From positions 36,014 to 100,013 of the forward strand of contig JACWEJ010000001.1 in the NCBI GenBank assembly GCA_014653545.1: DNA of 64,000 nt, in the 5' to 3' direction. The DNA comes from Pelagibacterales bacterium SAG-MED41 (GTDB lineage Bacteria; Pseudomonadota; Alphaproteobacteria; Pelagibacterales; Pelagibacteraceae). This document shows positions 1-64,000 of this stretch, in pieces. A program made the translations under genes and the position numbers. Under the pieces are notes generated by a model. It made no database searches. It saw nothing but the letters and a program-made list of their open reading frames with translations, and had not been told where the DNA came from. The number at the start of each line of letters is the position of its first letter. Position 1 is the first letter of the stretch.

Positions 1-1
1 A

Positions 2-430
2 GAGGGAAATGAATTAGGTTTAGAGATTTTCAAAGATAAAAAATTTTTAGATGTAAGGTCCAAAACTATTGGAAAAGGATTTGCAGGAGTTATGAAGAGG
101 TGGAACTTTGGTGGTTTAAGAGCATCTCACGGTGTCTCCGTTTCTCATAGATCGCATGGTTCAACCGGACAAAGACAAGATCCAGGAAAAGTGTTTAAGG
201 GAAAAAAAATGGCTGGACATATGGGTGATAAATTAAGAACAATTTTAAATCTAGAAATAGTAAAATCAGACTTAGAAAATAATTTATTATATTTAAAAGG
301 TTCAATACCAGGTTCAAAGAATTCAACTGTTTTTTTAAGAGAGTCAGTTAAAAATGTAACAAGAAAGACTATTAAAGAAAAGCATGAAGCAAAAATTAGG
401 GCGGCAACAGCTAAAAAAGGAAAAAAATAA
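2..430 (+). CDS. rplC: 50S ribosomal protein L3 (5' part outside window)
   Basis: Frame open from base 2 ([10 protein letters not shown]...[15 protein letters not shown]...[28 protein letters not shown]); upstream of L4. Confidence 0.97.
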
Positions 431-1066
431 ATGAAATTTCCTCTTTTAAGTATTGATGGTGCAAAAGCAGAGTCAGTTGAGATTTCAGATAAGCTGGTTA
501 AATTAAAAGTTAATCACAAATTAATTAAATTTGTTATTGATTGGCAATTTAATAACCTTAAACCCAGAACTGCTAAAACTAAACAAAGAAATGAAATTAA
601 AGGATCAACAAAAAAAATAGTCCCTCAAAAAGGCGGTGGAGGTGCTAGACATGCAAGTAAAAAAGCTCCCTTGTTTGTAGGTGGTGGAGTAGCTCATGGC
701 CCTAAAGGTGCGGTATACAAAATTAAAAAAATTAATAAAAAAGTTAGGAAACTTGCTCTAGCTCAAACATTATCTAAGAAAAATTCTGATAAAAATCTAC
801 ACATTTTAGCTGATGTAAAAAAAGAAGTTAAAAAAACAAAAGAATTTAATAAATTCTTAGAGATGAATAAGCTAGCAAATGTATTAATTATTTCTGATAT
901 AAACTCAATGAAAAATATTTATAAATCAGCACGTAATATCAAAAACGTAAAACTAATTAAAGATGAAGGAACTAACATTTATGATTTATTTAAATACAAA
1001 AATGTAATAATTACATCTTCATCTGCTAAAAAAATTCAAGACAGGATTCTAAATGAAAAAAATTAA
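431..1066 (+). CDS. rplD: 50S ribosomal protein L4
   Basis: QKGGGGARH...GGGVAHGPK motif; S10 operon order. Confidence 0.97.
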   Translation: MKFPLLSIDGAKAESVEISDKLVKLKVNHKLIKFVIDWQFNNLKPRTAKTKQRNEIKGSTKKIVPQKGGGGARHASKKAPLFVGGGVAHGPKGAVYKIKKINKKVRKLALAQTLSKKNSDKNLHILADVKKEVKKTKEFNKFLEMNKLANVLIISDINSMKNIYKSARNIKNVKLIKDEGTNIYDLFKYKNVIITSSSAKKIQDRILNEKN

Positions 1067-1346
1067 TTATATAGACTCTATTATAAATCCAATTATTACT
1101 GAAAAAGCAACGATTTTATCAGAACAAAATAAGACTGTTTTTAAAGTTCATGAAAAAGCAAATAAACAAACTATAAAAAAAAATATTGAAAAATTGTTTA
1201 AAGTTAACGTCATAAAAGTAAATATAATAAAACAAAAATCTAAATTAAAAATGAAACAAGGAAGAAAATCAATAAAGAGTGGATATAAAAAAGCAATAAT
1301 AACACTTAAAAAAGGTCAAAGTATAGATTTAACTACTGGAATTTAA
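1053..1346 (+). CDS. rplW: 50S ribosomal protein L23
   Basis: PIITEKA...YKKAIITL motifs; synteny. Confidence 0.97.
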   Translation: MKKINYIDSIINPIITEKATILSEQNKTVFKVHEKANKQTIKKNIEKLFKVNVIKVNIIKQKSKLKMKQGRKSIKSGYKKAIITLKKGQSIDLTTGI

Positions 1347-1348
1347 TA

Positions 1349-2182
1349 ATGGCACTAAAAACATTTAAACCTTATACAAAAACTACAAGAGGAACAGTAA
1401 TAGTTGATAAAAGCAGTTTGTGGAAAGGTTCGTCATACAAACCGCTAACTAAGGGTCAGCATGTAACTGGTGGTAGAAATAATGCTGGGCGCATAACTTC
1501 AAGACATATGGGGGGCGGCTCAAAACATAAATTTAGAATTATAGATTTTTTTAGAAAGAAGAAAAATGTAAAAGGAACAGTAGAAAGAATCGAATATGAC
1601 CCAAATAGAACTGCATATATTGCATTAATTACGTATGAGGACAAAGAAAAAGCTTACATAATTTCTCCTCAGGGCCTAAAAATTGGTGATACAATTGAAG
1701 CTGGTAAAAACGCAGAAATTAAAATCGGAAATTCGTTAGAATTAAGAGATATTCCTCCAGGAACTTCAATACATAACGTAGAGTTGATACCTGGCAATGG
1801 TGGCAAACTTGCGAGATCTGCTGGATCCCACATCACATTATCTGGTTATGATGGTGATTACGCAATATTAAAATTATCATCAGGAGAAACGAGAAAAGTA
1901 AATAGTGCATGCATAGGAACAATTGGAACTGTTTCAAACCCAGACCAAAAAAATATTAAAATAGGTAAGGCAGGAAGAAATAGATGGAGAGGTAAACGTC
2001 CTCAAACAAGGGGTGTTGCGATGAACCCAGTAGATCATCCACATGGGGGCGGTGAAGGTAAAACATCTGGTGGAAGAAGTCCAGTTTCTCCGTGGGGACA
2101 ATCAGCTAAAGGATTAAAAACAAGAAGACCTAAGCGAAGTGATAATCTTATAATAACAAGAAGGAAGAAAAGGAAAAAATAA
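1349..2182 (+). CDS. rplB: 50S ribosomal protein L2
   Basis: IEYDPNRTA and [17 protein letters not shown] signatures. Confidence 0.99.
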
Positions 2183-2490
2183 TGGCAAGATCTGTTTGGA
2201 AAGGACCTTTTGTACATCCAAGTTTATTGAAGAAAATTGATAAATTAAAAGAAACTCCAAATAAAAAACCAATAAAAACTTGGTCAAGACATTCGACAAT
2301 TATTCCTGATTTTGTAGGACACAGCTTTATGATACATAACGGAAAATCATTCATACCCATTACTATTTCAGAGGAAATGGTTGGTCATAAATTAGGTGAA
2401 TTTGCACCCACTAGAACATTTAAAGGACATACCCCTGCTGATAAAAAAGCAGCAACAGTGGCACCTAAAACTGACGGAGATAAGAAATAA
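2182..2490 (+). CDS. rpsS: 30S ribosomal protein S19
   Basis: [23 protein letters not shown]. Confidence 0.99.
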
Positions 2491-2858
2491 TGAGTAAAGA
2501 CAACCTTATAGTAAAAGCTGTAAATAAAAATGTTAGGACCAGTCCTAGAAAACTTGCTCTTGTTTGCAACTTTATTAAAGGAAAAAAAGTTGACATTGCC
2601 CTAAGAGATTTAGAGTTTTCAAGAAAAAGGATAGCCAAAGATGTTAGCAAAACTGTAAAATCTGCCATCTCAAATGCAGAAAACAATAATCAGTTTGATA
2701 TTGATAACCTTTTTGTAAAAGAGGCATATGTTGGCAAATCACTTGTAATGAAAAGGTTTAGACCTAGGGCAAAAGGTAGAGCAAGCCCGATTAAAAAACC
2801 TTTTAGTAGAATTACAATTATTTTAGAAGAGAAAAAAGAACAAAGGTTGAATAAATAA
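2490..2858 (+). CDS. rplV: 50S ribosomal protein L22
   Basis: [25 protein letters not shown]. Confidence 0.98.
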
Positions 2859-3544
2859 TGGGACAAAAAATAAATCCAATAGGATTAAGGTTAGGTATTA
2901 ATAGAGGATGGGACTCTACTTGGTTTGCCAAAAAGAAGGATTTTGGGAGATATCTAATAGAAGATTTTAAGATAAGAAACTATGTTAAGAAAAATATTAC
3001 GAATTCAGGGGTATCGGAAATTATTATTGAGCGATCCTCAAAAAAATGTACGGTTTCAATTCACACTTCAAGACCAGGTTTTGTAATTGGAAAAAAGGGT
3101 GCAGATATTGAAAAAATTAAAAAAAATATTGTCAAAATTACTGACGCAGACGTAAATGTTAATATTAAAGAAATTAAAAAACCAGAACTAAATTCAAACC
3201 TAGTAGCTGAAAATATAGCACAACAATTAGTAAAAAGAATTGCATATAGACGAGCAATGAAAAGAGCCATGCAATCTGCAATGAGATTAAACGCAAAAGG
3301 AATTAAAGTAATGTTGAGCGGAAGGTTAGCTGGTAACGAGATAGCTCGAACCGAATGGTTACGTGAGGGCAGCATACCTTCTCACACGCTTAGAGCTGAA
3401 ATTGATTACGGTTTTGCAGAAGCGTTAACAACGTATGGAATTATAGGAGTGAAAGTTTGGATTTATAAGGGAGAATTAATGGCTAAAGATGTTGTAAAAG
3501 AAAAAAAAGAAAGGGTGAAAAATGCTACAGCCGGTCAGAACTAA
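2858..3544 (+). CDS. rpsC: 30S ribosomal protein S3
   Basis: [35 protein letters not shown]. Confidence 0.99.
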
Positions 3545-3926
3545 ATACAGAAAAGCATTTAAAGGAAGAATTCATGGAAAAGCCGCTAGGGCTGTAAAAC
3601 TAAATTACGGACAATTTGGTCTAAAGGCTGTTCAGCCTGAAAGAATTATTGGTAAACAAATTGAGGCTGCTAGAGTTGCTTTGACAAGATACATGAAAAG
3701 AACAGGTAAAGTATGGACAAGAATATTTCCAAATATACCTGTATCAAAAAAACCAACAGAGGTAAGAATGGGAAAAGGAAAAGGATCTCCAGAATATTAT
3801 GCTTGCAGAGTAAAACCAGGAAGAATTATTTTTGAAGTGGACGGTGTAAGTGAAGAAATAGCTAGAATAGCTTTATATAAAGCATCTGCTAAATTACCTA
3901 TAAAAACTAAATTTGTAAAAAGATAA
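3522..3926 (+). CDS. rplP: 50S ribosomal protein L16
   Basis: [21 protein letters not shown]. Confidence 0.99.
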
Positions 3927-4114
3927 TGCCAAAAAAAAAAGAGGATAAAAAGTTGACTAAGGATCAAGCAGTACAAAAAATCTTAACTCTTAAAAAAGAT
4001 TTATTTAATATAAGATTTAAAAAAGTGAATAATCAAATTAACAATCCTGCTCAGTACAGTGAGATTAAAAAAAGTATTGCTAGACTCTATACAACTATAA
4101 AGAATTCAAAATGA
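3926..4114 (+). CDS. rpmC: 50S ribosomal protein L29 (divergent)
   Basis: [10 protein letters not shown]...[10 protein letters not shown]; position between rplP and rpsQ. Confidence 0.92.
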
Positions 4115-4338
4115 CAAAAAAAATTTTAAAAGGAACGGTTACAAGCGCTAAGAACAATAAAACTGTAGTTGTAGAAGTTACAAGAAAATTTAAACATCCT
4201 TTTTATGAAAAAGTAATTAAAAGATCAAAAAAATATCATGCACACGATGAAAAAAACAAATTTAAAGAAGGTGCAGTAGTATCAATTATTGAGTGTAAAC
4301 CTTTTTCAAAAAAGAAAACTTGGCAGGTGATAGAATAA
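4111..4338 (+). CDS. rpsQ: 30S ribosomal protein S17
   Basis: [26 protein letters not shown]. Confidence 0.98.
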
Positions 4339-4706
4339 TGATACAAATTCAAACAGAATTAACAGTAGCAGACAATACAGGAGCAAAGAGAGTCGAGTGT
4401 ATTAAAGTTCTCGGTGGCTCAAAAAGAAGATATGCATCGGTTGGAGACATAATAGTTATTAGTGTAAAAGACGCTATACCTAAAGGTAAAGTCAAAAAAG
4501 GTGCTGTACATAAAGCAGTTGTTGTGAGAACAAGAAAAGAAATCTATAGGGACGATGGATCAAAAGTTCAATTTGATAAAAATGCTGTTGTTCTAACTGA
4601 TGATAAAGGAGAGCCTATTGGAACAAGAATATTTGGCCCAGTAACTAGAGAGTTACGTAGTCGAGGTCATACTAAAATAATTTCTCTAGCTCCGGAGGTA
4701 CTTTAA
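4338..4706 (+). CDS. rplN: 50S ribosomal protein L14
   Basis: [17 protein letters not shown]...SLAPEVL; start set to ATG 4338 (TAATG overlap with rpsQ). Confidence 0.98.
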
Positions 4707-4707
4707 A

Positions 4708-4959
4708 ATGATTTTAAAAAAAGGTGCGCAAGTAAAAATTATTGCAGGTAAAGATAAAGGTAAAAACGGAGAAATTTTAGAAATAAATAGAAAATTAAAT
4801 AAAATTAAAATTAAATCGGTTAATATGGTTAAAAAACACACCAAACCAACTAAAGAAAACAAAGGTGGAATTATTTCTAAAGAGAGTTTTATTCATCAAT
4901 CTAATGTTAAAAATATTGATATTAAGAAGAACGAAAAGAAAATAGCAGGTAAAAAATAA
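4708..4959 (+). CDS. rplX: 50S ribosomal protein L24 (short)
   Basis: KOW motif KKGAQVKIIAGKDKGK; VNMVKKHTKP; IHQSNV. Confidence 0.95.
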   Translation: MILKKGAQVKIIAGKDKGKNGEILEINRKLNKIKIKSVNMVKKHTKPTKENKGGIISKESFIHQSNVKNIDIKKNEKKIAGKK

Positions 4960-5507
4960 TGGCAAGATTAAAAACTATATATGATAAAGAAATAGTTACT
5001 AAACTTATGGGCAAATTATCAGTAAAAAATAAACATGATGTTCCTAAAATTGATAAAGTTATTTTAAATATGGGTCTAGGTGAAGATGCATCTGACGGAA
5101 AAAAACTCAAATCATGTATAGACGATATGGCATTAATATCAGGACAGAAAGCAGTAGTTACAAAATTTAAAAAATCAATCTCTAATTTTAAAACCAGAAA
5201 AGGCTCAAATGCAGGCGTTAAAGTAACGCTTAGATCTAAAATGATGTACGAATTTATTGATAGATTAATAAATATTGCATTACCTAGAATAAAAGATTTT
5301 AGAGGGTTATCTGCAAATGGGATTGATAATTCATGCAATTTTTCATTTGGGATAAAGGAACATATTGTATTTCCAGAAGTTAATTTCGATAAGGTAGATA
5401 AGATTAGAGGTTTAGACGTTACAATAGTCACATCAAGTAAAAGTAAAGATGGGACTTTAGAGTTATTAAAAGAATTCAATTTTCCAATAAATCAAAAGAA
5501 AAACTGA
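4959..5507 (+). CDS. rplE: 50S ribosomal protein L5
   Basis: VPKIDKVILNMGLG, ALPRIKDFRGL. Confidence 0.98.
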   Translation: MARLKTIYDKEIVTKLMGKLSVKNKHDVPKIDKVILNMGLGEDASDGKKLKSCIDDMALISGQKAVVTKFKKSISNFKTRKGSNAGVKVTLRSKMMYEFIDRLINIALPRIKDFRGLSANGIDNSCNFSFGIKEHIVFPEVNFDKVDKIRGLDVTIVTSSKSKDGTLELLKEFNFPINQKKN

Positions 5508-5515
5508 GGATATAA

Positions 5516-5821
5516 ATGGCAAAAACAAGTGCAATACAAAAAAATTTAAAAAGAATTAAGTTAGTTAAAAAGTATGCAAAAAAAAGAGCATTTCTAAAAA
5601 AAATTATAAATAATAAGAAATTAGAATTATCGGAAAGGTTTGCTGCTCAATTAAAATTAAATAAACTCCCAAAGAATTCTGCCAAAATTAGAGTGAGAAA
5701 TAGATGTGAAGTTTCTGGTAGGCCACATGGGGTTTACAGAAAATTAAAAATATCAAGAATTGCACTAAGAGACATGGCGTCCGCTGGTAAAATTCCTGGA
5801 ATAACTAAATCGAGCTGGTAG
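5516..5821 (+). CDS. rpsN: 30S ribosomal protein S14 (long, Zn-free type)
   Basis: RNRCEVSGRPHG, GKIPGITKSSW; 101 aa. Confidence 0.98.
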   Translation: MAKTSAIQKNLKRIKLVKKYAKKRAFLKKIINNKKLELSERFAAQLKLNKLPKNSAKIRVRNRCEVSGRPHGVYRKLKISRIALRDMASAGKIPGITKSSW

Positions 5822-5828
5822 GAGAAAA

Positions 5829-6227
5829 ATGACATTTACAGATCCAATTGGAGATATGTTTTCAAGAATAAGAAATGGTCAAATGCGATCATTAAATTCT
5901 GTAGAAATACCATCATCTAATTTTAGAAAAAATATTTTAGAGATACTTAAAAACGAGGGTTACATTAAAGATTTCTTTATTGAAAAAACCGTAAACAACA
6001 AGATAAGTTTAAGAATTTCACTTAAATACTACGAAGGTGATCCAGTAATTAAAGAAATAAAACGAATTTCAAAACCAGGTAGACGTGTTTATTCAAGGGC
6101 TACAAGTATTCCAAAAGTGATGAATGGTCTAGGATTAGCAATTTTGTCAACACCTAAAGGAGTAATGAGCGATGCCGATGCACGAAAAAATAATATCGGT
6201 GGCGAAATAATTTGTAGGGTATTTTAA
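5829..6227 (+). CDS. rpsH: 30S ribosomal protein S8
   Basis: DPIGDMFSRIRN, SKPGRRVY, LSTPKGVM. Confidence 0.99.
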   Translation: MTFTDPIGDMFSRIRNGQMRSLNSVEIPSSNFRKNILEILKNEGYIKDFFIEKTVNNKISLRISLKYYEGDPVIKEIKRISKPGRRVYSRATSIPKVMNGLGLAILSTPKGVMSDADARKNNIGGEIICRVF

Positions 6228-6769
6228 TGTCTAAAATCGGAAAAAAAAATATTGTAATTCCAAAAGATGCCTCCGTTAAAATAGAAGGAGCAGACTTAAC
6301 TATTACCGGACCTAAAGGAACCAAGAAACTAACCATTAATGATAAAATTTTTTCATCCAAATTAGATAATAGTGAGTTTCAGATTCTTCCTTTAGAAAAA
6401 AAAATCGATAAGAAAATATCGATCATGTGGGGCACATATAGGAGTTTAATTAATAATGCTGTCATTGGTGTTTCTTTAGGCCATGAAAAAATCTTAGAAC
6501 TTAGTGGTGTAGGTTTTAGAGCTAATCTAAAAGGTGAAGTATTAAACCTCCAAATTGGATTTAGTCATGATATTAATTTTAAGATACCAAAAGAGATTAA
6601 AATCAAAGTCGAAAAACAAACAATAATTACAATTAATGGTGTTGACAAAGAATTGGTTTCAAAAATTGCTGCTGATATAAAAAATTTAAAACCTGTTGAG
6701 CCTTATAAAGCAAAGGGTATTAAAGAAAAAGGCCAATTTGTTTTAAGAAAAGAAGGAAAAAAGAAATAA
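6227..6769 (+). CDS. rplF: 50S ribosomal protein L6
   Basis: [27 protein letters not shown]. Confidence 0.98.
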
Positions 6770-7122
6770 TGAAAAAAATTAATAATAAAATTAAAAGAAA
6801 ATTAAGAAATAGAAAAAAATTAAAAAGTGTAAATAACAATAGATATAGAATATCTTTATCTAAATCTTTGAATAATTTATCAGCTCAAATTATAGATGAT
6901 AAGGAAAAAAAAACGTTAGTTTCTGCATCTTCAATTGAAAAAGAAATTAAAATTAAAAAAGTTAAAAAAATGGAAAAATCAATTTTAATTGGAGAAATTT
7001 TAGCTAAGAGGGCGAAAGAAAAAAATATTAATAATGTTTATTTTGATCGAGGAGCATATAAGTATCATGGTAGAGTAAAGAATTTTGCAGAAACATTAAG
7101 AAAAAACGGACTAAAATTTTAA
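6769..7122 (+). CDS. rplR: 50S ribosomal protein L18
   Basis: [18 protein letters not shown]. Confidence 0.97.
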
Positions 7123-7123
7123 T

Positions 7124-7642
7124 ATGGTAGATTATAAAAAAGTTGAAAGTGATATAAAAGAAAAATTAGTTGCAATTAACAGAATAACTAAAGTTGTAAA
7201 AGGCGGTAGGAGATTTGGTTTTGCTGCATTAATGGTTGTTGGAAATCAAAAAGGTTCTGTAGGAATTGGCCAAGGAAAATCTAAACAAGTTCCTGATGCG
7301 ATTAAAAAAGCCACCGAAGATGCTAAAAGAAATTTAATTAAAATTCCTTTAAAGGATGGAAGAACATTACATCATGACGTTAGAGGAAAGAATGGAGCTG
7401 GCAAGGTAATTTTAAGAACAGCACCTGCAGGGACAGGGATAATAGCTGGAGGAGCAATACGATCAGTTTGTGAAGTTCTTGGAATTCAAGATGTGGTTGC
7501 GAAATCTTTAGGTTCTGCAAATCCACATAACGTTTTAAAGGCTTGTGTCGACGGATTAATGTCACAAAATTCTCCAAAAAATTTATCTGCTATAAGAGGA
7601 AAAAAAATATCTGATATAGTTTTGAAAAGAGAGGCTAAGTAA
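7124..7642 (+). CDS. rpsE: 30S ribosomal protein S5
   Basis: [21 protein letters not shown]. Confidence 0.99.
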
Positions 7643-8100
7643 TGCAACTAAATAGTTTAATAAGAAATAACAAAAAGAAAATTAGGGTTGGTAGGGGTAT
7701 TGGTTCAGGAAAAGGAAAAACTTCATCTAGAGGGCATAAAGGTCAAAAATCTAGATCCGGTGTTTCAATTAAAAGTTTTGAAGGAGGTCAAATGCCTCTT
7801 TACAGAAGATTACCCAAAAGAGGCTTTAAATCATTGAATAAGAATAAGACTGCTATTTTAAATCTCTCTAAAATACAAAATATTATAGAAAAACAAAAAA
7901 ATAATATTTCAAATACTTTAGATTTAAAAATTTTAAAAGAAAAAAAGCTTGTGAATAAAAAATTTTTAATGTTAAAAATTTTAGGATACGGTGAAATAAA
8001 AAAAAATATTCAAATTTCTGCACACTTTGCTTCAAAACAGGCCTTATCTAAAATAGAAAAAGCAGGTGGTAAAATAAGTATATTTAAAAATAAAAGTTAA
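7642..8100 (+). CDS. rplO: 50S ribosomal protein L15
   Basis: RVGRGIGSGKGKT, FEGGQMPLYRRLPKRGF. Confidence 0.99.
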   Translation: MQLNSLIRNNKKKIRVGRGIGSGKGKTSSRGHKGQKSRSGVSIKSFEGGQMPLYRRLPKRGFKSLNKNKTAILNLSKIQNIIEKQKNNISNTLDLKILKEKKLVNKKFLMLKILGYGEIKKNIQISAHFASKQALSKIEKAGGKISIFKNKS

Positions 8101-9404
8101 TGTCTAGCGAAACGCTCAATACAACTGGTGCCTTTAGCCAAGCAAAAGACTTAAAAAACAGAATATTATTTACTGTTCTATTATTAATTATCTATCGTTT
8201 GGGTACTTACGTTCCTTTATCTGGAATTGATCCATTGGCTCTCAAAGAAATAATGGCATCAAGTCAAAAGGGTCTATTGGGAATGTTTAATATGTTTTCA
8301 GGCGGAGCTGTAACTAGAATGGCGCTTTTTGCACTTGGAATAATGCCTTATATATCGTCTTCAATTATAGTTCAGTTGCTTACCGGTGTTTCTGATTATT
8401 TTAAAAATCTAAAAGAACAAGGAGAGAATGGAAGAAAAAAAATTACGCAAATTACGAGGTACGGAACTGTTTTAATTGCCGCCCTTCAAGGTTATGGAGT
8501 TTCAGTAGGATTAGAAAACGCAGGAAATTTAGTTATTGAACCTGGAATGTCCTTTAAAATAATTACAACTATTTCACTTGTTGCAGGAACAACTTTCCTA
8601 ATGTGGTTAGGTGAACAAATTACACTTAGAGGTGTAGGTAATGGAATATCTTTAATTATCTTTTCTGGTATCGTTGCTGAAATTCCTAGAGCATTAGCAT
8701 CAACCTTTGAGCTTGGTAGAACAGGAGCGTTATCAGCGTTAATGATAGTTGGAATATTCTTATTAGTCATCTTTACAGTTTTATTTATTGTTTTTTTTGA
8801 AAGAGCAATGAGAAAAATTTTAATAAATTATCCTAAAAGACAAGTTGGAAATAAAATGTATGGAGGAGAATCTTCTCATCTTCCATTAAAAATAAATACA
8901 GCAGGTGTTATACCTGCAATTTTTGCTTCTGCATTATTACTTTTACCAATTACGATTTCTAATTTTGGTTTTGCAGAGTCTGATACGTTTCTAAAGATTT
9001 CTTCAATGTTTACACAAGGTCAACCTTTATACATGTTACTTTACGCGTCTGGTATTATTTTTTTTGCATTTTTCTATACTTCAATTGTTTTTAATCCAAA
9101 AGAAACTGCTGAAAATTTAAGAAAATATGGTGGATACATACCAGGTATTAGACCTGGGGAAAGAACTGCTGAATACATAGAGTCAATCTTAATAAGATTA
9201 ACTACTGTAGGGGCTTTGTATTTAACTTTTGTTTGTTTAATGCCTGAATTTTTGATTGCAAAATACCCTATTCCTTTTTATCTAGGAGGGACTTCAATTC
9301 TAATTGTAGTAGTTGTTGCTATGGATACTGTTACGCAGGTGCAAACAAGATTAATGAGCTCTCAATATGAGTCATTAATTAAAAAAACTAAGTTTGGTAA
9401 GTAA
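8100..9404 (+). CDS. secY: Preprotein translocase subunit SecY
   Basis: ALGIMPYISSSII, GVGNGISL, IPGIRPG, GGTSILIVV; multiple TM helices. Confidence 0.99.
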   Translation: MSSETLNTTGAFSQAKDLKNRILFTVLLLIIYRLGTYVPLSGIDPLALKEIMASSQKGLLGMFNMFSGGAVTRMALFALGIMPYISSSIIVQLLTGVSDYFKNLKEQGENGRKKITQITRYGTVLIAALQGYGVSVGLENAGNLVIEPGMSFKIITTISLVAGTTFLMWLGEQITLRGVGNGISLIIFSGIVAEIPRALASTFELGRTGALSALMIVGIFLLVIFTVLFIVFFERAMRKILINYPKRQVGNKMYGGESSHLPLKINTAGVIPAIFASALLLLPITISNFGFAESDTFLKISSMFTQGQPLYMLLYASGIIFFAFFYTSIVFNPKETAENLRKYGGYIPGIRPGERTAEYIESILIRLTTVGALYLTFVCLMPEFLIAKYPIPFYLGGTSILIVVVVAMDTVTQVQTRLMSSQYESLIKKTKFGK

Positions 9405-9412
9405 GTAATTAA

Positions 9413-9985
9413 ATGAATATAGTTATCTTCGGACCACCTGGAGCGGGTAAAGGGACACAATCTAATTTAATTGTCAAAAAATTCAATTTACACCAACTTT
9501 CTACTGGGGAACTTTTAAGAAAAGAAATTAAAGATCAGACTAAACTAGGACAACAAATCTCATCTACTATTGATGAAGGCGATCTTGTATCTGATCAGAT
9601 TGCTGGAGATCTAATTGAAAAATATATATCTAATAAAATTTACAAAAGTAGATTAATTTTTGATGGTTATCCTAGAAATTTAAATCAGGCAAGAAATCTT
9701 AATAATTTACTATCTAAATATGATCAGAAAATTGATATTGTACTTAAATTATCTGTCAGTCTAGAAATAATAAAAAAAAGAATAAATGAAAGACAAACTT
9801 TAGAAAAAAGAACAGATGATAATGAACTTACAGCTATTAAAAGATATGAAACTTATGAAAATAAAATTAAGCCTGTAGTAGATTTTTATAAACAATCTAA
9901 TTTGCTGAAAGTCGTTAATGGTGAAAACTCTATAACTGAAATTAGCAATGAAATTAGCGACTTAATTGACGGTTTGAAGGGTTGA
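9413..9985 (+). CDS. adk: Adenylate kinase (short-LID type)
   Basis: P-loop GPPGAGKGT, DGYPR, RTDD; follows secY. Confidence 0.96.
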   Translation: MNIVIFGPPGAGKGTQSNLIVKKFNLHQLSTGELLRKEIKDQTKLGQQISSTIDEGDLVSDQIAGDLIEKYISNKIYKSRLIFDGYPRNLNQARNLNNLLSKYDQKIDIVLKLSVSLEIIKKRINERQTLEKRTDDNELTAIKRYETYENKIKPVVDFYKQSNLLKVVNGENSITEISNEISDLIDGLKG

Positions 9986-10009
9986 CTTTAAGAGATTAGA
10001 CAATATAAA
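9982..10009 (+). promoter_or_regulatory. Putative sigma70 promoter of the alpha operon
   Basis: TTGACT (9982-9987) N16 TATAAA (10004-10009), 30 nt before rpsM. Confidence 0.5.
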
Positions 10010-10039
10010 TACGCAAGAAAAACATTTACTCATTAATTT

Positions 10040-10423
10040 ATGGCTCGAATTGCAGGAATAAATATTCCACAAAATAAAGTTGTCAGCATAGCATTAACTT
10101 ACATTCATGGTATAGGTTTACATTCTTCAAAGAAAATTTGTGAAAAATTAGATATTCCATTTTCAAAGCGAGTGAATGATTTGTCAGAAGAGCAAATTCT
10201 AAAAATCAGAGAATTTATCGATGCAAGCTACAAAGTTGAAGGAGATTTAAGAAGGGAAGTTTCAATAAATATCAAAAGGTTAGTTGACTTAGCGTGTTAT
10301 AGAGGATCTAGACATAAAAAAAAATTACCTGTTAGAGGTCAGAGAACGCAATGTAATGCTAGAACAAGAAAAGGAAAAGCCATTGCAATTGCTGGGAAAA
10401 AACTCACTCCACTAAAGAAATAA
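10040..10423 (+). CDS. rpsM: 30S ribosomal protein S13
   Basis: [25 protein letters not shown]. Confidence 0.99.
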
Positions 10424-10430
10424 TTTTTAA

Positions 10431-10886
10431 ATGAATAAAAAAATAGTAAAGGTTGAAAAAAAAATAGAGGCCAAAGATACTAAAAAAGTTGAAACTAAAA
10501 AAGCTAGTTCTTTTAAAAAAAAAAAGAAAATTAAAAAAAACATTACATCAGGAATAGCCTTTGTTTATTCAACATTTAATAATACAATAATTTCTATTGC
10601 TGATGAAAATGGAAACGTAGTATCATGGTCTTCTGCAGGTGCAAAAGGTTTTAAAGGTTCTAGAAAATCTACCCCATATGCTGCTCAAGTCGCCGCTGAC
10701 GATGCTGGAGCCAAAGCTTTTGAACAAGGAATGAGAACATTGACTGTTCAAGTTAAAGGTCCCGGTTCGGGTAGAGAAACAGCTTTACGTTCATTACAAT
10801 CAAGGGGATTTAAAATATTATCAATTAAGGACACTACGCCTATGCCACATAACGGTGCAAGACCACCTAAAAGAAGGAGAGTATAA
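10431..10886 (+). CDS. rpsK: 30S ribosomal protein S11
   Basis: [28 protein letters not shown]. Confidence 0.99.
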
Positions 10887-11920
10887 TGCAAACTACATCA
10901 AATATTATAGATAAAAATTGGAAAGCACTCATTAAACCTAACAAACTAGATATTACAAGTAATGAGGATAGAACAATTGCAAAAATTGTTGCCGAACCTT
11001 TAGAAAAAGGTTTTGGTCAGACTATTGGAAATTCATTAAGAAGGATATTATTATCATCTATTCAAGGTGCAGCGGTAACTGCGTTGCAAATCGATGGAGT
11101 GTTACATGAATTTTCATCTATTAAAGGTGTAAGGGAAGATGTTACTGATATAGTTCTTAATGTTAAAAATTTAGCTATAAAGTCTTCATCCTCAAGTTCA
11201 AAAAAAATTATATTAGATATTAAAGGACCAAAGGAAGTAAAAGCAAAGGACATAAGTTTAGTTCCAGAAATAGAAATATTAAATCCTGATCAAACCATAT
11301 GTAATTTAGATGAAAAAACACATTTTCATATGGAATTAATGGTAAGCAGTGGAAAAGGTTATGTTCCTTCACCCAAAAATAAAACAGAGGACAGTCCACT
11401 AGGTTTAATTTCAATAGACTCCTTATTTAGCCCCGTTAAGAAAGTCTCATTTTCTGTAGAAAATACTAGAGCAGGAAGCGCTTTAGATTATGATAAACTA
11501 TTAATGACTGTTGAAACTAACGGTACAGTTGATGCGGAAGATGCAATTGCGTACTCAGCAAGAATTTTTCAGGATCAACTATCAATGTTTGTAAATTTTG
11601 AAGATCCTAAGGAAATAGTTAAAGAAGTAAAATCGTCTGAACCTGAATTTAATAGAAATCTATTAAAAAGGGTCGAAGAACTTGAGCTGTCAGTGAGATC
11701 GATGAACTGTCTAAAAAATGATAATATTATATATATCGGTGATTTAGTTCAAAAAACCGAACCAGAAATGCTAAGAACACCAAATTTTGGTAGAAAATCA
11801 CTTAATGAAATCAAAGAAGTTTTAAACACTATGTCTTTATATTTGGGGATGGAAATACCAAATTGGCCGCCAGACAACATCGCAGAACTTTCAAAAAAAC
11901 TTGAGGAAAATACATACTAA
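10886..11920 (+). CDS. rpoA: RNA polymerase alpha subunit
   Basis: [22 protein letters not shown]; [25 protein letters not shown]. Confidence 0.99.
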
Positions 11921-12369
11921 TGAGACATGGAATAGGTTATAGGAAATTGAATAAAACCGGGGAGCATCGTAAAGCTTTATTTAAGAATATGTTAAATTCT
12001 CTTATTAAGTACGAGCAAATTATAACAACTTTACCCAAAGCTAAAGAACTTAAGCCTCAGATTGACAAAGTTATAACTATTGGTAAAAAAAATATATTGA
12101 GTAATAAAAAAAGATTATTTTCAAAACTACAGGATAAAAAATCTGTAACTAAAGTATTTGATGAACTATCTAAAAGATACAGCTCTAGAAAAGGAGGATA
12201 TTCTAGGGTTTTGAAAGCGGGATTTAGAACAGGAGATGACGCACCTATGGCAGTTATCGAACTGGTTGATAGAAACCCTGAGGCAAAAAAAGTTGATAAA
12301 CCTAAAAAAGTAGAGACAAAAAATAAATCTAAAGAAACTGAAGCAGAACCTAAAGTAGCAAGTAAATAA
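11920..12369 (+). CDS. rplQ: 50S ribosomal protein L17
   Basis: [32 protein letters not shown]. Confidence 0.99.
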
Positions 12370-12380
12370 TTAGAGCTTTA

Positions 12381-13280
12381 ATGTCCAAATCCTATACCGT
12401 GGTAGACGATTATCAAGACTCTCGATTAGACAGATGGTTTAAACAAAATGTAATTAATTTACCTCATTCACTAATAGAAAAAATTATCAGACAAAATAAA
12501 ATAAAAGTAAATAACAAAAAAACAAAATCATCTTACAGAGTACAATCAGGAGATTTAATAGAAATTTATGATATCTCAAAATTAAAACCGATAAATAAAG
12601 AAAAAAAAATAAAATATAAACCCAAAAAAAGCGAGCTGGGCGCATATGATGATTATGTGATAGAGAACAACGAAAACTTTATAATAATAAATAAACCCTC
12701 AGGTGTTCCCGTGCAATCTGGAACAAAATCTTTTAGAAATATAATTGATATTATTAAGAATACTAAATATTTTGAAAACTCAAAACCCTTTATAGTCCAT
12801 AGAATTGATAAAGAAACATCTGGAATATTCATAATAGCTAAAAATAGAAAATTTGCTCAATTATTTACCTCGCTTTTTAGGATTAGAAAAATCCACAAAA
12901 CTTATCTAGCCTTAGTTTATGGTAAAGTAAATAATTCAGTGAAAACAATGAGAGATGAATTAGTTTATTATGAAAGCAATAAAAAGATTACTCAAAAAGC
13001 AATTTCACATTTGAAAATAATAAAATCAAACGAAGGTTATTCATTTATAGAATTAAACCCTATAACTGGTAGAAAACATCAATTAAGAAAACAACTTCTA
13101 AATATTGGAAATCCTATTATCGGCGATGATAAATACTTTTTAAATGATAGAAAAAGAATAAAAACAAAGAGTCTTATGTTACACGCTTATAAAATAAAAT
13201 TTATGATAAATAATGTTCAATATAATTTTAAAGCCAAATACAACGAAACTTTCGAGAATTTTTTAAATAAAAATTTTTAA
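12381..13280 (+). CDS. RluA-family pseudouridine synthase with S4 domain (RluC-like)
   Basis: RLDRWF S4 start, NKPSG, catalytic HRIDKETSG, TGRKHQLR. Confidence 0.92.
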   Translation: MSKSYTVVDDYQDSRLDRWFKQNVINLPHSLIEKIIRQNKIKVNNKKTKSSYRVQSGDLIEIYDISKLKPINKEKKIKYKPKKSELGAYDDYVIENNENFIIINKPSGVPVQSGTKSFRNIIDIIKNTKYFENSKPFIVHRIDKETSGIFIIAKNRKFAQLFTSLFRIRKIHKTYLALVYGKVNNSVKTMRDELVYYESNKKITQKAISHLKIIKSNEGYSFIELNPITGRKHQLRKQLLNIGNPIIGDDKYFLNDRKRIKTKSLMLHAYKIKFMINNVQYNFKAKYNETFENFLNKNF

Positions 13281-13888
13281 ATATTATTAATATTTTTTAT
13301 AAAAATATTTGCTAATTTCTTTTCATAATTAATTGGATTTAAATTTTTTTCATTTTTTATTGATGTCACTTTTTTGTTATCTAATCCACACGGAATTATT
13401 TTAGAATATTCATTTAAATCATTTGATATATTTATAGAACACCCATGAAAAGCAATCCATCTTGAAACCCTCAGACCAATGGCAGCGATTTTTTTACTGT
13501 TAACCCATATACCAATATTTTTTTTATCTTTTTTTGCATTAATCTTATAAATTTTTAAAAATTGTATGATACTTTTTTCAATAGCATCTATTAATTTTCT
13601 TATATCTTTTTTTCTTTTATTTAAATTAATAACAAAATAAATAATTTTTTGGTTTGGATTATGTAGGGTAATTTTACCCCCTCTATTAGTTTTAATAATT
13701 TTGATTCTTTTGTCTATTATATCCTTTTTGTTATAACTAACCCCAGCCGTGAAAGTTGTTGGATGTTCTAAGATCCATATTAATTCTTTTTTTTTTCCTA
13801 ATTTTACTTCATCAACTCTTTTATTCAGAAAAAGCATTGCTTTTTTATAGGGAAATCGTTTACTACTTATTTTAATTTCAATACTCAT
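13277..13888 (-). CDS. lipB: Octanoyltransferase LipB
   Basis: LEHPTTFTAG, RGGKITLH, KIAAIG, IIPCGL. Confidence 0.95.
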   Translation of the reverse strand: MSIEIKISSKRFPYKKAMLFLNKRVDEVKLGKKKELIWILEHPTTFTAGVSYNKKDIIDKRIKIIKTNRGGKITLHNPNQKIIYFVINLNKRKKDIRKLIDAIEKSIIQFLKIYKINAKKDKKNIGIWVNSKKIAAIGLRVSRWIAFHGCSINISNDLNEYSKIIPCGLDNKKVTSIKNEKNLNPINYEKKLANIFIKNINNI

Positions 13889-13948
13889 TTAAATTGAATT
13901 TTATCATTTTATAGACTAATAGTCTCAAAAAAACTTCAGGAGGCACTT

Positions 13949-15328
13949 ATGGCTTTATTAAAATCAACAGGTAGTAAAAAAGTAAATTTAGATTTTAATA
14001 AAGAATTTATTAATACTTTTAGCAATAATATTGAAAATAAAAATATAGATTTTATCAATCAGATGCTGAAAGATTTGCATGAAGCGGATATTGCTAATTT
14101 AATTGAAAATCTAAACCCTGATGCAAGAACAAAATTAATTGAGATTGAATCCTTTAACATTGAACCAGAAATATTTATCGAATTAAACGAGTCAGTTCAA
14201 AGTGAAGTATTGCAACTGTTATCAATAGACTCATTAATCAAAATAATTAAAAGACTAGAGTCAGATAACGCTATTAAAATTCTTGAAAATTTACCTATAA
14301 ATACTAAAGAGCAAGTTTTAGAAAAATTACCACCAAAAGATAAATTTTTACTACAAGAAGGATTAAGTTACCCAGAAGATTCTGCTGCAAGAATTATGCA
14401 GAGAGAATTTACTGCAGTTCCTAGTAATTGGACCGTAGGACAAACTATTGATTATTTAAGAGAGGATAAAGATTTGCCAGAGGAATTTTTAGAAATTTTT
14501 ATTGTAGATAATGATTTCAAGCCTATTGGAACTGTCCCATCTTCAAGAGTATTAAGAACTTCAAGAGACTCAAAGATGAATTCTATAATGTCTGAGATGC
14601 CAGTTCTTATTTCAGTAAATATGGATCAAGAAGAAGTAGGTCATGCATTTGAAAATTATAATTTAGTTTCTGCAGGTGTTGTCAATAAAGAAAATAAACT
14701 TGTTGGGATGATCACAGCAGATGACGTAGTCACAGTTGTTCAAGAAGAAGCCGAAGAAGATACACTAAGATTAGCTGGAGTAGGAGACGAGGAAATAACA
14801 GATAGTGTTATGTTAAAAACAAAACGAAGATTCAATTGGCTATTATTAAATTTATTTACGGCTTTATTAGCAACTTGGGTTATTAGTTTTTTTGGTGCAT
14901 CAATTGAACAAATGGTTGCTTTAGCTTTTCTTATGCCAATAGTGGCTTCAATGGGTGGTAATGCAGGAATGCAAACCCTAGCAGTAACTATAAGATCAAT
15001 AGCAACTAAAGAATTATCAAAAAGTAATTTTAATAGAGTAGTGGGGAAGGAATTTCTTATAGGAATTTTAAATGGAATAATATTTGCAATAATTACTGCG
15101 GTAATTGTGCAATTTTGGTTTAAAGATATCAACCTTTCAATGTTAATTGGGGTATCCATGATTTTAAATATGATTGTGGCTGGACTTTTTGGGATTTTGG
15201 TACCAGTCTCACTTAAAAAATTAAACATTGACCCAGCTTTAGCCTCAAGCGTTTTTGTTACAACAATCACTGATGTAATAGGATTTTTATCTTTTCTAGG
15301 ATTAGGATCCATTTATTTTCTAAATTAA
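13949..15328 (+). CDS. mgtE: Magnesium transporter MgtE
   Basis: MgtE N-domain, CBS pair, MGGNAGMQ, DPALAS..VTTITD; GGAGG SD upstream. Confidence 0.96.
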   Translation: MALLKSTGSKKVNLDFNKEFINTFSNNIENKNIDFINQMLKDLHEADIANLIENLNPDARTKLIEIESFNIEPEIFIELNESVQSEVLQLLSIDSLIKIIKRLESDNAIKILENLPINTKEQVLEKLPPKDKFLLQEGLSYPEDSAARIMQREFTAVPSNWTVGQTIDYLREDKDLPEEFLEIFIVDNDFKPIGTVPSSRVLRTSRDSKMNSIMSEMPVLISVNMDQEEVGHAFENYNLVSAGVVNKENKLVGMITADDVVTVVQEEAEEDTLRLAGVGDEEITDSVMLKTKRRFNWLLLNLFTALLATWVISFFGASIEQMVALAFLMPIVASMGGNAGMQTLAVTIRSIATKELSKSNFNRVVGKEFLIGILNGIIFAIITAVIVQFWFKDINLSMLIGVSMILNMIVAGLFGILVPVSLKKLNIDPALASSVFVTTITDVIGFLSFLGLGSIYFLN

Positions 15329-16140
15329 ATATTATCTATTAGCCTAACTTTATTTAAGTAATAAGCTATGAATACATTAAAGTTCTCACTTGATTTTTTC
15401 GGTTTTTCTAAAGTTTTTTGATTAATAATTTCTAAATAATCTATTTTATTTACACCTATTTTAATTAAATCTTTTTTAAATAAAGTAGAATCAAATAATT
15501 TTAAATTTTTCTTTGTTTTTTTTTTTATTTTGATTAGGTAATTAAAAACATCTTTAGCTATTTTCATTTGATTTTTATTTAGGTTGAAATTTCTACTCGA
15601 ACAAGCTACACCACTAGGCTCTCGCACAGTTTTACAACTAGTAATTTTAGTAACAATTTTATTTTTTAAAATATGTTTTTGAATTAAAATGAGTTGCTGA
15701 AAGTCTTTGAGACCTAGAAATAAATATTTAGGACGAACAATCTCTAAAAACCTATTAACTACATCTAATACTCCTTTGAAATGACCTTTTCTATATTTTC
15801 CACATAATTTTTTTGCAAATTTATGCAAATAAACTCTATGAAAAGGTTTAAATTTGAATAAATCTTTATATGTAGGGAGATATAAATAATTTACTTTGAG
15901 TTTTTTTAAAATTTTTAAATCTTTCACTAAATTACGAGGGTATTTTTTATAATCTTCCTTTTTATTAAATTGTTTTGGATTAACATAAATTGAAACTAAA
16001 GTTTCATTTGTGTACTTTTTGGCAGTTTTTATTAAAGATATATGTCCCTTATGTAAACCACCCATTGTAGGAACAAAAGAAATTGACTTTTTATTACCAA
16101 TTTCGCGTCTCAACTGATCTTTGTTTTTAAATATTTTCAT
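15325..16140 (-). CDS. panC: Pantoate-beta-alanine ligase
   Basis: VPTMGGLHKGH, VNPKQF, GHFKGV, SSRN, RLIDNI. Confidence 0.96.
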   Translation of the reverse strand: MKIFKNKDQLRREIGNKKSISFVPTMGGLHKGHISLIKTAKKYTNETLVSIYVNPKQFNKKEDYKKYPRNLVKDLKILKKLKVNYLYLPTYKDLFKFKPFHRVYLHKFAKKLCGKYRKGHFKGVLDVVNRFLEIVRPKYLFLGLKDFQQLILIQKHILKNKIVTKITSCKTVREPSGVACSSRNFNLNKNQMKIAKDVFNYLIKIKKKTKKNLKLFDSTLFKKDLIKIGVNKIDYLEIINQKTLEKPKKSSENFNVFIAYYLNKVRLIDNI

Positions 16141-16178
16141 TTATAAACTTCAATGATATCAACTATTATAAGAATCAT

Positions 16179-16997
16179 ATGATAAAACAAGCAATTATTC
16201 CTTTAGCAGGACTTGGTACAAGATTGTTACCTTTAACAAGTGTTATGCCAAAAGAGCTACTACCAATAAATGGTAAACCAAATCTTGAGTATATTTTGGA
16301 AGAGTGTTTAGAGGCAGGTATTAAAGAATTTATTTTTATTATTTCAAAAAATAAATCAAGTATAAAAAAATACTTTTTTAATGATGTATTTTATAAAAAA
16401 ATAATCAAAAAGAAAAATGATAAAAGAATAATTGAGGAATTTAAGAAAATTAAAAAGTATCAAAAAATGATTAAATTTGTTTATCAAAACAATCCTAAAG
16501 GTACAGGTGATGCTGTTTTAAAATGTAGAAAATATATTAAAGATAAATTCTTTTTAATGCTTCTGCCTGATGATCTAATAATAAATAAAAATTGTTCTAA
16601 AGAAATGATCAGGTTACATAAAAGGACGAAAGGTTCAATAATTGCCACGAAGCGTGTAGATAAGAAAACCGTATCTAGATGGGGTATTTTAGCTTTTGCA
16701 GAGAAGAGAAAAAATTATTTTAGAATAAAAAATGTTATTGAGAAACCAAGCATCAAACAAGCTCCATCAAATTACGCAATAATAGGCAGGTATATTTTAC
16801 CATCAAAGATATTTTTTGAAATTACAAAGTTAAAACCAGGGCAAGGTAAAGAAATTCATATTACAGATGCTATTAAAAACTTAATTTATAAAGGTGAAAA
16901 ATTTTTTGGTAATATTTTTATGGGAAAATATTTAGATTGCGGTACAATCGACGGCTATATTCAATCAGGTATCAAAATATTCAAGGGACGAAAATGA
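16179..16997 (+). CDS. galU: UTP-glucose-1-phosphate uridylyltransferase
   Basis: PLAGLGTRLLP...PKELLP, LPDD, EKP, GRYIL. Confidence 0.9.
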   Translation: MIKQAIIPLAGLGTRLLPLTSVMPKELLPINGKPNLEYILEECLEAGIKEFIFIISKNKSSIKKYFFNDVFYKKIIKKKNDKRIIEEFKKIKKYQKMIKFVYQNNPKGTGDAVLKCRKYIKDKFFLMLLPDDLIINKNCSKEMIRLHKRTKGSIIATKRVDKKTVSRWGILAFAEKRKNYFRIKNVIEKPSIKQAPSNYAIIGRYILPSKIFFEITKLKPGQGKEIHITDAIKNLIYKGEKFFGNIFMGKYLDCGTIDGYIQSGIKIFKGRK

Positions 16998-18298
16998 AAT
17001 TATGTATGATAGGTACTGGTTATGTCGGTTTAGTAAGTGGTACTTGTTTTGCTGATATTGGAAATCAAGTTTATTGTGTAGACAAAGATAAAAATAAAAT
17101 TGATAAACTTAATTCAGGTATATCTCCAATTTATGAACCAGGTTTAGATGAATTAATAAAAAAAAACTATAATGCTAATCGTTTAATTTTTACAACAGAT
17201 ATAAAGAAAGCGATCAATTCCTCCGATTTAATATTTATCTGTGTGGGCACCCCTACAAAGAAAGGATCATTAAAAGTTGATTTATCTTTTGTTTACAAGT
17301 GTTCAAAAGAAATATTAAAACACTCAACGAAAAAAAAAATAATCATAACCAAATCTACAGTACCAGTAGGAACCGGCGATGAAATTGAAAAAATTTTTAA
17401 AAAAAAGAAAAAATTATTTAACGTTATCTCAAATCCCGAATTCTTAAGAGAAGGCGAGGCTATTAGAGATTTTAGATATCCAGATCGTATAGTCATAGGA
17501 TCTGATAATAAAAATAAATTTAAAACGATGAGAAAATTATACTCTCCTTTGATCAGCAAAGGAGCGAAATTTTTTACAACATCAAGAAAAGGAGCTGAAT
17601 TAATCAAATATGCATCAAATGCTTTTCTAGCAACAAAAATTACTTTTATAAATGAACTTGCAAATTTATGTGAAAAAACCAATATTAATGTTGAAGATAT
17701 ATCTTTAGGAATAGGTTCTGATACTAGAATCGGCAGCAGATTTTTGCGTGCAGGTCCTGCTTACGGCGGTTCTTGTTTTCCAAAGGATACAAAAGGTTTA
17801 GTTTCAGCAGCTGAAAAATATAAAACAAATTTATCAATCGTTAAATCTGTAATTAACTCAAATCATAGAAGAGTAAGTTTATTAACTAAACGTGTTCATC
17901 AAATTTTAGGTAAGAATTTAAAAAATAAGAAAATTAGCATTTTAGGTGTTACTTTTAAACCAAATACAGATGATATGAGAGACTCGACCAGTTTAAAAAT
18001 GATTCCTTATTATTGTAAAAATGGAGCAAAGGTTTCCTATTATGATCCTTCTGGAGAAAAAAAAGAATTTAAACAGATTAAAAACTGTACATATAAAAAA
18101 AATATTAAAGAAAATTGTGTTGATGCAGATCTTATTATACTTCTTACTGAATGGGATGAATTTAAATCTATTGACTTTAAGAAAATTAATAAAAAAAAGA
18201 ATTTAAAGATTTTTGATTTAAGAAATTTATATGCTCCTGAAGAGATGAAAAAAAATAAACTTCAGTATTATTCAGTTGGCAGACCTAATTTAAATTAA
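16994..18298 (+). CDS. ugd: UDP-glucose 6-dehydrogenase
   Basis: GTGYVG, NPEFLREG, GGSCFPKD, FKPNTDDMR; start set to ATG 16994 (ATGA overlap). Confidence 0.95.
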   Translation: MKLCMIGTGYVGLVSGTCFADIGNQVYCVDKDKNKIDKLNSGISPIYEPGLDELIKKNYNANRLIFTTDIKKAINSSDLIFICVGTPTKKGSLKVDLSFVYKCSKEILKHSTKKKIIITKSTVPVGTGDEIEKIFKKKKKLFNVISNPEFLREGEAIRDFRYPDRIVIGSDNKNKFKTMRKLYSPLISKGAKFFTTSRKGAELIKYASNAFLATKITFINELANLCEKTNINVEDISLGIGSDTRIGSRFLRAGPAYGGSCFPKDTKGLVSAAEKYKTNLSIVKSVINSNHRRVSLLTKRVHQILGKNLKNKKISILGVTFKPNTDDMRDSTSLKMIPYYCKNGAKVSYYDPSGEKKEFKQIKNCTYKKNIKENCVDADLIILLTEWDEFKSIDFKKINKKKNLKIFDLRNLYAPEEMKKNKLQYYSVGRPNLN

Positions 18299-18755
18299 TT
18301 TCAAATATTCCATCTATTTCAACAGCCACTCCAAGAGGAAGACTATTTACACTCACAGCTGCTCTTGTGTGATCACCAATCTTACCTAATATTTTTGCAA
18401 TAATATCTGATGCACCGTTGATAACTTTAGGTTGATCTTTAAATTCATCTGTTGAATTAACGTAGCCAGTTAATTTTATACATGCTTTTATATTACTTAA
18501 ATCACCATTACAGGCTTTTTTGGCATGCGCAAGAAGGCTCAAACCACATCTTTTAGCAGCACTATAACCTTGATCAAGCGTCAAATCTTTTCCCACTTTA
18601 CCTTTTATAAGTTTTGTATTTTGATCGATTGAAATTTGCCCAGAAATAAAAAGTAAGTTACCGACAATTTTTGTGGCCACGTAAGCTCCAACTGGAGCTT
18701 TTGGTTCCGGTAATTTAATATTTAATTCTTTAAGCTTACTCTCTATTAAACTCAT
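18285..18755 (-). CDS. RidA/YjgF/UK114 family protein
   Basis: PVGAYV, ISGQI, VINGASD, HTRAAV, LPLGVAVEID. Confidence 0.9.
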   Translation of the reverse strand: MSLIESKLKELNIKLPEPKAPVGAYVATKIVGNLLFISGQISIDQNTKLIKGKVGKDLTLDQGYSAAKRCGLSLLAHAKKACNGDLSNIKACIKLTGYVNSTDEFKDQPKVINGASDIIAKILGKIGDHTRAAVSVNSLPLGVAVEIDGIFEINLN

Positions 18756-18991
18756 TTATTTAACTTTTTCTTGATCCAGTCAGTTAATTTTGAGTCTGTG
18801 TTTAGTTTTTTTAGACCTTTTTCTCCAATTTCCTTGCCTTTTTTAGCACCTTTCTTAGCAATACACTTTGTATATTCTATGGAGTCTTTACCAACTTTTT
18901 TAAATCCTGGTAAATTTTTACAATCAACCTCAGCTGAGACGTCTAGTGTAGTAAAAATGATTAATATTCCAATTATATAAAATTTTTTCAC
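18752..18991 (-). CDS. Small basic secreted hypothetical protein (79 aa)
   Basis: GTG start overlapping topA stop; stop overlapping ridA start; signal peptide MKKFYIIGILIIFTTLDVSA; two Cys. Confidence 0.75.
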   Translation of the reverse strand: MKKFYIIGILIIFTTLDVSAEVDCKNLPGFKKVGKDSIEYTKCIAKKGAKKGKEIGEKGLKKLNTDSKLTDWIKKKLNK

Positions 18992-21564
18992 TTATTTTTT
19001 CTTTTTTTTCCTTTCTTTAATTTATCATATTCTCGTCTTTTCTCTATTAATATTAAAGCTTCTTCCATCGTTAGTTCTGAAGGATCTTTTTCCTCTGGTA
19101 TTGTCGCATTAAGAGATTTATATTTAATGTACGGTCCATATTGACCTTTCATTATTCTTACTGGTTTTTTATCTTCAGGATGTTCACCTAAATCTTTTAT
19201 TAATGATGATGAAATTCTTCCAGGTTTAGCATCTGCAATTAGAGTAATTGCTCTGTTAAGACCAATTGAAAAAAGATCTTCAACATTTTCAAGTCTAGCT
19301 GATTTATTTTCACATTTCAAATAAGGACCAAACCTCCCTGAATTTAAAGTGATTTCTTTTCCACTTTCAGGATGATGCCCTAAAACTTTAGGCAAAGAGC
19401 AAAGAAATTTAGCTTTATCTAAATCTACACTATCAACTTCAATACCCTTAGGTATTGAAACATTTTTTAAATGATCATTTTCATCTTTTTTCTTTTTTCT
19501 TTTTTTCTTTTTAGGTTCTAATTTCTCTTTTTCTTTTTCATATTGCAGATAGGGACCAAATCGTCCGTTTTTTAAATAAATATCTTTCCCATTTAAATTT
19601 TGACCAAGTAATTTCGGCTCTGCTAAATTATATTGAGCAGCAGCTTTACTTTTTGATAGAGGTCTAGTAAATTTACATTCTGGATAATTTGAACAACCAA
19701 TAAATGCTCCACCTCTAAAACTATTTTTTAAACTTAATTCTCCATTGGAACATAATTTGCATTTTCTATCTATTCCATCTTTTTCATCACGATCAAATAT
19801 TAAAGCTCCTAGACTTTCATTAAGTAGATCTAAAACTTCTCTAGTTCTTTTTTCTTTAACTTCTCCAACATTTTGATAAAAATCTTTCCAAAAATTATTA
19901 AGAACTTCTACCCATTCAATTTTACCACTAGTTATTTCATCTAGTTGATTTTCAAGATCTGCAGTAAAGTTATAATCAACATATTTTGAGAATAACTTTT
20001 CAAGAAATGCTGAGATTAGCTTACCTCTATCAGTTGGATGAAATCGCTTATTCATCAGTTCGACATAATTTCTAGTAGATAAAACCGTTATAATGCTTGC
20101 GTAAGTTGACGGTCTACCTATACCTAATTCTTCCATTTTTTTTACCAAACTTGCCTCTGAAAAACGAGGAGGTGGATCCGTAAAATGCTGTTCATCAACG
20201 AGTTTTAATATACTTATTTCTTCGCCTTTATTAACCTCTGGTAATATATTTTTTGTGTCCTCATCTGTTTCTTGTGACTGATAAACTTTTAAAAATCCAT
20301 CAAACTTAATTATTGAACCACTCGCTCTGAAATTAATTTTGTCATTCTCTGATGAAATAATTATTGTGTTACGATCAAATTCAGCTGGAGTCATTTGAGA
20401 TGAGAGTGCTCTAGACCAAATTAATTCGTAAAGTTTAAATTGATCGGCATTGACATACTTTTTAATTTCGGATGGTTTTCTTGAAATATTAGTAGGTCTT
20501 ATAGCTTCGTGTGCTTCCTGAGCATTTTTAGCTTTCTTTCCACTATAATTATTTGCATTTTCTGGTAAATATTTTTGACCATAATCATCAATTATAGATT
20601 TTCTAAAGTCATCAATAGCTTCTTTTGAAATATTTGTTCCATCTGTTCTCATGTAAGTAATTAAACCTGTAGTCTCTCCCTCGATATCTATACCTTGATA
20701 TAATCTTTGAGCGATTTGCATAGTACGTGAAGCACCAAATCCAAATCTGCCTGATGCAGTTTGTTGTAAAGTTGATGTAGTAAAAGGGGCCAATGGATTT
20801 CTTCTAAATACTTTTGAATTTACATCCGAAATCGTAAATTTAGATTTGTTTATAATATCTATTGCTTTATGAATTTCTTCTCTATTTTTAAATGTAAATC
20901 TCTCAACTTTATCTCCATTAAATAAACTTAATTTTGAGATAATATTTTTATTGTCTTTATTTGTAAAATTTGATGCAAGAGTCCAATACTCTTCAGGATT
21001 AAAAAGTTCTATTTCCTTTTCCCTCTCTGTAATTAATTTTAAGGCCACAGATTGCACTCTACCAGCAGACTTTGAGCCAGGTAATTTAGTCCATAAAATT
21101 GGAGAAATATTAAATCCAACAAGATAATCTAGAGCACGCCTTGCCAAATATGCCTCTACTAATGGAAGATGAATTTTTCTTGGATTTTTAATTGCATCTA
21201 AAATTGCTTTTTTTGTAATCTCATTAAAAACAACTCTCTCTAAATGTTTATCTTTTAATAATTTCTTTTTTTCAAGAACTTCTTTCACGTGCCAAGCAAT
21301 AGCTTCTCCCTCACGGTCTGGATCAGTAGCAAGTATAATTTTTTTAGAATCTTCAGCTGCATCAGTAATTTCTTTAAGATACTTTTTTGAAAATGAGTCT
21401 ATCTCCCACAGCATTTCAAATTTTTTTTCAGGATCTACAGAACCATTTTTAGATGGAAGATCTCTTATGTGTCCATAACTAGCTAAAACTAAATAATCTT
21501 TACCAAGATATTTATTTATTGTTTTTGCTTTCGCAGGACTTTCAACAATTACTAAATTTATCAT
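18988..21564 (-). CDS. topA: DNA topoisomerase I
   Basis: IVESPAKAKTI, ATDPDREGEAI, SAGRVQS, ITYMRTD; one Zn ribbon plus C-terminal GRFGPY repeats. Confidence 0.99.
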   Translation of the reverse strand: MINLVIVESPAKAKTINKYLGKDYLVLASYGHIRDLPSKNGSVDPEKKFEMLWEIDSFSKKYLKEITDAAEDSKKIILATDPDREGEAIAWHVKEVLEKKKLLKDKHLERVVFNEITKKAILDAIKNPRKIHLPLVEAYLARRALDYLVGFNISPILWTKLPGSKSAGRVQSVALKLITEREKEIELFNPEEYWTLASNFTNKDNKNIISKLSLFNGDKVERFTFKNREEIHKAIDIINKSKFTISDVNSKVFRRNPLAPFTTSTLQQTASGRFGFGASRTMQIAQRLYQGIDIEGETTGLITYMRTDGTNISKEAIDDFRKSIIDDYGQKYLPENANNYSGKKAKNAQEAHEAIRPTNISRKPSEIKKYVNADQFKLYELIWSRALSSQMTPAEFDRNTIIISSENDKINFRASGSIIKFDGFLKVYQSQETDEDTKNILPEVNKGEEISILKLVDEQHFTDPPPRFSEASLVKKMEELGIGRPSTYASIITVLSTRNYVELMNKRFHPTDRGKLISAFLEKLFSKYVDYNFTADLENQLDEITSGKIEWVEVLNNFWKDFYQNVGEVKEKRTREVLDLLNESLGALIFDRDEKDGIDRKCKLCSNGELSLKNSFRGGAFIGCSNYPECKFTRPLSKSKAAAQYNLAEPKLLGQNLNGKDIYLKNGRFGPYLQYEKEKEKLEPKKKKRKKKKDENDHLKNVSIPKGIEVDSVDLDKAKFLCSLPKVLGHHPESGKEITLNSGRFGPYLKCENKSARLENVEDLFSIGLNRAITLIADAKPGRISSSLIKDLGEHPEDKKPVRIMKGQYGPYIKYKSLNATIPEEKDPSELTMEEALILIEKRREYDKLKKGKKRKNK

Positions 21565-21635
21565 CTTATTTTATTTTCAAATAAAATAGACTTTGTCAAT
21601 TTTTATATTTTAAATGTCATATAGAAAGGGTTAAT

Positions 21636-22223
21636 TTAACGTCTAAAATTTATCTTACTCTCATTAGAATTCTTAAGTCTAATTATATTATCTTTGTGGG
21701 TATAAATAATAATTATAAAAATAATAAATAAAAGATATGTTTGAATTTCATTACCAATGAATATTGAATAAATCCAAACAGACATTGATCCAATTATAGA
21801 TGATAAAGATGAGTATCGAAAAATAATAGCAACAAGTAACCAAGCTAAACCAAAAACAACTCCAAGAGAAAAAGAAATTCCTAAAATAATACCAAGATAA
21901 ACCGCAACACCTTTTCCTCCCTTAAATTTTAACCACAACGGAAAGATATGTCCGATAAAACAAATTAATGCAGATAAATAAATTAATTCACTAAAATATT
22001 TGTGAGCAATGAAAATAGATATATATCCTTTAAGTATATCAAGAATTAAAGTAGCAGCTGCTAAAGATCTTTTTCCAGTTCTTAATACATTTGTAGTTCC
22101 AATATTACCCGAACCAATATTTCTAATATCTTTTCCTAGAAAAAATTTTGTTATTATAAGTCCAAAAGGAATAGATCCTAGTAAGTAAGAATAGATAAAA
22201 ACATATACAATATCTATGTTCAT
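21636..22223 (-). CDS. plsY: Glycerol-3-phosphate acyltransferase PlsY
   Basis: YLLGSIPFG, GSGNIGTTNVLR, FKGGKGVA, HKDNIIRL. Confidence 0.97.
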   Translation of the reverse strand: MNIDIVYVFIYSYLLGSIPFGLIITKFFLGKDIRNIGSGNIGTTNVLRTGKRSLAAATLILDILKGYISIFIAHKYFSELIYLSALICFIGHIFPLWLKFKGGKGVAVYLGIILGISFSLGVVFGLAWLLVAIIFRYSSLSSIIGSMSVWIYSIFIGNEIQTYLLFIIFIIIIYTHKDNIIRLKNSNESKINFRR

Positions 22224-23512
22224 TATTGTTTGAAAGCTAATTGACCATTTAAGTAAGTCATAAGAACTTTTCCTTGCAGATTTCTACCTTCAATAGCAGT
22301 GTTTTTAGATTTTGATTTTAATTTACTTGCATCAACTTTCCATGGAGCCTCTAGGTCGAAGATACAAATATCTCCATCCGAACCTTTAGATAAAGATCCT
22401 TTTTTAATTTTTAAAATTTTAGCAGGATTTATGGTCAGTGCTTCGATGATTTTATTTATCGACAGTGACTCATTGTGAAACATTTCTAAAGATAATGGAA
22501 GTAATGTTTCAACGCCAATCGCTCCGGTTGCTGCCTGAGCAAAAGGCAACCTTTTACTTTCTTCATCTTCAGGTAAATGATCTGAAACTATCACGTCTAT
22601 AAGTCCTTCTTTTATACCCTTTACTAATGCCTCTCTATCTTCTTCTAATCTAAGTGGAGGAGAAAGTTTTAAAAATGTTTTGAACTCACCTATGTCATTT
22701 TCATTTAACGATAAATTATTAATTGAAACTCCAACTGTAAATTTTTTTCCATTATTTTTATTTTTTTTTATTACTTCTAAAGATTGTTTAGATGAAATTT
22801 GGTTGATGTGATATCTGCAAGGGTATTCACTTAATAAAGTTAGATCTCTTTCAATAATAATCTTCTCAGCAATTGTCGATACGCCTTCTAAACCTAGTCT
22901 CGTTGCTATCTCTCCATCATTAATACATGCATTTTTTGATAACTCATAATCTTCGGCATGTTGCATGATTAAAACTCCTATATCTGATGCGTAATCCATT
23001 ATTCTTGCCATTAATTCTGTATTTTGAATGGTTTTATTAACATCGCTAAATCCAATAATTCCTCTGCCAGATAGTAAACCAAATTCAGTCATTAATTTAC
23101 CCTCTGATTGCTTAGTTATTGAAGCACATGGAAATAGATTAACGTTTGCTTTATCTCTTCCTCTTCGAATAATAAAATCAACCATAGAGACGTTATCTAT
23201 AAATGGTTTTGTATTAGGCATAGTAACAATTGAAGTAACACCTCCTGCTAATGCTGCTTGACTTAATGTTCTAAAATTTTCTTTATATTCATAACCAGGC
23301 TCCCCAACAAATGCTTTCATGTCTACTAAACCAGGAATTAAAATATTTCCTTTAACGTCAATAGTCTCTGCATCTGGATTTGCATCTTTTTTTGTTACAC
23401 TTTTACCTAGAGCTTTTACTTTACCATTGTTATTTAAAATCAAGGATCCTTTTTCATCCATTTTTTGAGAGGGATCAATTATTCTTGCATTAATAAAAAT
23501 TTTTTCTTTCAT
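22223..23512 (-). CDS. pyrC: Dihydroorotase-like protein (probably the catalytically inactive PyrC' type)
   Basis: Amidohydrolase fold (AALAGGVT, MPNT, SDH), coupled to pyrB; DMKAFVGEPG in place of DxHxH. Confidence 0.85.
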   Translation of the reverse strand: MKEKIFINARIIDPSQKMDEKGSLILNNNGKVKALGKSVTKKDANPDAETIDVKGNILIPGLVDMKAFVGEPGYEYKENFRTLSQAALAGGVTSIVTMPNTKPFIDNVSMVDFIIRRGRDKANVNLFPCASITKQSEGKLMTEFGLLSGRGIIGFSDVNKTIQNTELMARIMDYASDIGVLIMQHAEDYELSKNACINDGEIATRLGLEGVSTIAEKIIIERDLTLLSEYPCRYHINQISSKQSLEVIKKNKNNGKKFTVGVSINNLSLNENDIGEFKTFLKLSPPLRLEEDREALVKGIKEGLIDVIVSDHLPEDEESKRLPFAQAATGAIGVETLLPLSLEMFHNESLSINKIIEALTINPAKILKIKKGSLSKGSDGDICIFDLEAPWKVDASKLKSKSKNTAIEGRNLQGKVLMTYLNGQLAFKQ

Positions 23513-24457
23513 TTATTTACAATATTTTTTTAAACATGCCATTCTTACTGCTACACCTAACTCAACTTGTTCCTTGACTAAGCTTACATTTATATCGTCA
23601 GCTAATTTTGTATCAATTTCTACACCTCTATTCATTGGACCAGGGTGCATAATCAATGCATCTTTTTTTGCATATTTTAATTTTTCAGGAGTTAAACCGT
23701 AAAACTCATAATATTCTCTTTTTGAAGGCAAGAAGGATCCCTGCATCCTCTCATTTTGCAACCTTAACATCATAACGATATCACATCCATCAAGACCTTT
23801 TTTCATATCTGTAAAAGATTTTACACCCATTCTATTTATTGCTTTAGGCATTAAAGTTTTTGGAGCAATGACATTAACTTCAGCTCCCAACATATTCATT
23901 AAGTAAATATTAGATCTTGCTACTCTTGAATGAAGAATGTCTCCACAGATAGCTATCTTTAAGCCCTCAATTTTTCCAATTCTATTAATTATTGTTAGAG
24001 CATCGAGTAGAGCTTGAGTAGGGTGTTCTCTTCTACCATCACCAGCATTAATAACTGCGCAATTTACTTTTTGAGATAATAAATTTGGCGCTCCTGAGTC
24101 TTGATGTCTAATTACAATTAAGTCAGGGTGCATTGCATTTAGAGTCATCGCAGTGTCTATTAAAGTCTCACCTTTTTTTAGTGCTGAATTATCCATGTTC
24201 ATAGACATTACATCTGCACCCAATCTCTTTCCTGCTAAATCAAAAGAACTTTGAGTTCTAGTCGATGGTTCAAAAAATAAATTTATTTGTGTTTTCCCTC
24301 TTAGAATATCTAATTTTTTTGAGACACTTCTATTTAATTTTATAAATTTTTTTGCTTCGTCAAGAATTGACTTAGCTTCTAATATTGATAGATTTTGAAT
24401 TCCAAGGAGGTGCTTAGGAGTGTTTTTAATAGCTGTAATGTTTTTCTTAACTGCCAT
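23513..24457 (-). CDS. pyrB: Aspartate carbamoyltransferase catalytic subunit
   Basis: [26 protein letters not shown]; ATG 24457 preferred as start. Confidence 0.97.
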
Positions 24458-24500
24458 TAAAATCAACTCTATAGGCGTTTTATAGTATCAGATCAAGTAA

Positions 24501-24956
24501 TTATTTAGTTAAATAGTCCAAGGCCCCTTGTAGTATAAATTGAGCAGAATTCTGATCTAATTTGTTCACTTTTTTAGTCGTATTTGATACGAAATCATTA
24601 GATAAATTGAAAGCTCCCTGACTAGACAATCTTTCATCCCATAACACGACATTTTCAGTAACATCTTTTGATAGATTTATTGCTAAATCTTTAGCTGATT
24701 GTGAGGAGATACTAGATGTTCCATCCATGTTAATAGGATTGCCTACCACAATACCTTTGATTTGATTTTCTTTAAAAATCTCAATTATTTCTTTAACAAA
24801 ATCTGAATATTTATTTTTGATAATTGTAGTGTAAGGAGTAGCAATAATTTTATTTTCGTCTGAAATTGCTATACCAACTCGTTTTCTACCAGGATCAATT
24901 CCCATTAACCTAGACTTTTTATCAAGTTTTTTCTTAAAATCTTCAATATCAAGCAT
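24501..24956 (-). CDS. yqgF: YqgF/RuvX family pre-16S rRNA nuclease
   Basis: GIDPGRKRVGIAISD, VVGNP, WDERLSS, AQFILQ; ATG 24956 preferred as start. Confidence 0.93.
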   Translation of the reverse strand: MLDIEDFKKKLDKKSRLMGIDPGRKRVGIAISDENKIIATPYTTIIKNKYSDFVKEIIEIFKENQIKGIVVGNPINMDGTSSISSQSAKDLAINLSKDVTENVVLWDERLSSQGAFNLSNDFVSNTTKKVNKLDQNSAQFILQGALDYLTK

Positions 24957-25010
24957 GATTGTGTTATATTTTTTTATATTAATTTCCTGTAAAATTAACA
25001 TAATTCACTA

Positions 25011-25298
25011 ATGTCCATAGATAAAGATAAAATTAAACATGTAAGCAAACTCGCAAGAATTTCGGTAGATGAGAGGAAAATTGATGATTTGACTAAAGAT
25101 CTTTCTTCAATTTTTAAATTTATCGAACAACTTAATGAATTAAACACAGATAAAGTAGAACCTCTTTCTTCCATATTAAATGAACCTTTGCGATATAGAA
25201 AAGACGAAATTAATGATGGAAAAATTAGAGATAAAATTTTAGAAAACTCACCTAAAAAGAATGAAGAATTTTTCGTTGTACCCAAGGTTATTGAATAA
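25011..25298 (+). CDS. gatC: Asp/Glu-tRNA amidotransferase subunit C
   Basis: [17 protein letters not shown]; precedes gatA. Confidence 0.96.
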
Positions 25299-26758
25299 TG
25301 GCGGATTTAACAAAAAAAAGTTTAACTGAAATAGTAAGTTTAATTAAAAAAAAAGAAATTAAATCTGAAGAGGTTACAAATTTATTTATAAAAAATATTG
25401 AAAATGATAAAAAATTAAATTCATTTATTACCAATAGTAATGAACATGCAGTAAAAAAAGCAAAAAATTTTGACAAAAATCCTAAATTTGACACTCTCTT
25501 ACCAGGTATACCAATAGCTGTTAAAGATTTATTTTGTACTAAAGGAGTGAAAACAACTGCTGGAAGCAAAATGTTAGATAATTTTATTCCTAATTATGAA
25601 TCTACAATCACAAAAAATTTATGGAATGAAGGAGCTTTTTTATTAGGAAAATTAAATTGTGATGAGTATGCAATGGGCTCATCTAATGAAACTAGTTTTT
25701 TTGGCAATGTAATGAATCCTGTTGCAGAAAATACTGTACCGGGAGGTTCCTCTGGAGGATCAGCAAGTGCTTTAGCTGCCGATCTTACTCCAACTACTAT
25801 TGGAACGGATACAGGAGGATCCATAAGACAACCAGCATCCTTTACTGGCACAGTAGGTTTAAAACCTACTTACGGGTTGTGCTCAAGATGGGGAATAGTA
25901 GCTTTTGCTTCATCATTAGATCAGGCTGGTCCTATGACAAAAACTGTAGAAGATTGTGCATTGATGTTAGAAGCAATGGCTGGTTTTGATGAAAAAGATT
26001 CTACTTCTATTAATAAAAAAAAAGAAAACTACTCAAAAAATTTAACAAGTAATATTAAAGGTTTAAAAATTGGAATACCAAAAGAATATAGAGTAGATGG
26101 CATGCCTAAGGAAATAGATAAACTTTGGGAAAATGGAAAAAAAATATTAAAAGAGTCAGGTGCAGAAATTATTGATATTTCCTTGCCTAATACAAAATAT
26201 GCATTACCTACCTATTATATAGTTGCACCTGCTGAAGCTTCTTCAAATTTAGCTAGGTACGACGGGGTTAAATATGGGTTTAGATCTAATAAAGGAACTA
26301 ATTTAATAGAGATGTATGAAAACACTAGGTCTGAAGGTTTTGGAGATGAAGTAAAGCGTAGAATTTTAATAGGCACATACGTTTTATCATCTGGTTATTA
26401 TGATGCTTACTACATTAAAGCTCAGAAAGTTAGACAGTTAATAAAGAGTGATTTTGATGAGTCCTTTAAAAAAGTTGATGCTATCCTTACACCATCAACA
26501 CCAAGTGCCGCTTTTAAAATAGGCGAAAAAAAAAATGATCCAATATCAATGTATTTAAATGATATATTTACTGTACCAGTAAATTTAGCAGGTATACCTG
26601 CAATATCAATCCCAGCAGGAACAGACAACAACAATTATCCACTTGGTTTACAGCTAATAGGCAAAACTCTAGATGAACAAAAACTTTTAAATATCGCTTT
26701 TGCAACTGAAAAAAAAATAAATTTTAAACAAAATCTTAATAGATGGTGGGAAAAGTAA
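25298..26758 (+). CDS. gatA: Asp/Glu-tRNA amidotransferase subunit A
   Basis: Amidase signature [21 protein letters not shown]; [11 protein letters not shown]. Confidence 0.99.
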
Positions 26759-28227
26759 TGAATAAAGAAAAAGGAAAATATCTAATTGAAGGAGAAAAAG
26801 GGAAATGGGAAGTAGTTATTGGTTTAGAGGTTCATGCACAAGTATCTTCTAATTCCAAACTCTTTTCAGGATCTTCTACAAAATTTGGAGCTGATCCGAA
26901 TACTCAAGTCAGTCTTGTTGACTCTGCTTTTCCTGGAATGTTACCTGTTATAAATGAATTTTGCGTCCAGCAAGCAATTAAAACAGGGCTAGGCTTAAAT
27001 GCAAAAATTAATTCGTACTCAGTTTTTGATAGAAAAAATTATTTTTATGCTGATTTGCCTCAAGGTTATCAAATTTCTCAGTATAAAAATCCTATAGTAG
27101 GTGAAGGCAAAATTACTTTAGATTTACCAAGTGGTACAAAGACCATAGGTATTGAGAGGCTTCATCTAGAACAAGATGCGGGTAAAAGTATTCATGATCT
27201 AGATCCGAGCAATACATATGTTGATCTAAATAGATCAGGTGTTGCACTTATGGAGATTGTGAGCAAACCAGATTTAAGCTCTCCGGATGAAGTAAACGCT
27301 TATATTAAAAAATTAAGATCAATAATGAGATACTTAGGAACTTGCGACGGAAATATGCAAGAGGGTTCATTAAGAGCTGACGTAAATGTTTCTGTTAGAA
27401 AAGAGGGTAATAAGGAATTAGGAACTAGATGTGAGATTAAAAATGTTAATTCTATCAAGTTTATGCAGATGGCTATTATTTATGAGGCTCAAAGACAAGT
27501 AGAACTTTTAGAATCTGGAAAATCAATTGATCAAGAAACAAGATTATTTGATACTAAAAAGAATGAGACAAGATCCATGAGATCAAAAGAAGATGCTCAC
27601 GACTATAGATATTTTCCTGATCCCGATTTGCTACCTTTAAACCTAAATAAAGAGCTCATTGAAAATATAAAAAAAAACTTACCTGAATTACCAGATCAAA
27701 AAAAAGAGAGATTTATAAATAACTATTCGCTCACTGCATATGAAGCTAATGTTTTGGTTTCAGAAAAAGAAATATCAGATTATTTTGAAGAAGTGGTTAA
27801 AACTTCAGATATTAAATTAGCAAAAAATTGGATCATGGGAGATCTATTTGCTTCTTTAAATGAAAAAAATATCTCAATTTCTCAATCACGAGTTACAGCT
27901 AAGAAAATGTCTCAATTAATAGACTCAATTAGTTCAGGAGTTATATCAGGTAGAACAGCTAAGGAAGTTTTTGAAATAATGAAAGAATCCGGTGAAGAAC
28001 CTGACAAAATTATAGAAAGTAAGGGATTGCAACAAAAAAGTGATCCAAAAGAGTTAGAAAAAATTATAGAAAAAATTCTAACTGACAATAAAGATAAAGT
28101 TGAGCAGTATAAATCTGGAAAAGATAAACTTTTTGGTTTTTTTGTAGGTCAGGTTATGAAAATTTCAGGTGGTAAAGCTAATCCACAATTAGTAAACCAG
28201 ATACTTAAAGATAAATTAAAGAAATAA
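26758..28227 (+). CDS. gatB: Asp/Glu-tRNA amidotransferase subunit B
   Basis: [28 protein letters not shown]; start set to ATG 26758. Confidence 0.99.
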
Positions 28228-28883
28228 TGGGTAAAGATCTTGATATTAATTTTAAGATACAAAACTATATTAAAGACTTAAGTAAAAAACTTCATCCTGT
28301 TCAAAGCGAAATCATTTCATATAATGAAAGTTTAGGTGACATTAAAAGAATGCAGATCGCCATCTCTCAATGTTATTTTCTAGAATTAATTACAAAAATT
28401 TCGAAAGCTAAAAAAATATTAGAAATTGGAACTTTTACTGGTTTGAGCACTCTCTCAATGGCTTTAGGATTACCTGAAGATGGTATGATTATTGCTTTGG
28501 ATAAAAATAGTGAAACAAATACCAAAGCAAAAAAATTTTTTAAAAAAGCTGAACAAGATAAAAAGATTAAAACTATAATAAATCCAGCTTTAGATACACT
28601 TAATGAATTAAAAAAAGAAAATTTAATATTTGATATTATTTTTATTGATGCTGATAAAGAAAATTATAAATATTATTACAACAAAAGTTTTGATTTGCTC
28701 AAGAAAGGTGGTTTAATGATAATAGATAACGTTTTATGGCATGGTGAAGTTGCAGACGAGAAAAATAATGAAAAATTTACTAATATAATAAGAGATTTTA
28801 ATACCTTTGTTAAAAACGATGAAAGAACAGAGCAAATTATTCTTCCACTTGGAGATGGGTTTACCATTTGTAACAAATTATAA
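28227..28883 (+). CDS. SAM-dependent O-methyltransferase (caffeoyl-CoA OMT/YrrM-TrmR-like family)
   Basis: ILEIGTFTGLS, FDIIFIDADK..Y, IDNVLWHG, LPLGDG. Confidence 0.9.
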   Translation: MGKDLDINFKIQNYIKDLSKKLHPVQSEIISYNESLGDIKRMQIAISQCYFLELITKISKAKKILEIGTFTGLSTLSMALGLPEDGMIIALDKNSETNTKAKKFFKKAEQDKKIKTIINPALDTLNELKKENLIFDIIFIDADKENYKYYYNKSFDLLKKGGLMIIDNVLWHGEVADEKNNEKFTNIIRDFNTFVKNDERTEQIILPLGDGFTICNKL

Positions 28884-29785
28884 TGTTTATTATTTTAGGT
28901 TTTTACAAATTTAAAAATTTAAAGTCCTTAAAAAGACATAAAACGATTCTTGAAAACCTTTTTTCTGAAAACGATATAAGAGGAACTCTTATTATTTCAA
29001 AAGAAGGTCTAAATGGAACCCTATCTGGTAAATCAAAAAATATTTATAAAATTATTAAGATAATAAAAAATTCATTTAAAATTAAAAAATTTGATAGTGA
29101 AAATTTATCAAAAAGTAAATTACAGCCATTTCACAAACCAAAGATTAAGATAAAAAAAGAAGTTGTGCCGATGGGTATTAAAATTAATTCAAATGATAAA
29201 AAAAACAACCATTTAGAACCATCTGAGTGGAATAATTTAATAAAAAATAAAAATACCCTTGTTCTTGATGCTAGAAAACCTTTTGAATATGAAATTGGAA
29301 GTTTTAAAAGCGCAGTCAATCCAAAAGTAAAAAACTTTAGAGAATTTCCTAAATATTTAAGTAAATTGGGTAAAAACAAAACTGTTGCAATGTTTTGTAC
29401 TGGTGGAATTAGATGTGAAAAAGCTTCTATTTATCTTAAGCAGAGAGGTTTTAAAAACGTTTTTCAACTTAAAGGGGGAATCTTGAATTATCTAAAGAAA
29501 ATAAAAAAAGAAGAAAGTAAGTGGAATGGTGAGTGTTTTGTTTTTGATAATAGAGTTTCGCTTAAACACAATTTACAAGAAGGATCCTACATAGTTTGCA
29601 GTGGTTGTAGAATCCCAATTTCGAATAAACAGAAAAGATCAAAAAAGTATGAAGAAGGAGTTTCTTGTCCAAGATGTTATGACACATTAACTAAGTCACA
29701 AGTAAATAGATTTAGGATGAGGCAAAAGCAAATTCTTCTTGCTAAAAAAGCTGGAAAAAAGCATAAGTTCCAAAAAGAATATTAA
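28883..29785 (+). CDS. trhO: tRNA uridine(34) hydroxylase, rhodanese family (YceA/TrhO)
   Basis: EGLNGT, KIKIKKEVV, MFCTGGIRCEKAS, LKGGILNY, GECFVFDNRV, C-terminal Cys pairs. Confidence 0.9.
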   Translation: MFIILGFYKFKNLKSLKRHKTILENLFSENDIRGTLIISKEGLNGTLSGKSKNIYKIIKIIKNSFKIKKFDSENLSKSKLQPFHKPKIKIKKEVVPMGIKINSNDKKNNHLEPSEWNNLIKNKNTLVLDARKPFEYEIGSFKSAVNPKVKNFREFPKYLSKLGKNKTVAMFCTGGIRCEKASIYLKQRGFKNVFQLKGGILNYLKKIKKEESKWNGECFVFDNRVSLKHNLQEGSYIVCSGCRIPISNKQKRSKKYEEGVSCPRCYDTLTKSQVNRFRMRQKQILLAKKAGKKHKFQKEY

Positions 29786-29794
29786 AATTATTAA

Positions 29795-31156
29795 ATGAAT
29801 TTAACTAAAGATCCAATTTGGTCTCTTCTTAAAAAAGTAACAATACCAGCTAGCACAGGTTCACTTTTTATGACTTTCTATAATTTAGTAGATAGTTTTT
29901 TTGCAGGTAAAATTTCACCTGAAGCTTTAGCAGCTGTTGCTAAATCTTGGCCTATTACTTTTATTGCTTTAGCTATATCAATTGGTATTCAGGCTGGTAC
30001 TCAGGCTTTAATAAGTAACTCTATAGGTGCTAAAGAAAATAAAGCTGCATCATTATATGTTGCTCAATCTATTATATTTGCAATTATAACCTCTTTTTTT
30101 GTTACCTCATTTGGCTTAAATTTTTCAGATGAATTATTGAAAATAATGGGTTCCACTCAGGAAAGCATTATTTTAACTAGAGAATATTTAGATATAATAT
30201 TTTATGGTTCAATAATTATTCTTGTTCAACTTTCTCTGAATGGGACTTTATCTGCTCAAGGCGATACAAAAAGTTACAGAAATATATTAATATTTTCTTT
30301 TTTCATAAACATTTTTTTAAACCCTCTATTTATTTTTGGATATGGAATTATTCCTGGATTCGGTATAGCTGGATTAGCTATATCAACTTTAATTGCTCAA
30401 TCCTTAGGAGTTTTTTATTTACTTTACAAAGTCTATTGTTGTGAATTAAAAAAATTTTTGTATTTTAAGTGTTTTATTCCAAAATTGAGTTTATTATTAA
30501 ATATTTTAAAACAATCAGTTCCCATCATGTTCACTATGCTTATGATAATGTTTGGAGTGTTTAATATTTTTTACTTCGTAGGACAATTTGGTGAATTAGC
30601 AACAGCTGGATATGGAACTGCTGTAAGGATAGAACAAGTATTATTGTTACCAGTAATTGGTTTAAATACAGCTGTATTGTCTATAGCAGGTCAAAACTTT
30701 GGAGCTAAATTTTATAACCGTATTAAGGAAGTTTATTTTAAAGCGTTGGTGTTTGGTTCTGGTTTCATGATTTTTGCAGGAATAATTATTTATTTGTCCT
30801 CGAATTTAGTCATCTCCCTTTTTACTGATAATTTGGAGGTAATAAATAGTGGAGCTCTTTACTTGCAAGTTGCAGCTTTAATTGGACCTATTTATCCGGT
30901 TTTTTTTATAACTTCTGCTTTATTTCAATCCTTAAAATTACCAATCTTGAGTTTGTATATGACTATCTTAAGGTTAACCTTAATTCCTTTTTCATCACTA
31001 TGGTATGTTATCAATATTAGGGGAGGCGAATACCAAGATATTTTTTACACAATAATGGTTACTAATTGGTTAATGGGTTTTGTTGTTTTAGCGTTTGTGC
31101 CATTTTTCTTAAGAAAAAAATTGAGCATGAGTTTAAAAAAATTATTTGTATTTTAA
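29795..31156 (+). CDS. MATE family efflux transporter
   Basis: YNLVDSFFAG, NIFLNPLFIFG, GQNFGAK; about 12 TM. Confidence 0.92.
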   Translation: MNLTKDPIWSLLKKVTIPASTGSLFMTFYNLVDSFFAGKISPEALAAVAKSWPITFIALAISIGIQAGTQALISNSIGAKENKAASLYVAQSIIFAIITSFFVTSFGLNFSDELLKIMGSTQESIILTREYLDIIFYGSIIILVQLSLNGTLSAQGDTKSYRNILIFSFFINIFLNPLFIFGYGIIPGFGIAGLAISTLIAQSLGVFYLLYKVYCCELKKFLYFKCFIPKLSLLLNILKQSVPIMFTMLMIMFGVFNIFYFVGQFGELATAGYGTAVRIEQVLLLPVIGLNTAVLSIAGQNFGAKFYNRIKEVYFKALVFGSGFMIFAGIIIYLSSNLVISLFTDNLEVINSGALYLQVAALIGPIYPVFFITSALFQSLKLPILSLYMTILRLTLIPFSSLWYVINIRGGEYQDIFYTIMVTNWLMGFVVLAFVPFFLRKKLSMSLKKLFVF

Positions 31157-31876
31157 TTTATTTTCTAGCTTTCTTACAAAATAAGATACAAATAATATCA
31201 AGACTAAGTATTCCAATATTAAAAAAGTATAAATTTCCAAGGGCCTATATGTTGTCGTTACAAGCTCGTTAGCTTTTCGGGTCAAATCAGCGATACCTAT
31301 AATTGAAACTAATGAAGACATCTTTAATACATAAACAAATTGATTTCCCATAGCCGGTAATACAACTTTTATGGCTTGAGGCAAAATAACAAATCTCATT
31401 TTTCTCCAAAAATTCATTCCAAGGGACTCTGATACTTCATGTTGACCTTTATGTATCGAATTAATTCCTGCTCTAAATATTTCAGCTTGGAAAGCACTTT
31501 CACTTATAGTTAAAGCTATTATACCTGATACAAAAGGGGAGAAACTAATACCCAGCATAATTGGAAGACCGTAATAAATCCAAAGTATTAATACTAATAA
31601 TGGAATTGCCCTTATAATTTCTACGTATCCAATATTGAAGTAACTCAGAAATTTATTATTTGATAGAGAAGGTAATGCAACAATTAGTCCTATGATCATT
31701 GCTAAAATTATTGAAATGACCGAAATATAAATTGTTGTTGTAATTCCACTTATTAAAAATTTTATATTAGTTAATCCCTCAACATTATCTGGACTAAGTA
31801 TATACCAACCCCATTCGTAATTTGAACTACATCCTTGTAGTAAAAATAGAATAGCGATAGATTTAAAAAACTTCAC
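31142..31876 (-). CDS. Polar amino-acid ABC transporter permease (HisM/GlnP family)
   Basis: RAIPLLV, AEIFRAGINSI..GQ.E (EAA loop), LPQA, KMSSLVSII; GTG start. Confidence 0.93.
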   Translation of the reverse strand: MKFFKSIAILFLLQGCSSNYEWGWYILSPDNVEGLTNIKFLISGITTTIYISVISIILAMIIGLIVALPSLSNNKFLSYFNIGYVEIIRAIPLLVLILWIYYGLPIMLGISFSPFVSGIIALTISESAFQAEIFRAGINSIHKGQHEVSESLGMNFWRKMRFVILPQAIKVVLPAMGNQFVYVLKMSSLVSIIGIADLTRKANELVTTTYRPLEIYTFLILEYLVLILFVSYFVRKLENKLKYK

Positions 31877-31917
31877 TAACTGACTATATTTGCTAATGAA
31901 AGGTATTGAAACTTAAA

Positions 31918-32688
31918 TTATAAGCTTTTTAGATTGTACTTTACTAATAATTTCTTAAAAAATCCTGATGATTGTTTGTCTTGAATCCAATTGCTTACGT
32001 AATCATTCCAAACTTTATCTCCTTTTGGAACCATCATAGCTAAAAATGCTGGATTTTTTCCTCCATCAGGAACTATGGCTAATTGAGGATATTTAATTAC
32101 TAGTTTGTTTGCTTCTGTTGAACTTGTGATATTTCCATCAGCTCTTCCTGCCAAAACCTCTTGAAAATCTCTTGCAGGTGCCTCAACTGATTGAAGCTTT
32201 GAGTTTGGAAAAAATTCTTTTGCTTTTTCTTCTTGAGATGTTCCTAATGTCGTTGCTATTATAACACCATTTTTGTTAAGAGAGTCCCATGTAGAAAACT
32301 TTTTTAAATTCTTCTTTAAAACAATTGGTACTGTCGCATATTTGTAATATGTTGCAGTAAAACCAGCTACCTTAGCTCTACTTGGAGTTTTAGTTACGCT
32401 TGTTGATATATCGTACCTATCAGCTGTTATCCCTGCAACAATGGTTTTCCATTCAGCTGGTACAAATTTTACTTTAACTCCTAAATCTTTCGCTAACTCA
32501 TTCATCACATCAATATCGAACCCTTTATACTTATTAGTAGCTGGGTCTTTCATTGACATTGGATCCCAGTCTCCTGTTGTTCCAACTCTTAATTCACCAT
32601 TTTTTTTAATTGCATCTATCTTAGATGCCGAGTGAGCGGATGCTGCGAATAATGTTATTGCTAATATTGTTAAGATTTTTTTAAACAT
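31918..32688 (-). CDS. Periplasmic solute-binding protein family 3, cyclohexadienyl-dehydratase (PheC)-like clade
   Basis: Signal peptide; [22 protein letters not shown]; adjacent to permease. Confidence 0.88.
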
Positions 32689-32764
32689 TATTATTCTTCT
32701 AACTAATCCTTGTTCTTATTACGAATTGCAATTTGACCCAGTTAGTTAACTAAAATTAAAAGGG

Positions 32765-32794
32765 TTGACTAAAGAGTATTTTATCGACTATAAA
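32765..32794 (+). promoter_or_regulatory. Putative sigma70 promoter of umuDC
   Basis: TTGACT (32765-32770) N18 TATAAA (32789-32794). Confidence 0.5.
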
Positions 32795-32809
32795 GAACAA
32801 AACAAGAAC
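32795..32809 (+). promoter_or_regulatory. Alphaproteobacterial LexA (SOS) box GAAC-N7-GAAC
   Basis: GAACaaaacaaGAAC between the -10 element and the umuD ATG. Confidence 0.85.
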
Positions 32810-32813
32810 ATTT

Positions 32814-33206
32814 ATGAAGTTAACAATACCATTTTATTTACACAAAGTAGGAGCTGGTTTCCCATCTCCGGCAACCGATTATATTGAAGACGATATAGAT
32901 CTAAATTCACATTTAATAACAAATGCTCCAGCTACATTTATTATAAGAGTTCAAGGGAAGTCTATGACTGACGTTGGTATATATGATGGAGATTTATTGA
33001 TAGTAGATAAAAGTTTGAACCCAAAAAATTTTTCGACAGTTATAGCAAATGTCAATGAAGAACTAGTAGTAAAAACTTTAATTAAGAGCAAAGAAGCTAA
33101 TTACTTAACATCAGGATCTAAAAATACATCAGACAGAATTAATTTAACAGACAATCCAGAAATAATAATTTGGGGGGTAGTGACATATGTCATTCATAAA
33201 CAATAA
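32814..33206 (+). CDS. umuD: DNA polymerase V accessory subunit UmuD (peptidase S24)
   Basis: AGFPSPA cleavage motif, GKSM catalytic Ser, VVK catalytic Lys, WGVV. Confidence 0.93.
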
Positions 33207-34464
33207 TAAGAAAAAAATTGCTTTAATTGATTGTAACTCATTTTACGTTTCATGCGAGAGGCTATTCAATCCAAAGATTAAAAATACACCTGTTGTGGTG
33301 CTATCAAATAATGACGGCTGCGTAATATCAAGATCTACAGAAGCAAAAAAACTTGGAATTAAAATGGGAGAACCTTATTTTAAAGTCAAAGAATTAGTTA
33401 GGAAAAATAATGTCCAAATATTTTCATCAAATTATTCACTGTACGGGGATCTCTCAAGAAGAGTGATGAAAGTCTTGAAAGGATTTTCAGATAAAATTGA
33501 AATCTATTCAATAGACGAAGCATTTATAGATTTGTCACACATTAAAAATGAAAATATTGAGGATTATGGAAAAAGAATAAGAGAAAGAGTTCTTAAGTGG
33601 ACAGGAATTCCAACAAGTGTCGGCATTTCATGTACTAAAACTTTAAGTAAGGTTGCAAATCATGTGGCAAAAAAAAATAAGACTGGAGTTATTTTTCTAA
33701 AAGACAATATAGATGATGTGCTAAAAAATTTTGATATTTCAGATATATGGGGAGTAGGCCGCCAGCTATCCAAACTTTATATAAAAAATGGAATTAATAA
33801 CGCATACAAATTGAAAAATATTTCAAATAGTTGGGTAAAAAAAAGCACTAATGTATTGGGAGCTAAAACAGTAATGGAATTAAGGGGCATTCCTTGTATT
33901 AATTTGGAAACAGAAGAAACAAAAAGAAAAAGTTGTTGTGTATCAAGATCTTTTGGAAGAAAAATTGAGAGTTTAAATAAATTAAAAGAGTCGATTACCA
34001 CCCACTGTTTAAATGCAGCTGAAAAAATTAGAAATGATAATCAAACAACAAGATCTATAACTGTATTTATTAGAACAAGTCCCTTTGATAAAAATAGAAA
34101 ATATTATTCAAATTCGCTAACTATAGATTTGCCTATTGCAACAAATAATAGTTTAGAATTAGTTAAGGTGGCTATAGAAGGTTTAAAAAAAATATATAAA
34201 TATGGTTATTTTTACCAAAAAACAGGTATAATTTTATCTAAACTGGGCGAAGCAAATGAAGAAAATTTAAATTTATTAACACCAATTTTAGAAAATAAAT
34301 CACAAACATTAATGAAAGCAATAGATTTAACAAATGCCAAATATGGTAGAAACGTAATTAGCGTAGCTCAGGCTGGAATAAATAATAGTTGGAAAATGAG
34401 AAGAGAACACTCATCAAAAATTGATACAGCTTCATTTGATCTATTACCAAAAATAAATGTTTAA
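33187..34464 (+). CDS. umuC: DNA polymerase V catalytic subunit UmuC (Y family)
   Basis: [44 protein letters not shown]. Confidence 0.96.
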
Positions 34465-34468
34465 AGAA

Positions 34469-35497
34469 CTATTTTAATATTTCTTCTAATCTAATAAACA
34501 TGGGATGCTTTTGGACATCTAAAGAAAAATTACAAATCTCAAAAAATTTGATATTGTTATTATGAAATTTATAATCTAAAAACTTAGTAGATTTAATATT
34601 AATACTAATATTATTTTTATGGCTACCAAAAGGTGTTTTTTCAACCCTATTTTTAGTAAAAAAATAAGCATTTTTGTTTGAAACTTTTTGAATTAAATCT
34701 AGATAAATATTAACTTGATCTAAGTTCATTTCTTGAAAAGAGTCAGTATTAATAGACAGATCAATTAAATTTTCATCTAAATAATTTACTTGGTTCGGTG
34801 TAAGAAAAATAAAATCGTATTTTTTTATAATAGATTTATCTATTTTATTTGAATTTTCATGAGGAAAAAGAATGTTAGATTTAGGAAATAAATAATCGAT
34901 TATAGGTATAGTGGAAGATAAAGTTTCAGGAAGGTCAATTAATATAAAATTTTTAATATTAAAATGTTTTTTTAACAAAGCTATTAAATTACAAGATCCA
35001 GGCCCAATTTCCATAACAGAGTTAATATTAGATATTTTACAATAATTATTAATAATATTAAGATAATAATAACTTCTAATAACATGTTCATCTAAATAAA
35101 AATTTCTAAACGGATAAATTTTTTTAATTTCTTTGAAGTTTTTTGCCACACAATCCTCAATATTAAAAAACATTTTTTTTTTTGAAACATTTTTATTTAA
35201 TAAAGCTTTATTAAAAGCTTTTTTATAACTTAAAAACCTTATTTTATTTGGATTAAAGAAATCAAAAATTTTTTTTATAATTCTTTTAATTGATAAAAAA
35301 ATATTTTTTTCAGAATAATAAAACCCTGAGTCACCCTCAATCTTTAAAATTTTTCCTTTAATTGTGTATTTAAATTTTTTAGAAAAAAATTCCCAATAGT
35401 CAGTTTTTGAAATTTTGTTTTGGTTTTTGAAAATATCGCTAGATAAATAAGAAAGATATCTTTTCTTGAAATTTTCATCAACCTTAAGTTTAATCAT
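34469..35497 (-). CDS. Putative sugar O-methyltransferase (class I SAM-dependent)
   Basis: VMEIGPGS motif I, ILIDLPE, INTDSFQEM...YL; very AT-rich. Confidence 0.75.
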   Translation of the reverse strand: MIKLKVDENFKKRYLSYLSSDIFKNQNKISKTDYWEFFSKKFKYTIKGKILKIEGDSGFYYSEKNIFLSIKRIIKKIFDFFNPNKIRFLSYKKAFNKALLNKNVSKKKMFFNIEDCVAKNFKEIKKIYPFRNFYLDEHVIRSYYYLNIINNYCKISNINSVMEIGPGSCNLIALLKKHFNIKNFILIDLPETLSSTIPIIDYLFPKSNILFPHENSNKIDKSIIKKYDFIFLTPNQVNYLDENLIDLSINTDSFQEMNLDQVNIYLDLIQKVSNKNAYFFTKNRVEKTPFGSHKNNISINIKSTKFLDYKFHNNNIKFFEICNFSLDVQKHPMFIRLEEILK

Positions 35498-35654
35498 AAA
35501 AATATAAATCCCAACATAGACTAAAAAATAACTAATTCTAGCTAATAAAAAAAAAATATAATATTATAAGTTTTTATGTTAAAGTTTTTTTTTTGGCACA
35601 ATCAATTATTTATTAAATCCAAAAAATTATTATCATAAACTCTTATTAGATATA

Positions 35655-36278
35655 ATGAAAAAATTTATAAATAAAAAACTAATACTTTTAGATTTAGATG
35701 GTGTTTTAATAAAATCGCTTAAAAATATGGAATTAGCTTGGAAAAGCACTACAAAAAAATTTTCTTTAAATATAAAATTTGTCAAATATAAAAGATATAT
35801 AGGCATTCCTTTTAAAGATATTTTAAAAGCTCTAAAAATTAAAAAAAAACTTTACCATTCAATTGAGAAAGAATTTAAAAAACAATCTATTATAAACTTG
35901 GAAGCAATCACTTTTTATCCTGGCGTTCTTAAAACACTTAAAAATTTAAAAAAGAAATATGACGTTGGTGTGCTTACTTCTAAAGATAATTATCGTACAA
36001 AAAAAATTTTAAATAAATTGAATTTTAAATTTGATTTGATTCAATGTCCTATCCCTAATTTAAGAGGTAAGCCTTATCCAGATTTAATTTTGAAAATTTT
36101 AGATAAATTAAAAAAAAAAAAAAATGAAGTTATTTATGTTGGAGACACCAAATTTGATCTTATGACTTGTAAGGCTGCTAAAATAGATTTTATTTTAGCA
36201 AAATATGGTTATAAGATCGGCATAAAAAATTATAAATTTTCTATCAATAAATTTAAAGATTTAGATAATTTTTTTTAA
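35655..36278 (+). CDS. HAD-superfamily hydrolase (phosphoglycolate-phosphatase-like)
   Basis: DLDGVL motif I, LTSK motif II, KPYPD motif III, YVGDT..D motif IV. Confidence 0.9.
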   Translation: MKKFINKKLILLDLDGVLIKSLKNMELAWKSTTKKFSLNIKFVKYKRYIGIPFKDILKALKIKKKLYHSIEKEFKKQSIINLEAITFYPGVLKTLKNLKKKYDVGVLTSKDNYRTKKILNKLNFKFDLIQCPIPNLRGKPYPDLILKILDKLKKKKNEVIYVGDTKFDLMTCKAAKIDFILAKYGYKIGIKNYKFSINKFKDLDNFF

Positions 36279-36279
36279 C

Positions 36280-36308
36280 TTTACACATCTATTTAATTTC
36301 TTTATAAC
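36280..36308 (+). promoter_or_regulatory. Putative sigma70 promoter of the riboswitch-thiV transcript
   Basis: TTTACA (36280-36285) N17 TATAAC (36303-36308); predicted start about 36315, at the 5' strand of P1. Confidence 0.6.
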
Positions 36309-36315
36309 ATATCTA

Positions 36316-36389
36316 TCTATATGGGGTGTCAATTAGACTGAGATTATACCCAAAGAACCTGACCGGTAATTCAGTAAGGGAAACATGGA
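36316..36389 (+). ncRNA. TPP (THI-box) riboswitch, atypical P4/P5 half
   Basis: GGGGUG...CUGAGA..AUACCC...AACCUGA...UAAU...AGGGAA hallmarks directly before a transporter ATG. Confidence 0.88.
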
Positions 36390-37836
36390 AAAAGCATACT
36401 TATCAATACAAGCGACTTTATTAGTAATCGTCTTAGTTGGCACATTCTTTATATTACTTGGATATTTAAACTCGAAAAAATTCATTAATAATAACAATTA
36501 TATTGTTGGAGACAGAGACGAAAATACATTTTCATTAACAGCAAGTTTAACCGCATCCGCTTTAGGAGCTTGGATATTGTTTGGACCTGCTTCTGCTGCC
36601 ACATGGGGAGGTATCGGAGCTGTATTTGGCTATGCTTTAGGAACAGCAGCACCCATGCTTTTTTTATACAATTTTGGGCCCAAAATAAGAAAAGAATTTC
36701 CAAATGGTCTAACATTAACTGAATTTATAAAAAAAAGATTTGGCACAGGCATACTTAAGATTTGTTTATTTTTAATACTTTTTTATTTAACAATATTTTT
36801 AATAGCTGAGGTGACAGCCATAGCAGCTCTTTTAAAATACACCTCCCAGGTTCCCTTATGGGTTACCGCAGCAATAACCTTGATTATTTGCTTATTATAT
36901 ATTTTAAGAGGTGGATTTAAACTTTCAATTATAACAGATAAATATCAATTTAGTTTTATAGTAGTAATTATTTTGTCATCACTTTTTTTAGTATTAGGAA
37001 AATTAGATATACCAAGTTTTGAAATAATCAAAAAAAATTCACCTAATTTAATTGATAAAAATTATTTACCAAATTATACAGCTGGATTAACTTTTTTTAT
37101 TGCAGTAGCAGCCACAAATTTGTTTCATCAAGGAAATTGGCAAAGAGTGTTCTCAGCTAAAAATAATAGGATACTTAAATCTAGTTTAATTTATTCTTCA
37201 ATAATTACATTTATAATTGTTTTTTGGATGGGGTATACTGGGTTATTATCTCTATCTTTGAATTCAAAAGTAATACCGGATTTAGCATTCTTTGATTTAC
37301 TATTTTATAAAAAAAATGCAGCAATAGTTATTGCTATATTAATTTTATCAATGTCATTAACTTTAAGTACTATCGATACTTTAATTAACGCTATTTCTAG
37401 TTTAATTATTATTGATGGTAAATTTGTAAATAAATCTTTGAAAGGTAAGGAAGTAAAAAATAAAGCAAATATAATAATAGTTTTACTTTCTGTTCTAGTT
37501 TTTATATTAGCTTCAAAAGGTTTTAGTATACTGTATTTATTCCTATTAGCAGATCTATTATGTTGTGCAGCAGTTATTACAATTTTTTATGGTTTTTTTA
37601 ATAAAAAGATTAATACGAAATTAGCTTCTTATACAATATTTATTGGATTGTTCTCTGGATTGTTATTTTTTCCAAGTCAAAATTTTCAATCAAGTTTTTT
37701 AGTAGGTAATCTTATATCTATAGAATACTTTACTCCTTTAATATCTGCGAATTTGTTATTTCTTTCATTTGCAATTTCAATAATCATCCCGCTAATAATT
37801 ATTTCAATTTATTCTTTACGTAATTCATTTAAGTAA
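36385..37836 (+). CDS. thiV: Sodium:solute symporter family protein, ThiV-like (thiamin/pyrimidine precursor uptake)
   Basis: SSS-like motifs (ASALGAWILFGPA, TLTEFIKKRFG, QGNWQRVFSAK, STIDT); TPP riboswitch in leader. Confidence 0.75.
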   Translation: MEKAYLSIQATLLVIVLVGTFFILLGYLNSKKFINNNNYIVGDRDENTFSLTASLTASALGAWILFGPASAATWGGIGAVFGYALGTAAPMLFLYNFGPKIRKEFPNGLTLTEFIKKRFGTGILKICLFLILFYLTIFLIAEVTAIAALLKYTSQVPLWVTAAITLIICLLYILRGGFKLSIITDKYQFSFIVVIILSSLFLVLGKLDIPSFEIIKKNSPNLIDKNYLPNYTAGLTFFIAVAATNLFHQGNWQRVFSAKNNRILKSSLIYSSIITFIIVFWMGYTGLLSLSLNSKVIPDLAFFDLLFYKKNAAIVIAILILSMSLTLSTIDTLINAISSLIIIDGKFVNKSLKGKEVKNKANIIIVLLSVLVFILASKGFSILYLFLLADLLCCAAVITIFYGFFNKKINTKLASYTIFIGLFSGLLFFPSQNFQSSFLVGNLISIEYFTPLISANLLFLSFAISIIIPLIIISIYSLRNSFK

Positions 37837-38681
37837 ATTATTACTGCAATCCAAATAAAAATAAATGCTATTAGTTCGTCTAATATTAATGGTTCATTAA
37901 AATAATATAAACCTAAGAGAAATTGAGCTGTTGGAGTAAGAAAAAAGATCATACTAGCTGGACCTATACCTATTAGTCCAAATCCTTTTGTGTACCAAAA
38001 AAGAGGAATTAAAGTCATAAGACCCGCCCAGAATAAATAAAATGATAGAACTGGTTCATTTAAAGAAAAAACATTTAAATTATTTTGGACTAAAAAAACA
38101 AATATTAATAGAGCTATAGGAGTAAGAATTAAAGTTTCTACCAGCAATCCTATATCAGATGACACTTTGACTTTTTTCCTTATTAATCCATACAAACTAA
38201 ATGTAAGAGCAACTGTAATACCTATCCAGGGTATTTGACCAAGTTTAATTAAAAAATAAAGTAAAGCTAAAATAACTAAAAAAACTGAAATAATTTTATT
38301 TCTATTATATTTTTCATTTAAAAAAATTATTCCAAGAAATACACTCAATATCGGAAAAATGTAATAACCTAATGCTGAGTCCAATAAATTGTTAGTTTTA
38401 ACTGCGTAAAGCCATGTAAACCAATTTAAAGAAACAAGCAGTCCAGTTATAAGCAAAATAAGTATATTTATTTTTTTTTTGATTACATTTTTAAATTCTC
38501 TCCATTTCGAATAATAAGACGTAGTAATTAACAATAGCAAGGCAGTCCAAATAGTTCTGTGAATGGTTAACTCTAAAGGAGAAGCAAAAGATACAAATTT
38601 AAAATAAATTACCCCAATAACACCCCACCATATGGATGCCCCTACTGTAAATGAAATACCTTTAATTAAATTTTTCTTCAT
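37809..38681 (-). CDS. rarD: RarD/EamA family DMT permease
   Basis: HRTIWT, NWFTWLYAV, LGYYIFP, FSLYGLIRKK, PTAQFLLG. Confidence 0.9.
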   Translation of the reverse strand: MKKNLIKGISFTVGASIWWGVIGVIYFKFVSFASPLELTIHRTIWTALLLLITTSYYSKWREFKNVIKKKINILILLITGLLVSLNWFTWLYAVKTNNLLDSALGYYIFPILSVFLGIIFLNEKYNRNKIISVFLVILALLYFLIKLGQIPWIGITVALTFSLYGLIRKKVKVSSDIGLLVETLILTPIALLIFVFLVQNNLNVFSLNEPVLSFYLFWAGLMTLIPLFWYTKGFGLIGIGPASMIFFLTPTAQFLLGLYYFNEPLILDELIAFIFIWIAVIIYLNELRKE

Positions 38682-38706
38682 TTGACCATTTTTTTGATTG
38701 ATTTAT

Positions 38707-38742
38707 AAGGTAATTAATTAATAATTAGTACTAAATTACCTT
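38707..38742. repeat. Imperfect inverted repeat between rarD and tRNA-Ser
   Basis: AAGGTAATT...AATTACCTT perfect 9-bp arms with partial inner complementarity. Confidence 0.55.
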
Positions 38743-38750
38743 GTTAAAAA

Positions 38751-38842
38751 GGAAGAGTGGGTGAGCGGTTTAAACCAGTTGGTTGCTAACTAACCGTACG
38801 AGTAACATCGTACCGAGAGTTCGAATCTCTCCTCTTCCGCCA
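38751..38842 (+). tRNA. tRNA-Ser (anticodon GCU)
   Basis: Acceptor GGAAGAG/CTCTTCC, anticodon arm GTTGG-TT GCT AA-CTAAC, long variable arm GTACGA/TCGTAC, T arm GAGAG-TTCGAAT-CTCTC, G discriminator, encoded CCA. Confidence 0.97.
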
Positions 38843-38846
38843 AAAA

Positions 38847-41075
38847 TTAATTAAAATAGCTATCGATTTGAACAGGTTCTTTATTCAAAATATATTTATA
38901 GACATTTATATTTTCTAAAACTCTTTGAACATAATTTCTAGTCTCTTTAAATCTAATTTGTTCTATCCAGTTAACATAAGATAATTGCCCTTTTGATGGG
39001 TCACCATTTACTCTTCTCCATGTTTTAACTCTGTTAGGTCCTGCATTGTATGCGGCTATAGCAAAAGGATAAACTCCATTATAATCTTCAATTAAAGAGT
39101 TAAAATAATATGAACCTAATTTAATATTATATTCAGGATCACGAGTTAGCGCACTAATGCTATAAGGTAGCTTAGCTTGTTTAGCTACAATTTTAGCAGT
39201 GTATTTCATTAACTGCATCATACCCCTAGCACCAGCCCAGCTGTTAGCGCTTTTATCAAATTCGCTCTCTTGTCTAATAATTGCTAAAACAACTTCAGAT
39301 TTGGGCATTATTTTATTATTAATTATTTTTGGAGTCGCTATGATTGGATAATTGAATTGATTGTAAAATCGTTTTTCGTATGAGGCTTTTTTTGAAATCT
39401 GTATAGCAAAGTCATATCTTTCAACACTTGTAGCTAATTCAGCTGCTAATACTTCACTCCCTTTTTCAATATTTAGAACAGCTAAATGTTTAAATATATC
39501 TTTTCCTAATTGAGTGGCGTTAAGTTCTTTTAGTAAGATTATATGTCTTATTAATTTATTTTTTTTGAATTCTTTTTCATAATCTTTATCAAAAAAACTC
39601 TCATCTTTAAGTTCAAAATTTCCACCTGGATTTATTTTATTAAAAGCAAGTTGACCATAATAAGTCATTGGAAACATAGCTGCCTCAGAGTAAAAATTTT
39701 TTGATAATTGATCTTCATTTAATTTTTCGTACGACGCGCCTAACCAATACGCGCCTCTGGCTAAACTAATTGGATAACCAACATTGTTATAAAAATTTTG
39801 AAAATGGTTTATAGCGTACTCTGGAGAATTTAAAAAAGATAATGCTATCCAACCAGATAACCACTCTGCTTCAGCAAATGATGGCCCCGCAGATAAAGCA
39901 TGTTCACTAGCAATTTTGTAAGCTGATTTATATCTCTTCTTATAAATTAAATTTCTTACAACACTTTCTCTTTGCTCCCACCATTTATCTGGCCTTACCA
40001 TTTGTTGTTCAGTTTTAATAGAGTTACGGTACAAAATCTCTAGTGACCCTTCTAATCTACCTCTACGATTTCTCCATCTTAACCTATCAAATTCTAATCC
40101 TGGATCTTTTTTTAGATATTCTGGAACTTTAGAAATAGCATTATCCACTCCGTAAGAATTACTCATTAATATCTGACGTGCATTATATAAAGCTCTTTGA
40201 TCTTTTGGTAAATACTTCAACATTCTTTTCAGATCCCAGTATTTTTTTTCCCAAGCTAAATAATCAGCTCTTTTAATATGATCATCAGAGTCAATAAACT
40301 TCTTAAATTTTGCACGATAATAACCCAAATCATTTTTACTTATTGTTGCAGTTTCCCATCCGTCTTTAATTAATTCACGTACCTTTTCTGTTTGTCCTTT
40401 TTCAAGATAAGCCTCTGCTAATTTAATTTTCCCTATTCCTCCAAGAGGCGGGTATTTGTTAAACCAATTTATTATTGAAGTTGGAGAATTATTTCTTAAA
40501 TATATTTTTTCCTCTGCAAGAAATCTAATTCGGTTGATTCTTGGATAGTCATTGTTTTGCTCAATAAAGTTTTTGTATTCACTAAATGAGGCACCATTTC
40601 TTGTAGTTTTAAGATACATCCAAGTGATTAGATTTCTAAATTCATTATCTTTTACTTTAGATGCACTTTTAAGAGCACTATTCCACTTTTTATCTTTGAT
40701 GAATTTTATGGTTTCTTTTGCACGAGCAAAATCTTTTTTATTTAAGATAGACGATTCCGTCGTCTCTTCAATTGAAGCTTTATAAACAGCAGGTTTTTTT
40801 TGAGGATAAATAAATGAACTTTTTTGTGTGATAATTTTTTTTTTATCTTTTACTTCTTTTTGTCTAACTTCCTTTAGCTTTTCGACATCTTCTTTTTTTT
40901 TAATTAATGGTTTTCTTTGGGGTAAATTTTTGGAATAATCAACTTTTTTAGTATTCTCTACTTTTTTAAATATTGAAGGTTTTTTTTTAGGAAATAGGAA
41001 TTGTTCCTCTGAATAACTGTGACCGGATAATAAAAAAAGTGTTATTATTACTAGACTAATTAATTTATTGGTCAT
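38847..41075 (-). CDS. Soluble lytic murein transglycosylase (Slt70-like)
   Basis: Signal peptide; AIIRQESEF, GARGMMQLM, AAYNAGP, ETRNYVQRV. Confidence 0.95.
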   Translation of the reverse strand: MTNKLISLVIITLFLLSGHSYSEEQFLFPKKKPSIFKKVENTKKVDYSKNLPQRKPLIKKKEDVEKLKEVRQKEVKDKKKIITQKSSFIYPQKKPAVYKASIEETTESSILNKKDFARAKETIKFIKDKKWNSALKSASKVKDNEFRNLITWMYLKTTRNGASFSEYKNFIEQNNDYPRINRIRFLAEEKIYLRNNSPTSIINWFNKYPPLGGIGKIKLAEAYLEKGQTEKVRELIKDGWETATISKNDLGYYRAKFKKFIDSDDHIKRADYLAWEKKYWDLKRMLKYLPKDQRALYNARQILMSNSYGVDNAISKVPEYLKKDPGLEFDRLRWRNRRGRLEGSLEILYRNSIKTEQQMVRPDKWWEQRESVVRNLIYKKRYKSAYKIASEHALSAGPSFAEAEWLSGWIALSFLNSPEYAINHFQNFYNNVGYPISLARGAYWLGASYEKLNEDQLSKNFYSEAAMFPMTYYGQLAFNKINPGGNFELKDESFFDKDYEKEFKKNKLIRHIILLKELNATQLGKDIFKHLAVLNIEKGSEVLAAELATSVERYDFAIQISKKASYEKRFYNQFNYPIIATPKIINNKIMPKSEVVLAIIRQESEFDKSANSWAGARGMMQLMKYTAKIVAKQAKLPYSISALTRDPEYNIKLGSYYFNSLIEDYNGVYPFAIAAYNAGPNRVKTWRRVNGDPSKGQLSYVNWIEQIRFKETRNYVQRVLENINVYKYILNKEPVQIDSYFN

Positions 41076-41106
41076 AAGTTAAGACTTATTTATCTTATTT
41101 TGTTTT

Positions 41107-41976
41107 ATGCTTAAAGGATCAATTGTAGCTATAATTACCCCATTTGATAATGGTGACTTAAGTGAAGATACTTATGTTAAATTAATCAATTATCATTTAG
41201 AAAATGGCACTAACGGTATTGTTCCTGGAGGAACTACCGGAGAGTCTCCAACTTTGTCTCATAATGAGCATAAAAAAATAATTGAAATTGCTGTTAATGA
41301 ATGTAAGGGCAAAATTCCTGTAGTAGCTGGTACAGGTTCAAATTCAACAGACGAAGCAATAGAACTTTCTAAATTTGCTGAGAAAGCTGGATCAGATGCT
41401 TTGTTGATAGTAACGCCATATTACAACAAACCAACACAAGAAGGTTTATTTCAACACTACAAAAAAATTAACGACAATGTCGGTATACCAATAATTATTT
41501 ACAATATTCCTTCTAGATCAGTAATAGACATGAGTGTAAATACTATGTCTAAATTATATGAATTAAAAAATATTGTAGGAGTAAAAGATGCTACAGGTGA
41601 TTTAAATAGAGTTGATCAGCAATTAAAAGTGATGGGAAAAGAATTTATTCAATTAACTGGAAATGATGATAATTCTCTAGAATTTAATAAAAGAGGTGGA
41701 GTTGGTTCTATAAGTGTTACAGCAAACATAGCTGCTAAATACTGTTCAGACTTTCAAAAAGCTTGTGTTAGCAACTTTAATAAAGCAGATGAATTAGACA
41801 AAATTTTACAGCCAGTTCATAACGCTATGTTTATTGAAAGTAATCCTTCGCCAGTAAAATATGCAGCTTCATTATTAGGAATGTGTAAGCCATCAGTAAG
41901 ATTACCACTCGTTGAAATAAGAGGCGATACAAAAAAGAAAGTCTCAGAGGCACTTAAAGTAGCTAAGTTACTTTAA
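41107..41976 (+). CDS. dapA: 4-hydroxy-tetrahydrodipicolinate synthase
   Basis: [28 protein letters not shown]. Confidence 0.97.
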
Positions 41977-42449
41977 TGATACAAAAAATACCACCTGGTC
42001 AGAAAATAATTTGTTTAAACCGTAAAGCAAGTTTTAATTATTTTTTTATAGAAATATTAGAAGCAGGAATTTCTTTAAAAGGATCTGAAGTTAAGTCTCT
42101 TAGAGAAGGAAAAGGAAGTATTGCTGATTCTTATGCAGTTGATAATAACGGGGAATTGTATTTAATTAATTCTCATATACCATTGTACCGTCAATCTTCA
42201 TACAATAATCATGACCCTAAAGGAGATAGAAAATTATTATTAAAAAGGAAAGAAATTAACAAACTTATTGGTCGGATTAACCAGGACGGATTAACACTAA
42301 TTCCTACTAAATTATATTTTGTAAAAGGTAAGGTCAAAGTTGAAATAGCTGTAGCAAAAGGAAAAAAACTTTATGATAAAAGACAAGTTAAAAAAACAAG
42401 AGATTGGAACCGAGAAAAAGCTAGATTATTAAGTAAGAATAATAAATGA
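41976..42449 (+). CDS. smpB: SsrA-binding protein
   Basis: [33 protein letters not shown]. Confidence 0.98.
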
Positions 42450-42961
42450 TACACATAAATATTGGATCTAATTTAAATTCAAATTTTGGAAATAAATTTG
42501 ATAATATTTCAATTGCTATTAGACTTCTTATTGAAAAAAAATTCTTTGTTAAAAAGATTTCAAATTTTTATGAGACACCATCCTATCCAAATAATAATTT
42601 ACCAAAATTTTTAAATGTAGGTATTTTTGGATCATTTAGTTATAGCGCTACCGAATTAAGAGATATAATTTCTTTTATTGAAAAGAAAATTGGAAGGGTC
42701 AAAACTAAAAAAAATGATCCAAGAGTATGCGATATAGATATTATAGATTTTAATGGTGAAAATTTAGATATAGATAATTTAACGATTCCTCATAAAAAAT
42801 GTCATTTGAGAAATTTTGTTTTATTTCCAATAAGTCAAATAGACCCTAACTGGAAACATCCAATTTTAAAGAAAAATGTAAATGTTTTAATAGGGCAATT
42901 AGACCTTAAATCCAGGATAGAGATTACAAGGCTCAATAAAAATGTTAATATAAACTCATGA
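42446..42961 (+). CDS. folK: 6-hydroxymethyl-7,8-dihydropterin pyrophosphokinase
   Basis: [30 protein letters not shown]. Confidence 0.93.
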
Positions 42962-44625
42962 TCGATAACAACGAACTTATTAATCAAATTAAATCTTATA
43001 ACAGGTTTTTAAATATAGATACGGTTAACAAAGCCTACAATTTTGCATTACAGGCTCACCAAAATCAAAAAAGAGATGAAGGAGTGCCATATATAATACA
43101 TCCTGTAGCGGTTGCAAAAATTTTAACAGATTTAAAGTTAGATAGCGCCACTATTACTACAGGACTTCTGCATGACACAATTGAAGATACAAATGTTACT
43201 TACGAAAGTGTTAAAAAAGAGTTTGGAGAGGAAGTAGCAAATTTAGTCGACGGTGTAACTAAAATTTCTGCGCTGGAAAATCAAGCCTCTGACGACTCTA
43301 AAGCTGAAAACTTTAGAAAATTAATTCTTGCAACTTCAAAAGATATACGTGTACTTTTAGTGAAGCTTGCAGATCGTTTGCATAATATGAGAACAATTCA
43401 ATTTGTTAAAGATAAAGATAAAACAATTAGAAAAGCTAAAGAAACTATGGAAATTTATGCTCCGTTAGCCGAAAGAATGGGGATGAATACTATAAGAGAT
43501 GAGTTAGAAGACCTTTCTTTTTCAGTACTAAACAAACCAGCAAGAGATTTAATTATTGAAAGACTTCATTTTATTAAAAATAATAAAGACGATACTTTTA
43601 AATCTATATCTTTAGAGCTGATTGAACTTTTAAATAAAAATGGAGTTGAAGCGACTATTACTGGAAGAGAAAAAACTCCATTTTCTATTTGGAGAAAAAT
43701 TCAAAATAAAAAAGTTTCATTAGAACAATTAACAGATATTATAGGCTTTAGAATAATTGTTAAAACAATTGAGGATTGTTATAAAACGTTAGGTATTTTT
43801 CATAGCAAATTTTCAACAATTCCTGGTAGATTTAAAGATTATATTTCGACACCAAAAATAAATAAATATCAATCTATTCATACTGCAGTCATTGGTCCTC
43901 AAAAAAATAGAATTGAAATTCAAATAAGAACTTTTGAAATGAATGAATTTGCTGAAAGAGGTATAGCATCACATTGGAAATATAAATCATCTGAAAAATT
44001 TTCAGACTTATCTTGGAAAGAATATGATTGGTTAAGAGATTTAGTTGAAATCATCGAAGCAGGTAATAGTCCTGAACATTACTATGAGTTTACAAAATTA
44101 CAAATGTTTCAAGAAAATGTTTTTTGCTTTACTCCGAAAGGATCTGTAATTAAATTACCAAAATTGGCTACGCCAATCGATTTTGCTTATGCGGTGCATA
44201 CTAAAATTGGTGACAGTGCGATCGGTTGTTTTGTAAATGGTAGAGAATCAACATTACAAAATATTTTAAATAATGGTGATATGGTAAGAATTGAAACTTC
44301 TAAAAATGCATCCCCATCATTGCACTGGTTAAGCTCTGCTAAGACAGGAAAAGCAAGAGCAGCTATAAGAAGATACTGGCAAGATAAATCATTAGAAACA
44401 GAAAAAAAGATAGAAAAAAATTACAAAAGCACAATTGAAGTAGATCTACCACATAAACCTGGTGCTCTAGGTAATATTTGCTCCTTAATTGGTTTAAACA
44501 AAGGAAATATAATCAATGTTGAGTTGCTTGAAAGAAAAGAAAAATATTTAAAATTTTCTTTTGACTTGCAAATTAAAGATTTAAAAAATTTTACAAAATT
44601 GATAAGTCAAATAAAACAAAGTTAA
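42958..44625 (+). CDS. spoT: Bifunctional (p)ppGpp synthetase/hydrolase (Rel/SpoT); C-terminus possibly cut by a premature TAA
   Basis: PYIIHP, LLHDTIED, KLADRLHNMRT, RFKDYI, EIQIRT, TGS (TPIDFAYAVHT), ACT-like end. Confidence 0.95.
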   Translation: MIDNNELINQIKSYNRFLNIDTVNKAYNFALQAHQNQKRDEGVPYIIHPVAVAKILTDLKLDSATITTGLLHDTIEDTNVTYESVKKEFGEEVANLVDGVTKISALENQASDDSKAENFRKLILATSKDIRVLLVKLADRLHNMRTIQFVKDKDKTIRKAKETMEIYAPLAERMGMNTIRDELEDLSFSVLNKPARDLIIERLHFIKNNKDDTFKSISLELIELLNKNGVEATITGREKTPFSIWRKIQNKKVSLEQLTDIIGFRIIVKTIEDCYKTLGIFHSKFSTIPGRFKDYISTPKINKYQSIHTAVIGPQKNRIEIQIRTFEMNEFAERGIASHWKYKSSEKFSDLSWKEYDWLRDLVEIIEAGNSPEHYYEFTKLQMFQENVFCFTPKGSVIKLPKLATPIDFAYAVHTKIGDSAIGCFVNGRESTLQNILNNGDMVRIETSKNASPSLHWLSSAKTGKARAAIRRYWQDKSLETEKKIEKNYKSTIEVDLPHKPGALGNICSLIGLNKGNIINVELLERKEKYLKFSFDLQIKDLKNFTKLISQIKQS

Positions 44626-44662
44626 CTAAATTTTAAAATAATAAGACATAAACAGAAAAAAA

Positions 44663-45244
44663 ATGCTTTCATCAGAAGAATCTTTGAAAATTTTAAAAGA
44701 AACTAAAGCTTTATTGGAAGGACATTTTATCCTCTCTTCTGGTTTACATAGCCCGAAGTACGTTCAGTGCGCCCAATTAATGAGCAAACCTAGCCATGCC
44801 GCTCAAATCTGTGAGTCTCTGGTTGAAAAAATTAAAAGTGAATTTAATAATATTAATTTAATACTGTCCCCAGCAATAGGAGGTATTGTTGTTGGTTATG
44901 AAGTAGGTAAACTTATGGGCATAGAAACTATTTTTTCTGAGAGAGTAAATGGAGAATTTCAATTACGAAGAGATTTTAAAATCAATAAAGGTACTAATGT
45001 TTTGATTGTTGAAGATGTAATCACAACAGGGAAATCTAGTATTGAATGTTCAAAATTAGTTAAAGTAAATAAAGCTAATATTGTTGGCTTCGCCTGCATT
45101 ATAGACAGGTCCAATAATAAAACAGAAATCAATGAAAAAATCATATCACAAATTAAATTGAATATTCCTGCCTATAAAAAAGAGGAATTACCAAAAGAAT
45201 TGACATTGATTGATCCAGTTAAACCAGGCAGCAGAAATCTTTAA
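44663..45244 (+). CDS. pyrE: Orotate phosphoribosyltransferase
   Basis: GHFILSSGLHS, VEDVITTGKS, VKPGSR. Confidence 0.96.
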   Translation: MLSSEESLKILKETKALLEGHFILSSGLHSPKYVQCAQLMSKPSHAAQICESLVEKIKSEFNNINLILSPAIGGIVVGYEVGKLMGIETIFSERVNGEFQLRRDFKINKGTNVLIVEDVITTGKSSIECSKLVKVNKANIVGFACIIDRSNNKTEINEKIISQIKLNIPAYKKEELPKELTLIDPVKPGSRNL

Positions 45245-45969
45245 TGAAAAGAATTAAACTTGGTGTAAATATAGACCACGTAGCAACTGTAAGAAATGCA
45301 AGAGGTGAAAATTATCCAAATCCATTGAAGGCAGCGTTATTAGCAGAAAAAAATGGAGCTGACTCTGTTACAATACATTTAAGAGAAGATAGACGGCATA
45401 TTAATGAGCATGACCTAAAAAAAATTATAAAAAGATTAAAAATTCCATTGAATTTAGAAATAGCGGCCACCAAAGAAATGTTAAAAATTGCATCAAGAAG
45501 CAAACCTCCATTTATTTGTATAGTTCCAGAAAAAAGAAAAGAAATTACAACTGAGGGAGGTCTTAATCTTAATTATAATAAGATGTTTTTAAAAACTCTA
45601 ATTAGCAAATTAAAAAAAAAAAAATTAAGAATAAGCTTGTTCATTGAACCAAGTATAAAAGATATACAAAAAGCTAAAAAACTAGATGCAGATTGTGTTG
45701 AAATTCATACAGGTAAGTTGTGTAATTTAATTAATCAAAGAAAAAATTATAAAAATGAACTAAAAAAAATTGATAAAGTAGTTAAAACTGGCAACTTATT
45801 AGGTTTAGAAGTTCATGCTGGACATGGGCTTACTTATGCTTCAGCTAAAATTTTATCTAAAATTAAAGGTATCACTGAGTTTAATATTGGACATTTTTTA
45901 ATAGGAGAGTCAATTTTCGTAGGAATTTCTAAGGTAATTAAAACTTTTCAAAAAATTTTAAAATCATGA
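45244..45969 (+). CDS. pdxJ: Pyridoxine 5'-phosphate synthase
   Basis: LGVNIDHVATVRNAR, HLREDRRHI, HAGHGL, NIGH. Confidence 0.98.
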   Translation: MKRIKLGVNIDHVATVRNARGENYPNPLKAALLAEKNGADSVTIHLREDRRHINEHDLKKIIKRLKIPLNLEIAATKEMLKIASRSKPPFICIVPEKRKEITTEGGLNLNYNKMFLKTLISKLKKKKLRISLFIEPSIKDIQKAKKLDADCVEIHTGKLCNLINQRKNYKNELKKIDKVVKTGNLLGLEVHAGHGLTYASAKILSKIKGITEFNIGHFLIGESIFVGISKVIKTFQKILKS

Positions 45970-46349
45970 CTATTTATGGAATTGGTACTGACATTGTCAG
46001 TATAAAAAGAATAAAATCTTCTCTTAAAAAAAAAAATTTTATTAGACATATTTACAGCAAAAAAGAAGTTTTAAAGTGTAAAGAAACTGTAAATCAACAT
46101 AATTGCTATGCAAAAAGGTTTGCAGCAAAAGAGGCTTTTTCAAAAGCGATCGGTACTGGCATTTCAAATGGAATTAATTTTAATGAAATTACAGTTTTAA
46201 ATAATAGATCAGGTAAGCCATATATAGATTTAAAAGGTCAAACAAAAAAAAAAATTAAAAAGATATTCAGAAAAAAAAAAATTAAGATTTCTTTATCTTT
46301 ATCAGATGAAAGAGATTATGCCGTAGCTTTTGTAACAATTTCATTATGA
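45966..46349 (+). CDS. acpS: Holo-ACP synthase
   Basis: GIGTDIV, AKRFAAKEAFSKA, SLSD. Confidence 0.97.
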   Translation: MTIYGIGTDIVSIKRIKSSLKKKNFIRHIYSKKEVLKCKETVNQHNCYAKRFAAKEAFSKAIGTGISNGINFNEITVLNNRSGKPYIDLKGQTKKKIKKIFRKKKIKISLSLSDERDYAVAFVTISL

Positions 46350-47083
46350 AAAAAAAAATATTTTATATAATTTTTGATAATTTAAAGACTTTAATTGGAG
46401 CTTTAATAATAGCTATTTTAATCAGATCTCTATTATTTCAACCTTTTTATATTCCTTCATCATCTATGGAGCCAACTTTATTAGTTGGTGATCGTATTTT
46501 TGTATCTAAATATACTTATGGTTATAGTAAGCATTCATTTCCTTTTAGTCCCAATTTTTCCAAGAAACGTTTTTTTTCAAAACTACCTGAAAGAGGTGAT
46601 CTTGTAGTTTTCAAAACTCCAGCAGATAATAGAACAGATTACATTAAAAGATTAATAGGTATGCCAGGTGACACAATACAATTTGTAAATGGAAACTTGT
46701 TGATCAATAACCAAAAAATTCCAAGAGAAGAGGTAGAGTCAACTGAAATAATTAGATGTGGTAAATTTAAATTAGAAACTAAATCATTCATTGAAACTTT
46801 ACCCAATGGAGCTAAATATTTAACAGTATATAAAAAAAGGGGGTCACTACAAAATACTAAAAAATTTAAAGTACCACCTGATCATTTTTTTCTAATGGGA
46901 GACAATCGTGACTGTTCTAAAGATAGTAGATATTTAGATAGTGTTGGCTACGTAAGAAATCTTAATTTAGTCGGAGAAGCACAATTAATTTTTTTTTCAA
47001 ATGATACAAATATAAGTAGTTTATTAAAATTTTGGAACTTAGTAAATTCATTTAGATTCGAAAGATTATTTAAAGTTTTATAA
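46346..47083 (+). CDS. lepB: Signal peptidase I
   Basis: IPSSSMEPTL, YIKRLIG, MGDNRDCS.DSR. Confidence 0.97.
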   Translation: MKKKIFYIIFDNLKTLIGALIIAILIRSLLFQPFYIPSSSMEPTLLVGDRIFVSKYTYGYSKHSFPFSPNFSKKRFFSKLPERGDLVVFKTPADNRTDYIKRLIGMPGDTIQFVNGNLLINNQKIPREEVESTEIIRCGKFKLETKSFIETLPNGAKYLTVYKKRGSLQNTKKFKVPPDHFFLMGDNRDCSKDSRYLDSVGYVRNLNLVGEAQLIFFSNDTNISSLLKFWNLVNSFRFERLFKVL

Positions 47084-47748
47084 TGGAAAAAAAAATAAGT
47101 ATCCTTGAAAAGATTATAAAATATAATTTTAAAAAAAAATCAATTTTAGAGAAAGCGTTAACTCATAAAAGCTTTAATAATAATATTAATAACGAAAAAT
47201 TAGAATTTTTAGGAGATAGAGTTTTGGGGTTAACAATTTCAGAGAGATTATTGGAAAAATACCCACATGAAAAAGAAGGAGTTATTGATAAAAAGTTTGC
47301 AAACTTAGTTAATAAAAAAACATGCTCACTTATAGCAAAAAAAATTGATTTAAAAAAATTTATCCTTTTAGGTTCTTCGCATAGAAAACTTGACAGATCA
47401 TCTGACAAAATTACTAGTGATTGTTTAGAAGCGATTGTTGGAGCTATTTATTTAGATGGAGGATTAAAATTTGCTAAAAAGTTTATACATCATTTATGGG
47501 AAGAATATTTATTAAAATCGAATATTACTCTAATTGACTCTAAGACCAAACTACAAGAATTTAGTTTAAAAAAATTTAAAGTTCTTCCAAAGTATATTTT
47601 CCCAAAAAAAACTGGGCCACAACATAGACCATTGTTTAAAACGGAAGTTCAAATTCCTAATTCAAAAAAAGTTATTGGAATTGGTTCATCAAAAAAAAAT
47701 GCTCAACAGGACGCTGCATATAAACTTTTAAAACTTCTAGATATATGA
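47083..47748 (+). CDS. rnc: Ribonuclease III
   Basis: ALTHKS, NEKLEFLGDRVL, EAIVGAIYLD, dsRBD (KTKLQE). Confidence 0.97.
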   Translation: MEKKISILEKIIKYNFKKKSILEKALTHKSFNNNINNEKLEFLGDRVLGLTISERLLEKYPHEKEGVIDKKFANLVNKKTCSLIAKKIDLKKFILLGSSHRKLDRSSDKITSDCLEAIVGAIYLDGGLKFAKKFIHHLWEEYLLKSNITLIDSKTKLQEFSLKKFKVLPKYIFPKKTGPQHRPLFKTEVQIPNSKKVIGIGSSKKNAQQDAAYKLLKLLDI

Positions 47749-48425
47749 TTTGGGAAGATGAATGTTACCTGTTATCAAAAAGAAAGTTTAGGGAGAATGC
47801 AAATATAATAAACATCTTCACTCAAAATAAAGGTAGAGTTGATGGCATTGTTTATGGAGGTAATTCTAGGAAAATAAGAAATTATTTGCAAATTTCAAAT
47901 AAACTATTCGTCTCACATAATACTAAAAGTGAAAATAAAATTGGATATTTAAAGACAGAATTGATTAAACCTGTTTCACCATTATATTTTAATGACAAAA
48001 AAAGAACCTCTGCATTAATTTCTATTTGTTCTCTTTTAAACGTTTTACTCCCAGAGTCTCAACCGAATATAAATATTTACAAATCATTTGAAAAGTTAGT
48101 TGCTTCCCTTAACTTAGAAAATTGGATTTATTTATATATTTTTTTTGAACTAAATCTTATCAAAGAATTAGGCTATGATACTAATCTTAGTCAAAATAAA
48201 TTCGAAAATATAAATATCAAAAATTTTAATAAAATTAAAATCGATAGTTATATTTACGAGGTTCCTAATTTTCTTATTCTAAAAAAAATACCTGATAAAT
48301 TTTCAAATATATTAATTAAAAAATCGCTTAATTTTACAAGGAATGTGATGCAAAATAAGTTTTTTATTCCAAATAATATAATTTTTCCAAAATCTAGAGT
48401 AATTTTAGAAAATTATTTCAACTAA
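47745..48425 (+). CDS. recO: DNA repair protein RecO
   Basis: MIWEDE..LLSKRKFRE, FELNLIKELGY; follows rnc. Confidence 0.88.
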   Translation: MIWEDECYLLSKRKFRENANIINIFTQNKGRVDGIVYGGNSRKIRNYLQISNKLFVSHNTKSENKIGYLKTELIKPVSPLYFNDKKRTSALISICSLLNVLLPESQPNINIYKSFEKLVASLNLENWIYLYIFFELNLIKELGYDTNLSQNKFENINIKNFNKIKIDSYIYEVPNFLILKKIPDKFSNILIKKSLNFTRNVMQNKFFIPNNIIFPKSRVILENYFN

Positions 48426-49414
48426 TTTTTAAGTTTTCTAGCAATATCCATTGCAAAGTAGGAAACAATTGCTGATGCGCCAGCTCTTTTAAAACACATT
48501 AAACTCTCCAAAATAGCATCTTCTTTAATAATTTTATTTTTAATGCCATTTTTTATTAAACTATACTCACCTGAAACTTGATAAGCTAAAACTGGTATTT
48601 TAAAATTATCTTTTATATTTTTAATAATATCTAAGTATGGCATTCCAGGCTTAACCATTACCATATCAGCACCTTCCTTAATATCGAGAGCAACTTCTCT
48701 CATCGACTCATTGTTATTTGCATAGTCCATCTGGTAATTCTTCTTGTCACTTACTAAAGATTTTTTTGATCCGATTGCATCTCTGAACGGTCCATAAAAA
48801 TTGGATGCGTATTTCACTGCGTAAGAAAGCAATTGTACGTCGTGGTAACTATTTTTATCTAAAAATTTTCTTATTTTACTAATTCTTCCGTCCATCATGT
48901 CTGATGGGGCTATAACATCACAACCCATTTCAGCTTGTAGTAAGGATTGCTTTTTTAAAACTTCAATTGTTTTGTCATTTAAAACATAATTTTTTTTTAA
49001 TAATCCATCATGACCATGAGATGTATATGGATCTAAAGCTACATCGCACATGATGCCAATATCATTTTTAAATCTTTTTTTTATGTAACGAGTGGCCCTA
49101 CAAACTAAATTATTTTCATTTAGTGCTTCATTGCCATAATAATCTTTTTTTTTATTGGGCGTGGAAGGGAAAAGAGCAATCATAGGAATTTTATTTTTTA
49201 TAGCATTACTTACTAAGCCACCAAGTTTGTCTATAGTATGCTTGTAAATGTCAGGCATTGATTTAATAGACTGTATATTATTTTTTCCCTCTATCAAAAA
49301 AATAGGGTAGATAAAATCATTACTTGATAAGTTATTTTCTTGAATCAACCTTCTAGACCAAGTGTATTTTCTAGTTCTACGTAGTCTCAAGTTGGGATAT
49401 TTACCGGTAATCAT
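48422..49414 (-). CDS. hemB: Porphobilinogen synthase
   Basis: DVALDPYTSHGHDG, APSDMMDGR, FYGPFRDA, MVKPG, AYQVSGEY. Confidence 0.98.
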   Translation of the reverse strand: MITGKYPNLRLRRTRKYTWSRRLIQENNLSSNDFIYPIFLIEGKNNIQSIKSMPDIYKHTIDKLGGLVSNAIKNKIPMIALFPSTPNKKKDYYGNEALNENNLVCRATRYIKKRFKNDIGIMCDVALDPYTSHGHDGLLKKNYVLNDKTIEVLKKQSLLQAEMGCDVIAPSDMMDGRISKIRKFLDKNSYHDVQLLSYAVKYASNFYGPFRDAIGSKKSLVSDKKNYQMDYANNNESMREVALDIKEGADMVMVKPGMPYLDIIKNIKDNFKIPVLAYQVSGEYSLIKNGIKNKIIKEDAILESLMCFKRAGASAIVSYFAMDIARKLKN

Positions 49415-49488
49415 GCTTTAATTTAATTTAAAATGCGACAAATGTATTATACAAATATATAGTACAAAACGATAAATAACAATAACAC

Positions 49489-50130
49489 ATGGACACAAAT
49501 TCAAAAAATATAGTTAATTTAAATTTAAAAAGAAAAGAAAAAATTTTAGATTTCAGTGACTTTCAAAAACAAAATATTAAGTTTGATGTTTCAAAACTAC
49601 AAGAAGCATATAGACAGATAGTAAAAACTAAAAAATTTGATGATGGTGGTGGAATATCTCATTTTGGCGCAATCTGTTTAACAAGAAAACCCGGTGATCC
49701 TGATTCTGTAAAAGGTAGCAAAGCAAGAGGAATTTATTGGACAAAGCCAGATAAATCTGGTGAAGAAGTTTCTAGAGATATAAATATCGATGAGTCAGAA
49801 TATTCAGAATTTATTCCTGATTATGAAAACACATATTTTAAGGAAGTATTTGATGTTTTATCTTCTAAGTTTAAACTTGGAAGGGTTAGAGTTCTTTTAA
49901 AAGAACCTAGATCGACATTAAGTTGGCACAGAGATCCAGAACCAAGATTGCACATACCAATAATTACAAACCCAGGATGCTTAATGGTTATAGATAATGT
50001 GGCTAAACATATGCCAGCTGATGGATCCGTTTGGATCACTAATAATACCAAATATCACAACGCATTCAATGGTGGTGAAGAGAATAGAGTTCATCTTGTT
50101 GCTTGTGTATTAGATTATAAATTTAATTAA
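49489..50130 (+). CDS. Aspartyl/asparaginyl beta-hydroxylase-like Fe(II) oxygenase (cupin fold)
   Basis: LSWHRD, RLHIPI, HNAFNGG..NRVHLV pattern of AspH-domain proteins. Confidence 0.75.
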   Translation: MDTNSKNIVNLNLKRKEKILDFSDFQKQNIKFDVSKLQEAYRQIVKTKKFDDGGGISHFGAICLTRKPGDPDSVKGSKARGIYWTKPDKSGEEVSRDINIDESEYSEFIPDYENTYFKEVFDVLSSKFKLGRVRVLLKEPRSTLSWHRDPEPRLHIPIITNPGCLMVIDNVAKHMPADGSVWITNNTKYHNAFNGGEENRVHLVACVLDYKFN

Positions 50131-50131
50131 A

Positions 50132-50569
50132 TTGAACTTTTTATTTAAAAAAATTTGTATAGCCTCTGATCACGCGGGTTATAATCTTAAAGAGCAAATA
50201 AAAAATCATCTTATTAATAAATATGTATCAATATTTGATTTAGGTCCTTATCAAAATAAATCAGTTGATTATCCCGATTACGCAAAAAAACTAGCTAACC
50301 GTCTTAAAAAGCAAAAAAGCGACATTGGTATTTTAGTGTGTGGATCTGGTACAGGTATGGCTATAAGTGCAAATAAAATTAAAGGTATTAGAGCGGCGGT
50401 TTGCTACAACGCTACTTCAACAAGATTGTCTAGGCAACACAATAATGCTAATATAATCGCATTAGGATCAAGATTAACAAAAAAAAGTTTATCACTAAAA
50501 TTAGTTGAATTATTTTTAAAAACTAAATTTGAAGGCGGTAGACATTTAAAAAGGGTAAAAAAAATATAA
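50132..50569 (+). CDS. rpiB: Ribose-5-phosphate isomerase B
   Basis: ASDHAG, VDYPD, CGSGTGM, HNNAN, FEGGRH; TTG start. Confidence 0.96.
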
Positions 50570-51867
50570 TGTCAGTAATAAAATTAAATAAATATTTAAA
50601 CAGCTTTTTTAAATTAAAACTACAGGATGCTGATAAAGAACTTTACAACACAATTAGAGATGAGTTTACAAGACAGCAAAACCACATTGAATTAATTGCA
50701 TCAGAAAATATCGTTTCAAAAGCAGTTTTAGAAGCTCAAGGATCTATTTTAACAAACAAGTATGCAGAGGGTTATCCGGGAAAAAGATATTATGGTGGTT
50801 GCGAACATGTAGATGTATCCGAAAATCTGGCCATTGAAAGAGCAAAAAAATTATTTGATTGTAAATTTGCTAATGTACAACCACACTCTGGGGCTCAAGC
50901 TAATGGTGCAGTTTATTTGGCTCTATTAAAACCAGGCGATACTACCCTAGCGATGAGTTTAAACTCAGGGGGACATTTAACACATGGAGCCAAGCCAGCT
51001 CAATCAGGTAAATGGTTTAATGCTCTTCATTATGAAGTTGATAAAGAAACGGGCTTAATCGATTATAATGCTGTCGAAAAACTTGCTATAGATAATAAAC
51101 CAAAACTTATCATTGCTGGTGGTAGTGCATATTCAAGAATAATTAATTTTAAAAAGTTTAGAGAAATTTGTGACAAAGTAGGTGCATACCTATTAGTAGA
51201 CATGGCGCACTTTTCAGGTTTGGTAGCTGGAGGTGCCTATCCTAATCCTACAAAGTATGCCGATGTGGTTACATCAACTACGCATAAAGTTTTAAGAGGT
51301 CCAAGAGGTGGAATTATTTTAACTAATAATGAGGAGTTAATTAAAAAAATTAATAGTGCAATTTTTCCTGGTTTACAAGGCGGACCATTAATGCATGTAA
51401 TAGCAGCTAAAGCAGTTTGTTTTAAAGAAGCTTTGTCTAAAGATTTTAAAGAATACACTAAAAATGTAATTAGCAATGCTAAGGTACTCTCCGATAGTTT
51501 AACGGAAAAAGGTTTTAAAATTTTTTCAGGAGGAACAGATACTCATTTAATGCTACTCGATTTAAGATCATTTAATGTTACTGGTAAAGATGCCCAAGCC
51601 TCTTTAGGACGAGCTAATATTACTTGTAACAAAAACGGTATACCTTTTGACACAGAAAGTCCTATGATCACATCAGGAATTAGATTAGGCACTCCAGCTT
51701 GCACAACTAGAGGCTTTGGTAAGCAAGAATTTAAGCTAATTGCTGAATTAATACATAAAGTTATAAAAGGATTAAGTGAAAATAAATCAGATAATTCAAG
51801 AATAGAAAAAGAAGTTAAAAAAGAAATAATTGATCTTTGTGCGACTTTTCCTATATATGATATTTAG
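50569..51867 (+). CDS. glyA: Serine hydroxymethyltransferase
   Basis: [27 protein letters not shown]. Confidence 0.99.
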
Positions 51868-51876
51868 ATAAAAATT

Positions 51877-52338
51877 ATGCTTTGCCCATTTTGTAGAGAA
51901 AAAGACACATCAGTTGTAGATTCAAGGCCTACAGAAGATGGGACTGCGATTAGAAGAAGAAGGCTTTGTGGTTGTGATAGAAAAGAGAGATTTACAACTT
52001 TTGAACGTGTTCAATTTCAAGAACTTACTGTTATAAAAGGGAGTGGAAAAAGGGAACCTTTTGACAGAGATAAAATTTCAAAATCAATAAGAATAGCCAC
52101 CAGAAAAAGACCAATTGACTCTGAAACAATCGAAAAATTTATATCTAAGATCGTAAGAAATCTTGAAGGACTGGGTGAAAGTGAAATACCTACACCTACA
52201 ATTGGTAAATTTATTATGGAGGGTTTGTCTTCACTAGACAAAGTTGCTTATGTTCGTTTTGCTTCTGTTTATAAGAATTTTAAAGAGGCGAAGGATTTTG
52301 AACAGTTTGTGGGCAATCTAGATGATAACAAATCATAA
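51877..52338 (+). CDS. nrdR: Transcriptional repressor NrdR
   Basis: [30 protein letters not shown]. Confidence 0.97.
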
Positions 52339-53386
52339 ATTTTTTTTAAATCTTGCTTTCCAAATGGCAGAGAAAAACCTTGGAAAAACAGGGCACAATC
52401 CATCCGTAGGTTCAATTATTGTTAAAAATAACACTGTAATTTCATCTGGTGTTACATCAATTAATGGTAGACCACATGCCGAGTTTAATGCATTAAATAA
52501 AGTTAAAAATGCTATTGGGTCAACTCTTTATACATCTTTAGAACCATGTATACATCAAGGAAAAACTCCCCCATGTACTGATATTATTATTAAAAAAAAA
52601 ATTAAAAAAGTTTTTTTTGGATTTGAAGATCCAGATTTAAGGACATTTAAAAAAGCAAAAAAAATTCTTAATACAAAAGGTATTAAAACTAAATTAATTA
52701 AATCCAATAAATATAATAATTTTTATAGAAGTTACTATATCAATAGAAAGTTTAAGATACCGTTTATTTCAGCGAAAATAGCAATATCTAAAGATTATTT
52801 TACAATAAATAAAAAAGAGAAATGGATTTCAAATACTTTTTCTAGAAAAATTACTCATATAATAAGATCCACACATGATGGAATAATATCAACATCACAA
52901 AGTATTAATTTAGATAATGCTTTACTTAATTGTAGAATACAAGGATTAAATAAATATAAACCTGACTTATTTATAATAGATTTAAATTTAAAGTTAAAAA
53001 AAAATCTTTTATTAAATAAAATTCTTAAAAAAAGAAAAACCTATTTAATTACTTATAAAATAAATATCAAAAAGGCGCAAATTTATAAAAAAAAAGGGTA
53101 TAAAATTATTTTTGTTAATTCTTTAGTAAACAAAAATAATTTTAATTTATTGTTTAAAAAAATCTACAAAATGGGTTACTCAAGAATTTTAGTTGAAGCT
53201 GGACTCACTTTACTTAACACCTTAATAAAAAATAAATTAATCAATGATTTATATATTTTTAAAACTAATTATAATTTAAAAAATAGAGGGAAAAATAACG
53301 CTATATTAAGGCATCTTAAAAGTATTCCATGTAAGCCAATGTCAATTAATTTAAATAATGATAAACTACATAAAAAAGAATTTTAA
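52322..53386 (+). CDS. ribD: Riboflavin biosynthesis deaminase/reductase
   Basis: [21 protein letters not shown]; divergent reductase half. Confidence 0.93.
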
Positions 53387-53388
53387 AA

Positions 53389-53976
53389 ATGTTTAACGGA
53401 ATAATTTATAATACAGGAACTATTCATAGCATCAATAAAACTAAAAATAGTTTATTTATTGGTATAAAATCTAAATTAAGATTTAATCCCAAAGATATAG
53501 GGTCTTCAATATGTTGTAATGGAGTATGCCTAACATTAGTTAAGATTAATAAAAATATTATTTATTTTTATATTTCAAAAGAGACTTTAATACGCTCTAA
53601 TTTTAAGTTATTAGAGAAAGACCACGTTATTAATTTAGAAAAATCAATTACTTACGGGCAGAAAATATCAGGTCACTTCACGCTAGGGCATGTAGACACT
53701 GTAGCTAAAATTCAAAAGGTTAAAATTATAGACAAAACTTGGATAATAAATTTTAAAGTTTCGAATAAACGTCTCACTAAATTTCTAATGGAAAAAGCAT
53801 CAATTTCAATTAATGGTGTTTCATTAACTATTTCCAAAGTTATTAAAGACTCTTTTGAAATAAATGTGATCCCACACACCTTAAAGCTTACAAACTTACA
53901 AAACTTGAAAAGTAAGAGTTTAGTTAATGTTGAATTGGATATTTTTAGCAAATATATTCATAAATATTCTAATTAA
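53389..53976 (+). CDS. ribE: Riboflavin synthase (alpha chain)
   Basis: MFNGII, NGVCLT, GHFTLGHVD, NGVSLT, IPHT. Confidence 0.96.
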   Translation: MFNGIIYNTGTIHSINKTKNSLFIGIKSKLRFNPKDIGSSICCNGVCLTLVKINKNIIYFYISKETLIRSNFKLLEKDHVINLEKSITYGQKISGHFTLGHVDTVAKIQKVKIIDKTWIINFKVSNKRLTKFLMEKASISINGVSLTISKVIKDSFEINVIPHTLKLTNLQNLKSKSLVNVELDIFSKYIHKYSN

Positions 53977-55032
53977 ATGCCTAAAAATAAATTTTCTAAA
54001 ATATCATCAATTATTCAAGATGCTAAAAAAGGTAAAATGTTTATTTTGGTTGATGACAAGAATAGAGAAAATGAAGGTGATTTGATAATACCTGGTTCAA
54101 AATGTAATTCTAAAAATATTAACTTTATGGCTAAACATGGAAGAGGTTTAATTTGTTTAGCTTTAACAAAAAAACAAATTGACAATCTAAAACTACCATT
54201 AATGTCTCCAAATAATAAATCGAGAATGCAGACTGCATTTACAATTTCAATTGAAGCCAAGAGAGGAATTACCACAGGAATTTCTGCACAAGATAGAGCT
54301 AAAACAATTAAAACAGCTATTAATCCTAAAGTAAGAAAAAATGATATTGTTTCCCCAGGTCATGTTTTTCCATTAGTTGCAAAAACTGGTGGTGTCTTAG
54401 AAAGAGCAGGTCACACTGAAGCTTCGGTTGACATTTCAAAATTATCTAATCTAAACCCAAGTTCTGTGATTTGTGAAGTAATGAATGAGGATGGAAGAAT
54501 GGCCAGGTTAAATGATCTGTATAAGTTTTCTAGAAAACATAAAATTAAATTAGCTTCAATAGAAGATTTAATTTCTTATCGTTTAAAATATGAAAAGTTG
54601 GTGATTAAATTAAATTCAAAGATTTTATACTTAAATAGTAATTTAAAATTTAATATTTATTACTACAAAAATAAGTTAGAAAATAATATTAATTTTGCAA
54701 TAACAAAAGGTAGTTTAAATCAAAAAAAATCTATACCTGTTAGAGTCATTTCAACAGGTGTTAATAAAAGTAATATTTTAAAAAATGTAAAAGTAAAAAA
54801 ATCTATAAAAATATTATCGAAGTTTAAAAGTTATTTATTATTAGTAATTAACAATCAAAAAAGTAACTCGAAAGACAATAATATTAATACACTAAGATAC
54901 TATGGAATTGGAGCACAAATAATAAAAGACTTAAATGTCAAAAATATGATATTACTATCTAGAAGTAGAAAAAAAATTATTGGTCTTGATGGATTTGGTT
55001 TAAGAATTAAAAAACAAATAATTATTAAATGA
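53977..55032 (+). CDS. ribB: 3,4-dihydroxy-2-butanone-4-phosphate synthase fused to a degenerate GTP cyclohydrolase II-like domain
   Basis: DDKNRENEGD, TTGISA, PGHVFPL, RAGHTEA; C-domain keeps only YGIGAQI..DL. Confidence 0.93.
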   Translation: MPKNKFSKISSIIQDAKKGKMFILVDDKNRENEGDLIIPGSKCNSKNINFMAKHGRGLICLALTKKQIDNLKLPLMSPNNKSRMQTAFTISIEAKRGITTGISAQDRAKTIKTAINPKVRKNDIVSPGHVFPLVAKTGGVLERAGHTEASVDISKLSNLNPSSVICEVMNEDGRMARLNDLYKFSRKHKIKLASIEDLISYRLKYEKLVIKLNSKILYLNSNLKFNIYYYKNKLENNINFAITKGSLNQKKSIPVRVISTGVNKSNILKNVKVKKSIKILSKFKSYLLLVINNQKSNSKDNNINTLRYYGIGAQIIKDLNVKNMILLSRSRKKIIGLDGFGLRIKKQIIIK

Positions 55033-55451
55033 AAAAAATTTTAATTGTGAACTCTAATTATTATAAAGAAATATCTAATAATTTATTATTGAATACAAAA
55101 AAAAAATTATTAAATGTTAAATTTAAGATAAGTATTTTAAGTATTCCTGGTGCTTTTGAAATACCAATATCAATTAGAAGAAATATAAATAAATTTGACG
55201 GATTTGTTGCTTTAGGGTGTATTATAAAAGGTCAAACTCCTCATTTTGATTTATTAAGCTCTTCATTGTTTAATTCAATTTTAAGTCTTTCCATAAAATA
55301 CAATAAGCCAATTGGTAATGGAGTGATCACTGCTTTAAATCTTAACCAGGCTAAACAGAGAAGTAAAATTAATTCTCAAAAACCGAATAAAGGGTCAGAA
55401 GCTGCACACGCGGTAATATCTATTTTAAAAAATGGACCCAAAAAAATCTAA
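55029..55451 (+). CDS. ribH: 6,7-dimethyl-8-ribityllumazine synthase
   Basis: PGAFEIP, LGCIIKGQTPHFD, NKGSEAA. Confidence 0.96.
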   Translation: MKKILIVNSNYYKEISNNLLLNTKKKLLNVKFKISILSIPGAFEIPISIRRNINKFDGFVALGCIIKGQTPHFDLLSSSLFNSILSLSIKYNKPIGNGVITALNLNQAKQRSKINSQKPNKGSEAAHAVISILKNGPKKI

Positions 55452-55833
55452 GAAATCATCACCTAGGATAAAAGTAATTCAAAAATTGTATAATTCTTTA
55501 ATGAATCCTGAGGCTGAAATTGATTATCCTAAAAGCCAATACAAGAAATTTATTAAAGATGTAGTCAGGGGGACTCTAGAAAGATCAGAACTGATAGAGG
55601 AAACAGTAAATTCTCATTTGTCTGACGATATAAATTTAGGTAAAACTGATAAGTTATTAAAAATAATACTTTTTGCAGCTATATTTGAACTAATGTTTAA
55701 ACATAATACGCCAAAAAAAGTAATTATTAATGAATATTTAATAGCTTCAGAATATTTTCTTGAAAAAATTCAGATTGGTTATTTAAACGCAATTCTTGAT
55801 AAATTATCTAAAGAATTACGTAAAGGTGATTAA
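55432..55833 (+). CDS. nusB: Transcription antitermination factor NusB
   Basis: TPKKVIINEY, LNAILD; follows ribH. Confidence 0.9.
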   Translation: MDPKKSKKSSPRIKVIQKLYNSLMNPEAEIDYPKSQYKKFIKDVVRGTLERSELIEETVNSHLSDDINLGKTDKLLKIILFAAIFELMFKHNTPKKVIINEYLIASEYFLEKIQIGYLNAILDKLSKELRKGD

Positions 55834-55901
55834 AAAATGTGATTTATTTGAAGTTTAGCTTGCGTTTTTAATATTAATTTGGCATTTATGCGCTTTATAA
55901 C

Positions 55902-58004
55902 ATGACAAACTATTTAGAATTACTTTACTTAATTTCATTTACTGGTGTATTAGCTGTAGCTTATAGTTATTTACTCTCGGGTCAGATAATTTCTTCAAGT
56001 CCAGGAAATGCCAAAATGCAAGAAATTGCTCAGGCTATTCAAATTGGTGCGAAAGCTTATTTAAACAGACAATATAAAACAATTGCAGTTGTAGGTGTTA
56101 TTGTTTTAGCAATAGTAACATATTTTTTTAGTTACCTTGTGGGTATTGGTTACTTTATTGGAGCTTTTCTGTCTGGAGTTGCAGGTTATGTAGGAATGCT
56201 TATATCTGTAAAAGCTAACGTTCGTACTGCTGAGGCATCAAGACATAGTTTACAGTCAGGTTTAACAATAGCATTTAAATCTGGTGCGATAACAGGACTG
56301 TTAGTTGCAGGTTTAGCTTTATTAGCAATTACCTTCTACTATATAATTTTGATTAATTTAAACGTTGATAATAGAGAAATCATTAATGCTTTAGTTGCCT
56401 TAGGTTTTGGCGCATCTCTTATTTCTATTTTTGCTAGACTTGGTGGTGGTATTTTTACAAAAGGCGCAGACGTTGGCGCAGATTTAGTAGGAAAAGTTGA
56501 AGCAGGGATACCAGAAGATGATCCTAGAAACCCAGCAGTAATTGCTGATAACGTTGGAGACAATGTGGGTGATTGCGCAGGCATGGCCGCAGATTTATTT
56601 GAAACTTATGCGGTTACTATAGTTGCTACAATGGTCTTATCTTCTATATTTTTTCCATCTGATTATAACTTGATGGTTTATCCTTTAGCAATTGGAGGAT
56701 CTTGCATATTAACATCAATTATAGGCACTTGGTTTGTCAAGCTTGGAAAAAGCAAAAATATAATGGGCGCCTTATATAAAGGTTTTATCGTTACTGCTAT
56801 TACATCTCTCGTTATTCTTTATCCTGTAACAAGCTCTATTGTCGGACTATCAGAAAGTTATACCAATAGTGGAAAAACTTTTAATGGAATGGATTTGTAC
56901 ATCTGCGGTGTAGTTGGTTTTATAATAACTGGATTGTTAATTTGGATTACAGAATATTATACTGGTACGAATTATAGACCTGTGAAATCAGTTGCTAAGT
57001 CCTCTACAACAGGCCACGGTACTAATGTTATTCAAGGTCTCGCTGTATCTATGGAAGCAACAGCTGTACCTGCTTTGATTATTGTTGCAGGAATTTTATT
57101 CACTAATGAACTTGCTGGGTTGTACGGTATAGCTATTGCAGTAACCGCGATGTTAGCACTTACCGGTATGGTGGTCGCTTTAGACGCTTATGGTCCAGTT
57201 ACAGACAATGCTGGAGGCATAGCTGAAATGTCCAAACTTCCTAAAAGTGTAAGAAAAACTACAGATGCCTTGGACGCTGTAGGTAATACTACGAAAGCTG
57301 TAACAAAAGGATATGCTATAGGTTCTGCAGGATTAGGTGCTCTGGTATTGTTTGCTGCATACACTGAAGATATTAAATATTTTTCTACAGTTAAAGGATC
57401 AGCATTAGAAGGAGTAAATGTTACATTTGATTTGTCTAATCCTTTTGTAGTTGCTGGTTTGCTAATTGGCGGAATGTTACCTTATTTATTTGGATCAATG
57501 GGTATGCAAGCTGTTGGAAGAGCAGGCGGTGCAGTAGTTATTGAAGTCAGAAGGCAATTTAAAAAGATACCTGGAATAATGAAAGGTAAAAGAAAACCAG
57601 ATTATGGAAGATTGGTTGACTTATTAACAAAAGCAGCGATTAAAGAAATGATAATTCCTTCTCTTCTTCCTGTTTTATCACCAATAATTGTATATTTTAT
57701 AATTTTACAAATTGGTGGAATGGAAGCCGCACTTTCCTCTCTTGGAGCAATGTTGCTTGGCGTTATATTGACTGGTTTATTCGTTGCAGTATCAATGACT
57801 GCTGGAGGAGGAGCTTGGGATAATGCAAAAAAATATATTGAGGATGGTAATTTTGGCGGCAAAGGCTCGGATGCTCACAAATCCGCTGTAACAGGTGATA
57901 CTGTTGGTGACCCATACAAAGACACTGCTGGTCCCGCGGTGAATCCGATGATAAAAATAACAAATATAGTAGCTTTATTACTTCTTGCTATAATAGCACA
58001 CTAA
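55902..58004 (+). CDS. hppA: Membrane H+-translocating pyrophosphatase (K+-independent signature)
   Basis: [36 protein letters not shown]. Confidence 0.97.
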
Positions 58005-58016
58005 TTTATCAAAAAA

Positions 58017-58475
58017 TTATTTTTTTCCACTGTACATTTTTTCTTTGATACTTGATAAAAAAGTTGCAACAAAACTTTTTTGAGATAATTGATTATCAGT
58101 AGTCATTTTTGAAAATTTAATTTGATTTTTATCATCTTTTTTTAAAATTTTTTTGTCTTCCAAAATGCCAAATTTATTGAAATGCAAAACTAAAACATTA
58201 TTTTTTTTTAAAACATTTTGCCCTAATTTTAGGTATTCACCCTTAGACAAAACTCTTTCAAAATAGACCCATTTATTCTTATCGTTAATATAATTAGTAT
58301 GAGGTATTCCAAGAATTTTTAAAACATCATTTGTATTTGATTTATTAATTGTAAGTTTTTCGTATCGATTTTCTAAGAAAAGTATACCATGATTATTGCT
58401 AGGTTCTTGTAATTTACAACTAATTAAAATAATAGTAAAAAAAAACAAATAAAATATTTTATTAAAAAAATGCAT
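58017..58475 (-). CDS. bamE: Outer membrane assembly lipoprotein BamE
   Basis: Lipobox LISC; DVLKILGIP, WVYF, VLVLHFNKFGIL. Confidence 0.85.
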   Translation of the reverse strand: MHFFNKIFYLFFFTIILISCKLQEPSNNHGILFLENRYEKLTINKSNTNDVLKILGIPHTNYINDKNKWVYFERVLSKGEYLKLGQNVLKKNNVLVLHFNKFGILEDKKILKKDDKNQIKFSKMTTDNQLSQKSFVATFLSSIKEKMYSGKK

Positions 58476-58964
58476 AAAAAAAGTTTGTACAACACATTGC
58501 TTAACTTATCTAGAAATATTTTTTTTTACAATCAAATATATCTAAAAGATACTTTTGAAAGTCGTTTGTATTTGATGTTTATTCATTTTTCAATATTGAT
58601 GATTATATTTAAGAAAAAAAAGAAAAAATTTCCTCAAAAAGACTATGATTTATTCTTTCAAAATATTGAGTACAATTTAAGGGAATTAGGTTTTGGTGAT
58701 GTAGCGGTTAATAAAAAAATGAAAGAATTTAATCAAGTTTTATATGATATCTTACTAAAATTAGAAATTGACCAGAATAAATCAAACAATTTTAATATTA
58801 GCAGAAATCTTATCTATAAGTATTTTTCGTGTTTTAAAGATAATAAAGATACAAAATACCCCATTTTTGAAAGTTATTTTGTTAATTTTTATAATTATTG
58901 TTTTGAATTGCCACTTGATAATATGGTAAAAGACTCAAAAAATTTTAATTATGGCTGTTCCTAA
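58470..58964 (+). CDS. Ubiquinol-cytochrome c chaperone (Cbp3 family)
   Basis: [25 protein letters not shown]; divergent from bamE. Confidence 0.85.
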
Positions 58965-59124
58965 AAGAAAAACCTCAGTTTCAAAAAAAAAAATGAGAAG
59001 GTCTCATCATAAATTATCTTCAATTAATTTAGTCGAAGATAAAAAAAGTGGCGAATATAGATTATCTCACCATGTAGATTTAAAGTCTGGTTATTACAAC
59101 GGCAAGAAAATTTTAGACGTTTAA
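58951..59124 (+). CDS. rpmF: 50S ribosomal protein L32 (57 aa, not in the ORF track)
   Basis: Manual translation [57 protein letters not shown]; precedes plsX. Confidence 0.96.
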
Positions 59125-59132
59125 CATTAGAA

Positions 59133-60170
59133 ATGAACAAAAAAATAACTATTGCAATCGATGCAATGGGTGGTGAAAATTCACCTGAAAAAATTATTGA
59201 AGCTGTTTATTTATTTTTAAAATCTAATAAACAAGATGATTTTGAAATTAATTTATTTGGAGATTCAAATATAATAAAAAAAAAAATAGAAAAGTTTAAA
59301 ATTATCTCTAAGTCAGTAAAAATTACGCATGCGGACTCAATCGTTTCCGATAAAGAAACACCATTAACCGCTATAAAAAATTCAAAAAATACAAGCATGT
59401 GGAATTGTATTAAATCCCAATTGGATGGAAATTCAGACATTAGTCTTTCTGCAGGAAATACTGGAGTATTATTAGTAATCTCAAAAATGATTCTTAAAAT
59501 GATGGATAAGGTATCTAAACCAGCACTAGCAGGTCTATGGCCAAATAAAAAAAATCTTACAGTTGTCTTAGATCTTGGAGCTAATATTGAATGTGATGAC
59601 AAAAATTTAGTTGATTTTGCTGAGCTAGGATCTGCATTATATAAATCACTTTTTAGAAATGAGAAACCAACAGTATCTTTGTTAAATGTAGGTTCAGAGG
59701 AAATTAAAGGAACAGATTTATTAAAACAAACTTTTAAAAGATTAAAAAGATTAAGCAGCGATAACAATTTTAAATTTCAGGGTTATATAGAAGGTAATAC
59801 GCTGATGGATGGTAATACTAATGTAGTTGTTACCGACGGTTTTACAGGAAATATAGCACTTAAAACAGCTGAAGGGACAGCTAAATTTATTACTGACAAT
59901 TTAAAGATGTCACTGACTGAAAACTTTTTTTCAAAGTTTTCGTTAATTTTTTCTTATTTTTCATTAAAAAAATTTAAAGAAAAACTTGATCCAAGAAAAT
60001 ATAATGGAGCAATCTTTTTAGGTCTCAATGGCCCTGTTGTAAAAAGCCACGGCGGAACTGATGCCTTAGGTTTTTATTATTCAATTGACCTGTGTTATAA
60101 AATAATAAAAGGTAATTTAATGACACAAATCAAAAATAATCTTAATCATTTAAATGAAGAAAATATCTAA
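59133..60170 (+). CDS. plsX: Phosphate acyltransferase PlsX
   Basis: IAIDAMGG, SAGNTG, LDLGAN, DGFTGNIALKT.EG, VVKSHG. Confidence 0.97.
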   Translation: MNKKITIAIDAMGGENSPEKIIEAVYLFLKSNKQDDFEINLFGDSNIIKKKIEKFKIISKSVKITHADSIVSDKETPLTAIKNSKNTSMWNCIKSQLDGNSDISLSAGNTGVLLVISKMILKMMDKVSKPALAGLWPNKKNLTVVLDLGANIECDDKNLVDFAELGSALYKSLFRNEKPTVSLLNVGSEEIKGTDLLKQTFKRLKRLSSDNNFKFQGYIEGNTLMDGNTNVVVTDGFTGNIALKTAEGTAKFITDNLKMSLTENFFSKFSLIFSYFSLKKFKEKLDPRKYNGAIFLGLNGPVVKSHGGTDALGFYYSIDLCYKIIKGNLMTQIKNNLNHLNEENI

Positions 60171-60441
60171 TTATACTAAAAATGATATTGTAAGCAATTT
60201 AAGTTTTAAAACAGGTTTCTCTCTAATTTTATCAAAAACTTTGGTGAATAATTTTTTTGAAGCATTATCCTATTTAATGAATAATAACAAATTATCACTA
60301 AAAAATATTGGAACTTTTAAATTAATTAAAAAAAAAGAGAGAATTGGCAGAAATCCTAAAACAAAAGAAGAATATTTGATAAAATCAAGAATTTCCATAA
60401 GTTTTTTACCGTCGAAAAAACTTTTAGATGTCATAAATTGA
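60154..60441 (+). CDS. ihfA: Integration host factor alpha / HU-family DNA-binding protein
   Basis: IGTF, RIGRNPKT; position between plsX and merR. Confidence 0.85.
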   Translation: MKKISNYTKNDIVSNLSFKTGFSLILSKTLVNNFFEALSYLMNNNKLSLKNIGTFKLIKKKERIGRNPKTKEEYLIKSRISISFLPSKKLLDVIN

Positions 60442-60446
60442 ATTAA

Positions 60447-60845
60447 ATGAGCAAATTTCTTACTATTTCAGAAATATCCAAAAATTTAAATTTAGTTAAT
60501 TCATTAACAAATAAACCGTCAAATCATATTATTAGGTATTGGGAAAAAGAATTTAAACAGATAAAACCAAAAAAAATTAATAACCGAAGATATTATTCTC
60601 CAGAACAAGCACAAATTATTAAAATAATAAAATTTTTACTTCGCGATAAAGGAATGACAATATCAGGTGTTAAAGACCTTTTAAAATATAAAATAAATAA
60701 CCTTGACGTTTATAACGAATATAGTTTAAAAGCTGACCAATACAAAGATATTTTAAAAATTAAAAGCAGATCACTTCAAGAAAAAGTTAAAAAACTAAAA
60801 AACTATGGCAAAAAAAACTCATCTAAAAGTACGATTGGTTCCTGA
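60447..60845 (+). CDS. MerR-family HTH protein
   Basis: TISEIS, HIIRYWEKEF, RRYY, GMTISGVK. Confidence 0.9.
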   Translation: MSKFLTISEISKNLNLVNSLTNKPSNHIIRYWEKEFKQIKPKKINNRRYYSPEQAQIIKIIKFLLRDKGMTISGVKDLLKYKINNLDVYNEYSLKADQYKDILKIKSRSLQEKVKKLKNYGKKNSSKSTIGS

Positions 60846-60996
60846 AAGTAATCCGGATAGTAAATTTATTTACTATGCTAAAAAGCCTACAAAAGGTGAA
60901 AAAGCTAAGGATAAACTAAAGATGAAAAAATATAACCCAAATACAAGAAAGCACGAGTTTTTTGTTGAAAAAAAACTTCCACCTCACAGCAAGTAA
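60805..60996 (+). CDS. rpmG: 50S ribosomal protein L33 (Zn-free type)
   Basis: KVRLV, KLKMKKYNP..RKH..F.EKK. Confidence 0.92.
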   Translation: MAKKTHLKVRLVPESNPDSKFIYYAKKPTKGEKAKDKLKMKKYNPNTRKHEFFVEKKLPPHSK

Positions 60997-61275
60997 TTAT
61001 TTTTTAAAATTTCTATACTCATAATCTATGAATGCTTTGATCATGGATTTCCATATTTTATGAGTTATTTTTGTGTCAATTTTTTTTTGTTTTGATTTTT
61101 TAGAAATATTTCTAAGAATTATTGATATTCGCCGTTTATCAACTATATCTTTTTTAAATTTTTTATTTTTTATAACTACATCGACTAATAAGGATCTCTT
61201 TTTTATAACATCAAGAAGTTTATTGTCTAGTTTATCAAGTTGTTTTCTGATTTTGAGTATATTTTTGTTTACCAT
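60997..61275 (-). CDS. Chorismate mutase type II (AroQ/PchB-like)
   Basis: IRKQLDKLDNKLL..IKKR, IVDKRRI, FIDYE. Confidence 0.85.
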   Translation of the reverse strand: MVNKNILKIRKQLDKLDNKLLDVIKKRSLLVDVVIKNKKFKKDIVDKRRISIILRNISKKSKQKKIDTKITHKIWKSMIKAFIDYEYRNFKK

Positions 61276-61326
61276 CGCGACAATAATAAAATTTGTAAAT
61301 TTATAAATAAATATATATTACAAATT

Positions 61327-62352
61327 ATGTATTCAGACGAGAGAAAAATATATAAATTATTTACCAACTGGTTAGTTGTATCATTAGTTTTGGTTTTTTT
61401 AATAATTATTGTTGGCGGTTTAACAAGACTAACTAATTCGGGTCTTTCAATTACAGAGTGGGAATTATTCAAAGGTATTCTACCGCCATTAAATGATAGT
61501 TCTTGGCAAGAATATTTTAATTTGTACAAGGAAATTCCTCAGTACAAGTTATTAAATTACGATATGGTTTTAGATGAATTTAAAATTATTTTTTATTGGG
61601 AATATATTCACCGTATTTTAGCAAGACTTATAGGATTATTTTTTTTAATTCCTCTGATATTTTTCTATATATCAAAAAAGATTCAAAAAGAGCACATGCG
61701 AATTTGTTACTTTATTTTTACTTTAATAATTATTCAAGGATTTCTTGGATGGTATATGGTTAAAAGTGGCTTAGTAAATGATGTTACAGTAAGTCATTAT
61801 AGATTATCAATGCATCTAACTACTGCAATTATAATTATATCATCGATTTATTGGTTAATAATGAATACAACATTTAAAAAAAATAAATTATTTTTTAATT
61901 TTGAAAAAAACAATTTCCCATTTTTAATATTAATATTTCTTATCTTAACTCAAATAATTTTAGGTGCGTTTGTTTCTGGATTAGATGCAGGACAAATTTA
62001 CCAAACTTGGCCCAAAATGGGAAATAACTATTTTCCAAATGATTTAATTTTAAAAAATTTTAATGATACTATAGAATTCAATAATCACTCACTAGTTCAG
62101 TTTTATCATCGTTCACTTGCTTATTTAATAATTTTATATGTTTTAATTCTAAGCATATTTATTTACAAAAAAAAATTAATCAACTTATATAAATCTATAC
62201 GAATATTAATTTTTTTTTTATTAATTCAAATTTCATTGGGTGTATTTACCTTAGTAAGTGGTCTTAATATTCATTTAGCGTCAAGTCATCAAATTACTAG
62301 TATTCTATTAGTATTAAGCGCATTAAATCTATATTATTTAAGAGCTAAATAA
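61327..62352 (+). CDS. ctaA: Heme A synthase (COX15/CtaA)
   Basis: GGLTRLTNSGLSITEW, WEYIHR, GWYMVKSGL, SHYRL, QFYHR; ATG 61327 preferred as start. Confidence 0.95.
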   Translation: MYSDERKIYKLFTNWLVVSLVLVFLIIIVGGLTRLTNSGLSITEWELFKGILPPLNDSSWQEYFNLYKEIPQYKLLNYDMVLDEFKIIFYWEYIHRILARLIGLFFLIPLIFFYISKKIQKEHMRICYFIFTLIIIQGFLGWYMVKSGLVNDVTVSHYRLSMHLTTAIIIISSIYWLIMNTTFKKNKLFFNFEKNNFPFLILIFLILTQIILGAFVSGLDAGQIYQTWPKMGNNYFPNDLILKNFNDTIEFNNHSLVQFYHRSLAYLIILYVLILSIFIYKKKLINLYKSIRILIFFLLIQISLGVFTLVSGLNIHLASSHQITSILLVLSALNLYYLRAK

Positions 62353-62353
62353 A

Positions 62354-62382
62354 TTGACTTTGTTATCCTTTCTTTGTATTTA
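62354..62382 (+). promoter_or_regulatory. Putative promoter of rplM-rpsI
   Basis: TTGACT (62354-62359) N17 TATTTA. Confidence 0.4.
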
Positions 62383-62394
62383 TCGCCCATTATC

Positions 62395-62853
62395 ATGACA
62401 CCATTTATTAAAAAGAAAGAAATAAAAAAAGATTGGTATATTATTAACGCACAAAATGCTGTGGTTGGTAGATTAGCAGCATTTATTTCAAGAGTTTTAA
62501 GAGGAAAAAACAAACCAACTTTTAATCCTCATATAGATAATGGCGATTTTGTTATCGTAACAAATATAGATAAAATAAAGTTTACTGGAAAAAAATTTAC
62601 CAATAAAATATATCACAGACATACAGGTCATCCAGGTGGTATTAAAGAGTCAAGTCCTTCATTTTTAAAAGAGAGAAATAAAACAGGAGAAATTTTGAAA
62701 TTAGCTGTTAAAAGAATGTTACCAGGCGGTCCCTTAGCCAAGAAACAACTAACCAAGTTGAAAATTTACAATGGAGACATACACCCTCATGATGTTCAAA
62801 AACCTAAAATTATACAATTTGAAAAGCTTAACAAAAGAAATATAGTTAAATAA
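62395..62853 (+). CDS. rplM: 50S ribosomal protein L13
   Basis: VGRLAA, LRGKNKP, HTGHPGG, AVKRMLP; ATG 62395 preferred as start. Confidence 0.98.
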   Translation: MTPFIKKKEIKKDWYIINAQNAVVGRLAAFISRVLRGKNKPTFNPHIDNGDFVIVTNIDKIKFTGKKFTNKIYHRHTGHPGGIKESSPSFLKERNKTGEILKLAVKRMLPGGPLAKKQLTKLKIYNGDIHPHDVQKPKIIQFEKLNKRNIVK

Positions 62854-63293
62854 TGGAAGCAGATAGTCAATCATCTCCTAAATCAAAAAAAATTAAACTA
62901 GATTTTAAAGATAGCAAATATGCTACTGGAAGAAGAAAAAGATCTATTGCTAAAGTCTGGGTTAAAAAAGGATCAGGTAACATCCATGTGAATGGATTAA
63001 AAATGAACGAGTATTTTAAAAGACCAGTACATCAAATAATCGTAACAAGACCTCTAGAGATTTCTGAGGTTGCAACAAATTTTGATGTTAAATGCTCTGT
63101 AAAAGGTGGTGGACTTTCTGGTCAAGCCGGAGCAATTATACTGGGTATATCTAAAGCTCTAATATCCCATGATGAAAATTTAAAGAAAAATTTAAAAAAA
63201 GATAAACTTACCACCAGAGACTCTAGAGTTGTTGAGCGTAAAAAATACGGTCATAGGAAAGCTAGAAGAAGCTTTCAATTTTCTAAGAGATAA
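62853..63293 (+). CDS. rpsI: 30S ribosomal protein S9
   Basis: ATGRRK, GGGLSGQAGA, ERKKYG..KARR..QFSKR. Confidence 0.99.
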   Translation: MEADSQSSPKSKKIKLDFKDSKYATGRRKRSIAKVWVKKGSGNIHVNGLKMNEYFKRPVHQIIVTRPLEISEVATNFDVKCSVKGGGLSGQAGAIILGISKALISHDENLKKNLKKDKLTTRDSRVVERKKYGHRKARRSFQFSKR

Positions 63294-63337
63294 ACTTTTA
63301 CATTTAACTATTAATTGGGACGATGATATAAGTAATT

Positions 63338-64000
63338 ATGTCAATATATAATAAAATAAATATAGCTATAATTGGTGCAACTGGATACACAGGATTAGAT
63401 CTTGTTTATATACTATCAAAACATCCAAGAGTTAAAATTAAGCAACTTTGTGCCACTAAAAATTTAGGAAAAAAAATAAGTTTTTTCGATAAAAGAATTA
63501 AAAAAAAGTTACCAAATATATCTTCTGTTAAAAAAGTTAATTGGTCAAATTTAGATTTAGTTTTCTTGTCTTTGCCAAATGGTGAAGCCCAAAAATTACT
63601 TAAAAAAATTTATTTCAAAAATAAAAATTTAAAATTTATAGATTTATCAGCTGATTTTAGAATTTCTAATACAAAAATATTTGAAAGAAATTATAATTTT
63701 AAACATAAAGCAAAAACTCTTATAAAAGATTCATTCTACTCACTACCAGAATTAAATAATCAAAAAATAGATAAATTTAAAATAATTTCTAATCCCGGAT
63801 GTTATCCGACCTCTATACAATTACCGTTAGTGCCATTATTTAAAAAAAACATGATAAAAAATAACAATATTACGATTGACTCTAAATCTGGGTATTCAGG
63901 AGCAGGTAAAAATCTTGAAAAAAAATTTAAACATAAGAATTTATTTTCATCTACTTTTGCTTACAATACAAAAAATCATAGACACATTTGTGAAATCGAT
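63338..64000 (+). CDS. argC: N-acetyl-gamma-glutamyl-phosphate reductase (3' part outside window)
   Basis: Manual translation: IIGATGYTG, IDLSADFR, SNPGCYPT, SKSGYSGAG. Confidence 0.95.
   Translation, partial: MSIYNKINIAIIGATGYTGLDLVYILSKHPRVKIKQLCATKNLGKKISFFDKRIKKKLPNISSVKKVNWSNLDLVFLSLPNGEAQKLLKKIYFKNKNLKFIDLSADFRISNTKIFERNYNFKHKAKTLIKDSFYSLPELNNQKIDKFKIISNPGCYPTSIQLPLVPLFKKNMIKNNNITIDSKSGYSGAGKNLEKKFKHKNLFSSTFAYNTKNHRHICEID

What the first reader, a model, noticed from the sequence alone, without database searches (positions are those of the whole stretch)
36316..36389. TPP riboswitch variant with a rebuilt pyrophosphate-sensing half
Seen: the pyrimidine-sensing half is canonical (GGGGUG-UCAAUUAGA-CUGAGA-UUAUACCC). 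The second half reads ACCUGA-CCGG-UAAU-UCAG-UA-AGGGAA, against the E. coli thiM pattern ACCUGA-UCUGG-AUAAUG-CCAG-CGU-AGGGAA. It is shorter, the GCG motif before AGGGAA is absent, and P5 (CCGG/UCAG) has a C-A mismatch. An alternative CUGA/UCAG helix could absorb the GA of J4/5. Established: J4/5 and J5/4, including that GCG, bind the pyrophosphate and Mg2+, while CUGAGA binds the HMP ring. Inference: this may be a specificity-shifted aptamer sensing thiamin, HMP or a monophosphate, which would suit a precursor transporter. It may instead be a weakened or lineage-typical TPP switch.
Basis: partly seen in the sequence, partly recalled or inferred. Interest (0 to 1): 0.72.

Follow-up and report, generated by a model that had tools for sequence, protein, structure and literature searches.

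The report
SAR11 thiV riboswitch, pyrophosphate pocket rebuilt
The RNA switch ahead of the vitamin-B1-precursor importer in this SAR11 ocean bacterium is a conserved offshoot of the TPP riboswitch that keeps the half reading the vitamin's pyrimidine ring but has lost the nucleotides that normally read its pyrophosphate, so which B1 compound it senses is open and testable.

Summary
Window 36322-36381 (+) matches RF00059 at 42.9 bits, below the 54.3 cut-off. The pyrimidine-sensor arm is fully canonical. The second arm is 4 nt shorter and lacks the J5/4 'CG' (C77/G78 of E. coli thiM).

This is not private decay. The same arm is 20/26 invariant in 108 distinct sequences from at least 13 Pelagibacteraceae genera, including HTCC1062, whose ThiV proteins are only about 51-53% identical. 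It was found in 262 of 401 Pelagibacterales genomes and in 0 of 400 other Pseudomonadota.

Covariation redraws the arm. The internal loop is replaced by a base pair, 36362-36375 (A-U 76, U-A 23, G-U 9, never unpaired). What remains is a G·purine mismatch, a conserved C·A mismatch, a G·U pair and a UAAU loop.

AGGG in the P4 3' strand is the likely ribosome-binding site, 4 nt before the AUG. The most likely mechanism is a ligand-stabilised translational OFF switch.

The element is already published as the SAR11 'TPP riboswitch', and its ligand is untested. I found no published note of the pocket loss. This scan reached the same reading on another SAR11 genome (e1-5478765).

I put TPP still being sensed at about 50% and a shifted ligand at about 35%.

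The parts
36322..36352 (+). Pyrimidine (HMP)-sensor arm. P2 pairs 36322-36326 with 36349-36352, and U36327 pairs with A36346. The short P3 hairpin is GUC/GAC at 36328-36338. The J3/2 motif CUGAGA is at 36338-36343.
   Evidence: The cmscan alignment to RF00059 matches all conserved positions. GGGG, CUGAGA and ACCC are invariant in 108 sequences. P2 and P3 pairs covary: col2-35 shows AU/CG/UA/GU/GC and col9-20 shows UA/CG.
36353..36357 (+). J2/4 linker (AAGAA) between the two arms.
   Evidence: The final AA is invariant and the G is at least 90% conserved in alignment A2.
36358..36381 (+). Rebuilt pyrophosphate-sensor arm. P4 is CCU/AGG (36358-36360 with 36377-36379). G36361·A36376 is a purine-purine mismatch, and G36361 corresponds to thiM G60. 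The covarying pair 36362-36375 replaces J4/5 and J5/4. The remaining pairs are C36363-G36374, the C36364·A36373 mismatch, G36365-C36372 and G36366·U36371. The loop UAAU is at 36367-36370.
   Evidence: the count of structure pairs on 108 distinct sequences gives 36362-36375 as AU 76, UA 23, GU 9 and unpaired 0. C·A is 100 against U-A 8, and G·U is 105 against A-U 3. RNAalifold independently gives the same consensus, and the single-sequence MFE gives the same hairpin at -3.7 kcal/mol. The mismatch partner is A in 68, G in 63 and U in 1 of 132 sequences.
36377..36381 (+). AGGGA, the 3' strand of P4 and the likely Shine-Dalgarno sequence of thiV.
   Evidence: It lies 4 nt upstream of the AUG here and typically 2-9 nt upstream in relatives. 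The Shine-Dalgarno role is inferred and not tested.
36385..37836 (+). thiV, a 483-aa sodium:solute symporter and the regulated gene.
   Evidence: PF00474 SSF at E 2.9e-15. It is 96% identical to ThiV of another Pelagibacteraceae SAG and 53% identical to HTCC1062 ThiV. ThiV is the SAR11 HMP transporter in the literature (PMC11452348).

Best explanation
This is the SAR11-type thiV leader. It is a functional, lineage-typical descendant of the TPP riboswitch in which only the pyrophosphate-sensor arm has been rebuilt. The HMP-ring pocket (P2, P3, J3/2 CUGAGA) is intact. In the other arm, the J4/5-J5/4 internal loop that carries C77 and G78 has been deleted and replaced by one Watson-Crick pair. 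P4 and P5 therefore form one nearly continuous, marginally stable hairpin, interrupted by a conserved G·purine mismatch (the retained G60) and a conserved C·A mismatch. There is no conserved P1 and no separate expression platform. The 3' strand of P4 (AGGG) is the ribosome-binding site, a few nucleotides before the AUG. Inferred mechanism: an HMP-bearing thiamin metabolite docks its pyrimidine ring in the canonical pocket. Its distal, probably phosphorylated, end reaches the G·purine mismatch region of the second arm. This bridges the two arms, stabilises P4-P5, hides the ribosome-binding site and turns thiV translation off. My default for the ligand is still TPP (possibly TPP and TMP with poor discrimination), read through a non-canonical pocket. 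The structure, conservation and gene association are shown. The Shine-Dalgarno role, the OFF logic and the ligand are inferred.
For: There is a full-length RF00059 match with every pyrimidine-arm position conserved. The second arm is 20/26 invariant over 108 distinct sequences whose ThiV proteins fall to about 51-53% identity. Pair 36362-36375 is kept as A-U, U-A or G-U with no exception. G-U needs at least 3 independent changes on the ThiV tree. RNAalifold gives the same fold. G60 is invariant and always faces a non-pairing purine, apart from one G·U, which argues that its face is needed rather than helix stability. The hairpin is only -3.7 kcal/mol, a suitable range for ligand tuning. The AUG follows AGGGA closely in all relatives. 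The same variant aptamer also precedes an NMT1/THI5-like gene in another genus, so it is a portable regulator of pyrimidine-precursor genes. Published work calls it a TPP riboswitch (PMC2704228, PMC4260697) and reports HMP uptake shutting down within an hour of HMP addition (PMC11452348).
Against: The nucleotides that contact the pyrophosphate and its metals in solved TPP aptamers (C77, G78) and the one that contacts the thiazole (G72) are absent (PMC3764141, PMC7824784). The partner of G60 is freely A or G among close relatives, so it makes no base-specific contact. The score is below the Rfam cut-off in every variant-class genome. Folding energy is no better than for shuffled sequence (z 0.19 to 0.57). 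No binding, reporter or transcript-start data exist for any member.
Confidence: 0.55

Rival explanations
1. Specificity-shifted aptamer. The rebuilt arm no longer reads a pyrophosphate on a thiazole spacer. The switch then responds to another HMP-bearing compound produced after import, such as HMP-P, HMP-PP, TMP or free thiamin. That would make it a distinct riboswitch class derived from TPP.
For: C77, G78 and G72 are lost while all HMP-ring contacts are invariant (PMC3764141, PMC7824784). The loss is ancient, apparently of single origin and maintained: variant-class and g14-type leaders sit on one deep ThiV clade. Sister SAR11 genera keep a fully canonical arm and P1 before the other ThiV clade, so the canonical design was available and was not retained. 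The controlled genes act on the pyrimidine precursor. There is precedent in other riboswitch classes, where binding-site variants have altered ligands (PMC9295807).
Against: G60 and the arm geometry (P4 length, J2/4, L5 UAAU) are conserved as in TPP aptamers, so a phosphate-bearing end could still land at the same place. End-product sensing is the simplest logic for the only thiamin riboswitch in the genome. No biochemical data exist. HMP alone could not bridge the two arms, and with no P1 there is no other evident way to couple binding to the ribosome-binding site.
Confidence: 0.35
2. Ligand-independent leader. The element is a relic whose hairpins merely set a constitutive translation level or act as a thermometer-like attenuator of thiV.
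For: There is no conserved P1. The score is below threshold. Folding energy is not better than shuffles. HTCC7211 ThiV was described as constitutively expressed (PMC11452348).
Against: Every ligand-contacting position of the pyrimidine pocket, including unpaired CUGAGA, is invariant across genera whose proteins have diverged by about half. A simple attenuator does not need these positions. Mismatches are conserved as mismatches rather than drifting to pairs.
Confidence: 0.07
3. Private decay or assembly error of a canonical TPP riboswitch in this single-cell genome.
For: The assembly is only 60% complete.
Against: An identical second arm occurs in dozens of independent SAGs, MAGs and complete genomes.
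Confidence: 0.01

Closest known systems
TPP riboswitch / THI element (Rfam RF00059; E. coli thiM aptamer)
   Same: P2-P3 arm with GGGG...CUGAGA...ACCC. P4 is CCU/AGG followed by G60. P5 is capped by a UAAU-containing L5. It has a 3' AGGGA, is associated with thiamin genes, and has translational control through the ribosome-binding site.
   Different: The J4/5-J5/4 internal loop, including C77 and G78, is deleted and replaced by a covarying pair. G72 is replaced by U. Conserved G·purine and C·A mismatches are present. There is no conserved P1. It scores 35-49 bits against the 54.3 cut-off.
The published SAR11 'TPP riboswitch' upstream of thiV (SAR11_0811 in HTCC1062; Meyer 2009 PMC2704228; McRose 2014 PMC4260697; PMC11452348)
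   Same: It is the same element. The HTCC1062 copy (L120/L261) belongs to the same variant class (the U-A form of the covarying pair) and precedes the orthologous transporter.
   Different: Those papers treat it as an ordinary, if short, TPP riboswitch. In the texts I could read, I found no mention of the lost pyrophosphate contacts or the missing P1. Carini 2014 and Weinberg 2017 could not be read.
Canonical TPP riboswitches of other Pelagibacteraceae genera (g10, g12, g17, a minority of g8)
   Same: Same family of bacteria, same compact layout with the AUG right after AGGGA, and mostly before a ThiV-type symporter (45% identical).
   Different: They keep J4/5 'AU', J5/4 'CG', a 6-nt L5 ending in G and a clear P1 (GUUUUC/GAAAAC or GUUC/GAAC). 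They score 55-72 bits.
HMP-PP riboswitch (thiS motif; PMC6478431)
   Same: It senses or regulates around a thiamin pyrimidine precursor, and it is small.
   Different: Its architecture is unrelated: a terminator-embedded hairpin acting on transcription as an ON switch. No Rfam family other than TPP scores on this region apart from one chance-level sRNA hit.

Membership tests
TPP riboswitch (RF00059) | Covariance-model score at or above the curated gathering score (54.3 bits) | tested here: not met
   The window scores 42.9 bits. All variant-class relatives score 35-49 bits, and only 25 of 151 Pelagibacteraceae genomes reach the cut-off.
TPP riboswitch (RF00059) | Pyrimidine-sensor arm: P2, P3 and the J3/2 T-loop motif CUGAGA | tested here: met
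   The motifs align to the model, are invariant in 108 sequences, and P2/P3 pairs covary.
TPP riboswitch (RF00059) | Pyrophosphate pocket: J4/5-J5/4 internal loop with conserved G60, C77 and G78 | tested here: not met
   G60 is present and invariant. C77 and G78 and the loop are absent, replaced by the pair 36362-36375. 49 of 50 control TPP hits keep CG.
TPP riboswitch (RF00059) | P4-P5 arm capped by L5 with a UAAU core | tested here: met
   UAAU at 36367-36370 is invariant, and P5 pairs are kept.
TPP riboswitch (RF00059) | P1 helix closing the three-way junction | tested here: not met
   In the variant class, native 5'/3' flank duplexes (-1.68 kcal/mol) are no better than permuted ones (-1.52). 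No fixed-register 4-bp helix occurs in more than 26% of sequences. The window itself could form UCUAU/AUGGA, but this is not conserved.
TPP riboswitch (RF00059) | Location in the 5' leader of thiamin synthesis or transport genes | tested here: met
   It lies directly upstream of thiV. In another genus it lies upstream of an NMT1/THI5-like gene.
TPP riboswitch (RF00059) | Selective binding of thiamin pyrophosphate | not testable with these tools
   This needs in-line probing or ITC. The literature says the specificity is unconfirmed (PMC11452348).
HMP-PP riboswitch (thiS motif) | Aptamer embedded in an intrinsic terminator hairpin followed by a U-run | tested here: not met
   There is no terminator-like site in 36150-36450 and no Rfam hit other than TPP and a chance sRNA match.

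The most novel reading that the evidence does not exclude
The pocket-less form is a separate riboswitch class, derived from TPP. In the ocean's most abundant bacteria it reads a different thiamin-pathway compound (HMP-P or HMP-PP, TMP or thiamin) to gate import or synthesis of the pyrimidine precursor. It would work as two ligand-bridged hairpins without a closing helix.
Probability: 0.3. Interest if true: 0.85.

Novelty: new variant of a known kind. Interest (0 to 1): 0.58.

Why it matters
SAR11 cells are HMP auxotrophs, and this leader is the only recognisable thiamin-responsive element they carry. It probably sets how the most abundant marine heterotrophs draw on the dissolved vitamin-B1 precursor pool. 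If the rebuilt arm still binds TPP, it shows a second, much smaller way for RNA to hold a pyrophosphate and a minimal two-hairpin TPP switch. If it binds another compound, it is a new ligand class hiding under a familiar name. On the practical side, Rfam's cut-off misses it in most SAR11 genomes, so surveys that count TPP riboswitches in marine data under-report it.

Tried and rejected
1. Alternative CUGA/UCAG helix. It was rejected because its fourth pair is U·U in 23 of 108 sequences, while the competing pair never fails.

2. My own early reading that P3 is missing. It was wrong. The hairpin that Rfam places between CUGAGA and ACCC is optional, and P3 is the short GUC/GAC hairpin (corrected in note 3).

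3. Search for a P1. Fixed-register and native-versus-permuted duplex tests found none in the variant class.

4. Promoter and transcript start. The consensus scan found no plus-strand promoter in the window or in L032. A conserved TTGACT...TATA block upstream in relatives suggests a start within a few nt of GGGG, but this is unproven.

5. RNA-seq evidence.

6. Link between riboswitch type and thiL. There is none. ThiL is present in g8 and was not found in g1, g12, g14 or g17.

7. Metagenome scans for other pair types. There were no C/G-C/G combinations. Only one contig has A opposite a non-U (L293, which also has other changes). The denominator was not measured.

8. Thermodynamic support. Z-scores are about 0, so the case rests on conservation and covariation only.

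Full report
**What is there.** The plus strand at 36322-36381 lies between a HAD-type hydrolase gene (35655-36278) and a 483-aa sodium:solute symporter (36385-37836, PF00474). The symporter is 70-96% identical to 80 loci from Pelagibacteraceae single-cell and metagenome genomes. This is ThiV, the HMP transporter of SAR11 (PMC11452348). At Rfam's curated thresholds the window yields only a tRNA. With E-value thresholds, 36312-36400 aligns end to end with RF00059 at 42.9 bits (cut-off 54.3, E 2e-7). That alignment deletes exactly the two J4/5 positions and the two J5/4 positions 'CG'. It is the only TPP-like hit in this 681-kb, 60%-complete assembly.

The stretch CCUG-N-CCGG-UAAU-UCAG-N'-R-AGGGA recurs almost unchanged in all ThiV loci fetched. 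It also recurs in genera g1, g2, g4, g6-g9, g11, g13, g16, g18 and g19 of the family. In an alignment of 108 distinct cores, 20 of the 26 second-arm positions are invariant. The ThiV proteins behind these cores are only 51-53% identical between genera.

The exact pattern is present in 262 of 401 Pelagibacterales genomes. That breaks down as 261 of 340 in Pelagibacteraceae and 0 of 60 in the sister family. It is present in none of 400 other Pseudomonadota sampled. One of the carriers is the 1,308,759-bp genome in which Meyer et al. listed a 'TPP riboswitch' at 786467-786574 before SAR11_0811 (PMC2704228). So the published SAR11 riboswitch is this same variant.

**How unusual the loss is.** I sampled one genome per alphaproteobacterial family. 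In that sample, 98 of 103 genomes with a hit exceed the Rfam cut-off, and the window's hit is the weakest of all. Of 50 hits inspected (the 30 best and the 20 weakest), 49 keep 'CG' directly before N-AGG. Published structure surveys list G60, C77 and G78 among the most conserved nucleotides. Together they hold the metal-pyrophosphate group, with direct hydrogen bonds from C77 and G78, and G72 touches the thiazole (PMC3764141, PMC7824784). Here G60 (36361) is invariant, C77 and G78 are absent, and the position equivalent to G72 is U.

**Structure of the rebuilt arm.** Covariation gives a clear answer.
- The nucleotide after CCUG (36362) and the one after UCAG (36375) form A-U in 76, U-A in 23 and G-U in 9 of 108 sequences. 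They are never unpaired.
- On a ThiV tree the U-A form is essentially one clade, so it counts as one or two events. The G-U form needs at least three independent changes.
- The C·A opposition (36364·36373) is kept in 100 sequences and becomes U-A in 8. The loop-closing G·U becomes A-U in 3.
- G36361 always faces a purine: A in 68, G in 63 and U in one of 132 sequences.
- RNAalifold, run without my structure, returns the same consensus. The single-sequence minimum-energy fold gives the same hairpin at -3.7 kcal/mol.

In short, the J4/5-J5/4 internal loop has been excised. P4 and P5 are now one nearly continuous helix with two conserved non-Watson-Crick oppositions. Folding energies are not better than for shuffled sequence, so the argument rests on conservation and covariation.

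**No conserved P1.** In the variant class, duplexes between the native 5' and 3' flanks average -1.68 kcal/mol, against -1.52 for permuted partners. No 4-bp helix in a fixed register occurs in more than 26% of sequences. The SAR11 genera that keep the canonical arm (g10, g12, g17) have obvious P1 helices of about -6 to -6.7 kcal/mol. The window itself could pair UCUAU with AUGGA across the start codon, but relatives do not share this. The transcript start is unknown. A conserved -35/-10-like block in relatives would place it within a few nucleotides of GGGG, but consensus scans were inconclusive and the read-mapping route was not available.

**Evolutionary setting.** ThiV proteins fall into two deep groups. 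One carries canonical riboswitches (g10, g12, a minority of g8, and g15 on a long branch). The other carries the variant class plus a g14 form that retains a single J4/5 G and no J5/4. The pocket loss therefore looks like one old event that has been maintained since. In genus g2 the identical variant aptamer mostly precedes a 289-aa NMT1/THI5-like protein instead of thiV. So it behaves as a portable regulator of pyrimidine-precursor genes.

**Mechanism.**
- Shown: an intact HMP-ring pocket; a conserved, covarying second hairpin whose 3' strand is AGGG; and an AUG 4 nt after AGGGA here, typically 2-9 nt in relatives.
- Inferred: AGGG(A) is the ribosome-binding site. A ligand that docks its pyrimidine ring in the first arm and reaches the G·purine mismatch of the second arm would lock the marginal hairpin and block initiation. 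This gives an OFF switch with no separate expression platform.

With no P1, bridging the two arms is the only evident way to couple binding to the ribosome-binding site, which argues against bare HMP as the ligand. G60 is invariant and is never allowed to pair with C, which suggests a phosphate- or metal-facing role persists. C77, G78 and G72 are lost and the partner of G60 alternates freely between A and G, so recognition cannot be canonical. My estimates are about 50-55% for TPP (perhaps with poor TMP discrimination), about 35% for another HMP-bearing ligand, and under 10% for no ligand. Physiology fits a feedback OFF switch, since uptake attenuates within an hour of HMP exposure. The authors of that work note that ligand specificity is unconfirmed (PMC11452348).

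**Novelty.** The element and its gene association are published (PMC2704228, PMC4260697, PMC11452348). I found no paper describing the excised pyrophosphate loop, the conserved mismatches or the missing P1. Carini 2014 and Weinberg 2017 could not be opened. I saw those notes only after my own analysis.

**Side result.** The usual TMP kinase ThiL is present in g8. It was not found above its cut-off in g1 (0 of 13, where the hits are PurM and PurL) or in complete g12, g14 and g17 genomes. Thiamin pyrophosphokinase was found only in the sister family.

Noticed in passing
It is present in g8, including HTCC1062. Thiamin pyrophosphokinase (TIGR01378) was found only in the sister family. The last step to TPP is therefore unassigned in several SAR11 genera.
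   Followed up: partly
L267:74-943 (+), and other g2 loci L132-L146: In genus g2 the same pocket-less aptamer mostly precedes a 289-aa NMT1/THI5-like protein (PF09084) with no obvious signal peptide. This may be a THI5-type HMP-P synthase or a ThiY-like binding protein, rather than thiV.
   Followed up: partly
L007:746-1510 (-) and L020:1577-2248 (+): Canonical TPP aptamers in g17 and g12 precede a 254-aa short-chain dehydrogenase (compare OarX, PMC11223231) and a 223-aa Gcw_chp-family protein with a signal-like N-terminus. These are candidate extra thiamin-salvage or uptake parts.
   Followed up: partly
ThiV tree: SAR11 ThiV proteins form two deep clades about 42-46% identical to each other, and the clades track riboswitch type. 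Genus g8 contains genomes with one type or the other.
   Followed up: partly
L174 (genus g15): A further form (AAUCCG-CAUG-GUAAUG-CAUG-AGGGA) also lacks the J5/4 CG but sits in the 'canonical' ThiV clade on a long branch. This may be a second, independent pocket loss.
   Followed up: no
L293:11209-11233 (-): This is the only metagenome contig found with A opposite a non-U (A·C) at the covarying pair. It also has GAGG in place of GGGG, so it may be a decaying or further diverged copy.
   Followed up: partly
window 35655-36278 and 36279-36321: The upstream neighbour here is a HAD-IA phosphatase-like gene. The 70 nt upstream of the aptamer differ completely from those of L032, although the two ThiV proteins are 96% identical, so local synteny is not conserved.
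   Followed up: no
window 38751-38839: An 89-nt tRNA with a long variable arm (53 bits) is the only Rfam hit in the window at curated thresholds.
   Followed up: no
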